From Cetorhinus maximus (lineage: Eukaryota), in NCBI RefSeq assembly GCF_964194155.1, contig NC_135890.1, positions 27,218,001-27,282,000 on the forward strand: a stretch of 64,000 nucleotides of DNA, in the 5' to 3' direction. The notes below the pieces were generated by a model. The model did not search any database. It had not been told where the DNA came from and worked only from the letters and a program-made list of their open reading frames with translations. This document shows, piece after piece, positions 1 through 64,000 of this stretch. Made by a program: the position numbers and the translations under genes. Every line of letters starts with the position of its first letter. Within the stretch, counting starts at the first letter, position 1.

Positions 1-3000
1 TTCTGTAAACTTTATATGATTCTTTGATTTTACATCTTGTGACTCATTGGCAAAGCCATTGAGATTCTTATTACCCATAACATTTAATTACTGATAGCAG
101 TGCAGTATTTTTACAGCACTACCATTCTGGGTTGGTGGACATTGTGTGAATCACAGCTTGAATTGAGCAGGTTGAATGTAGCATTGGAAGTGGTGGAAAT
201 AGACATGGCACTGGCCACCTCTGTTTGTTTACTGCAAACTTTTGTTGCCTTTTACATGCACTTTTCCTGGAAAGCATAAATGATGCATTATATTTCATGG
301 ACCCGAAACAATTGACATTACCAACCTTCACACTCTGTTCCACCCAGGATACCTGGTCTGAAGTGCAAGGATTGCCAGCTGTTTCTAGCATAAATGGAAA
401 TTTTTTCATTACCTTTCACAAAAAAATCATCACATACCCAAAAGCATTTTAAACCATCAGTTGTGAACATAAATTTGTTGACTGAAGTGCAGGTACAGCT
501 TTTGCTAGGTTACAAGCCTTAGTGACTTATCACATGATAGTTGCAGATAAGGAAGCCCATTTCAGCTAAACCATCCAGAATGATCCTCATTCTGTGTCTC
601 ATTGCAGCAACTAATTAGTTCTGAAATGATTTAAAGTTTGCTACCTCTGTTCTAACAGGAGCCCGTTTCATGTATTATTCATTCTTTGTATGAAGTAAAC
701 TTAAACTTGCAACTTCCTTGTCCTACTCCTTCAATTTAATGAAAAGTAATTTTCCAGATTTGCCATACTGTTTACAATTTTGCTTATGCCTGTAAACTTC
801 TCAGATGTCTCATTTCAATGTTTTTTCCAGTTTTTATTCATAATTGAGATGCCTGAGGTAGAGGACCATCCTTGTGCTCTTCTCTGCACTGCTACCAGTG
901 TTTGCATCCCTCCCTTGCAGCTTGATGACGAAGTTTGGAAATTATACTTGAGACGTAGTCTGATCAGAGCACTCTGCAGTTTGATTATGACTACTTCTGA
1001 ACTGTATTCTATTAACATTCTACTAACTTTGTTGATTGCTGTTCTGCATTGGTTGGACATTTTGTGTCAAGTTACCAAGGCTTGGATCTCTTCCAATGCC
1101 ACCTATTGCTATTTGAACACTAATCACAAACTGTATGTATTGCTTATTTTTAATCTCCTATCAGTAGTATTTTATATTGTTTGTATTAAGTTTCATCCAC
1201 CACTTTTGTTCTTCTCACTTGCACATTTTATCTTCATTTTGAAATTTTTGTGTTGCCTCTTTCAATTTCACTACTCCTTTCATGAGTTAGTATTATCTGC
1301 AAATTTGATCAGCTTGCATTATATTTCTGAGCCGAAGGCTGGAATTTTCCTTTTTGAGGTGAGTAGCAGGAGTCGGGGTCAATCCCAACATTGATCCTGA
1401 CTTCATCCTGGCAGTGCCAGCAGGCGTGATTCTTCTTCATCTCTCGGAGGGTGGGATGCCCTGGAGCTGGGCCTGCCATGGAGACAGAGGTGGGCCAATG
1501 ATGAAGTGGCCAGGTTAAAAGGCCTTCCCTAATTCCAAGAAACAATGGCCCAGTTCTTCATTGCCATTAGTGGTTTCTAGAAAAAAAGTTAAACCTGCAG
1601 ATCAGTGCAGTGCCCCTGTCACCTTCCTATCTACTTTAGAGCTTGTGAGTTCTGTTTCTGGAGTAACATTTCAAAGTTGTTGTAAAGCTAATCAGTCTGT
1701 CAAAATTAACAAACATTGCTTGAATAGGCACATTGAAAAATCATTAATCTTTTCAGAATTTTGTAAATCTATCACAGCCATCAAACTCGTCATTCCCCAG
1801 GACAGCTGAATAAACAAACTCTATGCTACAGAATCTATTAGTGCCTTTGAAAGCAGTCAAAAGCTCATACATCTGTCAAAGTTTTCAAACAGCCAAACAG
1901 TTGGCTGAGCTAATTTGCAAAGAATGAAGAGTGTTTAAACAATTAGCTCTGGATCTTACAATGGGGTAGCCTTTCAATGTTGTACAATGCAGAATTTCAC
2001 TTTATCCAATGGATAATCTATTCTAATGCACCTGAAGACTTTCCCACATTTACAATACCGTTCCTTCACTTTACAGCTTGTCAGTTGTCAGAAGTAACAA
2101 CCTGGTAACCATATTATTTAATGGCTAAAACACTATCATCACTCACTTTATTAAACACAGATACAACTCAGGCTAAATCATTTAATGATGAACTGTAACA
2201 GAAGCAACCACCATTTTTACTCCCCTTTTATGTTCTTCTCATCTCCAATCCATAGTTCACGCCTCCACTCTGCAGGCGTGGTTGATAAGTGCTTCCAAAA
2301 CACGGCCACCTCAAATTCCAGAAGTTCTGAAATGCCCACTTTTATAATGGTGCCGGCAATACCCCTTTTCCCACTCCGCTGAAAATGGCTGGAGATGAAA
2401 ATGGAGGTGGGATTTCCACTTTTGTGTCTCAGTGGCCTGACTCTGTTTGACACCCCAAAAACCTGATGCAAGTCACTAATGTAAATTAGAATTAGTTAGT
2501 TGCAGTTGGGTATTCTAGCACTAACACCCAGGACCCCAACTTCATTCTCCTGCCCCATTTAACCCCTTCGACCAATTTCTTATCCATAACCTTCGAATTT
2601 ACCTTGAACTCCAAAAGCTTTGAGTTGATATGAAACTTTGTCAAATGGCATCTGGATGTCTTTAACATCCACGTTATGTGGTGTATCAGAATTATTTTTT
2701 TACTTCCTCAAAGAAGTCAAACATCTTCGTCAGGCAGGATCAATGTTAACTGCTGTTATTTAAGTACTGGCTTTACAGATAAAGGTCAAGCTTACATCTG
2801 ATTTCTATAATTTTACAATGGTTTGAAGTAAATTTAAAACTGGTGGATATGGAAGGGTTATTTCTAAAAAATAACTAGATGATATGTACAAATAAGTAGA
2901 TTTCCATTCATCAAGTAAACGGTGGCCAAGCACCCTTCTCACACTCTAGGTGAGGGTTTAATGCCTGACTTGTGTGTCCATGAAGCTGCCATACAAAGGG

Positions 3001-3357
3001 ACGATGTCATGTCAGATATTCAACAAATAGTCTCTTCCCCACCTCAACACTAACCCACACTACCAAGTAACAACCAAGCAATTGACACTTGCCGTGTGCA
3101 GTGCTTGCAATATGGCACAAAAATATTGTAAGCACAATTAATCCTGTAAGATTTAACACATGGATGAAAATCAATTTTCCACGCCAGAAGGGTCCTGCTT
3201 TGGACAAGTGAGATGGCAACAGTAAGTATATTTTCGCACTGAATATGTGTTTTTGTTTTCTGTTTCTGATCATGCTTATTAACATGATGACATTTTATAT
3301 TGCAGGTTAAAGTGGGAAATGTTCTTTGTTTACTAGATTTGTGTTTCTTTTCCATAG

Positions 3358-3459
<102 letters not shown>

Positions 3460-3599
3460 TAGTTGGTGAAATACCTTGGCATAACTCAGAAGTTGGACCT
3501 GAAAAAGTACCCAATGTTGCCCTCATTTGCTGATTTTAAGTTGCACCCACGTACCCTCCCAAACTCATTAGAATATATCCGAACTTAAAATGGGTGGAT

Positions 3600-5340
3600 A
3601 TGGGCATAAATCAAAAAAACAATCGGTGCCCAAGGAAATTGTCACTGGCTGTCCCTCGATTCGAGGATGACATCTATTCGGCTGCAAGTTTCTGCCATGG
3701 GTCTTCATGTGATTGGGCAGGCCAATTCTTGACCCGCAGATCTTTGGGCAGGATGTCCCATGAGGTAGTGGCATCTGGAGTGCAGGGTTTGTTTCTTTTA
3801 CTTTGTTTTTCTGCCTCATTATTACGATGTTTGGACTTACATGATGCAGCATGCTGGGAAAGTTGTAGCCACTTTGAACAATTTTATCAAGCCCCTCCCA
3901 GTCATTAATATTAATGTTGCTGTGCTTCAAGGAGAGCTTCAGAGTGTTTTTGAAGCATTTTCTTTGTCTTCACCTGGAATTTTGGCCATTTAGGAGTTGA
4001 GAAAACAAGACCTGGCCAGGGGAGATGCTTTTAGGCCACCTGGTCACAGTGTCCATCCAGTCCACCATAGTTGATTTTGCAGGAGTTTTGCCTGAATGCT
4101 TGCGGAGCTGCTTTCAGGAAAGATACTAGAGTTTGTTTGACATTCTTTCCAATTGAATCGGAGGATGTGGCGGAAGTACTGCTGATGGACTTCCTCTAGT
4201 GCTCTTATGTGTCCCTGATGCACAGTCCAGGTCTCGCTGCAGTACAAGAATATGGTGCTGACGACTGCTTTGTATGCTAGACCTTTAGTTGATTGCAGAG
4301 GGCTTTGTTGTCAAGCACTTGCTGCTATAGTTTGTAGAAGGCTGAGCTGGCACAGCTCATCCTGTGTTGGATCTTCTTGTGAATGGTGGCCTTATGAGAG
4401 TGGCAGCTACCAAGGTATGGGAAGCACTCAACATATTCCAGAGCCTCTCCTTCAACATATATAGACTCATATAGACGTCTACAGCACAGAAGGAGGACAT
4501 TCGGCCCATCGTGTCCACGCCAGTCAACAAAGACCTGACTACACTAATCCCATTTTCCAGCGCTTGGCCCATAGCCCTGGAGGCTATGACAACACAAGGA
4601 AATATCTAAATGTTTCTTAAATGTTATGAGAGTTTCAGACTCAACCACCCTTTCAGGCAGTGAGTTCTAGACTCCCACCACCCTCTGGGTGAAAAAAATT
4701 CTCCTTAACTCCCCTCTTAGTCTTCTACCTCATCTTAAATCTATGCCCCTTGGTTATTGACCCCTCTACTAATGGAAAAAGTGCCTTCCTATCAATTCCC
4801 CTCATAATATTATACACCTCTATTAGGACCCCTCTCAACCTTCATTGCTTCAAGGAAAACAACCCCAGCCTATTCAATCTTTCCTCATAACTCAGACCCT
4901 CCAGCCCAGGCAGCATCCTGGTAAATCTCCTGGTAAATATGGGAGGGGGAATACTTGGCTGACCAGATGTGGGTTGATATGAGTTTTATTTTGGCAACAT
5001 TCAAGGACAGGTCGAATCTCTTGTATGCAAAATTGAAGAGATTGAGAATAGGTTGCAAATCTGGTATAGAGTGGGCAACGTCACTGCAGCCGTCCACAAA
5101 CTGTAGATCATGTAAAGCTAAAATGGTCAGTTTCGTTTTGGCACAGAGGCAACTGAAGCTGAAAAGTTTTCCATCTAGGCGGTATTTAATACCTGCACCA
5201 GAAGGCAGTTGATCTTTTGATGAGACAAATAGCCACTGCCAGGTAGATTGTAAATAGCATGGAGGGTATCACACAGCCTTGCTTGACCCCGGTCAGAATT
5301 TTGAAGGCGTCTGTTTCAGATCTCCCACTCAAGACAGCTC
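3600..5340 (-). mobile_element. RTE-clade LINE, 3' ORF remnant, interrupted by a CR1
   Basis: Translated fragments YCSETWT...RHILRFNW, LSLNVAKIK and C-terminal CPKICGSRIGLPNHMKTH, typical of RTE. Confidence 0.75.
4461..4932 (-). mobile_element. CR1 LINE 3' fragment nested in the RTE
   Basis: Similar to the CR1 ORF2 end and 3' UTR copies at 60845-61330 and 58585-58968. Confidence 0.75.
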
Positions 5341-5459
5341 AAGGGAACACCAAACTCAACAGTATATTTCTTTATTGAGTCTTGAAATTAATGTTTAAAC
5401 TCATTCCTGCACATCAGGTGTAGCAAGTTTCAGAACATGCAGTTAGTGTACTCGTACAA

Positions 5460-6137
5460 GGAACATCAGAAGTTAGCATGTAGGTATGGCAGTACTTAGG
5501 AAAGCAAATTACATGTTGGCTTTTCCTGTAAGGGGGTTGGAGTACAAGAGTAAAGAAGCATTGCTATGTCTGTTGTGGAGCTTCGGTGAGACAGCACTGG
5601 GAATACTGTGTGCAGTTTTGCTCTCTGTACTTAAGGAAGGTTGTACTTGCATTGGAGGCAGTCCAGTGAAGGTTCACTAGATTGGTCCCTGTGCTGAGGG
5701 AGTTGTGCTAAGATGAGAGGCTGTGTAAATTGGGTCTATATTCTCTGGAGTTGGAAAGAATGATTTCATTGAAACATTCACGATTCAACACTTATGGGCT
5801 TGACAGGGTAGATACTGAGACATTGTGTACCCTGGCTGGGGAGCTTAGAACATGGGGGCGCAGCCTCAGGATAAGGGGCTGATCATTTAGGACTGAGAAT
5901 AGGAGAAATTTGTTCATTCAAAAGGTTGTGTATCTTTGGAATTCTCTACCTTAAGGGTTGTGGATGTGCCATCATTAAGTATATTTAAAGGTGAGATAGA
6001 CAGATTTTTGGTCTCTCATGGACTCCAGGGATGTGGGGAGCCGGTGAGAAAGTTGGAGTTGGAGCTGAAGATCAGCCATGATCATATTGAATGGTGAAGT
6101 TAGTATGGTCTTCTCCTGCTTCTATTTCTTACGTTCT
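5460..6137 (+). mobile_element. CR1 LINE 3' fragment
   Basis: RKANYMLAF...LEYKSKE motif; 3' tail ctcctgcttctatttcttacgttctt. Confidence 0.8.
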
Positions 6138-6759
6138 TGTGAGAAGCTTTTTAATGTGAATTATGCTTATTATAAAAAAGACAAAAAAAGAAATAGAGAA
6201 TACAGAGCAGGTCTTAGTGAGGGTAATTCTCTTTTTATAAAAAAAATCAAAAAATTGCACTTAAAAGGTAAGAAATTGATTTTGTTCCCTGAGAATCTGG
6301 AGGTATTGTTGAGAGATCCTTGAAGAAGTGCATTGGAGGAAAGTTAAGAGTCAATGGCATGGCTAATTTGGTAGATGGAAATTCTTTTGGATGGAAAGAT
6401 TTGGATGTTTTCTAGTTACACGGGTAACTCACTTGCGTCCGTAATTCTGTGATCTTCAAAGCCACATAATTGGTTTGTGCCCAGATTGCAAGTGTATCTG
6501 GATGCAAATACAGAGGAAACTCCAGACCCCTTGTCTAAAAACTGTTTTCTTGAATGCAGAGTAAACCACTGTTGGTACTAAGTTCTCTTACCCCAGAAAT
6601 TGGTCACTTGTTGCTGGCAAAGCTGCTAAAACTGTGGACTAAAGTAGGGAAAAAAAATTTGCTGACCATGTGGCAGATTCATTTCTACATCAAACTTTTA
6701 GCACTAACTTCTGTCATTTCAGCATTAATAAGTTATCCATAAGCAGATTAGTCAGAACT

Positions 6760-7197
6760 TTTCAGGGATGAGAAATTTCTACCATTTGGTGGAATTCCGA
6801 CATTTAGATAATGAAATTCCACCCTTTTAAATTTTGTTTCCCAACCTCTGCCTCCCCTTTGTTGCTGCTACCTCCAATTCAACCAAAGCCAGGGACAGAG
6901 ACTCAAAAAGTCTGGAAAATTTCTGCCATCAAAGAGGCCGGGAGCAGGCTTGGAGGAGCCGCCACTCATCCCACCAGGGGGGCATGCTGTGCTGCTGGCC
7001 ACTTGGTTGGGCCAAGGGATTCGGCAGGCAAGGAAAGGAAGAGGGAGAGCTTGAGACTTGGTGGGGTTTGGCAGGCTGGGGGTGCAGGGGGTGTTGGAAC
7101 TATGGGATGCTGAGTGAGCTGGGGGGACAGGGGCTGCCGAGTAATGACTTTGGGGAGGGGAGTTGGGACGGTGTGTGCGTGTGTGGATGTATGTAGG
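6760..7197. mobile_element. GC-rich MITE-like fragment, truncated at the ERV junction
   Basis: Composition and G-rich interior resemble the MITEs at 44731 and 53593; no second TIR seen. Confidence 0.35.
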
Positions 7198-7650
7198 GGT
7201 TATTGGCTTAGTACAATGAGGACCAGAGTTAATCGTCTCCTAACCCTAAATTCGCTTTATTCACGTTGTTCCATCGTATACATATAGCTTATAGGTCTGG
7301 TTAGATATAGACATGCAGTTTGCACCAGGTATAGTCTTATACCCAAACTAGGATCTAAACCCACACCCCGAAATTCTCCACTCTTATACTGAATCTTATC
7401 TCTTCAAGCTGTGCTGTCTCTCTCCCGTTGGTTTAGGCTTCCTTGCCTAGTCTGTGGCATCTCCTCATCTGTCCCAAGAACTTGGGTAGCATAACCTCGT
7501 TACCCCTTTTCTAAATAAGGACTTGTGTCTCATCACATTTCCTTTGTCTTTGCTAATTCAAACCGGTTCCAGCCAGCTCAGGCCAGTGACTGACCTCAGG
7601 TTACTTCAGTTCAAAAGTTGCTCAGGAGTTTCTGCAGCCCCTGGCCAACA
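7198..7650 (-). repeat. 3' LTR of the ERV (internally deleted, U5 end truncated)
   Basis: Aligns to 14847-15487 with the 180 bp equivalent to 15021-15200 missing; AATAAA on the minus strand at 7256-7261. Confidence 0.9.
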
Positions 7651-7663
7651 TCTCCCCTCTTTT
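7651..7663 (-). promoter_or_regulatory. Polypurine tract
   Basis: Minus strand AAAAGAGGGGAGA abuts the TG of the 3' LTR. Confidence 0.9.
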
Positions 7664-7815
7664 GATCCAAAGATCTTAGGATCATTATTCTCCCTTTCTG
7701 TGTACCACTCCTGAGGTTGTCATTGTCCCTCAGTAGGCATGTTATATCCGCGATATCACATGGTTATATAAAAATATAAAAGAGGAGCGTATATAAAATA
7801 TACTTCACAGTGTCC

Positions 7816-8964
7816 TTATATTGATAATCGTTTCTTCTGTTTCATTATAGCACTAACATTCAATCGTTGAAAAATTTCAATTTTCCACCTTCTAAGCTGA
7901 TATATGTTGAATATGACAAGTATTAATGCACATAAAATCACAACTACAGCAGCATGTGATAAAATCCTGACCCATGGATGTATTTGAACATTAGATCCCC
8001 AATTCCAAAACTTATCCCAGAACCTGGGGTCCCGTAGCAGTTCCTCTGCTTTATCAGCATGAGTTCTAATTATTTTAGTATGTTTAGTCCATTGGTGAAT
8101 TATCTCTTTGGACGCAAATAGCAGAGGAAGCCAATCTGCAGTCAGGTGCGGAATAGGTGGTAGTTCGGTAGGAACATATTTCCGCAGATCTTGGTCTATA
8201 TCGGTACATTGGACTGTGAGGTCTTTCATTTATTACCATCCTCATTATTGGCTTAGGCAGAACTTGTCCACCGATAACCAGGTCTAAGGTCACATTGTTA
8301 ATGGCCACATTGTGTCCTTCCAGAGGGCACTGTTTCCATCCTTTGTTATAGTTCATAGCCGCTGTGGCTATGTCATATGTTTGTCCCACAAGGGCGTATT
8401 GTAAAAAGGACTGGCTGTTATCAGGCAGAATGGACAATGAACAATTTTCATAAGTACTGACAATTGATGATGATCCAGCCAATCTTTCTAAAACGCCTGC
8501 TTATATCCTCCCCAATCAATATATCTCCGGTATGAGTCGCTACCCCAGTCAATATTCACATAGGTGTGGTCCCAGTGGACCATAATTTTACCTCGACCGT
8601 CACTCCCCGATGGTCGCTCAATAAATGGACCCACAAATTGACTAATGATTTTTCCCTCTGGGATTACTGACAATGTCACCTCTAGAACTTTGTTGCATGA
8701 AAACTGTACTCCCGCTTCCTCCGGTATACCCAAAGTTTTTCCTGCGCTAATTCCCGTATAATATAAATTTAAGTCCTCTCTTTTCCCTTTGTTGGTTCGG
8801 ACTGTCTTATTCTGCAGAGCAAAGTTGTTCCTGGTCTCGGGATATCCCTCTGCCGCCGACACTGCTTCAGGTACGTTCATTCGTTGTGACGGCTTCTAGG
8901 CAGGTTCAACCGCAGTTCTGATGATGGTCAATCTGATAGCAACAAAATGCATTATCCCCTTCAT
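7816..8964 (-). pseudogene. env: ERV env-like gene, disrupted, ~380 codons
   Basis: Splice acceptor ttcattacag ending at 8977, ATG at 8964, signal-like N-terminus, N-glycosylation sequons (NKT, NCS, NVT), Trp-rich FWDKFWNWG, then TM ILSHAAVVVILCALILVIFNIY and a basic tail; lies between IN and the PPT. Confidence 0.75.
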
Positions 8965-9235
8965 TTTAGGCTGGACCTGTAATGAACAAGTGTAATTTCT
9001 GTTCTTATTTACAGTTTCTTTTGAGTACTATTTTAAGTCCAGTCTCTCCATATACTGAGCCAGACCGTCCATATCCTGTTCCCAATTTGTTTCAGATTCT
9101 AACTGTCCATTTCTTCTAACCCACTTATCCCCCTTCTTTGTTTTATTTTTCTTTCGTTTTTTCCCTTGGATTTGCCTCTGTATATGAACGGACAGTATCA
9201 AATTTGTTTTCAATCACCTCCTCTTTGATCTGTAG

Positions 9236-12200
9236 CTAGTCCTGTTCTTGATCTCCCTGACCTTCGGGATTCGGAACATCATTAGCATCGAGCAGCACAT
9301 GCCAATGGTGATTATCTTGTTTTTCTCCCACTAACTTTAGTTGATTAATGTGATACCAGCCACTCTTATCTGGTGTCGTTAATATCTTGTATACAGATGG
9401 GCTAGCTTTATCTACTATCTCATAGGGGCCAGCAAACTTTGGACTCAAGAATGAGGTGGGCTGGTGTATTCTAATCATTACTCTTTGTCCGGGGCTCAAC
9501 TCTATCGGGCTGGCTTTTGCGTCGAAATAAGCCTTGCTTTGCTGTTTCTTCTTTCCCTGTTGGTGAGCGGCTACATAATTTGCTTCTTTTACTGTTTCTA
9601 CTAGCTGTTGTACCCATTTTTCTGATATAATGTGGTCTACCTCGGGTTTGGACAAATCCAAACCTACCAACCCCTGCATTCCCCTCATGTCCCTTCCTGT
9701 CATGAGTCTATAAGGAGTGTAGCCTGTTGATGAAGCCACGATATTCCTGATTATCATCAGCACGAGCTGTCAGGTTGTCTTGTGCTGCTGCACCATTCTG
9801 GCTATCATGTTTTTCAATGTCCGATTCATTCTTTCCACAATTCCACTAGACTGTGGTCTATAGGGTATGTGGAATATCATAACATCTTGCATTACTTGGG
9901 CTGTAAAATGTGTTCCCTGATGCGATCCTATGCTTCGGGGTAAACCCCAACGGGTAAACATCTGTAATAAAATTTTCGCAGTAATTTTGGCTGTGTTTGT
10001 TCTCTTCGGAAAAGCTGCCATCCATTTAGTGAAGGTATCCACTATTACTAGAATATACTTGTATCCTCCTGGAGCAGGGGGAAGGGGTCCTACATAGTCT
10101 ATCTGTAAATTAGTCCAAGGCCCTTCTACTGATCTAGTATGTCGGAGGGCCCCTTTCCTAACATTTCTATCGGGGTTGTGTTGTGCACAGATCAAACAAT
10201 TCTTGACATAATGTTCCACGTCACCTTTCATTCCGGGACACCAGCGCACCTCGTTTATCTGATCCAGGGTGCTATCCGTCCCTTTATGTCCCCATAAGTC
10301 ATGGTACCAGTGGATAATTTGGTTTCGTCCCCCCTCTGGCACCACAAATTTTCCCTCACATAAAACCACTCCGTCTTGAAAGTAGACCCCCTCGTGCCTT
10401 TTGTATGTGTCTGACTCTGCTCCTTCTATTAGTTAGTTTCAATTCTCCGTCTTTCTTTTGCTCCTCCGTTAAATCCATTACTTTGGCCTTCTCTTTCTGG
10501 CCCCTGATTTCCCCAATCGGTGGCTGCCATTCCTGTCCACTTACAGCACCTAGTTTGGCTAGTTCATCAGCTTTCCTGTTCTCTTTAGGAGATAGTTTTG
10601 AATGAGCTTTCACTTTTGTGACCCCAAATCCTTTCCCCTGTGCTTCTTCAAAGATGTACTGTAATAGCGGGGCCGAAGGAAGGGGCCTTCCACCCGCTGA
10701 GACAAATCCTCTCGCTTCCCATAGGGGCAAATGTTCTGTGAGGCTATTACAGACATACATGCTATCAGAATATATGACTGATCTAGGCAGAAAGTATTCC
10801 AGATGGCCAATCACATATGCGACGGCAGTTCTGCTGCCTGTGCACTCATGGTTTTAGGTAATTTCAAAGCCGCACTATATCTTTCCTGTCCGTGTTCATC
10901 CTCCATGTATATCCCACAGCCAGTTCTCCTTTCCCCATCCTGTACTGATGAAGAGCCATCCACAAAAATTTTAAAATAGGGTTCTTCCTTTCCTGTTTCC
11001 TTTGTTTTTCTGCTTTCAGGCCCCGTCTTACTCCCTCCCTTTTTCTTTGATACAAATGGGCCCTTGGGGTAATTTGCTATCATCAGTTGACACCCACGTT
11101 TTTCTCCCTGATAAACTAAGTTGTCTGCTAACATAGTGGTGGTTTTTACCCCCTTTGCAGTTATATTTCTCCCTTGCAGCAACAATGTCCATCTTGCGAT
11201 TCTATTTTGGCTAACTGCACCATCCTTCTGTCTAACAGTAGCTGTACGGGGGTGTGTTCTGTTAATATTGTAAGTGGATTTAGTCCCACTATATAGGTAA
11301 AATGCTACACTGCCCAAAAGACAGCTAGCAAGTGTTTTTCGCATATCGTATACCCCTGCTCTACTGGTGAGGGCGTATGCTACTGGTCGTAATTTCCCGT
11401 GTGCCTCCTGTAATAGAACTGCCGAAAGGGTGGTGTCTGTGGTAGCCACCTCCAACGAAAACAGCTCAGTTGGAGTTGGGGTTTTGAGAGCTGGCGCGGC
11501 AGCTAGTGCTTGCTTTAGAGCGGTCATGGCCTGAGTGTGTTCTGTTTTCCACTCCCAGGCCACATGCTTTTTTAATAATTCCATTAGCAGGGCCGCTTTC
11601 TTGCCGAATCCATCAATGTGGTCCCTGCAATATCCCACCAAGCCTAAGAAGGACCTTAACCCTTTTACATCCCACGGAACAGGGAGTCTACCAACTGTCT
11701 CTTATCCTTCGCTTGTCAATGACCCACTTCCCCGGTGTCAGAATCATTCCCAAGTAAGTAACTTTTTGTTTCATGATCTGCACTTTTTTAGGGTTAATCT
11801 TTAATCCCAAGTCATGTAATAACTGTGGTAATTCACTTAGCAGTTGATAATGTTCCTTTTTGGTTTTAGTTTGTAGGAGTAAGTCGTCTACATACTGCAC
11901 TAGACATTCAGGCCTCGAGAATCCTTTTAACCCTTCCCTCAGCCGCTGGTGAAATATGGACTGGAAATTGTGAAATCCCTGCGGCAGGGCAGTCCATGTA
12001 TATTGCTGTCCTTGGAAAGTAAACACGAATTTATATTGACATTCTTTCTACAGTGGAATAGACCAAAAACCGTTACTTATGTCCAAAACCGTAAACCACT
12101 GTGCATCCTCATTTTGTCGAACTACTGTCTCTGGGCTAGTTGCTACAGTAGGGGCTGTTATTTAATTCTCTGTAGTCTATCGTTAGTCGCCAGCTACCGT

Positions 12201-12940
12201 CGGGTTTCCTCACCGGCCAAATAGGTGCGTTGTTAGTAGAAACTATTGGTCTTAATATCCCTTCCTGCAGCAGAATCTGTATCACCTTCCCTATCTCTTC
12301 TGCTTGTTTTGGGAAACCGTACTGCTCTTGTGGTTTGGGATCTGGACCTTGTATACACACACTCCCGGTCATTTTCCCACAATCATGTTTATGTCGGGCA
12401 AATACAGTCGGGCAAATTTGAGTTTTGTGCAATAATTTGTTGTACTTCACGATCATCACTCATTTCTCCTGGTTCTATCCACATTTCCCCGATCGTGCAT
12501 ATCCTATCCTGATATTCCCCCACCGGGACGAGTGTGAGATTTATACTGCCTATGCCCAAAGGCATTTGACAAATTATACAATTAACGAGGTCAAAGCAGA
12601 GCCTCACTTTGGCCATATAGTCGCTCTCTAATATATGTTCTTGTTCTCTGGGTAATTTGATAAGGACTACTGAATGCCCTATCACTATGTCTCTCACACC
12701 GACTTCCAACGGTACACTCACATATCCTACTTGTGAATACCCTGTGAATCCGCTTAGAATAATTTTGTTTTGAATTTTTCAATCTACGTCATTGATCTGA
12801 GTGGTGTTAACGGTGGTTCAGGACCCCCCTGTGTCCCAAAGAAATGTAATAGGGCGGCCTCCAACCCTATCATTCACTAGGGGTCACCCCGTGTCATCCC
12901 ACCGCGTATCACACACCCATAATGGAGAGGCCTGAGACCG
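9236..12940 (-). pseudogene. pol: ERV pol, disrupted: protease, RT, tether, RNase H, integrase
   Basis: FLWDTGGS (DTG at 12827-12835); KPDGSWRLTIDYRELN, LPQGF and YVDD (11883-11894); RH FVDGS, SAQAAEL, YSDS, KVKAHS, ADELAK; IN HHCC, LQIDYVGP, SSGIVERMN, GPY motif. Confidence 0.93.
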
Positions 12941-14710
12941 TCATTGCAGTTCGGGGTACAACCCGGAACTCGGTGGTATTTCTGTCATATCACACTGAGG
13001 ACTTGGTCTATTCGGCCCTTCCACGGGTAGGCTCTGGTTTCCTCCCTGACCTGCATTCTCTCGTCTCGAGTTCGGGCAGTCCCCTGCGAAGTGTCCCTCT
13101 TAGCCACAGTTGCAGCATCTGGACACCTCGCCCTGAGTTCTCCCCATTCCCAAGAAGTTTCCTTTTCCTCTGCCTTTACCTCTTCCCACTGTCTGATAAG
13201 CTGGAGAGGGTTCCTTCTGAGTAGGTCCCCTCCCTTCATTTCTCCAGGTTGTCGCCTAATTCTTAACAGGCATTGCTCTGTCCCTGGATGTCTTGGGTAG
13301 TTTTGGTGTTTCCCTTTCCCATACTCCAACCATCTTGCTAATTATCCAGGGCTCTGTATGTGTGTCATCAGTGGGATCAAACTGATCTAATGCTTTCCTC
13401 GACGACTCAGTGCCAGGCGACACTAGCGTTCTCAGCCATCAGTTCCTAACCTCAGGCTGTAAATTATCCCTATCTAAGCCTGTGCTGTAGACCCCTTGAA
13501 ACACCACCCAAATGCGAGCCGAAAATGCGGTTGGATGTTCACCTTTTCTTTGATAGCATTTTGTTAGCGCCTCTACCGGATCCCCTCTGCTTTCGCCCAA
13601 GACAGATAATACCTGGTCCTTTAAGGCTTCATTTGTGCCTCTACCAAGGTTTTGTTCCTCCGGTAGGACGGAGTGTATATGTGGATGTAGGTACATTAGG
13701 ATTAATTTTCTTTCCTCAGCATCGTCTAAGCCGTGTACCCCTCTCTGTTGCCTGACCGCTAGGAACAACTCCCAAGGATCGTCCCCGGGCGCACACGTCC
13801 CAATATCTTTCGCAATATCCCTCAGTTCTTGTACCCCAAGTGGGGTGAAATATGTCATATTTGGGCCAGCTTGCCCCTGCCCATCTGCCCCTGCTTGTGC
13901 TCTAGTGGTTACAAGGGGGGCCATTGGAGCAGATGGTTTTTACAGCTCTGGAATATATGCCGGCGGTGGATCCTCTGGTGGAGGTTCCCCGTCACCGCTG
14001 CTGTATCTATCCACCCCGTCTGCTAAATCAGCCCAATCTACATCCCCTTGACCGTTTTCTTCACCTCTTCCGGATGCGAAAGCACACAGTTATGCCCCTC
14101 TGTGCGGCTAGCTGATCTTGCAGCCTCACTATCAATTTCTGACACTTTGTGTGATCACCGGTACTGCTTCTCTTTTCCTGAGCTGCTCTGTGAATCACAT
14201 TCATAGCAGTTTTTAAATCACTACATTGTTGTTTCCGGCCCTCCATCTCAGCTTTAGCTGCTTGGGCTTCTCCCTCTCTCTTACTCTTTTCATTAGCCAA
14301 TTTTTCATACTGTAACTGATATTGGTTCATGTGCATCAAATCCGCACTTCTCTGTCCCTTTAAATCAGTTACCTTCTTACTAAGGCGGGCTATCTCCTCA
14401 TGGAGTTTTTTATTCTCTTCCTCTAGTCTGTCTCTGTCCCTCCTAGCCTGCTGTCGGCATTCTATCCATTCCCCAAATAAACATCCGATCGCTACGGACT
14501 TCTGTACCTTTTTAAATTTCTTATCTGACATCTTTGCACAATCCTCCAAAGGGTCTCCCCAGCGAGTTTTCCCTTGTCACCAATGTGACCTGCATACTAC
14601 CCAATTGCAGCCACTTCCCTATTACGTACTTTTGGAGGAGTCCCTTCCAGTCAAAACAATCCAAGTCCCCAGGGCTTGGAGATTCCCTTTGATTCTTATG
14701 TTAATAGCTA
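12941..14710 (-). pseudogene. gag: ERV gag, disrupted (coiled-coil N-term, PPAY, PSAP, capsid with MHR-like QRKGEHPTAFSARI, one CCHC knuckle, C-terminal LYPEL)
   Basis: ORFs 14061-14549 and 13439-13924 plus manual translation; knuckle CCNCG*EGHFAGDC at 13076-13117; start position approximate. Confidence 0.85.
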
Positions 14711-14797
14711 TGAATTAACCCAAACTCTTGTTCTCTGTGTACTTTGCCAACTCGGTTCGGCTCGAGTCTCCCGCTGACTCAACAGAGAGATTTATTC

Positions 14798-14819
14798 TCG
14801 AGCCCACCCAGGGACGCCA
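14798..14819 (-). promoter_or_regulatory. Primer binding site, tRNA-Asn(GUU)
   Basis: + strand TCGAGCCCACCCAGGGACGCCA equals the recalled 3' end (with CCA) of vertebrate tRNA-Asn; 4 nt from the LTR end. Confidence 0.88.
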
Positions 14820-14823
14820 AATA

Positions 14824-15487
14824 TGTTGCCGGAGGTCACCGGTAACGGTTATTGGCTTAGTACAAACAGGAGAAGAGTTAATTTTCTCTTAACTCTAAAT
14901 TCGCTTTATTCACATTGTTAGATCATATACGTATAGCTTATAGGTCTGGTTAGATATGGACATGCAGTTTGCACCAGGTTATACAGTCTTACACCCAAAC
15001 TAGGATCTAAACGCACACCCACTAGGTTTCTTTGACGCCCCGAGTGGTCACAGAATATAAAAGCTAATACCCGAAAAGGAGAGCTGACGCTGGCCAGGCG
15101 TTCCGTTCTCTCTCTCTTTCGGTGTCGTCTGTACGTTGCTGAAGTAGGTTCTTCCGCTTCCGTGATGGTTGTTCTCCAGAGTTCTTGCTGGCTCCACGCC
15201 CGAAATTCTCCACTCTTATACTGAATCTTATCTCTTCAAACTGTGCTGTCTCTCTCCTGTTGGTTTAGGCTTGCTTGCCTAGTCTGTGGCATCTCCTCAT
15301 TGGCTCTGTCCCAAGGACTTAGGTAGCATAACCTCGTTACTTCTTTTCTAAATAAGGACTTGTGTCTCATCACATTTCCTTTGTTTTTGCTAATTCAAAC
15401 CGGTTCCAGCCAGCTCAGGCCAGTGACTGACCTCAGGTTACTTCAGTTCAAAAGTTGCTCAGGAGTTTCTGCAGCCCCTGGCCAACA
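14824..15487 (-). repeat. 5' LTR of the ERV (664 bp)
   Basis: TGTTG...CAACA termini; on the minus strand CCAAT (15299-15303), TATAAG (15215-15220) and AATAAA (~14905-14910); direct repeat of 7198-7650. Confidence 0.92.
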
Positions 15488-15639
15488 GTACATATTTTTA
15501 AAAACATAATACATCATATAAATATGAAAATCTGTTGATCTACAATACACAAACTTAATTATATACTGAATGTTACTATCCTAATTTATTGTTGTTTTAT
15601 TTTGCTATTGTCTGGGGCCATGTTAATTTTCAAGAGTTT

Positions 15640-16760
15640 TTTTTGTATATTCTTTCTTGGGATATGGGCATTGCTGGCAAGGCTAGCATTCGTTGCTAGT
15701 CCCTAATTGCCTTTCAGAAGGTGGCGGTGAGTTAAAGTGGGGTCACATTGGAAAATAGTTTGCAAAGCATTGCTGTCGTCCTTTGCTTCACGTTGGTAGC
15801 AGTGGTGGGTTTGGAAGGCGCTGTCTAAGGAGCCTTGGTGAGTTCCTGCTGCGCATCTTGTAGATGGTATACACTGCTGCCACGGTGCGTCAGTGGTGGA
15901 GGGAGTGAATGTTTGTGAATGGGATGCCAGTTAAACGGGTTGCTTTGTCCTGGATGGTGCCAAGCTTCTTGAGTGTTGTTGGAACTGCACTCATCCAGGT
16001 AAGTAGAGAGTATTCCACCACATTCCTGACTTGTGCTTTGTGTATGGTGGACAGGCTTTGGGGAGTCAGGCAGTGAATTACTCACCGCAGGATTCCTAGC
16101 CTCTGACCTGCTCTTGTAGCCACAGTATTTATATGGCTAGTCCGGTTCAGCTTCTGGTCAATGGTTAACACCCCCCCAACCCCCCACCACCACCACCAGA
16201 ATGTAGATTGTGGGGGATTCAGTGATGATAATGCCATTGAATGTCAAAGGGGGGTGCTTACTTTCTCTCTTCCTGGAGATGCATAATCTAGCAAGGTCAT
16301 GTTCTGCTATTAGTATGGACTTCATCCTGTATTACTAGTGTTAACTGCTTTGGACGCTAAAATGCCAAGGTCACTTTGGTGATTTGATATAAATGCATTG
16401 GCACACTGTCTCATTACTGCCTTGATTCAAACATGGACAAAAGAGTTGAACTGCAGAGGTGAGGTGAAAGTGACATCAAGGCAGCATTTGACTGAGTGTG
16501 GCATCAAGGAGCCCTAGAAAAACTGGAGTCAATGGGAGTCAGGGGGAAAACTCTCCACTGGTTGGAGTCGTACCTAGCATAAGTGAAGATGGTTGTGGTT
16601 GTTGGAGGTCAATCATCTCCAGGACATCACTGCAGGAGTTCCTCAGGGTCGAGTCCTAGGCCCAACCATCTTCAGCAGCTTCATAATTGACTTCCTTCCA
16701 TCATAAGGTCAGAAGTGGGAATGTTCACTGATGATTGCACAATGTTCACCATTCACGACA
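15640..16760 (-). mobile_element. L2/CR1-group LINE with an inverted 5' segment (16410-16760 is on +)
   Basis: Minus part matches the family at 62725-63525; + part encodes the RT core DIKAAF..VWHQG...MFTDDCTMF. Confidence 0.7.
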
Positions 16761-17656
16761 GATCATAAAAAGTGCTATAATTACATGATTTTCTGTCACA
16801 AAAAAAATCAAATGTTTGTTTGCTTTGGGCCAATAATTTTCAGTTATGTCATATGTTGGAAGTGGACCTACATCACTACTATTTTCCAGTCGGTTGTGCA
16901 CAGATGCAGTTGTGTCACAAGTGCATTGTTGTTTAGAGTAAGCAATCTAATCTCATTCCCCAAGGACATTTAGCCAGCAGCAAGACCAGGCATTGTAATT
17001 TTTGAGTGTCAAGATTCTCAAAGGAGCCACAGGTTGAATCATTTGGCCTATATGTTCTCTTTCTCATCGTTACTAACTACCTCGAAAGCAAAACATCACA
17101 ATCTGCTTATAGCTTATTCATGACCAGTAAGTGAATGCTTGAATTCATCAGGCAAGTGAAGGCCCACTTTTATGGGAGCTGCTACAATATCTTAATTTTA
17201 AAGCAATCCATCCTGCTACCACTCTGATCCAGAAAGGCGAGTTTTGAGGTGGCTCCTAGGAGATCTCATCTATCCTCTGCAAATGTTGCTCATTTGACAC
17301 CTGTGTGCAATCCCAGGACACAATGTAAGCACTTGTACATTAAGATCCATTCGTGCACCAGCGTAATAGTGTAGTATCACTGGCACATTGAAGGTGCACT
17401 TCAGGTGCATGAATTGATTTGAGTATCTCCTGCAGTCTATTTTGACTACAAATAAGGTTGTGCGCTGCATGCTGAACAACGTTTTCTTACGAAGACGCAT
17501 TATGTAGAGGTCCTGGTTTTGGAAGGCTCCCAGAGCAGCAAGAAGGATCATCAAGAGAAGCAGCAAGAGCAGTAGCCCTTTGCTGGATGCAAAAGACTTT
17601 TCATGAATTGCCATGTTTTCATAGATAATACAGTTAATTGTCACAAATATACATGA

Positions 17657-17905
<249 letters not shown>

Positions 17906-19189
17906 TAACTTCCAATCTATGACAAGTCAATATGTGGGAACATTTTGCTGAGGTAATAGAGCTTTCAGTATCCCCAACACAAACACACAGCTTTGTGTTC
18001 GCACTGGGATTGAAACGTATTTATTTCAAATCTATGCAAAGTAAGTATCAAACTTTAACTGGTCATTATTTGCTATGCTTAAAAGTAATTCAATGAAATT
18101 TTGGATATTACTATTATTATGTAAGGAATGGATATTCTTGTGAACTCTTGCAGTCCTTCAATAGCATAAATCCAACAAGAAGGGCTGGCTGAGAACCTGC
18201 TTAAGATAGGCTAGCTTTCCACTGTTTTACTTGGCCTCTTTTTTCTGCTCAGTGGCAATGCTGGATTCCTTGTATGGCAGCAACAGGGATTGCTTAAGTT
18301 CCCTTGTTACAGGCCCAGAAGCAATCTCTCCAATTTGCTCCCGTTTATGCTAAAAATCAGCATTTCATGATAGAAACCTCACTTGTGCTGTTTTACCAAT
18401 GGAGCACAGTCTTTCAATACAGCATTCCCATTTTGAGAACACTGATGAATGATCTTAGCTGAACAATTTGGAGAATTCACATAATGTTACAGCACAGAAG
18501 GGAGCCATTTGTCCCATTGTGCTTGTGCTATCTCTTTGAAAGCACAATCTACTTAATCTAATTTCTCTGCCCTTTTCTTCATGCATGATTACATTTTATT
18601 TTTCTTATTGAAACGTGTTGCAAATTCTGCTCTCTGGTAGGGTAGCCCACGTCTAAACAACCCACAGCAGAAATATTCTCCTAACCTCTTTTTCCATTTT
18701 GGCAATGATCTTAAATTTATGTCATAGAATGATACAGCAAAAAAAGAGACCACGTACCCTCCAGTTACTGACTCGTGGAAATAGTTCTTTCCGATGCATT
18801 TGATCAAAACCTCATAATTTTGAGCTTTTCTGTCAGATCTCCTGCTTAACTTTTATCAAGAAAGCTATACAACACCTTATCAAATGCCTCTTAAAAATCC
18901 ATGCATGCAACATACACTGCATTTCCTTTATCAATAAACTGCACATCAAGTTGGCTAAATGGGATAAAGGGACATTTCAACCACAACCTATTTGAATGGT
19001 GGGAACAGGCTAATGATCTGAATGGGCTGAATTATCTACCCTTGTTCTTATGTAATGTTGAGGGAGGTGATAAATTTTATGCAAAAAATGTGAATTCTAA
19101 GAAAACCCAGTTTTTTTAACTGTAGTCAATGACACTGAAGCCATTCATACAATAAGTCAAAAACTTATGAGTAAACAGTAAGTCTGTTT

Positions 19190-19480
19190 GGACACAGAAG
19201 CAAAATACTGTGGATGCTGGAAGTCCAAAATAAAAACACAAAATTCTGGAAGTACTCAACAGGTCAGGCAGCATCTCTGGAGAGAGAACCAGGTTAAATA
19301 TTTCAGATTAATGACCTATCATCAGATTGAACACTTCTGTCAGATATCCTGTTTTAGTGAAAGAATCTGTAGTTCAGTTAACTTCCTATCCATGCTGTCA
19401 CATTCCCTTCAATCAGGAAGGAATCTGATGAAAGATCATCGATTTGAAACGTTAACTCTGCAGTCCTGTTGCTCGGACAA
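19190..19480. mobile_element. Inverted pair of Penelope termini with hammerhead-like motifs
   Basis: Minus copy 19195-19330; plus copy CTGATGA-A-AGATC...GATTT-GAAACGTTAACT at 19421-19457. Confidence 0.6.
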
Positions 19481-19540
19481 AACGTGTAGATGTTAAAGAC
19501 CAGCACATCAGAATTAAAACTTTCCAAATAAATAGTCTAA

Positions 19541-19897
<357 letters not shown>

Positions 19898-19947
19898 TAG
19901 AATAGAAGAGTTTGGCTTACATTCGAAGCAAAATTTCCATAAGTTAA

Positions 19948-20963
19948 TGTCAGAAGCCCAAGGCCTCACTCTATATTTTTATAAAATATATATATGTTAT
20001 CCTGGCTAATCTCTAAAATTATTTTTCTTAAAACTGGACAAAGGCTTTAACTGACTGAAGCTATGACAGGCTATGACTCACACAAAATGGTTTTTTGGCC
20101 TTCAGAACAGCAGCTACCTCATTATCGCTAAAGAGGTGCTAATGTCCCTGTGACTGCAGAGATCAAATCCCCAGGAGTTGTATAAAGACCATTTACATTT
20201 CTAAGGCCCAACCGGTCCATGAGGACAAAGGACCTTGAAACCTCTTTTTTGAATTATACATCCTTTGTCCAAACCAAGGTGGAGAAATGGGAGGCTATGT
20301 CACTTGGCACCTCCCCAAGCTCCTAGAGGCTGTAATATTGCCTTGTGGAGCTGAAAAAATGCAGTTTGCCATCTTCCATCAACCAAACAGCAGCAGAACC
20401 AGAGCTTTGTCCAGGTTTAAATTGCCTAGCCCTCATCTACACTGCCTCTATGCGAACCGACATGTACTAGTACCTACAAGACTAATTCATTACCATGGGT
20501 CCATCTCATTGTGGAAGTCACCTCTACTGGAAAAGTGAATTATCCAGCATGTCCTCTGACGGCCAACTCTGAAAGAATACACCATTGGACTTCGATTCTG
20601 GACTCTAGACTCACGTGAAACAATAATTCTTATCTTCTCTGTCGTCTTTGCTCTGTACCTCTTTCTTTCCCTTATCCCTCTTTTATTGTATGAATATACT
20701 GGAGGCTACGTAGCGACACCCCCTCCTGTGTTTTGAGTCTGTGTAAAATAAACTAACCCTTTTAGTTCACCCTGTCTCAAGTTTGGGTGAACTATTGTGA
20801 GGCTATTACTAGATACTGGATCACACCAAAACTGAGAGGTCAGGAAATACCCCACCGCTTACAAAGGGGGAAATCAAAAATCAAAAACACCTTTCTGTTT
20901 AAGGGCGGGTGGTGAGACAAGAAATCAGGGCTGTTTAAATTAAACCCCCTCCTGTCCGTAACA
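19948..20963 (+). repeat. 5' LTR of the Gmr1-type element
   Basis: TG...CA termini; diverged direct repeat of 26711-27756; followed by a PBS. Confidence 0.85.
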
Positions 20964-20968
20964 GAAAT

Positions 20969-20987
20969 TGGGGGCTCAAGTCCGGGA
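20969..20987 (+). promoter_or_regulatory. tRNA-Pro primer binding site (2-nt insertion)
   Basis: TGGGGGCTCaaGTCCGGGA versus canonical Pro PBS TGGGGGCTCGTCCGGGAT. Confidence 0.75.
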
Positions 20988-21299
20988 AAACCCAATTTGA
21001 ATTTGACCAGAGTCCAAGTTAAGAGATGAGCCAAATCTGATGTAAAAGAGCCACTTGGAAGGCAAGGGGAAAACCTGGTGGCTGGAATAAATTTTAAAAC
21101 GCAAGTAACTTACCACAGCAAGTTCCTTTTCCTTAACACTAAGAAAATGGCAGTGTTTAATGCCCAGATATTTGTTCAGCAAGGGAATTTAAATTTAACT
21201 TCAGCACTTTTCCAGTAGAGGCAGTTAAAGTTGCCCAGCAAAATCAGAAGTGAACTGATCCAGTCATTGGTAGAACATTTGGGATCTCATGTTACCAGT

Positions 21300-22920
21300 A
21301 GAGCATGTTAGAGCGGTTAAAAAAGGAAGGAGAGAAAAAAACAGAATTACAGACCAGTTAGCCTAACATCATTAGTGGAGAAAATGCTAGAGTCTATTAT
21401 AAAGGACGTGGTAACAGAACACTTGGAAAGCATTAACGGGATTAGACAAAGTCAGATAAAAGCAAAAAACTGCGGATGCTGGAAATCCAAAACAAAAACA
21501 AAAATACCTGGAAAAACTCAGCAGGTCTGGCAGCATCTGCGGAGAGGAGCACAGTTAATGTTTCGAGTCCGAATGACCCTTCAACAGAACTAAGTAAAAA
21601 GGTAAGTAAAAGCTAAGTAAAAGTAAAACTTAGACAAAGTCAGCATGGGTTTATGAAAGGGAAATCATGCTTAACTAATCCACTAGAGTTTTTTGAGGAT
21701 GTAACTAGTAGAATAGATAAAGGACAGCCAGTGGATATGGTGTATTTGGATTTCAAGAAGGCTTTTGATAAGGTCCCACATAAGAGGCTAGCGGGCTAAA
21801 TTAAAACACATGGGATGGGGGTAATATACTGGCATGGATTGAGAATTAGTTGAAAGACCTGGAACAGAGAGTAGGAAGAAATGGGTCTTTTTCCAGGTGG
21901 CAGGCAGTGACCAGTGGTGTACCGTAGGGAATCAGTGCTTGGGCCCCAGCTATTCACAATATATATAAATGACTTGAAGAGGGAACCAAATGCAATATTT
22001 CGAAGTTTGCTGATGACACAAAACTGGGTGGGGTTGTGAGGAGGATGCAAGGAGGCTTCAGGGTGATTTAGACAAGTGTGTGTGGGCAAACACATGGCAG
22101 ATGCGGCATAATGTGGGTAAATGTGAAGTTATACGCTTCGGTGTGAAGAACAGAAAGGCAGAGTATTATTTAAATGGTGATATATTGGGAAATGTGGATG
22201 TACAAAGGGATGTGGGTGTCCTTGTACACCAGTCAATGAAAGTAAATAGGCAGGTGCAGCAAGCAATTAGGAAGGCAAATGGCATGTTGGCCTTCATTGC
22301 AAGAGGATTTGAGTTCAGAAGTAAAGATATCTTACTGCAGTTATACAGGGCCTTGGTGAGACCACACCTGGAGTATTGCGTGCAGTTTTGGTCTCCCTAC
22401 GTAAGAAAAAGATATACTTGCCATAGAAGGAGTGCAGCGAAGGTTCACTGGGCTGATACAAGGATGGCAGGATTGTTGTATGAGGAGAGATTGGTTTGAC
22501 TGGGCCTGTATTCACTAGAGTTTAGAAGAATGAGAGGGGATCTGATTGAAACGTATAAAATTCTAACAGGGCTAGACAGACTGGATGCAGGGAGGATATT
22601 TCCCCTGGTTGGGGGAGTCTAGAACCAGGGTCACAGGCTCAGGATATGGGGCAGGCCATTTAGGACTGAGATGAGGAAAAATTTCTTCACTCAAAGGGTG
22701 GTCAACCCTGTGGAATTCTCTACCACAGAAGGCTGTGGAGGCCAGGTCACTAAGTATATTCAAGAAAGAAATTGATAAATTTTTGGATATTAGAAGCTTC
22801 AAGGGGTATGGAGAGAAAGCGGGAATATGACATTGAGATAGAGGATCACCATGATCATATTGAATGACGGAGCAGGGTCAAAGGGCCGAATGGCCTACTC
22901 CTGCTTCTAGTTTCTATGTT
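21300..22920 (+). mobile_element. CR1 LINE ORF2 3' half plus 3' UTR, nested in the Gmr1-type gag
   Basis: NYRPVSL, KFADDTK and RPHLEYCVQFWSP motifs; ttctatgtt tail. Confidence 0.88.
21456..21629 (-). mobile_element. Short Penelope-terminus insertion within the CR1, 14-bp TSD
   Basis: TSD ttagacaaagtcag at 21442-21455 and 21630-21643; reverse complement of the 29860-29966 terminus. Confidence 0.8.
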
Positions 22921-23903
22921 CCAAATATTTGACTCCGAATCCCCTCCCCTAGCTAATTTTGAGCTTGAAAAGTTCAGATTGCAGTTAGAAGCTCAGGAGT
23001 TTGAAAAAGAAAGAGAACTCCAGCTCCAAAAATTGTAAATGGAGCTGACAGCTTAAATGGAGAGAGACTAGACAATTGGAAGCCACAAGGGACAATCCCT
23101 CTCTACCTGCTAGCACCCCGCTATCTCTTTAACCCTGAACCGTTCTCTGAGGCCCTCAAGTATGTTAGATTAGTTCCCAAATTTGAAGAGAGTGATGTGG
23201 AATCATTTTTTGCCACTTTTGAGAAAATAGCAGGACAGCTATAATGGCCCTCACATATCTGGACATTTTTAATTCAAGGGCAGATGTCAGGGAGAGCCCA
23301 AGAGGTCAACTCCATGCTGCCTCTTGATGTGTCTCTGAATTATGAGCAGACCAAGGCTGCCATCTTGGATGCATATCGCCAGCCCAGCAATTCCGGAATG
23401 CTTGTAGGAAGCCCATACAAACCTACATAGAGTTTGAACGGCTGAAGCAAATAGCGTATGACCGATGTAGAAGGACCCTAAGAATCCCATGGCTTCAGTT
23501 AGTTTAAAGCCTTTGTTCGGTTTTAAGAAAAATAGTTTTATAGCTTAACCAAGTTGATATACATATATATTATCAAAATGTAGAATGAGGGCTTAGCCTC
23601 TGACACCCTTCACCAACTCAGTGGAAAAAATGAATTCTATTTTTTTTTTCTTGTGGTCTTAAGGAGGAAGAATAGGAAGTGAATTATACATGCATTCTCT
23701 CATCCATACTGGCACATCAGACACCGAGCTAGCAGGGATAATGGCAGTTCCCTGCTGCATTTTCATTTGAGATTTGAACCGTCGACAGTGCATCAGCAAG
23801 GACATTGTCCAGTCCTGGGATTTGAAAAGATTAGGTGACTTGGGAGGATTTGAAATTCATCTGCATGGGGAAGTTTATTCAGGGCTAGAGTTCTGAATGA
23901 GGG

Positions 23904-24250
23904 TTTTTATTTGTTCATGGGATGTGGGCATCACTAAATAGGACTGCATTTATTGTCCACCCCTAATTGCCTTTGTTCAGAGGGCATTTAAGAGTCAACC
24001 ACATTGCTGTGGGTTTGGAGTCACATGTAGGCCAGACCCAAGGACAGTTGATTTCCTTCCCAAAGGACGTTAGTGAACCGGATGGGTTTTTTAACGACAA
24101 TCAGTAATGGTTTCATGGTCATCATCAGGCTTTTAATTCCAGATTTTTATTGAATTCAAATTTCACCACCTGCCATGGCGGGATCCGAACCCAGGTGCCC
24201 AGAGCATTACCCTGGGTCTCTGGAATATCAGTCCATCACTATGCCGCCAC
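23904..24250 (-). mobile_element. tRNA-derived SINE sharing its 3' tail with the L2/CR1-group LINE family
   Basis: Minus-strand head with A/B-box-like motifs (GGTTCGGATCC); tail matches LINE tails at 35680, 60560 and 62725. Confidence 0.65.
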
Positions 24251-26710
24251 GTGTGAACTAGTACTATTGGAAGAATTCAGAAATTGTCTACCCTTCAGCC
24301 TGTGAATGCGCTTAGAGGAACAAAGAATCCTCACAGCTAGGAATGCAGCAGTCACAGCAGACAGCTATGATCTCACCCATGGGCCTGGAAACTCAGGCAG
24401 ACCATTTCCAACCATTCCCATGAGCATTGGAAAAATAAGCAGGGTGATGTAGATAGGAAAGGCCCCCAACCCAGAAAAAACACAAAGGACGGTGTGAGAG
24501 GCCCCTGTGCAGCCCAGTGGGAGAACTCCCGGAGGCCGGTCTTTTTTCATTGCAACAAAATAGGCTATTTCAGACCTGAATGCTGGTGATTGCACAGCAC
24601 GCCAGTTGGCCTGGTAGGACTTCACATGAGTAGTTCCCCCGAAGGACGCCCCAGTGGGTAGTTCAGCAGAGCAAACAGAGGCTCTCGCTACAGGCCCTTT
24701 GGAGGGCATGACACTGCATGGCTGAACTGGACAAACTCCCAGAGAGCTTCCGGAGTTTTGTCCTGTCAGGAGCAGTGTCCTATCCGCCCCAAAATGTGAG
24801 AAGTCAGTGGTACTGCACAGGGACACGGGCCACTCAGTCCTTAATGTTAGAGGGAAACCTAAACCTACTCTGAGTCTTCGCTGAAGACCAAAGCACTGAT
24901 CAGTGGAGTAGGAGGAGGATTGGTGTTTGCACTCCTCCATAAGGTCCACCCAGAGTGTGATCTTGTTTCGGGCCCTGTTTCAGTAGGAGTTGTTCTTAAA
25001 CTGCCAGTAGCAGGAATCACTTTCCTCTTTGGGAACGATTTGACTGGCAGCAAGGTGCTAGCCACCGGAAAAGAAAGAGGCTAATACCAACCAGCAGAAA
25101 CCTGCAGAAGGGCAGAAAGCTGGGGAATGTCTCAAGGCCCAAAAGGTGCAATAGTATCCGTAGACCTTGAGTGAGAGCTACTGGAAGGTGGCAAGGCTGA
25201 AGCCAGGCCAATAAAATTAAGAGATATCGAAAAGGCAACTATAATCTAAAGTAGATTCCTCAAGTACCCCAGAATTAAACAGGAACCAGAGAAGCCCTAG
25301 AGCAGGGAAAGAAATAGCGATGGAGATGCCCCACGTGGTCGAAAGGCCTGATGAAAGGCAAGTTATTAAGTCTGGAAAGGATAAGGGTAAGGATTTGCCC
25401 AAAGTATGGCTAGCAGAAACCTTCTTGTCACTAAATAGGGACAAAAGGAGTTCCCAAACAGGTGAGCAGATAGGGAGTGAGATGCCTCCCCCAGTTGAAA
25501 AACCATAAAGGAGGGCAGCTGGAACTGCACCTCCACTTGAGGGCAGAGGTGTTCCAAGGGACATGGAACAAGTTAGGAGAGCGCCCACCCCCAAACCAAA
25601 GGCCTCAGCTAGGAAACCATTCATTGTCATGGTCAGTAGCTTTATGATGACTTTAAATGTGGACTAGAAAAGTTCTCAGGTTGGCCCAGAAAGAGTGAGG
25701 GTGATGCCTCACTTAGTTGTAAAGCAAGAGCTGACCATCCACCAGAGGGCAGTAGTGTCCCAAAAAACAGAACTAACCAGCAGAGGGACCTCAACCAGAT
25801 TGGACCCCATGTTCACCCACCATAATGCAGAATCGCAAGATGACCAGACAGAGTTAACCACCCTATTTAAAATGTTCCATAAGCCCCCCCCCCCTACCAG
25901 TTACAGCACTGTAGCCATATCTGGTAAGGATGTGGAAGAGGATCCTGCAAGAAGGCCATCTTCCTGTCATCCAGGCCCAGGTAGGCTGGCCCAAATTCAG
26001 GAACCAATTACCTGCCTGTTGCCATGCCAATCCAAGGCACCTGGCAATAGAAGCTGGAACTTTCTAGGTGTGCTAGTGCCTGAACTGGAATCCCCTGAAG
26101 GATCCAAAGTTCCTTTAAAGCACTCCACTCTCCTGACCCTCAACCTAACCACAATACCAGGTCTGAACAGCTGAACCCGCAGATTACCAAAGTGGACAGG
26201 CAGGAGCTAAACTGAACAAGAACAGCTTAACCCTGTGATCCAGGACATGGCACCCACAGTGAGATGCCCAGCATTCTCCTGCAGATTGCCCAGAGCAGCT
26301 TGACCATCACTCACCCCCTGAGTGCTAATCACCCTGAAAACCCCCCAGACCATTTTGAGGATACTTAATCAGGAGTTAGACAGCCAGAGTTCAGAAACCA
26401 AGGGCTTCCCAACAGAGGGAATTCAGAACTCTAGCCCTGAATAAACTTCCCCATGCAGGTGAATTTCAAATCCTCCCAAGTCACCTAAACCTTTCAAATC
26501 CCAGGACTGGACAATGTCCTTGCTGATGCACTGTCGACGGTTCAAATCTCAAATGAAAATGCAGCAGGGAACTGCCATTATCCCTGCTAGTTCAGTGTCG
26601 ATGTGCCAGTATGGATGAAAGAATGCATGTATATTTCACTTCCTATTCTTCCTCCTTAAGACCACAAGAAAAAAAATAGAATTCATTTTTCCCGCTGAGT
26701 TGGTGAGGGG

Positions 26711-27756
26711 TGTCAGAGGCTAAGCCTCCACTCTACATTTTGATAATATATATGTATATCATCTTGGCTTAGCTATAAAACTATTTTTCTTAAAACTGAA
26801 CAAAGGCTTTGAACTGATTGAAGCCATGACTGGCTATGACTCACACAAAAGAAATTTTTGACCTTCAGAACAGCAGGAACCTTGTTATCTCTAAGGAAGC
26901 GCTAATGTCCCTATGACTACGGAGATCAAATCCCCAGGAGTTGTACAAAGACACTAAAAATCACTTACATTTCTAAGGCCTGGCTCTGGCCAATGGAAAC
27001 AATCAGTCTGTGAGAGCAAAAGGCCCTGAAACCCTTCTTGAAATTATTAATTCTCAAGAATCCAGACCAGGAATATACATCCATTAAACACTGGAAAAGT
27101 GCGAGTCATGTCACATAACACACACAACCCCCACCCCACCAAGCTGCTAGAACCGATAATATTGCTTGTGGAGCTGAAAAAAAGCCAGCCTGCTATCTTT
27201 CATCAACCTAACAGCAGCAGAACCAAACCTTTGTCCAGGTTTAAATTCCCTGGCCCTCATCTACACTGTTTCTACAAGAACTTCTGAATTTCTATACCAG
27301 CACCTACAAGACTAATTCATCCCTATGGGCCCATCTCTGAATTATCCAGCATCAGTCATCAGATGACCAGCTCTGAAAGAATACACTATTGGACTTTGAT
27401 TCTGGACTCTGGACTCACGTGAAACAACAATCCTGATCTTCTCTATGGCCTTTGCCATGTACCTCTTTCTTTTCCTTTTCTCTCTTTTATTGTATGAATA
27501 TGCCAGGGGCTATGTGGCAACACCCTCCCGCATTTTGAATGTGTATAAAATAAGCTAACCCTTTTAGTTCATCCTATCTCGAGTTTGCTGTGGGGTTATT
27601 ACCAGAAACTGGATCATACCAAAACTATGAAGTTGGGAAATACGTCACTGTTTACAAAGGGGGAAATCAAAAATCAAAAACAACTTTCTGTTTATGGATG
27701 GGTGGTAAGAGGAAAAATCAGGGCTGTTTAAATTAAACCCCCTCCTGTCTGTAACA
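26711..27756 (+). repeat. 3' LTR of the Gmr1-type element
   Basis: Preceded by purine-rich GGTGAGGGG; TG...CA termini. Confidence 0.85.
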
Positions 27757-27999
27757 ATCGCTTTTTTAAAAAAAATGTAGGTTATTAGAATTGGGATGAG
27801 CCAGAACAAGCCTGTGTGTTTCCTCACCCAAAGTGAAAGGCTAACTGTATGGGTATTGATGAGAATTCCTGCTGAAATTTCAGATGCTACATAGTGGCAT
27901 GTATGAAAATAATATTGCTATAATTGTGTAATATAATCCTTTTATTTTCATTTGCTGATCTTTGCAATGAGTGAGAGAAGCCTTGTTTTTTTCAGTCTC

Positions 28000-29966
28000 T
28001 TCCAGTCTCTTCCCACCACATCCGTGATTCCTCTGATGCCCTACATCATATCAACAATTTCCAGTTCCCTGACGCCAACTGCCTCCTCTTCACCATGGAC
28101 GTCCAATCCCTCTACACCGCCATCCTCCACCAGGATGGCCTGAGGGCTCTCCTCTTCTTCCTTGAACAGAGACCCGCACAATCCCCATCCACCACCATTC
28201 TCCTCTGTCTGGTTGAACTTGTTCCCTCACTGAACAATTTCTCCTTAAACTTGTCTTACTTCCTCCAAATGAAAGGTGTGGCTATGAGTACCCGCATGGC
28301 CCCAGTTATGCCTGTCTCTTTATGGAGTATGTGGAACATTCCTTGTTCCAGTCCTACTCATGCCCCCTCCCACAACTCTTTCTCTGGTACATCAATGACT
28401 GTTTCGGTGCCGCTTCATGCTCTCGTCTGGACCTGGAAAAATTTATTAACTTTGCTTCCAATTTCCACCCTTCCATCACTTTCACATGGTCCATCACTGA
28501 CACTTCCCTCCCCTTCCTTGACCTCTCTGTCTCAATTTCTGGTGATAGATTGTCCACCAATATTCACTACAAGCCCACCAACTCCCACAGCCACCTCGAC
28601 TACAACTCCTCACACCCTGCTTCCTGTAAGGACTCCGTCCCAATCTCACAGTTCCTTTGCCTCCGTCGCATCTGTTCCGATGATGCCACTTTCCAAAACA
28701 GTGCTTCTGATATGTCTTCCTTCTTCCTTAACCGAGGTTTCCCACCCACGGTGGTTGACAGGGTCCTCAACCGTGTCTGACCCATCTCCTGCGTCTCTGC
28801 CCTCACATCTTCCTCTCCCTCCCAGAAGGCATGATAAGGTCCTCCTTGTCCTCACTTTTCGCACCACTAGCCTCCACGTTCAAAAGATCAACCTCCGCCA
28901 ACTCCAGCATGATGCCACCACCGTCTTCCCCTCACCTTGCCCCCCCCCCCCGCCCCCGCCCCCTTGTCGGCATTCCATAGGAACCGTTCCCTTTGGGACA
29001 CCCTGGTCCACTCCTCCATCACCCCCTACACCTCAACCCCCTCCCACAGCACCTTCCCATGCAATCGCAGAAGGTGTAACACCTGCCCCTTTGCTTCCCG
29101 ACCTCACCGTCCAAGGGCCCAAACACTCCTTTCAAATGAAGCAGCACTTCACGCACTTCCCTCAATTTGGTCTACTGCATGCGCTGCTCCCTCTACATTG
29201 GAGAGACCAAACGCAGACTGGGTGACCGCTTTGCGGAACTCCTTCGGTCCGCCTGCAAGCATGACCCAGACCTTCCTGTCGCTTGCCATTTCAACACGCC
29301 ACCCTGCTCTCATGCCCACATATCCGTCCTTGGCCTGCTGCAGTGTTCCAGTGGAGCTCAACACAAACTGGAGGAACAGCACCTCATCTTCCGATTAGGC
29401 ACCTTACAGCCTTCCAGACTTAACATTGAGTTCAACAACTTCAGATCATGAACTCTCTTCTCCATCCTCACCCCTTTTTGTCCCCTTTTTTCATATATTT
29501 ATTTTTAAATTTTTACTTATATATTTTTTTTCCACCTATTTCTATTATTATTTTAAAAATTTATTTCCATTCTGTTTTATCCCCACCTTTTAGCCTATTT
29601 TGATCTTTTCTCCCACACTGCCCCCCCGCCACCCACTAGGGCCACCTGTCACTTGCTCATCCTGCTTTCTACTCTTAAAGTCACCATTAGCACCTCCTTT
29701 AGCCAGCATCACCACCATCAACACCCCTTTGACCTTTTGTTTATTGCATCTTTTGCAATCTCTCTTTTGTCTCCGCCTATCACTGGTCTTCTATCCAACT
29801 TCACCTGTCCCACACCCCCTTGAGCAGTATATATTTCACCACATTTTTACTTCTCTTTAGTTCTGAAGAAGAGTCATACGGACTCGAAACGTTGACTTTG
29901 TCTTTCTATCCACAGATGCTGTCAGACCTGCTGAGTTTTTCCAGCAATTTTTGTTTTTGTTTTTTT
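28000..29966 (+). mobile_element. Penelope-like element (RT + GIY-YIG endonuclease), decayed
   Basis: MDVQSLYT, YIND(D), FLDL, YKPT motifs; VYCMRCSLYIGETKRRLGDRF GIY-YIG; characteristic 3' terminus. Confidence 0.92.
29859..29897 (+). ncRNA. Minimal type-I hammerhead ribozyme motif in the Penelope terminus
   Basis: AGUU-CUGAAGA-A-GAGUC(auacg)GACUC-GAA-ACGU-U-GACU: core, perfect 5-bp stem II, palindromic ACGU stem III, stem I with one G.U. Confidence 0.75.
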
Positions 29967-30991
29967 TAGGGTAGTTTGACACAAGGCTTGATGCAACAAA
30001 AATTGAATTTGGAGGGGTAGTAAATGAAAAGTTAGTGAGAAATTCAACTTGTGCCACCTTTATTTTGCTGAAAAACTCGCAGGTAGCAGTTGAAAATTGT
30101 GATAGTGGGGTGGAGGGCACTGCCCCATTAACACTCAAGGTCTGCTTAATACAATATTCAGGCGGCCTATAAATAGGCAAGCAACCTATTCACATGAAAC
30201 AGATATAAGGCTGCTTAAATCTGCCAACTTTTAGTCATGCAGCAGTTGTTGGGCCTTAACTGCAAAATTCAGGTACAAATTGTACTAAGTAAGGAAATAT
30301 TTTTTGAGGCAAGAAGTAGGAGTGCACCTCTGGGCTTCACAGGAATAATGTGGGCCACTAAAGCACAGAAACTGTTTGGTGGTTCTAGGAGCCTGTGGGC
30401 AAAATAGAAAACCCACATGATGTAACTGTGTTTAAAGAAAAAAAAGCTATGTATCATGATAATTATAGGCAAGTATTTAGTGAGTTGTGATACTTATTAT
30501 TTAAATAGAATTGCAACCAGTGGCAAGTTAAATAAGAGCCAAGTTAATGCTGAGTATATTTTTGAACTGAATATGTTTATTTTGCATCTACAGGCAGTCT
30601 CCATGTATGGTTATTTACTTTAATAACTTTATGTTTTATTGTGTTTTACTGAACTGGACAAACTGTTTCCTATTGTGATTTTCTGTGAAGGTGGCCACAT
30701 AAGAGTGGCTAAATAAGAGAGTGATAGGCAGCATGGCTTGTTACAACACTATTGTACTGATGCAATAACTAGCACATTTTGGTTTTGTGTGGAATTATAA
30801 AATTCTCTCGAATGTATAAAACAAGTGCCATCTTTTCTGCTGGGAAAGAAAATCATTATGCTACCTTTGTGTGCCTCCTAGCGCATGTTATCAAACACTA
30901 TCAGTAGGCACTGGGGGATAATTTCCATCTTTAGGTGTCAAACAGTACAAATTTGATTTGCATTGCATTAGGAGAATCCTGAATTCCAAGT

Positions 30992-31257
30992 TAAAAGCAA
31001 AATATTGTGGATGCTGGAAATCTGAAATAAAACAAAATACTGGAAAAACTCAGCAGGTCTGACAGCATCTGTGGAGAGAGAAACAGAGTTAACGTTTTGA
31101 GCCTGCTTGACCCTTCTCTGGAACCCAGAGCTCGTTATACTCATGTTCAGCCCAAAGCTCTGAAGAAGGGTCATGCATACTCGAAACATTAACTGTTATT
31201 TTCTCCACAGATGCTGTCAGGCCTGCTGAGTTTTTCCAGCATTTTCTGTTTTTATTT
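30992..31257. mobile_element. Palindromic head-to-head Penelope termini with a 13-bp TSD
   Basis: TSD ctgaattccaagt at 30979-30991 and 31258-31270; arms are reverse complements. Confidence 0.8.
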
Positions 31258-31646
31258 CTGAATTCCAAGTACTCATAATGCTCAATTTTCTATTCTATCC
31301 TCGTCTGCACATAAAATCTGTTACTATGTTCTAAATATTTAACTGTTTTGCAAAGCAGTTGATTTTGTGCATTTCTTTTGATGTACGCTATCATTAAAAT
31401 ATATTGATTTTTTAAAAATGTGTTCGATATAGTTTTAAAGCCTGCTAACTGCATTTCATGTCATATTGTATCTGTCTGACTTATTGTAGCCAGAAATTGA
31501 AAAACATGAACTGAAAATAAATTGTAGGTTCTATGAAAATTGAAAGCTGGGTTATAAAACCTATTACATTGATTTTTGACAGGATCTGCAGGCATAGCAG
31601 CAGTTGCATGGTAATACTGATCTAACCAAATAACTACATCTTTTAA

Positions 31647-31850
<204 letters not shown>

Positions 31851-33371
31851 TAGATTCCTTTCGTTATACTCATGTTCAGTTAAATGTTTGCGTATTCTGA
31901 AATTCTGACAAAACCTTTTTCCTACTTTTGTTTCCATTTTCTCCTCTCCTGTGGAAAAGGAGGCAGAGACCCAGTTTCCAGTAAACTTCCAATATCCTTC
32001 ATGTGCAAATGTAGGGAAATAGTGAAGGCAGGCTTTTTGACTGTGGACCTCATCTCTGTGGGGTCCATGCAGGGATTTTCAATACTGGTCTCTGTTCACT
32101 ATCTGGAGAGGGAAGTTTGTTTTTTTATTACCCATTCCTATCCCAGGATGGCCAAGGCTACATGCAGTTCTGAAATACTCACCAGATAGTTAACCCAGCA
32201 CAGACCAGGAATTAACGTGATACTATTCTGCTCTGTGTAGCATGTGGCTTCAGGCAGTGCACGTGACCTTGGGGAACACCTTGATGAAATATTATTTTCC
32301 TTCAGCTAAGATAGTCACAAAATCACAGATTGTATTGATGTAATAACTCATTGTAAATATGAATCTAATAGTTAAATTTTTAGATTTACAGTTTATATTT
32401 ACTTTTTCCATACTTACTGCCATATGTTATGTTATTTTTGGTAAATAGAGCCTTTGGGTAATTTGAATACGTGAAATAAACACTCGTAATGACCAGTCAG
32501 AATTTTAGAACACTCCTATACATTATATAAATGTACACTTGTCCTGTAACAAACTGCTTCATATATAATACCACAATTGTTTCAAAAAGAGCATTTTTCT
32601 TCAGTGCTCAATGTTCTTAGTTATCTTCATGCATTAGTACTGTCCATGTTTTTGAACTTAACACAGTGATTCTCTTTTTACCCTCTATAGTCCTTATGTC
32701 AGAAAACAGTACCCCAAATATTTAACTTTAAAAAAGGAATTGAAAGCTTGATCCAGGGAAATATGAAGATCAGTTTATATTATAAAGCTTAATATTTATA
32801 AGATGTAAAAAATTACAATGATAAAGAAAGTGGTTAATTGTATTTGAAGTGAATATGGAATGTTATGATCTCAATAGAGACCAGCAATGTATTATTTTGG
32901 AAATCCGAAAACTCAAGTATCTAGTAAAAGAATGAAGCCACAAGGTTCATGGTTTAAACCAACAGAAGTTTGGTATAATAAATTAAAGAGCATCAATTCT
33001 AATAACTACACTCAATTACGTAAAAGATATTAAAAGTACAATGAATACAGTTACTTATACTATAAACTGAATTTCTTGACTTACCTTCTAAACCAATTTG
33101 ACTTATATCCCCAAAAACTCAGTCAGATACTTATCAAAAATTGGAAGGTTAACCACTTGGTCTGAGTACTGTTTCAAAGATTTGTATAAGGTTGAGATTT
33201 ATTGGGCCTTCTGCTAACTTTCAGTAAAGTTGTCTCATTAAATCTCCTCCAACCATTGTGGACTCCCAGTTCAACACAGGCGTCGCTATCATCTTAAATG
33301 TAACCACCTTGGGTCAGTACTTTCCTGGTTCTAATCTTCTTTAACTCTGAAGTCTTGCATTTAGGAACACA

Positions 33372-33398
33372 CTCTCTCTCTCTCTCTCTCTTTCTCTT
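33372..33398. repeat. (CT)n microsatellite
   Basis: Read directly from the sequence. Confidence 0.9.
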
Positions 33399-35677
33399 TT
33401 ACCTTGGCTATCCTGGAATTCCAACTCACATTTTATAGAGTCTATTCATTATCAAGAATTTTAAATCCTTTTAGCCAGCATGCAGAATTTCAAACAAATT
33501 CCGCTTGGAAAAATATGTTTCCTGCAGTCAACTTGTTCTAAAGTAAAGCTGCCTGAAAACAGAACCGCACCCAGGAATCTATTCTCCCCTGCCCCGCCAA
33601 CCTCTGGTAATTAATTTCTTGTTGATCCTTACTATTGTTACAATCCCAGCTGCTGTTAATACTGGGCAAGATAGATCCCAGAGTGAAACCTGGTTTGATA
33701 GATCCTAACTTTTTTTTGAAACCATGGAGGAAAGTTACTGAACAAATTCACAGGAGTTTGCTGATGAACTTTTAACACAAAGAATAAAATATTTATTAAA
33801 CAAGAAAAATGAACTATATTACACCAGACAAAAGGGCTGGAAAGATTTCAATGCAAACACAAGATGACACTTCAAATTCCTACTATTCCTTTACCCAAGC
33901 AATATTGTTGCAGACGTATAAACCAGTGAAGTGTTATCACTACTTGACACAAAAGCTTCTCTCTTGGGAGTGGTAGAGTTGCAAACGGTTTTCTTCCAGT
34001 GGATTCCTGAGCATTCACTTGATGCTTCTCACCCAAATCATATCTCTCCCCAAGCCACCCAAAAATTGCATTCTAAACTCCCTGTTCCTTCAACTGCAGA
34101 GCAAACAAATGAGGTCCCTAAACTCAGTCTTCCAGTAGTACCTCTGCTAAGCTGATCACTTTACTGAGTCCCACAACTGATTATCCAGTGAACCACTGCC
34201 CCAGTAGCCTTGCAGTTTTTCTTCTCAGCTTCCTATTTCTGCTCACCCTTTTTTTTTACTGAACTTTCAGCCCCTTTTAACCTATCACATTAACTTCAGG
34301 GGTTGTAAAACCTCATTAAGAATATATATATATACAAACGAACCCATAAGACCTGACCTTTCGCCAAGAATCTATTCAGACTCCCAGGCACCAAGGCTCA
34401 GCAACAACCTAAATGAAACTGAACCCATTTTACCTTTCTTAACACACAAATATATATTCAACTTAAAAATTATACATTGTTCTTCAAACTTTGGAGCTAT
34501 AACTTCTAAGCTCCAGGGCATTGTAATTGGGGGGTTCCTCAAAGATACGCTGGGGAACCTCCCCTCTCTCTCCCCCCCCCCCCACCCCCTCCACACCATC
34601 ACCACCACCACCACCACCAGAAGTTCCCAAGTAAGGTTTGCACAGCAATTGCCTGGGAAATGCAAATTTCTGATGGACAATTGCCCTGCTATGGGAACCA
34701 TCCGAAAATACGATTTGAGTCGCAAACTTCAGACTATCCTGCCTCAATAGTTACCCGGAAAAAAGTTAGAAGAATTAAAACCACTTCTAGCTTCTGGGTA
34801 ACTGCTATTGTACAGACCCACACTGACCTGCCATAGGACTCCCCCACCCCTGCCGAAACACCAGGGCAATCAACACCCCCACCCACCCACCGTCCAATTA
34901 GACACCTCTTGGGACTCCCCACAACAGCCCCCCAGGCCCCACCTGACCTTGCTCCCCCCACCCCACTGACTACCTCCCCCTCCACTGACTGACAGCTCCC
35001 ACCATGACTGCCTCCTGCCCCAACCCCCTGCCAAACTCAAGTGCTTGGCCCCCCTCCCAAGTGCCCAACTCCTCCTCCCGGCCATGCTCGACCGCCACCC
35101 CCCCTCCCCCGAGTGCTTGACCCCTCTGCCCCCCTACAACTTCTAACCACTTACTTGCCAAACCTGCCTTATCCCTGGTTTGAAAATGGCTGGATCTTTA
35201 AGCCGACCTGATTTACAGCAGCTGGTGCTGTAAAAAAGGAGGCATGGTCTCCTTGCATACCACTCTGAAGCCCTTGACAGAAGTCCCCGGGAACGCTCTG
35301 CCCTGCGCAGTTCTTGCCCAACCTGAGTTGGAAGGCCGGGTGAGAAACTATTGGAAAGGCTTTAAGGTAAAAATGTAGGAGTGGGTGGCAATCTGTCTTT
35401 GATTGCCACCCTGAGGAAGCTCAGGCCCTATTGCTCTTATTACTACAGTTTATCTTTCCAGATAGCTTGGGTTACTGGAAGCTAGTTGCTTTTTACAACA
35501 AATCATCTTTCAGGGAAACCTAGTTCTTAAGAAGGACCATTACCCCAACATGAAATATAAGCTTTTCCCCCAAAAGCATATAGGCTGTACAGAAGGCAGT
35601 GATGATTTCATGCCAACTTTACAAGTTTTTTTTTTTACAGTGTTCCTAAATCGATAAACAACATTTTTAAAATTAAT

Positions 35678-36246
35678 TTATGGGATGTGGGTGTCACTGG
35701 CTAGGCCAGCATTTATTGCCCATCGCTAATTGCCCTTGAGAAGGTGGTGATGAGCTGCCTTCTTGAACCACTGCAGTCCCTGTGGTGTAGATACACACAC
35801 AGTGCTGTTAGGGAGGGATTTCCAAGATTTTGACCCAGCGACAGTAAAGGGACAGCGATATATTTCCAAGTCAGGATGGTGTGTGACTTGAGAGGGGAAC
35901 TTCCAGGTTGTGGTGTTCCCTTGTATCTGCTGCCTTTGCCCTTCCAGATGGTAGCAGTCGTGGGTTTGGAAGGTGCTGCCTAAGGAGCTTTTGTGAGTTT
36001 CTGCAGTGCATCTTGTAGGTGGTACACACTGCTGCCATTGTCAGTGGTGGAGGGAGCGAATGCTTGTGGAAGGGGTGCCAATCAAGCGGGCTACTTTGTC
36101 CTGGATAGTGTCAAGCTTCTTGAGTGTTGTTGGAGCTGCAGTCATCCAGGAAAGCGGAGAGTATTCCATCGCACTCCTGATTTGCGCCTTGGACAGGCTT
36201 TGGGGAGTCAGGAGGTGAGTTATTCGCCACAGGATTCCTACCCTCT
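35678..36246 (-). mobile_element. L2/CR1-group LINE 3' fragment
   Basis: Same family as 62725-63525 and 15640-16280. Confidence 0.75.
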
Positions 36247-36437
36247 GAACAAACCAAACTTTAATATTGGATCCCCATGTCCTTGGGAATAAAAGTTCAA
36301 TGCAATGATATGGATATCAGAGTAGATAGGGAGCATTGTGGTCAATTTACCTTGAAGGTGGCAGGACAAGTTGAAAAAGCTGTTGTGTTTTTGGGATCCT
36401 TGACTTGATAAATAGAGCCAGAGAGTATAAAAGCAAG

Positions 36438-36543
36438 AGATAAAAACAAAAATCTAAAAGCTACTGTGGATGCTGGAAATCCAAAACAAAAACAGAATTA
36501 CCTGGGACCTGCTGAGTTTTTCCAGGTAATTCTGTTTTTGTTT
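36438..36543. mobile_element. Mini palindromic Penelope-terminus insertion inside an old CR1 fragment (~36330-36960)
   Basis: 14-bp TSD agtataaaagcaag at 36424-36437 and 36544-36557; inverted arms aaacaaaaacagaattacctgg / ccaggtaattctgtttttgttt. Confidence 0.75.
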
Positions 36544-37325
36544 AGTATAAAAGCAAGCATGTTTATAAATGAATGGTTAGGCTTCAACTGGAGTATTGTA
36601 TCCAATTCTGAGCCCCACATTTTAGGAAGGATGTTCTAGGAAGGCCTTGAGGAGGGTGCAAAGTAGATTTGCCAGAATTATACCATGGATATAGGGGAAA
36701 GAAGCCAGAGAATATCAATGAAGCCAATTCCAGGTTGAAGAGAGGCTAGAGAAATTATATCATACGAGAGAGAGCATTATAGTTTTGATGTGAATATTGA
36801 AAAATATTTTATACAAAACCATGAGAAGAGAATATGGGAAGATGATTATAAACTAAGGGATCCCATAAAAGCCTGATTTCAGAAATAACTTAATACTGTT
36901 GACTTGCGGAATAGATTGTCACCTAGTGCAGTTGATGAAATCCGGAGTATTCAGAATTAAAGCTGGAAGATTTTCAGTGGGGAAAATGTAAATAGATTTG
37001 ATATGAAAAATAGTTGTCCAGTATTTGTTAACTTGTACCTAAGCTCTTGGATTTACGTAAAAGGGCAGTGCCCATATGGGGAGAGCACGCCATTTAGCCC
37101 AAGCCAAAATTACTTGTGTGAATTTTTCAACAGTTAAATTTGAATACTCGGGGATGATGATAGGTTTCTATACCTGTCTTGACACTCCACTGACTAAAGA
37201 AATCTCATAATCTTTGCTGTTTGTATGGCCTTATTTTGACTTAACAACAAAGAAATCTCTTTTTCCTATGTTGAATCTAGCAGCAAACCAAAATTATCTT
37301 GTTTCTAAAAGGCACAGCTGGTTAA

Positions 37326-37553
<228 letters not shown>

Positions 37554-40263
37554 TAGAATTTGTTGGCTTGTTGCTAAGTCTGTACAAGGCACTACACTGT
37601 CACGCTTGGGCTACTGTGAATTAACCCTCAATAATATGTTTGAGATTGCCACAAGTGCTTGAATCAGAGGATGAAAGCTTAAACTTGGAGCCGAAAGGCC
37701 GTTTTTACAAATTCTCATAAACACACGGAATGGCTTTTCCAGGAAATCATTGGAGACAGACAGGTGGAAGCATTTAAGGGCAATTTTGATATTTGAGGAA
37801 GTTTGCAAAGATATGAGGGTTTGAGACCTGCTAGATGGGCTCTACAATCTGTTCCAGGCTATTTTCCTGTAATTATCTGTACTTTCTAAATAAAATTTCC
37901 TTAATTGAAAGCAAGTTTAGTTCCATGGATCACACTTTTTTTTAACTTGGAACCCAGAATCATCCTCAGTATTTTGATTTGTCCTCAAGAAGCCAATATT
38001 CAAATAAGATGACAAAAGCTACATTCTAAATATTGAGAGTTAAGAAATCAGACTTCTTAATGAAGGTGGGGATTAGGGGTTAGCCTTAGAGGCAGGTAAT
38101 GTTTTTGTGATGAAAGTAAGCATTCAAATGGATTGAATGTGGGGGAAGAAACAACTCTGTCATCATTTTACTCTTTAACAATTATCCCATGCTTTTGCAT
38201 GATGTAGTGGAGCAGCAATATTTAAATGACTAAGAGGATGGGACAAGGATACAGAGCCCTGGAGTATATCAGAGGTAACTGTATGGACTTGGAAGGAGAA
38301 ACAATTGGAGGCAATGTACTCTATATAACGCAAGTGATAGGAGTGGACCATGAGAGAGCCATGCCATGTTAGAAAGTTATTTGTGTGGTAAAATGCATTA
38401 AAGAGGGGCAATGATAGAAGTTGCAGTCACATAGGATATTTTTTGTGACTGATTAATGCAGCTCTTAGTACTATTGTTAGAATTGAATCTGATTTGAGGG
38501 TTTTGAACAGGGACAAATGGTAGTTTATCTGAAAGGGAATAATACAACCAAGGACATTGAAAGGAAAGGGAAGGTTGCAGATAAGGGGGTTGGATAACAT
38601 TGGAAGGTTGGAGATTTGTTGTGTGGGGTGGGCTGGGGGCCATATGGTGCTTTTTGGAGCACTTAGGATCATGCTTGAGGATGCCTAGATTGATGAGGTT
38701 GACCATCATGGGGCTAAGGAGGGGAAGGTGGGTTGTTGGGAGGTGATGAGCTGATGTTAGGCTTCATAAATGAGAAATTTAATGAATGGATGGAAGAGAA
38801 ACATTGTTAAGGAGGATGAGGTTCTGTTGAGTATGGGAAAAAAGGAAGGCTGGAAATCAGGAGTGAGCAGAGGAGTCAGAAGCAGGGCAAAGGCCTCAAT
38901 TTTACACAGCACAGACTATCAACTCCTCATTTATGGGAAGGAGCCCCCTCTTTGGTGTTAAGTTCCACCAGGATTGAACTTCTGCCTACCCCTCTATATC
39001 CATTGAACCCTAGCCCATTTTCCAGGGTCAGGACTCATTATGCAGGCTTGGTGGGCTCCCAGTGAGATACCTGTCATCACAAAGGGCCGTGAAACTTCCA
39101 TGTAACTGCAGGGATATTACTGCAGCACCAGAAGAGCTAGCGAGGATCTTAAAATGACTCTTAAATAGCACCTTAAAGATTAGAAAAAAGACTTCCCACT
39201 GAAAGCCTTAGCTGAGACCGAGGCCTTCAGCAGGTATCTCTGGAGCTAACTTAAGGTCTCTCTGGGAAACTCTGGTCCTTCACAAATGCCTTCTGGGGCC
39301 TATTGCCACCTTCTACATGATGGGTTTAGAAAGTGATGGTAACTAGAGAGGAAAGAAGGAAATTCTTCAAAGGAATCAGACTACAAGGCAGGGAAGTATC
39401 AGCTAATGATGATCGGGAAAGTGGTGGTGGAATCCCAAGGGCATTGAAATGCCGCTAGGCCCCATCACCTGAATTTTCCAACATTCTTCAGCACTGTCCC
39501 ACTCAATTTCAGCAGAATAGCAAAGGAGAATTCCCCATTGGTGTTCAAAATTAGGATAAATGGTGTTGATCGGAGGAGGTGGCCTCCTGCAGAGGCACAG
39601 AGTTTGGCATTGTTTCTGCTGAGGATATTTGTGGACTAGTATAAAAAATGGGTGTGGATTTGGAGCAGAAGGGATTCAGGTTCCATTTTGACAAGCAGTG
39701 AGATCAGCCACTCACTTGTGACCTTCCAATTTGGAAACTACATGGGTGACTGTTTTACCAACTGTGATTTAATGGGCTATAGGATGGCAGAGGAGGTGGT
39801 CACAGGAGGTCAATAGAAGCAAGGCAGGTGGTAGGCCAGAGTCTTGGAAGGTTGAATCATGGTGTAAGGTGATGATGGTGGTGTTTTGGAAAAGCAGGAA
39901 AGGAGATAAAAGAAAGGAGATGACAAGGTGTTCAAAGACGGCTGTCAGAGGCCTGAAGTCCAATTATAATGGATAATACAGCTGGTGCTGTTGTTATTCA
40001 TCCTATGATTGGTGATTCAATTATAGATAAACACTTTCAGAACCAGACTCTCTTTCGTAGCCAATCTTTCACTTGAAATTTGAGTCCTTGCACTCCAGCA
40101 TCAGCATTCAACCATTGCTTCCCTGCAAATGAGGGAATATTCAAATCTCAGATAAATTTAATGCACAACACATATCATGATTCCTTTTATGAAGGAAGTT
40201 GAATCCAGGTAAAATATTGTATTTTTATTATTTGGCTTTGCTCATGTTTACATTTTTAAACAG

Positions 40264-40431
40264 GAAGGACCTAGACCTGTCATAAATGTATCAGATGATG
40301 TTTCAAGTGATGAAGATGGCGAGGCTGGATCGCAAGCATTCACGCAACGACGAACTGGGGAACGAACTTCAAGTGACAGTGTATTACGGAATAGAAAATC
40401 TCACCAGTATAAAAGACACTACATTCCTGAG
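40264..40431 (+). CDS. PHTF2: PHTF2 exon (EGPRPVINVSDDVSSDED...VLRNRKSHQYKRHYIPE)
   Basis: aaacag acceptor, gttata donor, 168 bp, phase 0. Confidence 0.9.
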
Positions 40432-40737
40432 GTTATAGACTAGTTTCTTCTTCAGCACCATAATCAACAATGTGTTACATGCTACATTGTACTCTTAACA
40501 TAGTAGAGTAGAATGGACAACAACATTGATAACAAGACCTAGTTAAATCTGAAAGTTATTTGAATTGCTTTTACAATGAAAAGACTACATTTTTTGACTA
40601 AAATGGAGGTCAAAATGAATGCAAGGCAGGTGGACATTATAAAATTTTAAATTACATTTCAGTAGTAGATGAAGCCTACTTAAATAGGGATGGTGCATAT
40701 TTCTGGTACCAACTCATGAGTTGAGTTATACATTTGA

Positions 40738-41004
<267 letters not shown>

Positions 41005-42085
41005 TAATGAGCCATTGTTAAATATTATTCCTTTAATAATATTTAACTTGCATATTTTTGAATGAATCCTTTAGGTTGACTAAAGGCAATATTTAATAGT
41101 TTCAATTACACAATTAATGTTTTGTCAAAGTTTCAAACTGGTGACATCTGTCATGATTCAGGCTTTTCATGCTCAAAAAAAAGGGCTATGTTGCACTTGT
41201 GTTGAAATCAAAACCAAAGTAATTTGGAAGTCTTGTAACGTCCCTACCTCTGAGCCAGAAGCTCTGGGACTTGATGGCAACGGAAGATGTCTTCCCAAAC
41301 AGGTTGATTATTAACCTGCAAATCCTTCCAACACACCTATGGCAGATAGTAAGAGTGGGAGACTATCCTGGTCAGTCAGGACCCTCAGAAGATAGTGGAA
41401 AGCCACTGCAGTACCTTGCCAAACATAACCATGGACCAATACATGAAAGTCCATGCTTGCCAAAGCCCTCTTCGGTCATGGTACCTGAAGAGAGAGAGAA
41501 AATACCAATCAGAAAATAGCATTTATGATAACTTTGGTTTATACAGTGTTATAACATTTTCCAGTATATGTGTAAGTTAACATTAAGCATGATTTTTGAA
41601 TTAACAAGTTATTCACTACTGTATTATCAAAGTTTTGCCATTGCTTTGGTTCTGACCAGACTGAATCAGGTCCCTAACCTCCGCTATACCTTTCCTAGTC
41701 AACCTTTTTTTAACTCATGACCATTGGATGCCAATCTGGAATTAATTTTCTCTAGTTTCATGATACTGAGGGCAGTTGTTTACCTCTACTGCTGTTCTGG
41801 CTGAGATCAGCTAACTCAGCACAGATCAAGGATACAAACTGTGACCTTCCTGGTCTGTATGTTGTCAGAACTTTTAATCAAGTTTGCAGACAAGTCATCC
41901 TTCTATTTTAAGTAATGTGGCAGTGTAGGTGTGTTCAACTATTTTCATTGAGTCGTTGGAACTAACTTAAATGTGCAAGATGCAATTAAACACAAGTTGA
42001 ATGTTTTTAAAATCTGGGGACCGCTGAAGCCATTGACTTTGGCCCTCAACATCAACTCCATATTCCAGCTCTTTGCTCACTCACT

Positions 42086-42700
42086 ATACAGGCATTCATA
42101 GTTACAAAACTACTCTCAGCAAAGCACATGAATATTAAATTACTGTAACTACATAAACCCACTAGTTGTACTCCAAGTTTACCTTAGAAACGTAAGGATG
42201 TTGCTGCTAGTGCTTTTCTCACCATAAGATTACAACAGTTAACCAGAAGGCCCTTCTGGGTTGGGTTGAACCAGACTGTTCACAACCTAGTGTTTAACCT
42301 TATGAACAAACATTTAGGTTGCTATTCACATATATCTTTCTCCAGCTCAGTGTCCATTCTTGTCCGATTAGAAAGCCATGGGACATTTTTCTGAATTCAG
42401 GATGCTATTTTAATGCCAGTTGTTATAAAACTTTGTTTATTTTTTTGCTCTTGGGATGTGGGGAACACTGGCAAGGTTGCACTTATAGCCCATGCTTAAC
42501 TGTCCTGAGTCAGAGCTGGAGGGCCTTCTGATTCTGTTGTAATCTTATGGTGAGAAAAGCACTAGCAGCAACAGCATTACGTTTCTAAGGTAAACTTGGA
42601 TTGCAACTTTGCAAGTACAACCAGTGGGTTTATGTAGTTACAGTAATATGATATTCATGTGCTTTGCTGAGAATAGTTTTGTAACTATGAACGCCTGTAT
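42086..42700. repeat. Long inverted repeat (arms 42086-42254 and 42520-42700)
   Basis: Arms are near-perfect reverse complements; TA-CAG...CTG-TA ends. Confidence 0.85.
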
Positions 42701-42850
42701 TATTAATTGGAAAAGAGAAAAGCTAAGAATCTACACTAGCATAAAGGAGGAAGTGAGATGGTGTTTGCGGGGTAACAGGAAGGAACACATAATGAGGATC
42801 CTTCAACTGCAAGTTAAATCTTTAAAAACTATAATGTGTTGCTATACTAA

Positions 42851-43012
<162 letters not shown>

Positions 43013-44730
43013 TAAACAGGGGAGAAAAATTGTTTAACTTAACACTAACTCCTGCCAACGCAATATGGCCGCTGACCGCGCTTCTGCACATGCATATTGC
43101 TCCGCACGTGCATGGAAATCAAATGTTGTCGCTGCTGCGCCCAGCCTGCCTGGATCACTTTGCTCATGCATCGATGATGTCACTACACACAGGCGTGCTG
43201 CCGGCAGAAGGATCGCGCATGCGCGAATTTCAAAATTCAGTGTTATTTTAGCTGTAGAGGGAGAGAGTGGCCTGCTGTCTCTCTTTGGCCGGGATTTTCC
43301 GGCCCTGTTGCGGGCGAGACCCGCCGCAGGTGAGGTGGCGCCCCTGCCAGAAGTCCATTGACTTGTGACGGGACCGGAAGATCCCAGCGACAGGCAGGTG
43401 CGGAAAATCCCACCCTTTGTTTCTTCACTGGCAGGCTGTCTGCAAGCCCACAACAGAAGAGGCCACTGAACAGTGCAACCAAGTTGACAACGAGTTGCAC
43501 AGCCACCATGAAATCTGACACACTCAATGGGGAGTCCTCCTGTTCCTCCCCATCTCATACTTTCTCCAGCCCAACAAACCTCACTAAACTGCCCCAGACC
43601 CCACACCCATCCCTATATCTGTGACTTCCTCCGACCATCTGTGATTTGTGTGTTGCTACAATTCTGGCCTCTTTAGCATTCTTCATTGCTCCTAAATTGG
43701 AGCCTGTGTTTTCAGCTGCTAAATACCTCATGTATAGAATTAACCTCATTAACTCTTGCTTCCAAGACTCACTCTGTCAAGAAAAATGAGGATTTATTGC
43801 AAAACCAAATTTGTTTTGGATGATTACAAATTCACATGTTTTGTAATTCTACTCCGAGTGTACGTTAAAAGGATGCCACCACCCAACTGATGATTTCAGC
43901 CACACCATCTTTGGCCCTGGCTGCTGCCTACGTCATTGCTTCAAATGATGTGACAAAGCAACACGCTCAAACTGTGCATGCACGAAGCATGCATGGCATT
44001 GGCAAGAAGCGCAGCCTTAACTTAACTTCTCCATATAATATAATGGTTAGAAACTGAATATATCAATGCATTTTGTGCCATAAATTATTCAGGTGGTTTT
44101 AGCAAGTAAGATGAAAGAAATGAAGAAACAAAAAAAAAATCTTTGGCCTCCAATTCCATCCACTTCAATTTTAGCAAATGTCCTCTATCTCCTTAGTTGA
44201 CACTGTAACTGTTATAAACATGCTCTTATTAAAATTACAATAGCCTTATTGAGTACTAATGAGAGAAATAGATAAATGCAGAACTAACATTCTGCATTAG
44301 CCTCCATAAAAATTATGCTCTTTTAACAGATATATGCTTCTAGCAATTGTATTGCTAAACATTTTATTTTCTTTTTTGAGTTGTTCCTTTAGCCTTCCAT
44401 TAGTTTTGCAGTCCATTTCATTTTACTCATTTCTTTCTAATCGATCTATCCATTCCAACCTCCAAGAAGGTCACAGGATTATGTGGAAAATGCCATAGTT
44501 CATTGACAATATTAACAGTATGGTAGAGCTTCCCTTAACTAATATCTGTGGATATAAAGATAGAAAAATAGCGTCAATACTTAATTTGCACAAACCGTTC
44601 ATTAAAGTTATGTGATATTGATTGTAATCTAAATTTATCTTAAGATGCATGTTATAATAATTGGCTGCCCAGTAGAGTGCAAAGCAGCATTTCCATAAAC
44701 AAGCCCTTGCTCCCTGTGATCTGAAACATG

Positions 44731-46078
44731 GGCCAGGATTTTCCCGTCTGCAAGTGGAGGACAGGGCACGCTCGCCGACGTATAAAATGACATGCGGTGA
44801 CGTCGGACGGAACTCCCAACGTCACAACGCCCCATTTAAATTTTCAGGTAGGTGGGGGCTCAGCAAAATCAGCTGTGCGCCCGCCGACCTGCCAATGGCC
44901 AATTGAGGCCACTGACAGAGTCATTTAAGTAATTAATGGACCTGCCCAACCAACCTTTCAGGTTAAAAGCAAAAAACTGCGGATGCTGGAAATCCAAATC
45001 CAAAACAAAAACAAAAATACCTGGAAAAACTCAGCAGGTCTGACAGCATCTGCGGAGAGGAACCCAGTTAACGTTTCGAGTCCGTATGACGCTTGAACAG
45101 AACGAAGGAAAAATAGAAAGGTGAAATATAAGCTGTTTTAAGCGGGGTTGGGACAGGTAGAGCTGGATAGAGGGCCAGTGATAGGTGGAGATAACCAAGA
45201 GATGTCATAGACAAAAGGAGAAAGAGTTGTTGAAGCTGGTAATATTATCTAAGGAATGTGGTAATAAAGGTACAGATAGCCCTAGTGGGGGTGGGGTGGG
45301 GGGGAAGGGATCGAAATAGGCTAAAAGGCAGAGATCAAACAATGGATGAAAATACATTTTAAAATAATGGAAATAGGTGGGAAAAGAAAAATCTATATAA
45401 ATTATTGGAAAAAAGGGGGATCGGAAAGGGGGTGGGGATGGAGGAGAGAGTTCATGATCTAAAATTATTGAACTCAATATTCAGTCCGGAAGGCTATAAA
45501 GTGCCTAGTCAGAAGATGAGGTGCTGTTCCTCCAGTTGGCGTTGAACTTCACTGGAACAATGCAGCAGGCCAAGGACTTTTCAGGTTGGCGGGCAGGCCA
45601 GGAGCCCTGGCGGGCATTAGAAAAAGCGTGAAACCTCATCCACGGGCGAGATGAGGTTTCATGTAGGTTTTAAAAGATTTAATTAGTGTTTCTAAAAGCT
45701 ATGGACATGTCCCAACTCATGTGCCAGTGTCACATGAGGGGACATGCCAGGGAATTTTTTTTTCTATTTTTAATATTTTTTACAGTAGAGCCAATCTCCC
45801 TGAGGCAGCACTTCGCCTAATGGAGATGAGTGAGCTCTTTTGTGCGTATGTGCGAAATAACGCTCTTATCGGGTTTAGGGATTCTCCCCCCCCGCCAGCC
45901 TGCACAGGGAGCGCATGCAGAGGTCACGCTGGGCGGGCCTTAATTGGCTTGCCCACATAAAATGGCGGCGCACCCCAGATCAGGGGCGCCAATCAGAGGC
46001 ACGCCTCCGCGTGCCCGCTCTTCAACTCCCTCCTCCCCCCCCCCCACCCCCACCCCCGACGGGGCGAAAATCCTGACC
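44731..46078. mobile_element. GC-rich MITE (PIF/Harbinger-like) carrying a nested Penelope fragment
   Basis: TIR ggccaggattttc / gaaaatcctgacc; ATG on both flanks; superfamily is inference. Confidence 0.65.
44965..45578 (-). mobile_element. Penelope 3' fragment nested in the MITE
   Basis: Reverse complement of 29330-29966; TSD tttcaggtt at 44956-44964 and 45579-45587. Confidence 0.8.
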
Positions 46079-47334
46079 ATGACCATTAAATGCACAGTAT
46101 CTAATATATTGCACTGGGTTGAACTGAACAGCTTTGTTACTGCAATTTGCATACTGGAAATGATGATCCTCCTTATGCCATCTTGGTATTAGGATCACAA
46201 AAGAGTAACTTTGTCAGAAATACAGAAAATGCAGGAAATACTCAATAGTTCAGACACCATCAGTGGAGAAAGAAACAGAGTTAACTTTTCAGGTCGATGA
46301 CCTTCCATCAGAACTAGCTGTTGGAGATGAACTATTTTTTAGAATGTACAGTTCAGCCTATAATCTATGGATTGGGTTAATTAAAAATAAAAATTAATTA
46401 GTAACAAAAGATCAATGTAACATATTCCACTAGACTACAATATTTAACTTAAAATAGTTAAGTTTAGAATAAACTTAAAATAGTTAACTCTTAAGTTTTA
46501 AGAATAAATTAGATAGATACATGGATGGGAGAGGTCTGGAGGGTTATGGACTAGGTGCAGGTCAATGGGACTTGCGGAATAATATTTTGGCACAGACTAG
46601 AAGGGCCGAATGGCCTGTTTCCGTGCTGTAGCGTTCTATGGTTCTAGAAGGGATGACTAACTTTGCTCAGTAATACTGAACATGGACAAGCGCTTAAAAT
46701 ACCATAGTTGAACCCGAGATTGAGTCCAACCCATGGAACCTTCATGTACTCATTGCTACACAGGCTGCATGATAGTAGAACAGAAAGAGCCTGTAAGCAA
46801 ATATTCTATTCAAATTCATGACTTTGCTGACTCTAGATTCTCAGAAAATCAAGTGTACTTGCTGGATAACACACACAATTGAACAAAGCTATTGGGTTAA
46901 AGTGGTGCTTTCCTAGATTTCATTCTACATGTTGGACACATAGAAGTACCTTTTAATACTTTTAGGACATAGCAGCTTATCCCCATAAACCTAGTACATG
47001 GTTACTAGCTAGGGATGGGTATATATCCTGTTTCCAATAAATAAATTAAACTGTCCTAAACAGTGTATTGTTTCAAAAAATAATATACTATACTATACTA
47101 ATATATGCTCTGACATTAATCAGAACAGATTTCTGAACAGTCACAAAATCTTAGCATAGCTGTTTTGATGGATCAGAAACAAATTGCTAATTGCTTGCAA
47201 TCACTAGTATAGTTAAAGTCCTAATTTTGCACTGTTTCATAATTTAGCCCAACATATTTATCATCAGAATCTAAATATTACAGTTAAAACAAGGCTTTAG
47301 TATTTCAAAATATGGACTTCCTGAATAAAATTCC

Positions 47335-48160
47335 CTTCACTTCTGTTCTCATCCCTTCTCCTCCCACCCAGAACCATCACTTTCAACCCCAACTGTCACG
47401 TTCAACAGATCATTCTTCAGCATTTCTGCCACCTCCAATGTGATGCCACCATCATCAAACACCACTTCCCCTCCTCTCACTTTCCAGCATTGCATAAGTT
47501 TTGTTTGTTCTTTGACACCCTGGTCCACTCTTCAATTATTCCAGTGTGGCCTCACTATTCCATGGCACCTTCCTATGCAAGTGCAGGAGATTCATACCTG
47601 CCCCCCTACCTCATCCCTTCCCATTGTTTAGGGCCTTAACCGCTCCTTCCAGATGAAACAGCGATTAACTTGTACTCCTTTCAATTTGTTATACTGTATT
47701 TGTTGCTCACGATGCAGACTTTCAACATTGGGGAGACCAAATACAGATTGAGGGATCACTGTGTGGAACACCTCTGTTCAGTCTGCAAGCGTGATCCCAA
47801 GGTTACAGTTGCTTGTCGCTTTAATTCTTCATCACTCCCACTCTGACCTCTGTCTTCAGCTTCTTACACTATTCTAATGAAGCTCAAAGAACAGCACCTG
47901 ATCTTTCAAGTAGGTTCTTTACAGCCTTCTGAACTCAACATTGAGTTAACAATTTCGGATCATAATCATTGTTCCCATTTTTTTTCAGTCAGCAGCTGTT
48001 GGTAACATTTCTGCTGTGGTCATTTACAGCTCCTTTAGGCTTATCTTTTGTTTCTTGACCTATCGCCACCCGCTTGCATCATCCCTTTTGTTATTGTCTT
48101 CCACCCAAACAAAGGCCTTCTCTTTTGTTTTCCCACACCTCCCTTTCCCTGCCTCCCTGA
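47335..48160 (+). mobile_element. Old Penelope fragment (GIY-YIG region)
   Basis: Degenerate similarity to 28800-29450 (IGETK; EQHLIF). Confidence 0.65.
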
Positions 48161-48544
48161 TCAATTATGGGGACAAGGTTGAGTTCAGAAGATTACGAAG
48201 ATGTGTGTTTTTTATATTGAAAAAAATGTGATAACTGTTATTTGAAAATTTGATGTTGACTAATAAACTTCCTTCTCCACATTTCTCCTACTGGTGGCTA
48301 CAAACATTGAAATGCTTATATTTTAAGTCCTATATCCTTTCCAAATAAACTGTATGTAATAATTTCTGGGCAATGCAAATATTAACTTTCCAGTTGTTTT
48401 GTGAGGAAGCGGCACTGCACCAAAGTGGATTTAAAACCTAGCTCCTCTGTTTTGCCCTGTTCTTAAATGATTCACAGCTAATTATTGCACCATTCAGAAT
48501 GTCTTTTTGTGCATTTATAGATTTGTAATTTGGCAGTTTTATAA

Positions 48545-48844
<300 letters not shown>

Positions 48845-49925
48845 TGAGATATTTCAGGTTCACGTATTATCTCAATTCCAATGACTTGTTTGAACCACCT
48901 CATGTTATATTTCTTATCCGGCCAATTTACTAGAGCATCAATTTTGAGGAAATTATTTTGATCAGATTTTACTGGGGCAGGGATAGGAAGAAGGGGTAAA
49001 GGAGAAATTGAATTTGATACAAAAACCTGACCAGGAATATGAACGATTATAAAAGAAAATGGTAGAATTTATAGCACATAAGGAGGTCATTTGGTTCTTT
49101 ATGCCTGCATGGACTTTCTGAAGGAGCTGACCAGTTAGTCCCATTGGCCACACTGTTAAAAATTTTCTTTCTCAAATATTTATTTACTTGACATGTAAAA
49201 CCTTTTACAGATTCTGCTTTTGCTACTGTTTCTACTCGGTATAACATAATTGGCCGGCCAAGGGTGGGATATTCCAGGCCTGGAGTCCTGTCTTCAGATC
49301 CAGTTTAAAAATTCAACCCCCTAAACTTCATGATCGGCCAATGGAATTAGTTTTTCCTTATTTACATCATGAAAGCCCCATATAATTTGAGCACCTCAAT
49401 CAGATCTCCTCTTAATTTTCTCTGCTCTAACAAAGAGTTCTGGTTTCTTTAATGTGTCCTCATAATTTCAGCCTCTCATCCCTCGGGTATTACTATAGTA
49501 AATCATTTCAATGGTCTTTCCATGGCCTTTATCCTCCCTAAAGTTTAATGCTCAGAATTGAACACATTTTTCTGACCAATGATTTGTATGGATTTAGTCT
49601 TGCATCTTATGACCCTATTTATAAAAACTAAGATGCCATTTTTTTTTTTAGTTTATGCCAATTTTCACCTGTTTCAGCATATGCTGGGAAGGTTCTCAGG
49701 AAATCTGAGGTGTAACCTGCCAGTTACACTGTTTCAGAAAATTCCAGGCAATTCTGTTTTACTCTTAGAGTATGTCAATTTCTGCTAGGTACATTAAAAT
49801 CCAGGTGAAATTCTCTGGATTGTTGCTGTTTCAGAAATGATTGAATCTTGATATCCTTTTATCATTTGTTTTTGATGAAAAAGTAACTTTTAAGGAATAA
49901 TTAAACCAAATATTTTGTTTTCTAG

Positions 49926-50150
<225 letters not shown>

Positions 50151-50880
50151 TGAGGAAAGGCGAGTCTCAGATATGCTAGGTTGAAATCTTGGTTGGCCTT
50201 TTAAAGATTAGTGTTTTGCCCGCTCCTTCTCGGGCCAACTATGCCAGAGGTGCCAGGTCAGTGTCAGAGCTTCCTATGCTGGGAGTTCCCACTTTCCTGG
50301 CACATAAGGGGCTGAGCATTAGGAACAGGAGTAGGCCATTTAGCCCCTTGAGCTTTTCTGCCATTTATTGAGATCGTGGCTGATCTGCAGTCTAACTCCA
50401 TATATTATGTTGGAGACTATATGATAATTGGAAAGAAGGGTCCAGAGATGTGGAAATCTGCTCCATTGGGGAAGGGGTTCAGACTAGGTAAGAACCTTTA
50501 ACCTCCAAAGATAGAGGCCTGTTTTTAAAAGAAAACTTGCTGTCGCTGCCCTTACACAGGTGTCTAAGGGGCACATTTGGAGTGGGAAGTGACCAAGGCA
50601 TCCAGATACCAGGACAACATGGGGCAAGCTGGTGCCTGAGTTACATCCATGATGATGTGGGCATCTGTTGGCCCCATGCAAATAAGGTACACACAGCCTA
50701 CAAACTCTGGTGGATGTATTGGTGGACCAGACTCAGCATAACTGTTAGAAATTCGATGTGTATGCAATATTAGAAAGAAAATTCATTACGATATTTTGCA
50801 GAAACACAAACACCTCATTGCAAAATTTGGAACTTTTCTAAAAGTGAATCATTGCATAACTAGTAGAAAAGTTAATTCAG

Positions 50881-52520
50881 TGGCCCAGGTCTTCCAGTCT
50901 CCAGATTGTTGGAGGCCGGACGTAGTCACCCCGCCCCCCACCCACAAAAGATGCACTTTGGAACCCTGCGGAAGTCCTGACGTAGTGACTCTGCGTGAAT
51001 TGCCTGGGAAGTTTGAATTTCAGATGGGCAATTCCCCTGTTCCCCAGGACTCTCCGAAAAAGTTTCTGACTCTTTTGGACAGTTCCAACTTACTTACCTG
51101 AATAGTTATTGTTGTGGTAAAAAGAACCACTCTCGAGTCTGTGAGCTTCAAGTAAGCAAGGATTTTATTACAAGCATATGCTGGGAGAAACACAGCTTGG
51201 TTCTCGCAGGGTATGTATCTCCAGTAACTAGGCTGTGTAACATATTTATAACTTTTAGTTACAACCTTCAGCTACACACATCACAAAATGTAATGATTAT
51301 TCAGGCTGCAGATGTCCTCTGTTCTCTCACTGGGAGGCTGTTAGTGTTTGGGGACTAATAACTGCTTATCTGTTTCCTTATCTCCTTAACACCTTGTTTA
51401 CCCAAGTTGCGAATGCAATTACATTTTCTAGGTTCTCACAGTATTGGCTACATGCCCCATCATGCCAACAGTGTTGGCTATATTTCTCATCATGCTTAGA
51501 AAGAGCTCTCATAACTACATTTGTCTATTCTAAAGCTATTAATGCATGCCTTAATATGAATCTTAGTATTAAATTATTTCAGTTACCCCACTTCAGTTAC
51601 CCAGGAAACGTTAGACAGAAAAATCACAGTCTAAACCCTGGATAGCTATACAACTGACATGCCCATCTACTCCCTGTCCCCCCGACTATATCCCGACCAC
51701 ATCCTGACCCAACGTGACGAGCCCCAAGCACCCGACTAACTCTCCCCCCCGCCACCCCACAGACCTGACTTGACTAGCCCCCACCACCTGACTTTCCCTC
51801 CTCTCCCCGACCCAATCTGACTACCTCCTGACAATCCCCCAACCCAATCTGACCTGCCCCCATCACTTGACTTGCCCCGACTCCTGCAGCCCGACCTGAT
51901 TAGCCCACTGAGTCCCCAACTTCCCCCAACCTTAACTTGACTAACCCCCAGCACCCAACTCCCTCCTGACTTCCTCCCCCGACCTGACCTGACTAGCCGC
52001 CGCCACCTGGTTTCCCTCCCACCCTCGACCAGACCCAACTAGCCTTCGACCTGAAACTCCACCCAACCTGATCACCCCCTGAACACCTACCACCTCACCT
52101 GCTTGCCAACCTGCCCAGCTTCCACCCTACCCATCAACACTCTGCCCAGCTGCCACCCTGCCCACCTGTCATGCTACCCACATCCCACTTACCTCACCCA
52201 CCCTACCTGCTTAATCACTCATTCCCTCACCCATTCGTTAACACATTGAAAAGCTGTTTAAGTATCCCAAAACTTTAGTGAACATTTGCCAGCAAACAGT
52301 AGCTAATACTGTAAGGGCTTGCTTTGTCCCTTCCCACCCCCTCTCACCCACGATGATCCAGTACCACGAGGATGCAGTTCGATGGAGGGCCTCTCCACAT
52401 TTCTGAAGAGGCCGGGATTGGAAAACCCGACCAGAAATATGGATCTCCGTCGTGGCGCAGCAAAGTAGGAGCAGAGTGGCAATCTGACAGTGATTGTTAC
52501 TCCTTGGAAGATTCGGGCCA
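50881..52520. mobile_element. GC-rich MITE with C-rich internal repeats and a nested solo LTR
   Basis: TIR tggcccaggtcttcca / tggaagattcgggcca; internal similarity to 34600-34830. Confidence 0.6.
51110..51595 (-). repeat. Solo LTR (~486 bp)
   Basis: TGTTGTGG...CCACTTCA termini; gttat/gttac flanks; AATAAA and TATAAA on the minus strand; host MITE resumes after it. Confidence 0.65.
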
Positions 52521-53592
52521 TTATGTGTACAGACTTCCTTCTATGAGAAAATAGTCCAAATGATGTTCAGTGACATTCGCTCATTCTCTTCCCATATCCG
52601 TTCATTTCCTTGGTGCACTCACTCCTGTCAAGGGAAGAGCAAAGGTTTAAAGATCAGATCTTTTTTGTATCTAAATTTGAGCTGTTCCATATTGGTCTTG
52701 CTTGCTTAATTTTTGGTAAATACTTCATTTGGAATCTGTGTGGTATATTGGTGATGCTTTCTTCTGGAGGATCTGCAGAGAAATAAAGTGCTGTGGGTAC
52801 TAGTGATCTTGGATTATCCAAAAGGATATGAGGTCTCCACTAGGGCTGCAAATTGCAGATTTACAGCTTCTGGTTTGTAGGGGAACAAAGAGTGAAACTA
52901 AGCAGTAAACATGACTAAATAAGCAATCTTAAAATTACATCACACTGGTCTCATTAAATTGAGAGATTGGACCCATCCTGTGACAGATATCCCTGTGTTA
53001 TCTGTGTTATTACAGATTTAAAAAGCTGCCTATTTACAGGCTTATCATTTTACTACAAAACAGGCACTGAATAATAAAGAATTTACTTTGTGTTAGCAGT
53101 ATTATGGGCTAGGAACAACTTGGATAATTTGAAATAAAAACAAGAAATGCAGGAAAAATTCAGTAGGTCAGGCAGCATTTGTGGAGAGAAACAGAATTAA
53201 TGATCTTTTGTCAGAACCTGTGAAGAGAGAATATGATCTGGGATTAGGCTGGATGGCTATCTGTTGGCTGGCACAGATATGATGGGTCAAATGGCCCCTT
53301 TCATGCTGTAAATTTCTATAATTCTTTCTGTGATTTCTATGAGAAACAGTTTATGTTTCAGGGTGGTGATCTTTCATACGACACTGGAAATGATCAAGAA
53401 AAAGGATAACACTAGAAAAATATGATTTAATAGCTTTCTACTTTGCATAGACATAAAATATATTGGAGCATAACTTTTTACTGATGCAAAGAAAATAATA
53501 ATCCTATTATTGATGGTATTTAATAGCCACTAGCCAAAGTGAGAGGCAAACATGGGTTTCCAATGGACAGTTTCATGAAACTAGGGGCAGAT

Positions 53593-54287
53593 GGGGCAGA
53601 ATTTTTCCAATGGAGGGATATTCTGCCCCACGACCAGAAAAGTCTGCAGGGAGCATATTCCCGCTGATCTGGGCTTCCCTGCATCCACTTAACGCTACAA
53701 GGAATGGTAATTGGCTGGAAGAAGGACTTCTCTCTCTCGCTCGAGAGGAAGCCATGCCTTGGAGAGCTGCCAGCCAGTCAGCGCTGTAGTCCCAGCAGCG
53801 CTATCAGGAGCAGTGGCTACTGTGACTACAAAGTGCTGGAGTCAGGATGCAGGTAAATGTTGGAGGATGCTGCAGAGAGGACTGGGGGAGGGGGTCATGA
53901 TTTGATTGGCAGATGGAGAGGGAGTACCTTGGGGGGGGTGGGGGCAGATCTTAGGAGATGGGGCACCCAGTTGGAATATGGGGCCATAATGGAGGCCTCC
54001 CCTGAGCCTGCCCCAGACCAGAGCAGACTTACCTGCTGAGCCTACCCGTTACTGGCCCTGAACCCCTCATGCCAGCCTCAAAATTGAGGCTGGAGTGGGA
54101 AGTGGTTCTTAAGTGGCCATTAATTGAGGCACGGTTGGGCAGGCTGCCCTAGTCCTCGCCTGTCCCCACCCCCGTAAAATTGCGGACAGATCGGGAGAGG
54201 GCAGCAGGAAGGCCACCCAGCGAATTTTACAGGCCCCCTCCACCACCTTCAAACCCACTGGCGGGGGACTGTGAAAAATTCTGCCCC
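53593..54287. mobile_element. GC-rich MITE (PIF/Harbinger-like)
   Basis: Perfect TIR ggggcagaatttttc / gaaaaattctgcccc. Confidence 0.7.
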
Positions 54288-54444
54288 ATGTTTTATTTGC
54301 ATTAAACAATAGGAAACTAGTGAATCAAGATTCACCTATGGTCATACTATTTTAAATTAAGTAACTAAATTGCCATCTAACTAATAAATACTTGTCCCAT
54401 GTAATTGGACAAGACCCTGATTCACCCACGAAGTCCTCCCAGTA

Positions 54445-54938
54445 GAACATAATAAGAACATAAGAACTAGGAGCAGGAGTAGGCAATTCAGCCCCTCGAG
54501 CCTGCCCCGCCATTCATTACGATCATGGCTGATCTCATTTCGGCCTCAACTCCAATTTCCTGCCCCCTCCCCATAACCTTTCAACCCATTACTAATTAAA
54601 AATCAGTCTATCTCCTCCTTAAATTTATTCAGCGTCCCGGCATCCACTGCACTGAGGTGGTGAATTCCACAGATTCACGACCCTTTGAGAAAAGTAATTC
54701 CTCCTCATCTCTGATTTAAATATACCACCCCTTAGCCTAAAACTATGGCCTCTCGTTCTAGAATGCCTTAGAAGGGGAAACACCCACTCCACGTCTACTT
54801 TGTCTATCCTCTTTAGCACCTTATATACCTCAATTAGATCTCCTCTCATCCTTCTAAACTCTAGCGAGTATAGGCCTAAACTGCTCAATCTCTCCTCATA
54901 AGACAAGCTCCACATCTCTGGAATCAATCTAGTGAACC
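54445..54938 (-). mobile_element. CR1 3' fragment (younger)
   Basis: ORF LSYEERLSSLGLYSLEFRRMRGDLIEVYK; agaacata-type tail. Confidence 0.85.
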
Positions 54939-55644
54939 TAGTGTGATGGAATCTGTGGTTTCAAAGTTTTTTTGGGATGAACCCTAACTGAAAAGGGAAA
55001 CAGAGAAAGGAAACTGATCCGCAGTTTCGAAAGAAACAAAAACTGAAACTGCGATTGGAATCCAAAACTTCTAGGGAGATTGTACTTGGTTGAAAGCATA
55101 TAAAAGGACATGGATCAATCCAAGCTCAGTAAAAGTTGGTGCAGTACAAGCAAGCTGAAAAAGACAGAGGCTAGATCCAGAAGCTGAGAATAAGCAAATA
55201 TATAGTTTCTGCAGCTATTTCTGTAATTTGAAAATAAAATTGGTGGATCTACGCCATCCAGACTGAGTTGAGGAGTTTCTGTAGCCGTGTGCAATTTTTG
55301 CTGAAGACTTGAGTTCCTCTTGGAACTCAGGTTGGTCATGCGCTGCTCTCACCTGAGGATCAGGCTAAGTCTTAGAAGGAGAGGAGCTGAAATTCTTTGT
55401 GAGGAAGACAGAGTTTGAAGGACTTTTGTGACTGAGATTGATGACCTATATGCTGAATGGACTGCTGAGCCAATTCGTAAGATCGGTGTGAGTTTTATCT
55501 GCCACTTAAGTTTGATTTATTGTTTATAATTGACCAAAATGTTCTTTTTTTGTCTCATATTTAACTTATGTTCATTCTGGGTCATAGAGTATGGAAATAC
55601 TTTGGGGTCCCCTCTTTATTGAACAGGCTGATAATGCTTGTGTG

Positions 55645-56190
55645 TGTGCAGTTTTGGTCTCCATATTTAAGGAAGGATATGCTTGCATTGGAGGCAGTAC
55701 ACTGAAGGTTCACTAAATTGGTCCCTGGGATGAAGGGGTTGCCCTATGATGACAGGCTGAATAAATTGAGCTTAGGTTCTGTGGAGTTCAGAAGATGAGA
55801 GGCGATCTCATAGAAACATGTAAGATTCTGAAGGGGCTTTTTAGGGTAGACGCTGAGAGATTGTTTCTGCTGGTGGGAAAATTTAAAACACGGGGGCACA
55901 GCCTCAGGATAAGGGACCAATAATTTAGGATTGGGATGAGGAGAAATTACATCACTCAAAAGGTTGTGAATCTTTGGAATTCTCTACCCCAGAAGATTGT
56001 GGGTGCTCCATCGTTGAATACATTTAAGGCTGGAATAGACAGATTTTTGGGGTCTCAGGGAATTGAGGGATATGGGGACCGAGTGGGAAAGTGGAGTTGA
56101 AGCCCAAGATCGGCCATGATCGTGTTGAATGGCGGAGCAGGCCGATGGGCCACATAGTCTACTCCTGCTCCTATTTATTGTATTCTTATT
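55645..56190 (+). mobile_element. CR1 3' fragment
   Basis: CVQFWSPYLRKD motif; 3' UTR like 5460-6137. Confidence 0.8.
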
Positions 56191-56804
56191 ACAAATTGCA
56201 GTATTAAATGCACGAATGTTTTGCTGCAAAAGTCTGTTTGTGTATGTGCACTACACAAAAATCACAGTATGAATACATTAACTTAAAAGCCTTTTAAATA
56301 ACTTGAGTGAATCACAGTACAACAGTGCATATGTTTTATCCCAAAACTTGCAGAAATATCTTGATTCAAAATGCGCACACCAATACAATGAGCCAATTAA
56401 TATCTAGGGACTTTAAGTAACTTAAAGGAAAGAAAGAAGTAATCTATAAACGTTGTAATATCATTGGAGTACAAGTTTTAGCAAAACATATAAAATTAAA
56501 GCATGTTGTAAATGCAAAAATGCATTGTGCTGCTTCGTGCAATCTATATACACATCAACACATGTAACTACAAATTTGTCTTGCAATAAACTCTTGTGTA
56601 CTGCTAGAGTAAACTATCCTGTGAACAGTAATTTCTCAAAACCAAGTGAAAACAAGAACATTAATTACATTGCAATGGATTGGTTTTATGTATATATTTA
56701 ACAACACTAGCATACAAATATTGGCAAATTGCAGTACAGCAACTTCTAAAAGCTGTATGTGTTATGAAGAAAAACAAATAAAGCTGAGACCTGTATGTGT
56801 CAAC

Positions 56805-57088
56805 TGTGGTTCAGTTGGTAGCACTGTTACCTCTGAATCAGCAGGTTGTGTGTTACCTCTGAATCAGCAGGTTGTGGGTTCAAGTCCCTGCTCCAGGACT
56901 TGAGCACAAAAAATCAAAAACTGATACTCCAGTGCAGTACTGAGGGAATGCTACAATGTCAGAGGTGATGTCATTCACATAAAACGTTAAAATATGTCAA
57001 CAGTGACTACCCTGCAGAAGCATTTAATTGGCTGTAAAGCACTTTGGGATGTCATGAAAGGTGCTACATAAATGCAAGTCTTTTTCTC
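56805..57088 (+). mobile_element. tRNA-derived Deu-type SINE (SacSINE1-like), internally deleted
   Basis: A box TGGTTCAGTTGG, B box GGTTCAAGTCC, cagtgcagtactgaggga Deu-like core, L2-type tail gtaaagcactttgg...ataaatgcaagt; family name from recall. Confidence 0.6.
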
Positions 57089-57149
57089 ATAAATCCATAT
57101 TGAGGTGTCTCGTGGTGTCAACTTTCAAAATGATGACTTTAAAATTCGT

Positions 57150-57500
57150 TCCTGGGATGAGAGAGTCACTGGCAACGTCAGGATTTGTTGCCCATCTCTA
57201 ATACTCTGTGAGATGATGGTGGTGAGCCATCTTCTTGAACTGCTGTAGCCCATCTGGTCTAGATACACCCACACTGTTGAGGAGGGAGTTCCAGGATTTT
57301 GATCTACTGACATTGAAGGAATGGTCATACTTGGCTTGGAGGGGAACTTGCAGATATTGGTGTTCACATGCATCTGCTGCCCTTTTAGATGGTAGAGATT
57401 GTAGGCTTGGCAGGTGCTGTCGAAGGAGGCTTGGCAAATTGCTGCAATGTATCTTGTAGATGGCACTTATTGTTGCCGCTACATCAGTAGTGGAGGGAAT
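57150..57500 (-). mobile_element. L2/CR1-group LINE 3' fragment
   Basis: Similar to 35678-36050. Confidence 0.65.
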
Positions 57501-58234
57501 GAAGATTAAGACATGTTTAAAGTTTAAAATTTGAATAATGCTGATGGAAGGGAAGTTAGCATTGTTTGTTGTCGGATAAGATAAGCCCTGTTGAATGTCT
57601 ACATGCAATGTACCTATGTCATGGCATACACAGGCACACTTGGTGTAGATGTGATGCAATGCGTTTTCTTTGGTTTGGAACTTTGGGAAAACTTGCTATA
57701 AAAGCAGCAAGTAGCTATTGTAAAATGAGAAAATTTGTAATGCTTGTATTGTATAATTATAATTCTATTATGTGATGTAATATTGTGCAAATATAATTCA
57801 ATTAGTAGTTTGTACAAGATTTTGAAGCATTGCATTTTTTCTGGCATTCTTAATAGTTTACCCCTTCATTCTGAATTGTGATACATTTTTGTTACTAATC
57901 TTCCATTTAACAAATTGTTTTAATTAATGTTACTGTTATCTTGATGCCATATGCATTTTCACTTTTCACCTGCTTGAATCTTCATGCTAGGCCTTTCCTT
58001 CTACTTTTAAATTGTAAACAAGTCCCACCAGCCTTTAACAGAAAGTGCTGTATCAATAAATAAGGATGATTGATCCATTTTTCAGCTTATAATTTATAAA
58101 TATTTTTAATATGTCTTTTGGTTTCTGCACATATTATTATTTATTGCACATATTTTAAATATCCACACATTTTTTTCCTTGCATGTAAAGTGTACAAAAC
58201 ACTTTAAAAATAATTTTTGTACATGTATATTTAA

Positions 58235-58375
<141 letters not shown>

Positions 58376-58584
58376 TAATATTTTTATTTTAGGGTTTGCG
58401 GTAACATTTCACTAACTAAAACATTTTAATTGTCCAATTACTGCCTTTTTTTCCCTATGAGCTATCTAAAGAGGAAAGCATATTTCTAGAGGAAGATTGC
58501 TCATTATACTCAGCCAGTTGAACAGCCAGCTTATTCAATACTTGTGCTGAATTTTAGTGTAGGGAAGTGGGATTCTTAGTAGGA

Positions 58585-59908
58585 TCATAGAATGGTTACA
58601 ACACAGAAGGAGGCTATTTGGCCCATGGAGTCTGTGCATGTCCACTGCAAGAGCAATTCATCTAGTCCCAATCCCCTGACCTTTCTCTGTACCCCTGATT
58701 TTTTTTTTATCTTCAGGTGCTTATCCAATTTCTTTTTGAAAGCCACAGTTGAATCTTCCTCCACCACCCTCTCAGGCAGGGCATTCCAGATCCTAACCAC
58801 AAGTTGCCTTTGGTTCTTTTGCCAATCATCTTAAATCTGTGTCCTCTGGCTCTAGATCCCTCAAAAGGGATCAGTTTCTCTCTATTTACTCTGTCTAGAC
58901 CTCTCATGATCTTGAACACCTCTATCCAATATCCTCTCAACCTCCCCTTCTGTAAGGAGAACCACCCCTGTTACAACTGCAGCCAATGTTATTTGCTGAG
59001 CAAGCCAAATCCCAGAGGGAAACTTGTCTTACTGATGATAACTCTTTTTTTGTACTTTGAAAACGAGATGAGAACTACTAATCCCAGAATAGAATCCCAG
59101 TAACACTTCTAGGATTTTAAAATTAAAAGATTTATTAATGAGAAGAAAAAAAACTTAAACACACCAGATTAAAATTGCAGTTAAAACAGTCTTACGAAAC
59201 ATTCCCCTAAAAATCCCATTTGGCCAGAACACACAAGTAAACAACTTGGCAAAGCTCCCTTATAGATTTTAACCATAAAAATCCAGTAATATTACCCAAG
59301 GCAAAACTGCTGTCACTTTAGTAAAAGGTATACCACGTGACTTTTCACTCCCTTGCAGTCTGCTGTGGAAATCCCAGAAAAAAAGGTTCAGAAACAGCCT
59401 ACTTTCTGAAAACAAAGACTTCTCTGGATTGAAACTGGATGGCTGCTTCACATTAACAACTTTTCTCAGCATGGAGCTGGTCTCAGGACATCCCCCTCAC
59501 ACAGCCTACACAACTCAACTAAACATCTTTCCTTAAGTATCCTTTTCCCCTTTGATCTTAGGCTCCGTTGTTCTGAGCATCTCTTTGGACTCCATTTTTT
59601 CAAAATCTACATATCTTTCATGTTTTCCTATTGTTTCCACTTTCAGGTAAAATAAAAGTTAATAACCTTCCCTTGTTTACTTATGAAACTTTTGTAAGTT
59701 GTAAAAGTCCCTTGTAACTTCTAAACTCCTTTTGAAATTTAACAGCTGAAAAGTCAAGTCCCTAATTATCTTACAATGCAGATTTCAAACCCAACCCATT
59801 TACTCGTACATACAACTTCACCATAGCGTGTCATTTCGCACCTTCCCCTCTCATCTCTCTGCTCCCACAGGCAAGCTGTCTTTACTAACCTTCCCCCAGT
59901 TTAATTAT

Positions 59909-59942
<34 letters not shown>

Positions 59943-60550
59943 CCTTCTTTATAGAACACCACCATATTCCCAAAAGTATAAAAAAAACATCCATCTTCAC
60001 ACCCTAGATTTTCAAATCTTATCATCATAGCTGAAGTCCTTCATCCTTGGAACCATTCTTATAAATCGTTTCTGCACCCTCTCTAAAGCCTTCAAGCCTT
60101 CACATACTTCCTAAAATGTGGTGCCAGAATTGGGCACAATATTCCAGTTGAGGCTGTACCAGCATTTTCTTAAGTTGCATCATAACTACCTTGCTTTTGT
60201 TTTCTATGCCTCGATTTATAAAACCCAGGTTCCTGTATGCCTTTTTAACTACTTTCTCAACCTGCCCTGCCACCTTCAATGATTTGTGCACGTACATCCT
60301 TAGGTCTGTCTGTTTCTGTATCCTTTTAGAATTATATCCTTTAATTTATATTGCTTGCTCGTTATACCAAAATCTATCACATTCAAATTTCTCTGCATTA
60401 AATTGCCACATGGCCTCCATCCCAATAGCCTGTCTATGTCCTCTTGAAGTCAATCACTATCCTCCTCACAGTTCACAATACTTTCAAGTTTTGTGTCAAC
60501 TGCAAATTTTGAAATTGTGCCCAATGCGCCCAAGTCTAAGTCATTAATAT
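58585..60550 (-). mobile_element. CR1 fragment split by a solo LTR
   Basis: IEVFKIMRGLDRV and QLEYCAQFW motifs on either side of the insert. Confidence 0.75.
58969..60001 (-). repeat. Solo LTR (~1.03 kb) inserted in the CR1
   Basis: TGTTACA...CTTCACA termini; cccc/ccct flanks; CR1 sequence continues across it; contains (CA)n; orientation tentative. Confidence 0.65.
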
Positions 60551-60844
60551 ATATTTTTTTTTATTCATTCACGGGATGTGGGCTTCGCTGGTTGGGCCAG
60601 CATTTATTGCCCGTCCCTAGTTACCCTTGAGAAGATAGTGGTGAGCTGCCTTCTTAAACTACTGCAGCCCATGTGGGGTAGGTACACCCACAGTGCTGTT
60701 ATGAAGGAAGTTCCAGGTTTTGACCCAGTGACAGTGAAGGAACGGCGATATATTTCCAAGTCAGGATGGTGAGTGACTTCGAAGGGAACTTCGAGGTGGT
60801 GGTGGTGGTGTTCTCATCTATCTGTTGCCAGAAAAGCAGCAGTC

Positions 60845-62560
60845 ACAGAATCATAGAATCACAGAATCAGAATCACAGAATCTCACAGTGCAGAAGAGGC
60901 CCATTGAGTCTGCACTGACACGTGAGAAACACCTGACTTACCTAATCCCATTTACCAGCACTTGGCCCATAGACTTGAATGTTATGACGTGCCAAGTGCT
61001 CATCCAGATACTTTTTAAAGGATGTGAGGCAAACCGCCTCCACCACCCTTCCAGGCAGCGCATTCTGGACCGTCACCACCTTCTGGGTAAAAAAGTTTTT
61101 CCTCCATCCCCCCTAAACCTCCTGCCCCTCACCTTGAATTTGTGTCCCTTCGTGACTGACCTTTCAACTAAGGGGAACAGCTGCTCCCTATCCACCCTGT
61201 CCATGCCCCTCATTATCTTGTACACCTCGATCAGGTTGCCCCTCAGTCTTCTCTGCTCCAACGAAAACAACCCAAGTCTATCCAACCTCTCTTCATAATT
61301 TAAATGTTTCATCCCAGGCAACACCCTGGTGAATCTCCTCTGCACCCCCTCCAGTGCAGTCACATCCTTCCTAAAATGTGGCGACCAGAACTGCACACAG
61401 TACTCCAGCTGTGGCCTCACCAAGGTTCTATACAACTCCAACATCATGACCTCCCTACTTTTGTAATATGCCTTTTTCACCACCCCACTAACATGTCGCC
61501 CCCCCCCCCACCCCACACCCTTCAGAGATCTATGGACACACACGCCAAGATCCCTTTGTTCCTCAGAACTTCCTAGTGTCATGCTGTTCATTAAATACTT
61601 CCTTGTCAAATTACTCCTTCCAAAGTGTATCACCTTATGCTTTTCAGGGTTAAATTCCATCTGTCACTTATCTGCCCATTTGACCATCCCATCTATATCT
61701 TCCTCTAGCCCAAGACACTCAACGTCACTGTTAACCACCCGGCCAACCTTTGTGTCATCCGCAAACTTACTAATCCTAGCCCCCACATAGTCATCTATGT
61801 CGTTTATATAAATGACGAATAATAGGGGACCCAGCACAGTTCCCTGTGGTATGCCACTGGACACTGGCTTCCAGTCACTAAAGCATCCTTCTGTCATCAC
61901 CCTCTGTCTCCTACAACTAAGCCAATTTTGAATCCACCTTATCAAATTACCCTGTATCCCATGTGCATTTGCCTTCTTTATAAGTCTCCCATGTGGGACA
62001 TTGTCAAAGGCTTTGCTGAAATCCATATAAACTACATCAACTGCACTACCCTCATCTACACACCTGGTCACCTCCTCAAAAACTTCAATCAAATTTGTTA
62101 GGCATGACCTCCCTCCGACAAAGCCATGCTGACTATCCCTGATCAAACCTTGCCTCTCCAAGTGGAGATAGATTCTGTCCTTCAGAATTTTCTCCAATCG
62201 TTTCCCTACCACTAGTCCTAGTACTGATCCTTGGGGAACACAACTGCATACCTCCCTTCCAGTCCGTAAAACAACCAATTACCACCACACTCTCAGCCAA
62301 TTTCGTTTTGATGATATCATGGTCCCTATTATTCCATGTGCCTCAACTTTGCTGACCAGTCTATCATGTAGCACTTCTTCAAATTTTTTTTGGAAGTCCA
62401 TATGCACGACATCAGCTGCATTACCCTCATCAACCCTCTCCATTACCTCAACAAAGAACTCCACAAGATTCTAACCACTTTTTCTTTAACTAGTTATGTG
62501 ATCATTTCATCCTTAATTAGAGGCAATAAAATTTTCCCTACCACAGATGTTAAGGTAACT
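60845..62560 (-). mobile_element. CR1 ORF2 RT 3' half (60845-62213) plus an older adjacent CR1 piece
   Basis: QHGF, DFSKAFD, PQGTVLGP, KFADDTK, RPQLEYCVQFWSP; agaatcac-type tail. Confidence 0.9.
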
Positions 62561-62724
62561 AGCCTATAATGATCTGAATTAGTTTTGCCTCCAGTGCACA
62601 CCTATACTCAATAGAACCATGCAATATAATTTTTAGGACCTCACCAATTTCCTCAAGGATGTGTCCTATTGGATCCTGGCACTTTATCTTCCTTTAGCAT
62701 ATAATGCACCAACATTTTCTTTTT

Positions 62725-63525
62725 TTTATTCATTCATGGGATGTGGGCATCTCTGGCTAGGTCAACATTTATTGCCCATCCCTAATTGCCCTTGAGAAAG
62801 TGGTGATGAGCTGCCTTCTCGAACCGCTGCAGCCCATAGTGCTGTTAGGGAGGGAGTTCCAGGATTTTGAACCATCGACATTGGAGGAACAGTGATATAG
62901 TTCCAAGTCAGAATGTTGAGTGGCTTGGAGCGGAACTTCCAGATCGGGGTGTTATCATGTATCTGCTGCTCTTGTCCTTCTAGATGGTAGTGGTCCTGGG
63001 TAGAAAGGTGCTGCCTAAAAAGACTTGCTGAATTCCTGCAGTGCATCTTTTAAGTGGTACACTGCTGCCACTATGCATCAGTGGTGGAGGGAGTGAATAT
63101 TTGTGGATGGGGTGCCAATCATGCAGGCTGTTTTGTCCTGAATGGTGGCAAGCTCCTTGAGTGTTGTTGGAGCTGCACTCATCCAGGCAAGTGGAGGGTA
63201 TTCCATCATACTCCTGAAGCACCTTATAGATGGTGGACAGGCTTTGGGGAGTCAGGAGGTGAGTTACTTGCCGCAGGATTCCTAACCTCTGACTTGCTCT
63301 TGTAACCACAGTATTTATATGGCTAGTCCAGTTCAGTTTCTGGTCAATGGTAACCCGCAGATTGTTGATAGTGGGGGACATTGAATGTCAAGGGGCGATG
63401 GTTAGATTCTCTCTTGTTGGAGATAGTCATTGCCTGGCACTTGTGTGGTGCGAATCGTACTTGCTACTTGTCAGCACAAGCCTGGACATTGTTCAGGTCT
63501 TGCTGTATTTGAACATGGACTACTT
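62725..63525 (-). mobile_element. L2/CR1-group LINE 3' fragment
   Basis: TIDQKLNWTSHIN...RLGILRQVTHLLTPQSLSTIYK; family 3' tail. Confidence 0.8.
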
Positions 63526-64000
63526 CATAACATTGCTTGTCTTGCTCTAAATCATTTCAAGATTCATCTCCTTTTTGACATCTTTTTTTAGCAAAGACTG
63601 GTGCAATCCCTGTAATTTTTTCCAACAACATCAACAAATTGATTATCCTCTCGGGCGTCCTACTTTTAGCCTAATACTTACTTTACTGTGTTACAATCAG
63701 GTGAGATGGGGTAGAATGTCTCCCCTCTTTTTCCACTGCTTGTTTTACTGTAAGTGTTTTTTTAAAAAGGATATGCTTGCCAATTCAGTAAGTATTTAAT
63801 TGTTTACGTGCTGTGACTGTAAAAGACACACACAGGCAGGTTTCCCTCTTAGCCTTTCTTGTTCTTAACCTACTTCTTTGTTTTCTAATACGCTGCTTCT
63901 TTTATTCACTTTTATTTATATAGTTCTTATAGGCTGGTCTCTAACATTTTTATTTTACATCGCATCCTAAACCTTCTGGTATTTTACTTTTTTAATGGAA

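Follow-up and report, generated by a model that had tools for sequence, protein, structure and literature searches.

The provirus and its host locus

The window, by which we mean the whole 64,000-nt stretch of DNA that was analysed, carries a provirus on its minus strand, inside an intron of what its flanking exons mark as a PHTF gene, the host being probably a shark, judging from relatives. The plus-strand exons before and after this intron (3358..3427 and 17739..17897) are in phase with each other and match PF12129 (PHTF1-2_N), which bears out the antisense position proposed in a sequence-only reading of the same DNA. The host gene is probably PHTF2 and not PHTF1.

The order LTR-PBS-gag-pol-env-PPT-LTR given in that reading was also confirmed, and every part was located on the minus strand. 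The 5' LTR (TG...CA, 14824..15487) has an AATAAA at 14910. The primer binding site (14798..14819) starts 4 nt past the LTR, and its 22 nt can base-pair with the 3' terminus of the host's tRNA-Asn(GTT), so that reverse transcription would use a tRNA-Asn primer. The gag gene (12944..14690, start approximate) encodes an N-terminal coiled coil and a capsid and is disrupted by stops and frameshifts. Both Gag features named earlier are present, the MHR as an MHR-like motif in the capsid (13552-13514) and the single CCHC knuckle as a PF00098 match with an internal stop (13117-13076). The pol gene (9215..12940, 3' end approximate) is broken and contains the protease Asp motif (12841-12827), RT with YVDD (11897-11883), the tether, RNase H (from 10969) and an integrase with HHCC, core and a GPY motif (9436-9422). 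The env remnant (7816..8964) consists of a signal-peptide-like start, an N-terminal domain and a C-terminal part with a transmembrane helix (7956-7909). It is followed by the polypurine tract (7651..7666) and the 3' LTR (7198..7650), which is without approximately 180 internal and 23 terminal nucleotides; because the 3' LTR end is missing, the target-site duplication cannot be read in this copy. No tRNA genes were found in the window, a search against Rfam gave no matches, and no accessory ORFs were seen in the family to which this copy belongs.

The description of the element as near-complete was overstated. The window copy has many stops and frameshifts, a longest ORF of 296 aa, a shortened 3' LTR and an env that is short by approximately 1.1 kb. 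The two LTRs agree at 94.5% of 453 aligned columns (K2P 0.058), which would correspond to approximately 130 million years at the rate of Han 2015 (2.2e-10) and to approximately 13 million years at a tenfold faster rate. The copy is an inert fossil today, lying antisense in an intron.

Placement by RT and integrase

In the RT phylogeny that had been proposed as a check, RT lies within Retroviridae (support 100/99 in one tree and 99/97 in others) and outside Ty3/Gypsy, from which it is set apart by two starred branches; these trees were built without reference sequences for ERV-L, for fish foamy-like elements and for class II, and their loki references were picked by letter match to the Wang and Han supplement. 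Grouping of RT with lokiretroviruses was rejected (p-AU 0.00036), so the loki-like membership suggested at first does not stand. Grouping with foamy viruses was rejected too (p-AU 0.005), with a single foamy reference on a long branch. Joining the family to SnRV itself gave a p-AU of 0.042, and monophyly with SnRV was not recovered in RT trees, whose deep nodes are weak. The closest rows are Pols of amphibians and coelacanth (54-59% identity, with other relatives in the same range), and SnRV is next by identity (48%), compared with 36% for equine foamy virus. All four RT motifs quoted in the sequence-only reading are present, but they are the motifs of SnRV, and the resemblance to spumaviruses that had been drawn from them does not hold.

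The idea that the element is a lokiretrovirus, or a recombinant between a lokiretrovirus and a retrovirus and the first of its kind from a cartilaginous fish, draws on other parts of the genome. The Gag N-terminus is a coiled coil, and Env is of the F type with a motif order like that of loki Env by eye. The tether (38-43%) and IN (41-48%) are more similar to loki-like proteins than to SnRV (29% and 35%); for the tether and RNase H the comparison was one of percent identity. Grouping of IN with lokiretroviruses was not rejected (p-AU 0.051). The RT test largely refutes this idea. All non-loki retroviruses still keep to one side of the IN tree, although support is weak (69/56) and CGIN1 was left out, and the higher identities to loki-like proteins therefore fit slow evolution. 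IN and RT gave trees that could not be told apart, and the description of pol as a mosaic is not supported. The Gag has no BLAST similarity to loki-like Gag-Pol, the loki-like Gag-Pol P0002 is a single ORF with no knuckle match, and lokiretroviruses were present in none of three chondrichthyans (Wang and Han). The pol carries the tether plus a second RNase H, but this is not diagnostic for lokiretroviruses because every retrovirus has it (Wang and Han 2021). We consider a loki origin highly improbable, and a tempting call is corrected here.

A reading as an errantivirus-like Ty3/Gypsy retrotransposon that acquired an F-like gene would fit the GPY motif and the 4-bp target-site duplication, F-type env is common in Ty3/Gypsy (bioRxiv 2023.10.26.564294), and Baculo_F/Gypsy clusters are among the Env atlas matches described below. 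We give this next to no credence; it is already refuted by the tether plus second RNase H and by RT trees that separate the family from Gypsy. The target-site duplication of the family copies is 4 bp, exact in nine and with one mismatch in six of 17. Membership in ERV3/ERV4, which have a 5-bp duplication and are without a zinc finger and a GPY/F motif (Chong et al. 2014), was ruled out by the 4-bp duplication, the knuckle and the GPY motif. Foamy viruses are defined by a Gag without Cys-His box or MHR and by a separate pol (PMC5210030), and spumaretrovirus or foamy-like membership was likewise ruled out by RT placement, the PF00098 match, the MHR-like motif and the in-frame junction.

By RT, clade Huo covers retroviruses outside class I, class II and the foamy viruses that are related to SnRV, and the family agrees with this through its nearest rows by identity and through the published placement of its relative Rh_ty_ERV2. 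The coiled coil, MHR, zinc finger, GPY/F motif (in some members) and in-frame gag-pol stop are traits of Huo and SnRV-related viruses according to excerpts of PMC2717909, PMC4299795 and PMC13517186. The element is best placed in the known clade Huo (SnRV-like), and the loki reading is not supported. The broader view of a cartilaginous-fish ERV that branches deeply and is neither gamma-type nor foamy is supported. It had been called possibly undescribed; a close whale shark consensus, Rh_ty_ERV2, is already printed beside SnRV under clade Huo by Xu et al. 2018 (PMC6001957, S2 Data and S2 Fig). The clade is therefore described, yet Rh_ty_ERV2 is not near-identical by eye. Scans of viral contigs with RT and Env queries found no relative, and a metagenome scan gave only Gypsy-like matches (28-33%).

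The gag-pol junction stop

Gag and pol are in frame, as the sequence-only reading stated, but they are separated by a TGA (12943-12941) that it did not mention. This TGA is part of the hexamer TGA-CGG (12938..12943), and the protease Asp motif follows 34 codons on. UGACGG or UGACUA constitutes the type II readthrough signal in an excerpt of PMC13517186. Among the 40 family copies examined, the stop is TGA in all 36 that hold the junction, and the next codon is CGG in 26, TGG in five, CAG in two, CGA in two and TGA in one; the ten codons other than CGG are CpG-decay forms. A sister family (support 92/92, RT 53-61% identical) has TGA at 11 of 12 junctions and CTA next in 10 of 12, at the same place, in flanks that are only 27% and 40% alike. 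CGG and CTA together make up approximately 2% of pol codons. Two more groups have TGA at 5/5 and 4/4 junctions, followed by CGG or decay forms, and the published rh_ty_ERV4 has an in-frame TGA-CGG by eye. The exceptions among related loci are one TGA-AGG, one duplicated locus with a sense codon and two loci without the junction.

The type II hexamers, together with purifying selection on shared pol variants, make it likely that Gag-Pol was made by readthrough of the UGA-CGG stop. Most ribosomes would halt at UGA and release Gag, whereas a small fraction would decode the stop as an amino acid and go on to translate PR-RT-RH-IN. The same TGA might instead be an ordinary gag stop, skipped by a spliced pol mRNA as in foamy viruses, whose pol is expressed separately according to part of PMC8278194 and one of which is known to be primed by tRNA-Asn. 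A convincing stimulatory RNA stem was not found above controls (mean z of about -0.9, against -0.3 to +1.2 in controls), which also favours splicing; VEEV and CTFV UGACGG needs such a stem. A candidate stem pairing +4..+23 with +70..+89 was seen only when a 90-nt span was folded (mean z -0.95). However, the frame and the 34-codon spacing from stop to protease Asp are kept across families 40-50% apart, and the codon after the stop is always one of the two type II forms or a product of its decay. No Met precedes the protease Asp after the stop in 28 of 34 copies, and SnRV, Ovex1 and XtERV-S are reported to have, as a rule, an in-frame stop that is presumed to be suppressed. A spliced pol is therefore unlikely.

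Another reading takes the family as non-autonomous: pol would be a passenger past a true stop, with enzymes supplied by a helper. In its favour, none of the 40 copies has intact genes, and many related families are present in the same genome. Against this, dN/dS without CpG sites was 0.86-0.95 for singletons and 0.44-0.55 for variants in at least three copies (gag and pol). The effect on shared variants was significant in tether-RH-IN (p 0.0003) and not significant alone in gag (p 0.054), PR-RT (p 0.089) or env. Since shared pol variants are poor in amino-acid changes and private ones are neutral, Pol was needed in cis on the internal branches, and a passenger pol is very unlikely.

Env, wider meaning and known systems

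The env of the window copy has an internal deletion of approximately 1112 nt at about 8460, with which the furin site, the fusion peptide and the first heptad region are gone. Siblings with a longer env have both the furin site and the fusion peptide, and their Env is predicted to fold like paramyxovirus F. The traits of loki Env (signal peptide, RxKR, fusion peptide, coiled coil and transmembrane helix) are found in these siblings and not in the window copy. The top matches in an Env atlas were PF00523, and with the Env model every listed PDB match in Foldseek was a paramyxovirus or pneumovirus F (best E 7.6e-9), although model quality is weak (mean pLDDT 46, TM <0.2). Epsilonretroviral Env was also among the fold-search matches. 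A VIA ranking placed NDV F and foamy Env first with Z of 6.8 and 6.6, values within the chance range. Pfam HMMs found no PF00523 in the window env pieces or in 17 aligned Env stretches, a profile search of PDB sequences with Env gave nothing meaningful, and a single-sequence fold of a stingray homolog (pLDDT 38) was set aside. The fold models predict that the family Env is of the paramyxovirus-F type and resembles loki Env in type.

One of three recurring env deletions is carried by 26 of the 33 assessable copies, with breakpoints common to 8, 13 and 5 copies at separate loci. Judging from these breakpoints, genomes without a full env were copied again and probably went on spreading through the germ line. 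They would be copied intracellularly or packaged by helpers. Integration in this family would leave 4-bp duplications. The shared deletions could partly come from gene conversion.

Taken together, we regard it as probable that the element is a decayed, env-deleted Huo/SnRV-like provirus, with likely UGA-CGG readthrough, a predicted paramyxovirus-F-type Env and likely germ-line spread after loss of the env fusion part. The F-type Env on an SnRV-like pol, taken with the foamy Env structures (PMC11468914) and the epsilonretroviral Env matches, suggests a fusogen that is old and shared. It would have been swapped later, since a gamma-type Env is found in CmiERV lineage I, which belongs to the same pol group. 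We put forward tentatively, at slightly less than an even chance, that in the aquatic clade Huo the Gag:Gag-Pol ratio is set by UGA-CGG or UGA-CUA and kept through codon switches, and that the F-type Env of this lineage, which has a canonical retroviral RT, is homologous to that of lokiretroviruses and reflects a type ancestral to retroviruses and lokiretroviruses. If this is true, an ancestral F-type Env contradicts the independent env capture preferred by Wang and Han 2022, who saw no apparent relation between loki and canonical Env. The type II signal would then be a readthrough class unlisted for retroviruses: the retroviral contexts in a 2026 review are only UAG-G, UGAAGA, UGACGA and UGAAGU. 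Several families converge on both type II hexamers, whereas known retroviral readthrough uses UAG plus a pseudoknot (type III).

Type II readthrough is also known from alphaviruses (VEEV UGACGG, Sindbis UGACUA) and a coltivirus. In the present case each of two sister families has one of the two hexamers, at the boundary of a structural and an enzymatic ORF, but an extended downstream stem-loop was not found above controls in the window family. One of the two, as UGACUAG, is also the motif of human readthrough genes. SnRV shares the RT motifs and, in excerpts of PMC2717909 and PMC13517186, a Gag that combines a coiled coil, an MHR and a single knuckle, as well as an in-frame gag-pol stop. It differs in having UAG-GGC in place of UGA-CGG, in IN and tether identity, and in not being a sister in RT trees. 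Rh_ty_ERV2 is closely similar by eye in the capsid, MHR and knuckle of its Gag and in the junction peptide and protease motifs; it comes from another host, and its printed translation crosses the junction without a stop. CmiERV lineage I of the elephant shark (Han 2015, PMC4422223) has a pol of the SnRV type that carries the same RT motifs, together with, by eye, an in-frame TGA followed by C (TGA-CAT) at the junction. Unlike the F-type Env of the window family, its env has an immunosuppressive domain and CX6CC (gamma-type, by eye), and its PBS is different. Like the window family, lokiretroviruses have an N-terminal coiled coil, a tether plus RNase H and an Env that is related to F and carries both a furin site and a fusion peptide. 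The window family differs from them in an RT outside the loki clade, a CCHC Gag, the junction stop and an extra N-terminal Env domain of approximately 200 residues.

Organisation of the provirus and its genomic family

The provirus at 7198..15487 is encoded on the minus strand, flanked by host exons at 3358-3427 and 17739-17897; these exons are mutually in phase and match the PHTF1/2 N-terminal Pfam model. This agrees with the sequence-only reading, which had placed it antisense to a PHTF gene in an intron; the host gene is probably PHTF2. The LTRs are 94.5% identical across 453 aligned columns (K2P 0.058), and the 3' LTR lacks about 180 internal nt and about 23 terminal nt. The PBS is complementary to host tRNA-Asn(GTT), and its letters recur at six genomic sites, of which the three that were fetched are all tRNA-Asn genes. 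Pfam models identified RT, tether, RNase H and the zinc, core and C-terminal domains of IN in pol. Protease, YVDD, GPY and TM motifs were located, as were the MHR-like and CCHC motifs that had been claimed for Gag. The description "near-complete" is too strong: the genes are broken, and the 3' LTR and env are shortened. The copy is disrupted along its whole length, the longest ORF being 296 aa. Elsewhere in the window, to judge from their translations, 27975-29400, 22017-22500 and 61073-62278 are presumably degraded fragments of Penelope-like and CR1/L2-like LINEs.

Searching the Cetorhinus maximus genome with pol gave 83 candidates; all 40 that were scored matched, with 89-93% identity apart from the self match. 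The window copy and the other 39 scored copies, all fetched, constitute the family studied here. None of the 40 has an unbroken gene set. Both ends are present in 17 copies: nine have an exact 4-bp target-site duplication, six a 4-bp one with a single mismatch and one a 5-bp one, and one has none. LTR-LTR divergence ranges from 0.017 to 0.069 (14 copies). A 288-nt LTR piece found 394 candidates in the same genome, 40 of which were scored (86-96% identical). LTRs far outnumber pol copies, and solo LTRs are probably common.

The gag-pol junction

Gag and pol had been read as in frame. The frame is continuous through the junction, but an in-frame TGA separates them in all 36 of the 40 copies in which the junction is present. 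The next codon is CGG in 26 of these and TGG, CAG, CGA or TGA in 10, which are CpG decay forms of CGG. In 28 of 34 copies, no Met lies between the stop and the protease Asp. Private variants are neutral and shared variants are depleted of amino-acid changes, which indicates that Pol was needed behind the stop. These sequence patterns point to UGA readthrough, although no stimulatory stem was demonstrated when one was looked for downstream of the stop. Type II readthrough, the alphavirus-type leaky stop, is defined as UGACGG or UGACUA in a review that gives neither for retroviruses (PMC13517186), though UGA itself is known in SSSV, ZFERV and RMEV and also in XtERV-S.

Env and RT searches of the genome also surfaced related ERV families, sampled at 20 of 132 Env-search and 20 of 150 RT-search matches. 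In a sister family TGA is found in 11 of 12 junctions, followed by CTA in 10 of 12, and the stop-to-protease distance is again 34 codons. This family (loci L045-L047, L054-L056, L073-L076, L085-L088) has a TGA-CTAG junction, a different PBS and an F-type env, whose furin site appears weak in those open stretches that were read. A further group has TGA in 5/5 (next codon CGG in two, TGG in two, CAG in one), and another in 4/4 (TGG in two, TGA in one, CAG in one). Deviating loci include one with TGA-AGG, a distant one with TGA-CAT and a duplicated one with TTA-CGG. Two related loci have no junction, and most of the more distant loci picked through the env search gave no readable one.

Env deletions and predicted fold

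Env is long in seven of the 40 family copies, carries one of three recurring deletions in 26 and another deletion in one, and is not covered in six. The recurring deletions are that of the window copy (about 1112 nt, eight copies), a second of 1197 nt (13 copies, length measured in eight) and a third of about 927 nt (five copies); the furin site and fusion peptide fall within each of these deletions. Translated with stops written as X, the long form spans about 745 residues, counted from the likely start. It comprises a signal-like start, N-terminal domain, basic cleavage site, hydrophobic peptide, heptads, Cys-rich beta region and TM.

Atlas searches ranked PF00523 first, recognition being low in the first of the two, and Baculo_F and foamy Env were also matched by structure. 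An Env model built from 17 natural stretches (pLDDT 46) matched only paramyxovirus/pneumovirus F in the PDB list. In BFVD it also matched arthropod-virus glycoproteins, baculovirus F and the Env of WDSV, WEHV1 and feline foamy virus. VIA ranked NDV F and foamy Env first, at chance-level Z. Env had been described as lacking the gamma-type signature; this absence is a trait of the whole family. By eye, the motif order of the long Env is that of lokiretrovirus Env, and on the modelled fold F-type Env is not confined to lokiretroviruses.

The sole database homolog in the protein search was a stingray protein, 50% identical over the F core (P0051, Hypanus sabinus LOC132401028; 745 aa, open), which may be either a recent provirus or a retained env gene. 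An F-core search of the basking shark genome gave at least 132 matches at 25-93% identity (127 scored of 1541 candidates). Several further ERV families there have F-type Env, some with env frames open for 600-700 codons. Four related elements (L048, L049, L050, L057) keep env and have shortened or missing pol parts.

Phylogenetic placement and relation to known viruses

Homolog searches supplied the references: SnRV (P0061), loki-like Pols, equine foamy virus, WEHV1, and gamma-like and Gypsy proteins. P0061 was taken as SnRV because, in the stretches compared, it is identical to the SnRV RT sequence published by Wang and Han; by eye, the loki-like Pols match the loki sequences of the same work. 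Family RT is 54-59% identical to frog, coelacanth and unnamed Pols, 48% to SnRV, 36-40% to lokiretroviruses and 36% to foamy virus. The closest named Pols (P0052-P0056, frogs and coelacanth) are annotated "NYNRIN-like", and the mammalian NYNRIN/CGIN1 gene may have originated close to this clade.

Four RT trees (51, 85, 38 and 30 rows), built without ERV-L, fish foamy-like and class II references, place the family within Retroviridae and outside lokiretroviruses, which rules out Gypsy membership. AU tests on the 38-row tree gave p 0.00036 for the family with lokiretroviruses, p 0.005 for its group with foamy viruses and p 0.042 for its group with SnRV. The window copy and its family are thus neither lokiretroviruses, as first proposed, nor foamy viruses, which the RT had been said to resemble. 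By identity, tether and IN are more similar to lokiretroviruses than to SnRV. IN trees do not decide between the two affinities; they gather the non-loki retroviruses, weakly supported, on one side and do not set IN apart from the RT placement. The proposed mosaic was not demonstrated.

The most probable history is that the germ line was infected by an SnRV-like retrovirus, which produced Gag-Pol by UGA readthrough and multiplied there, to a growing extent in env-deleted form. The window copy is one of these insertions, now dead.

The family had been considered possibly undescribed. By eye, its Gag and junction closely resemble those of the whale shark consensus Rh_ty_ERV2 (Xu et al. 2018, PMC6001957), whose label adjoins SnRV under clade Huo in the label order of the extracted text rather than the drawn tree. 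The lineage has therefore been sampled before, and the family belongs to a known clade. Within the literature searched, with subscription papers, Dfam and Repbase outside the search, we found no description of the junction readthrough signal or F-type env for clade Huo. What our analysis adds to this known clade is a type II-like UGA junction signal together with an apparently F-type Env.
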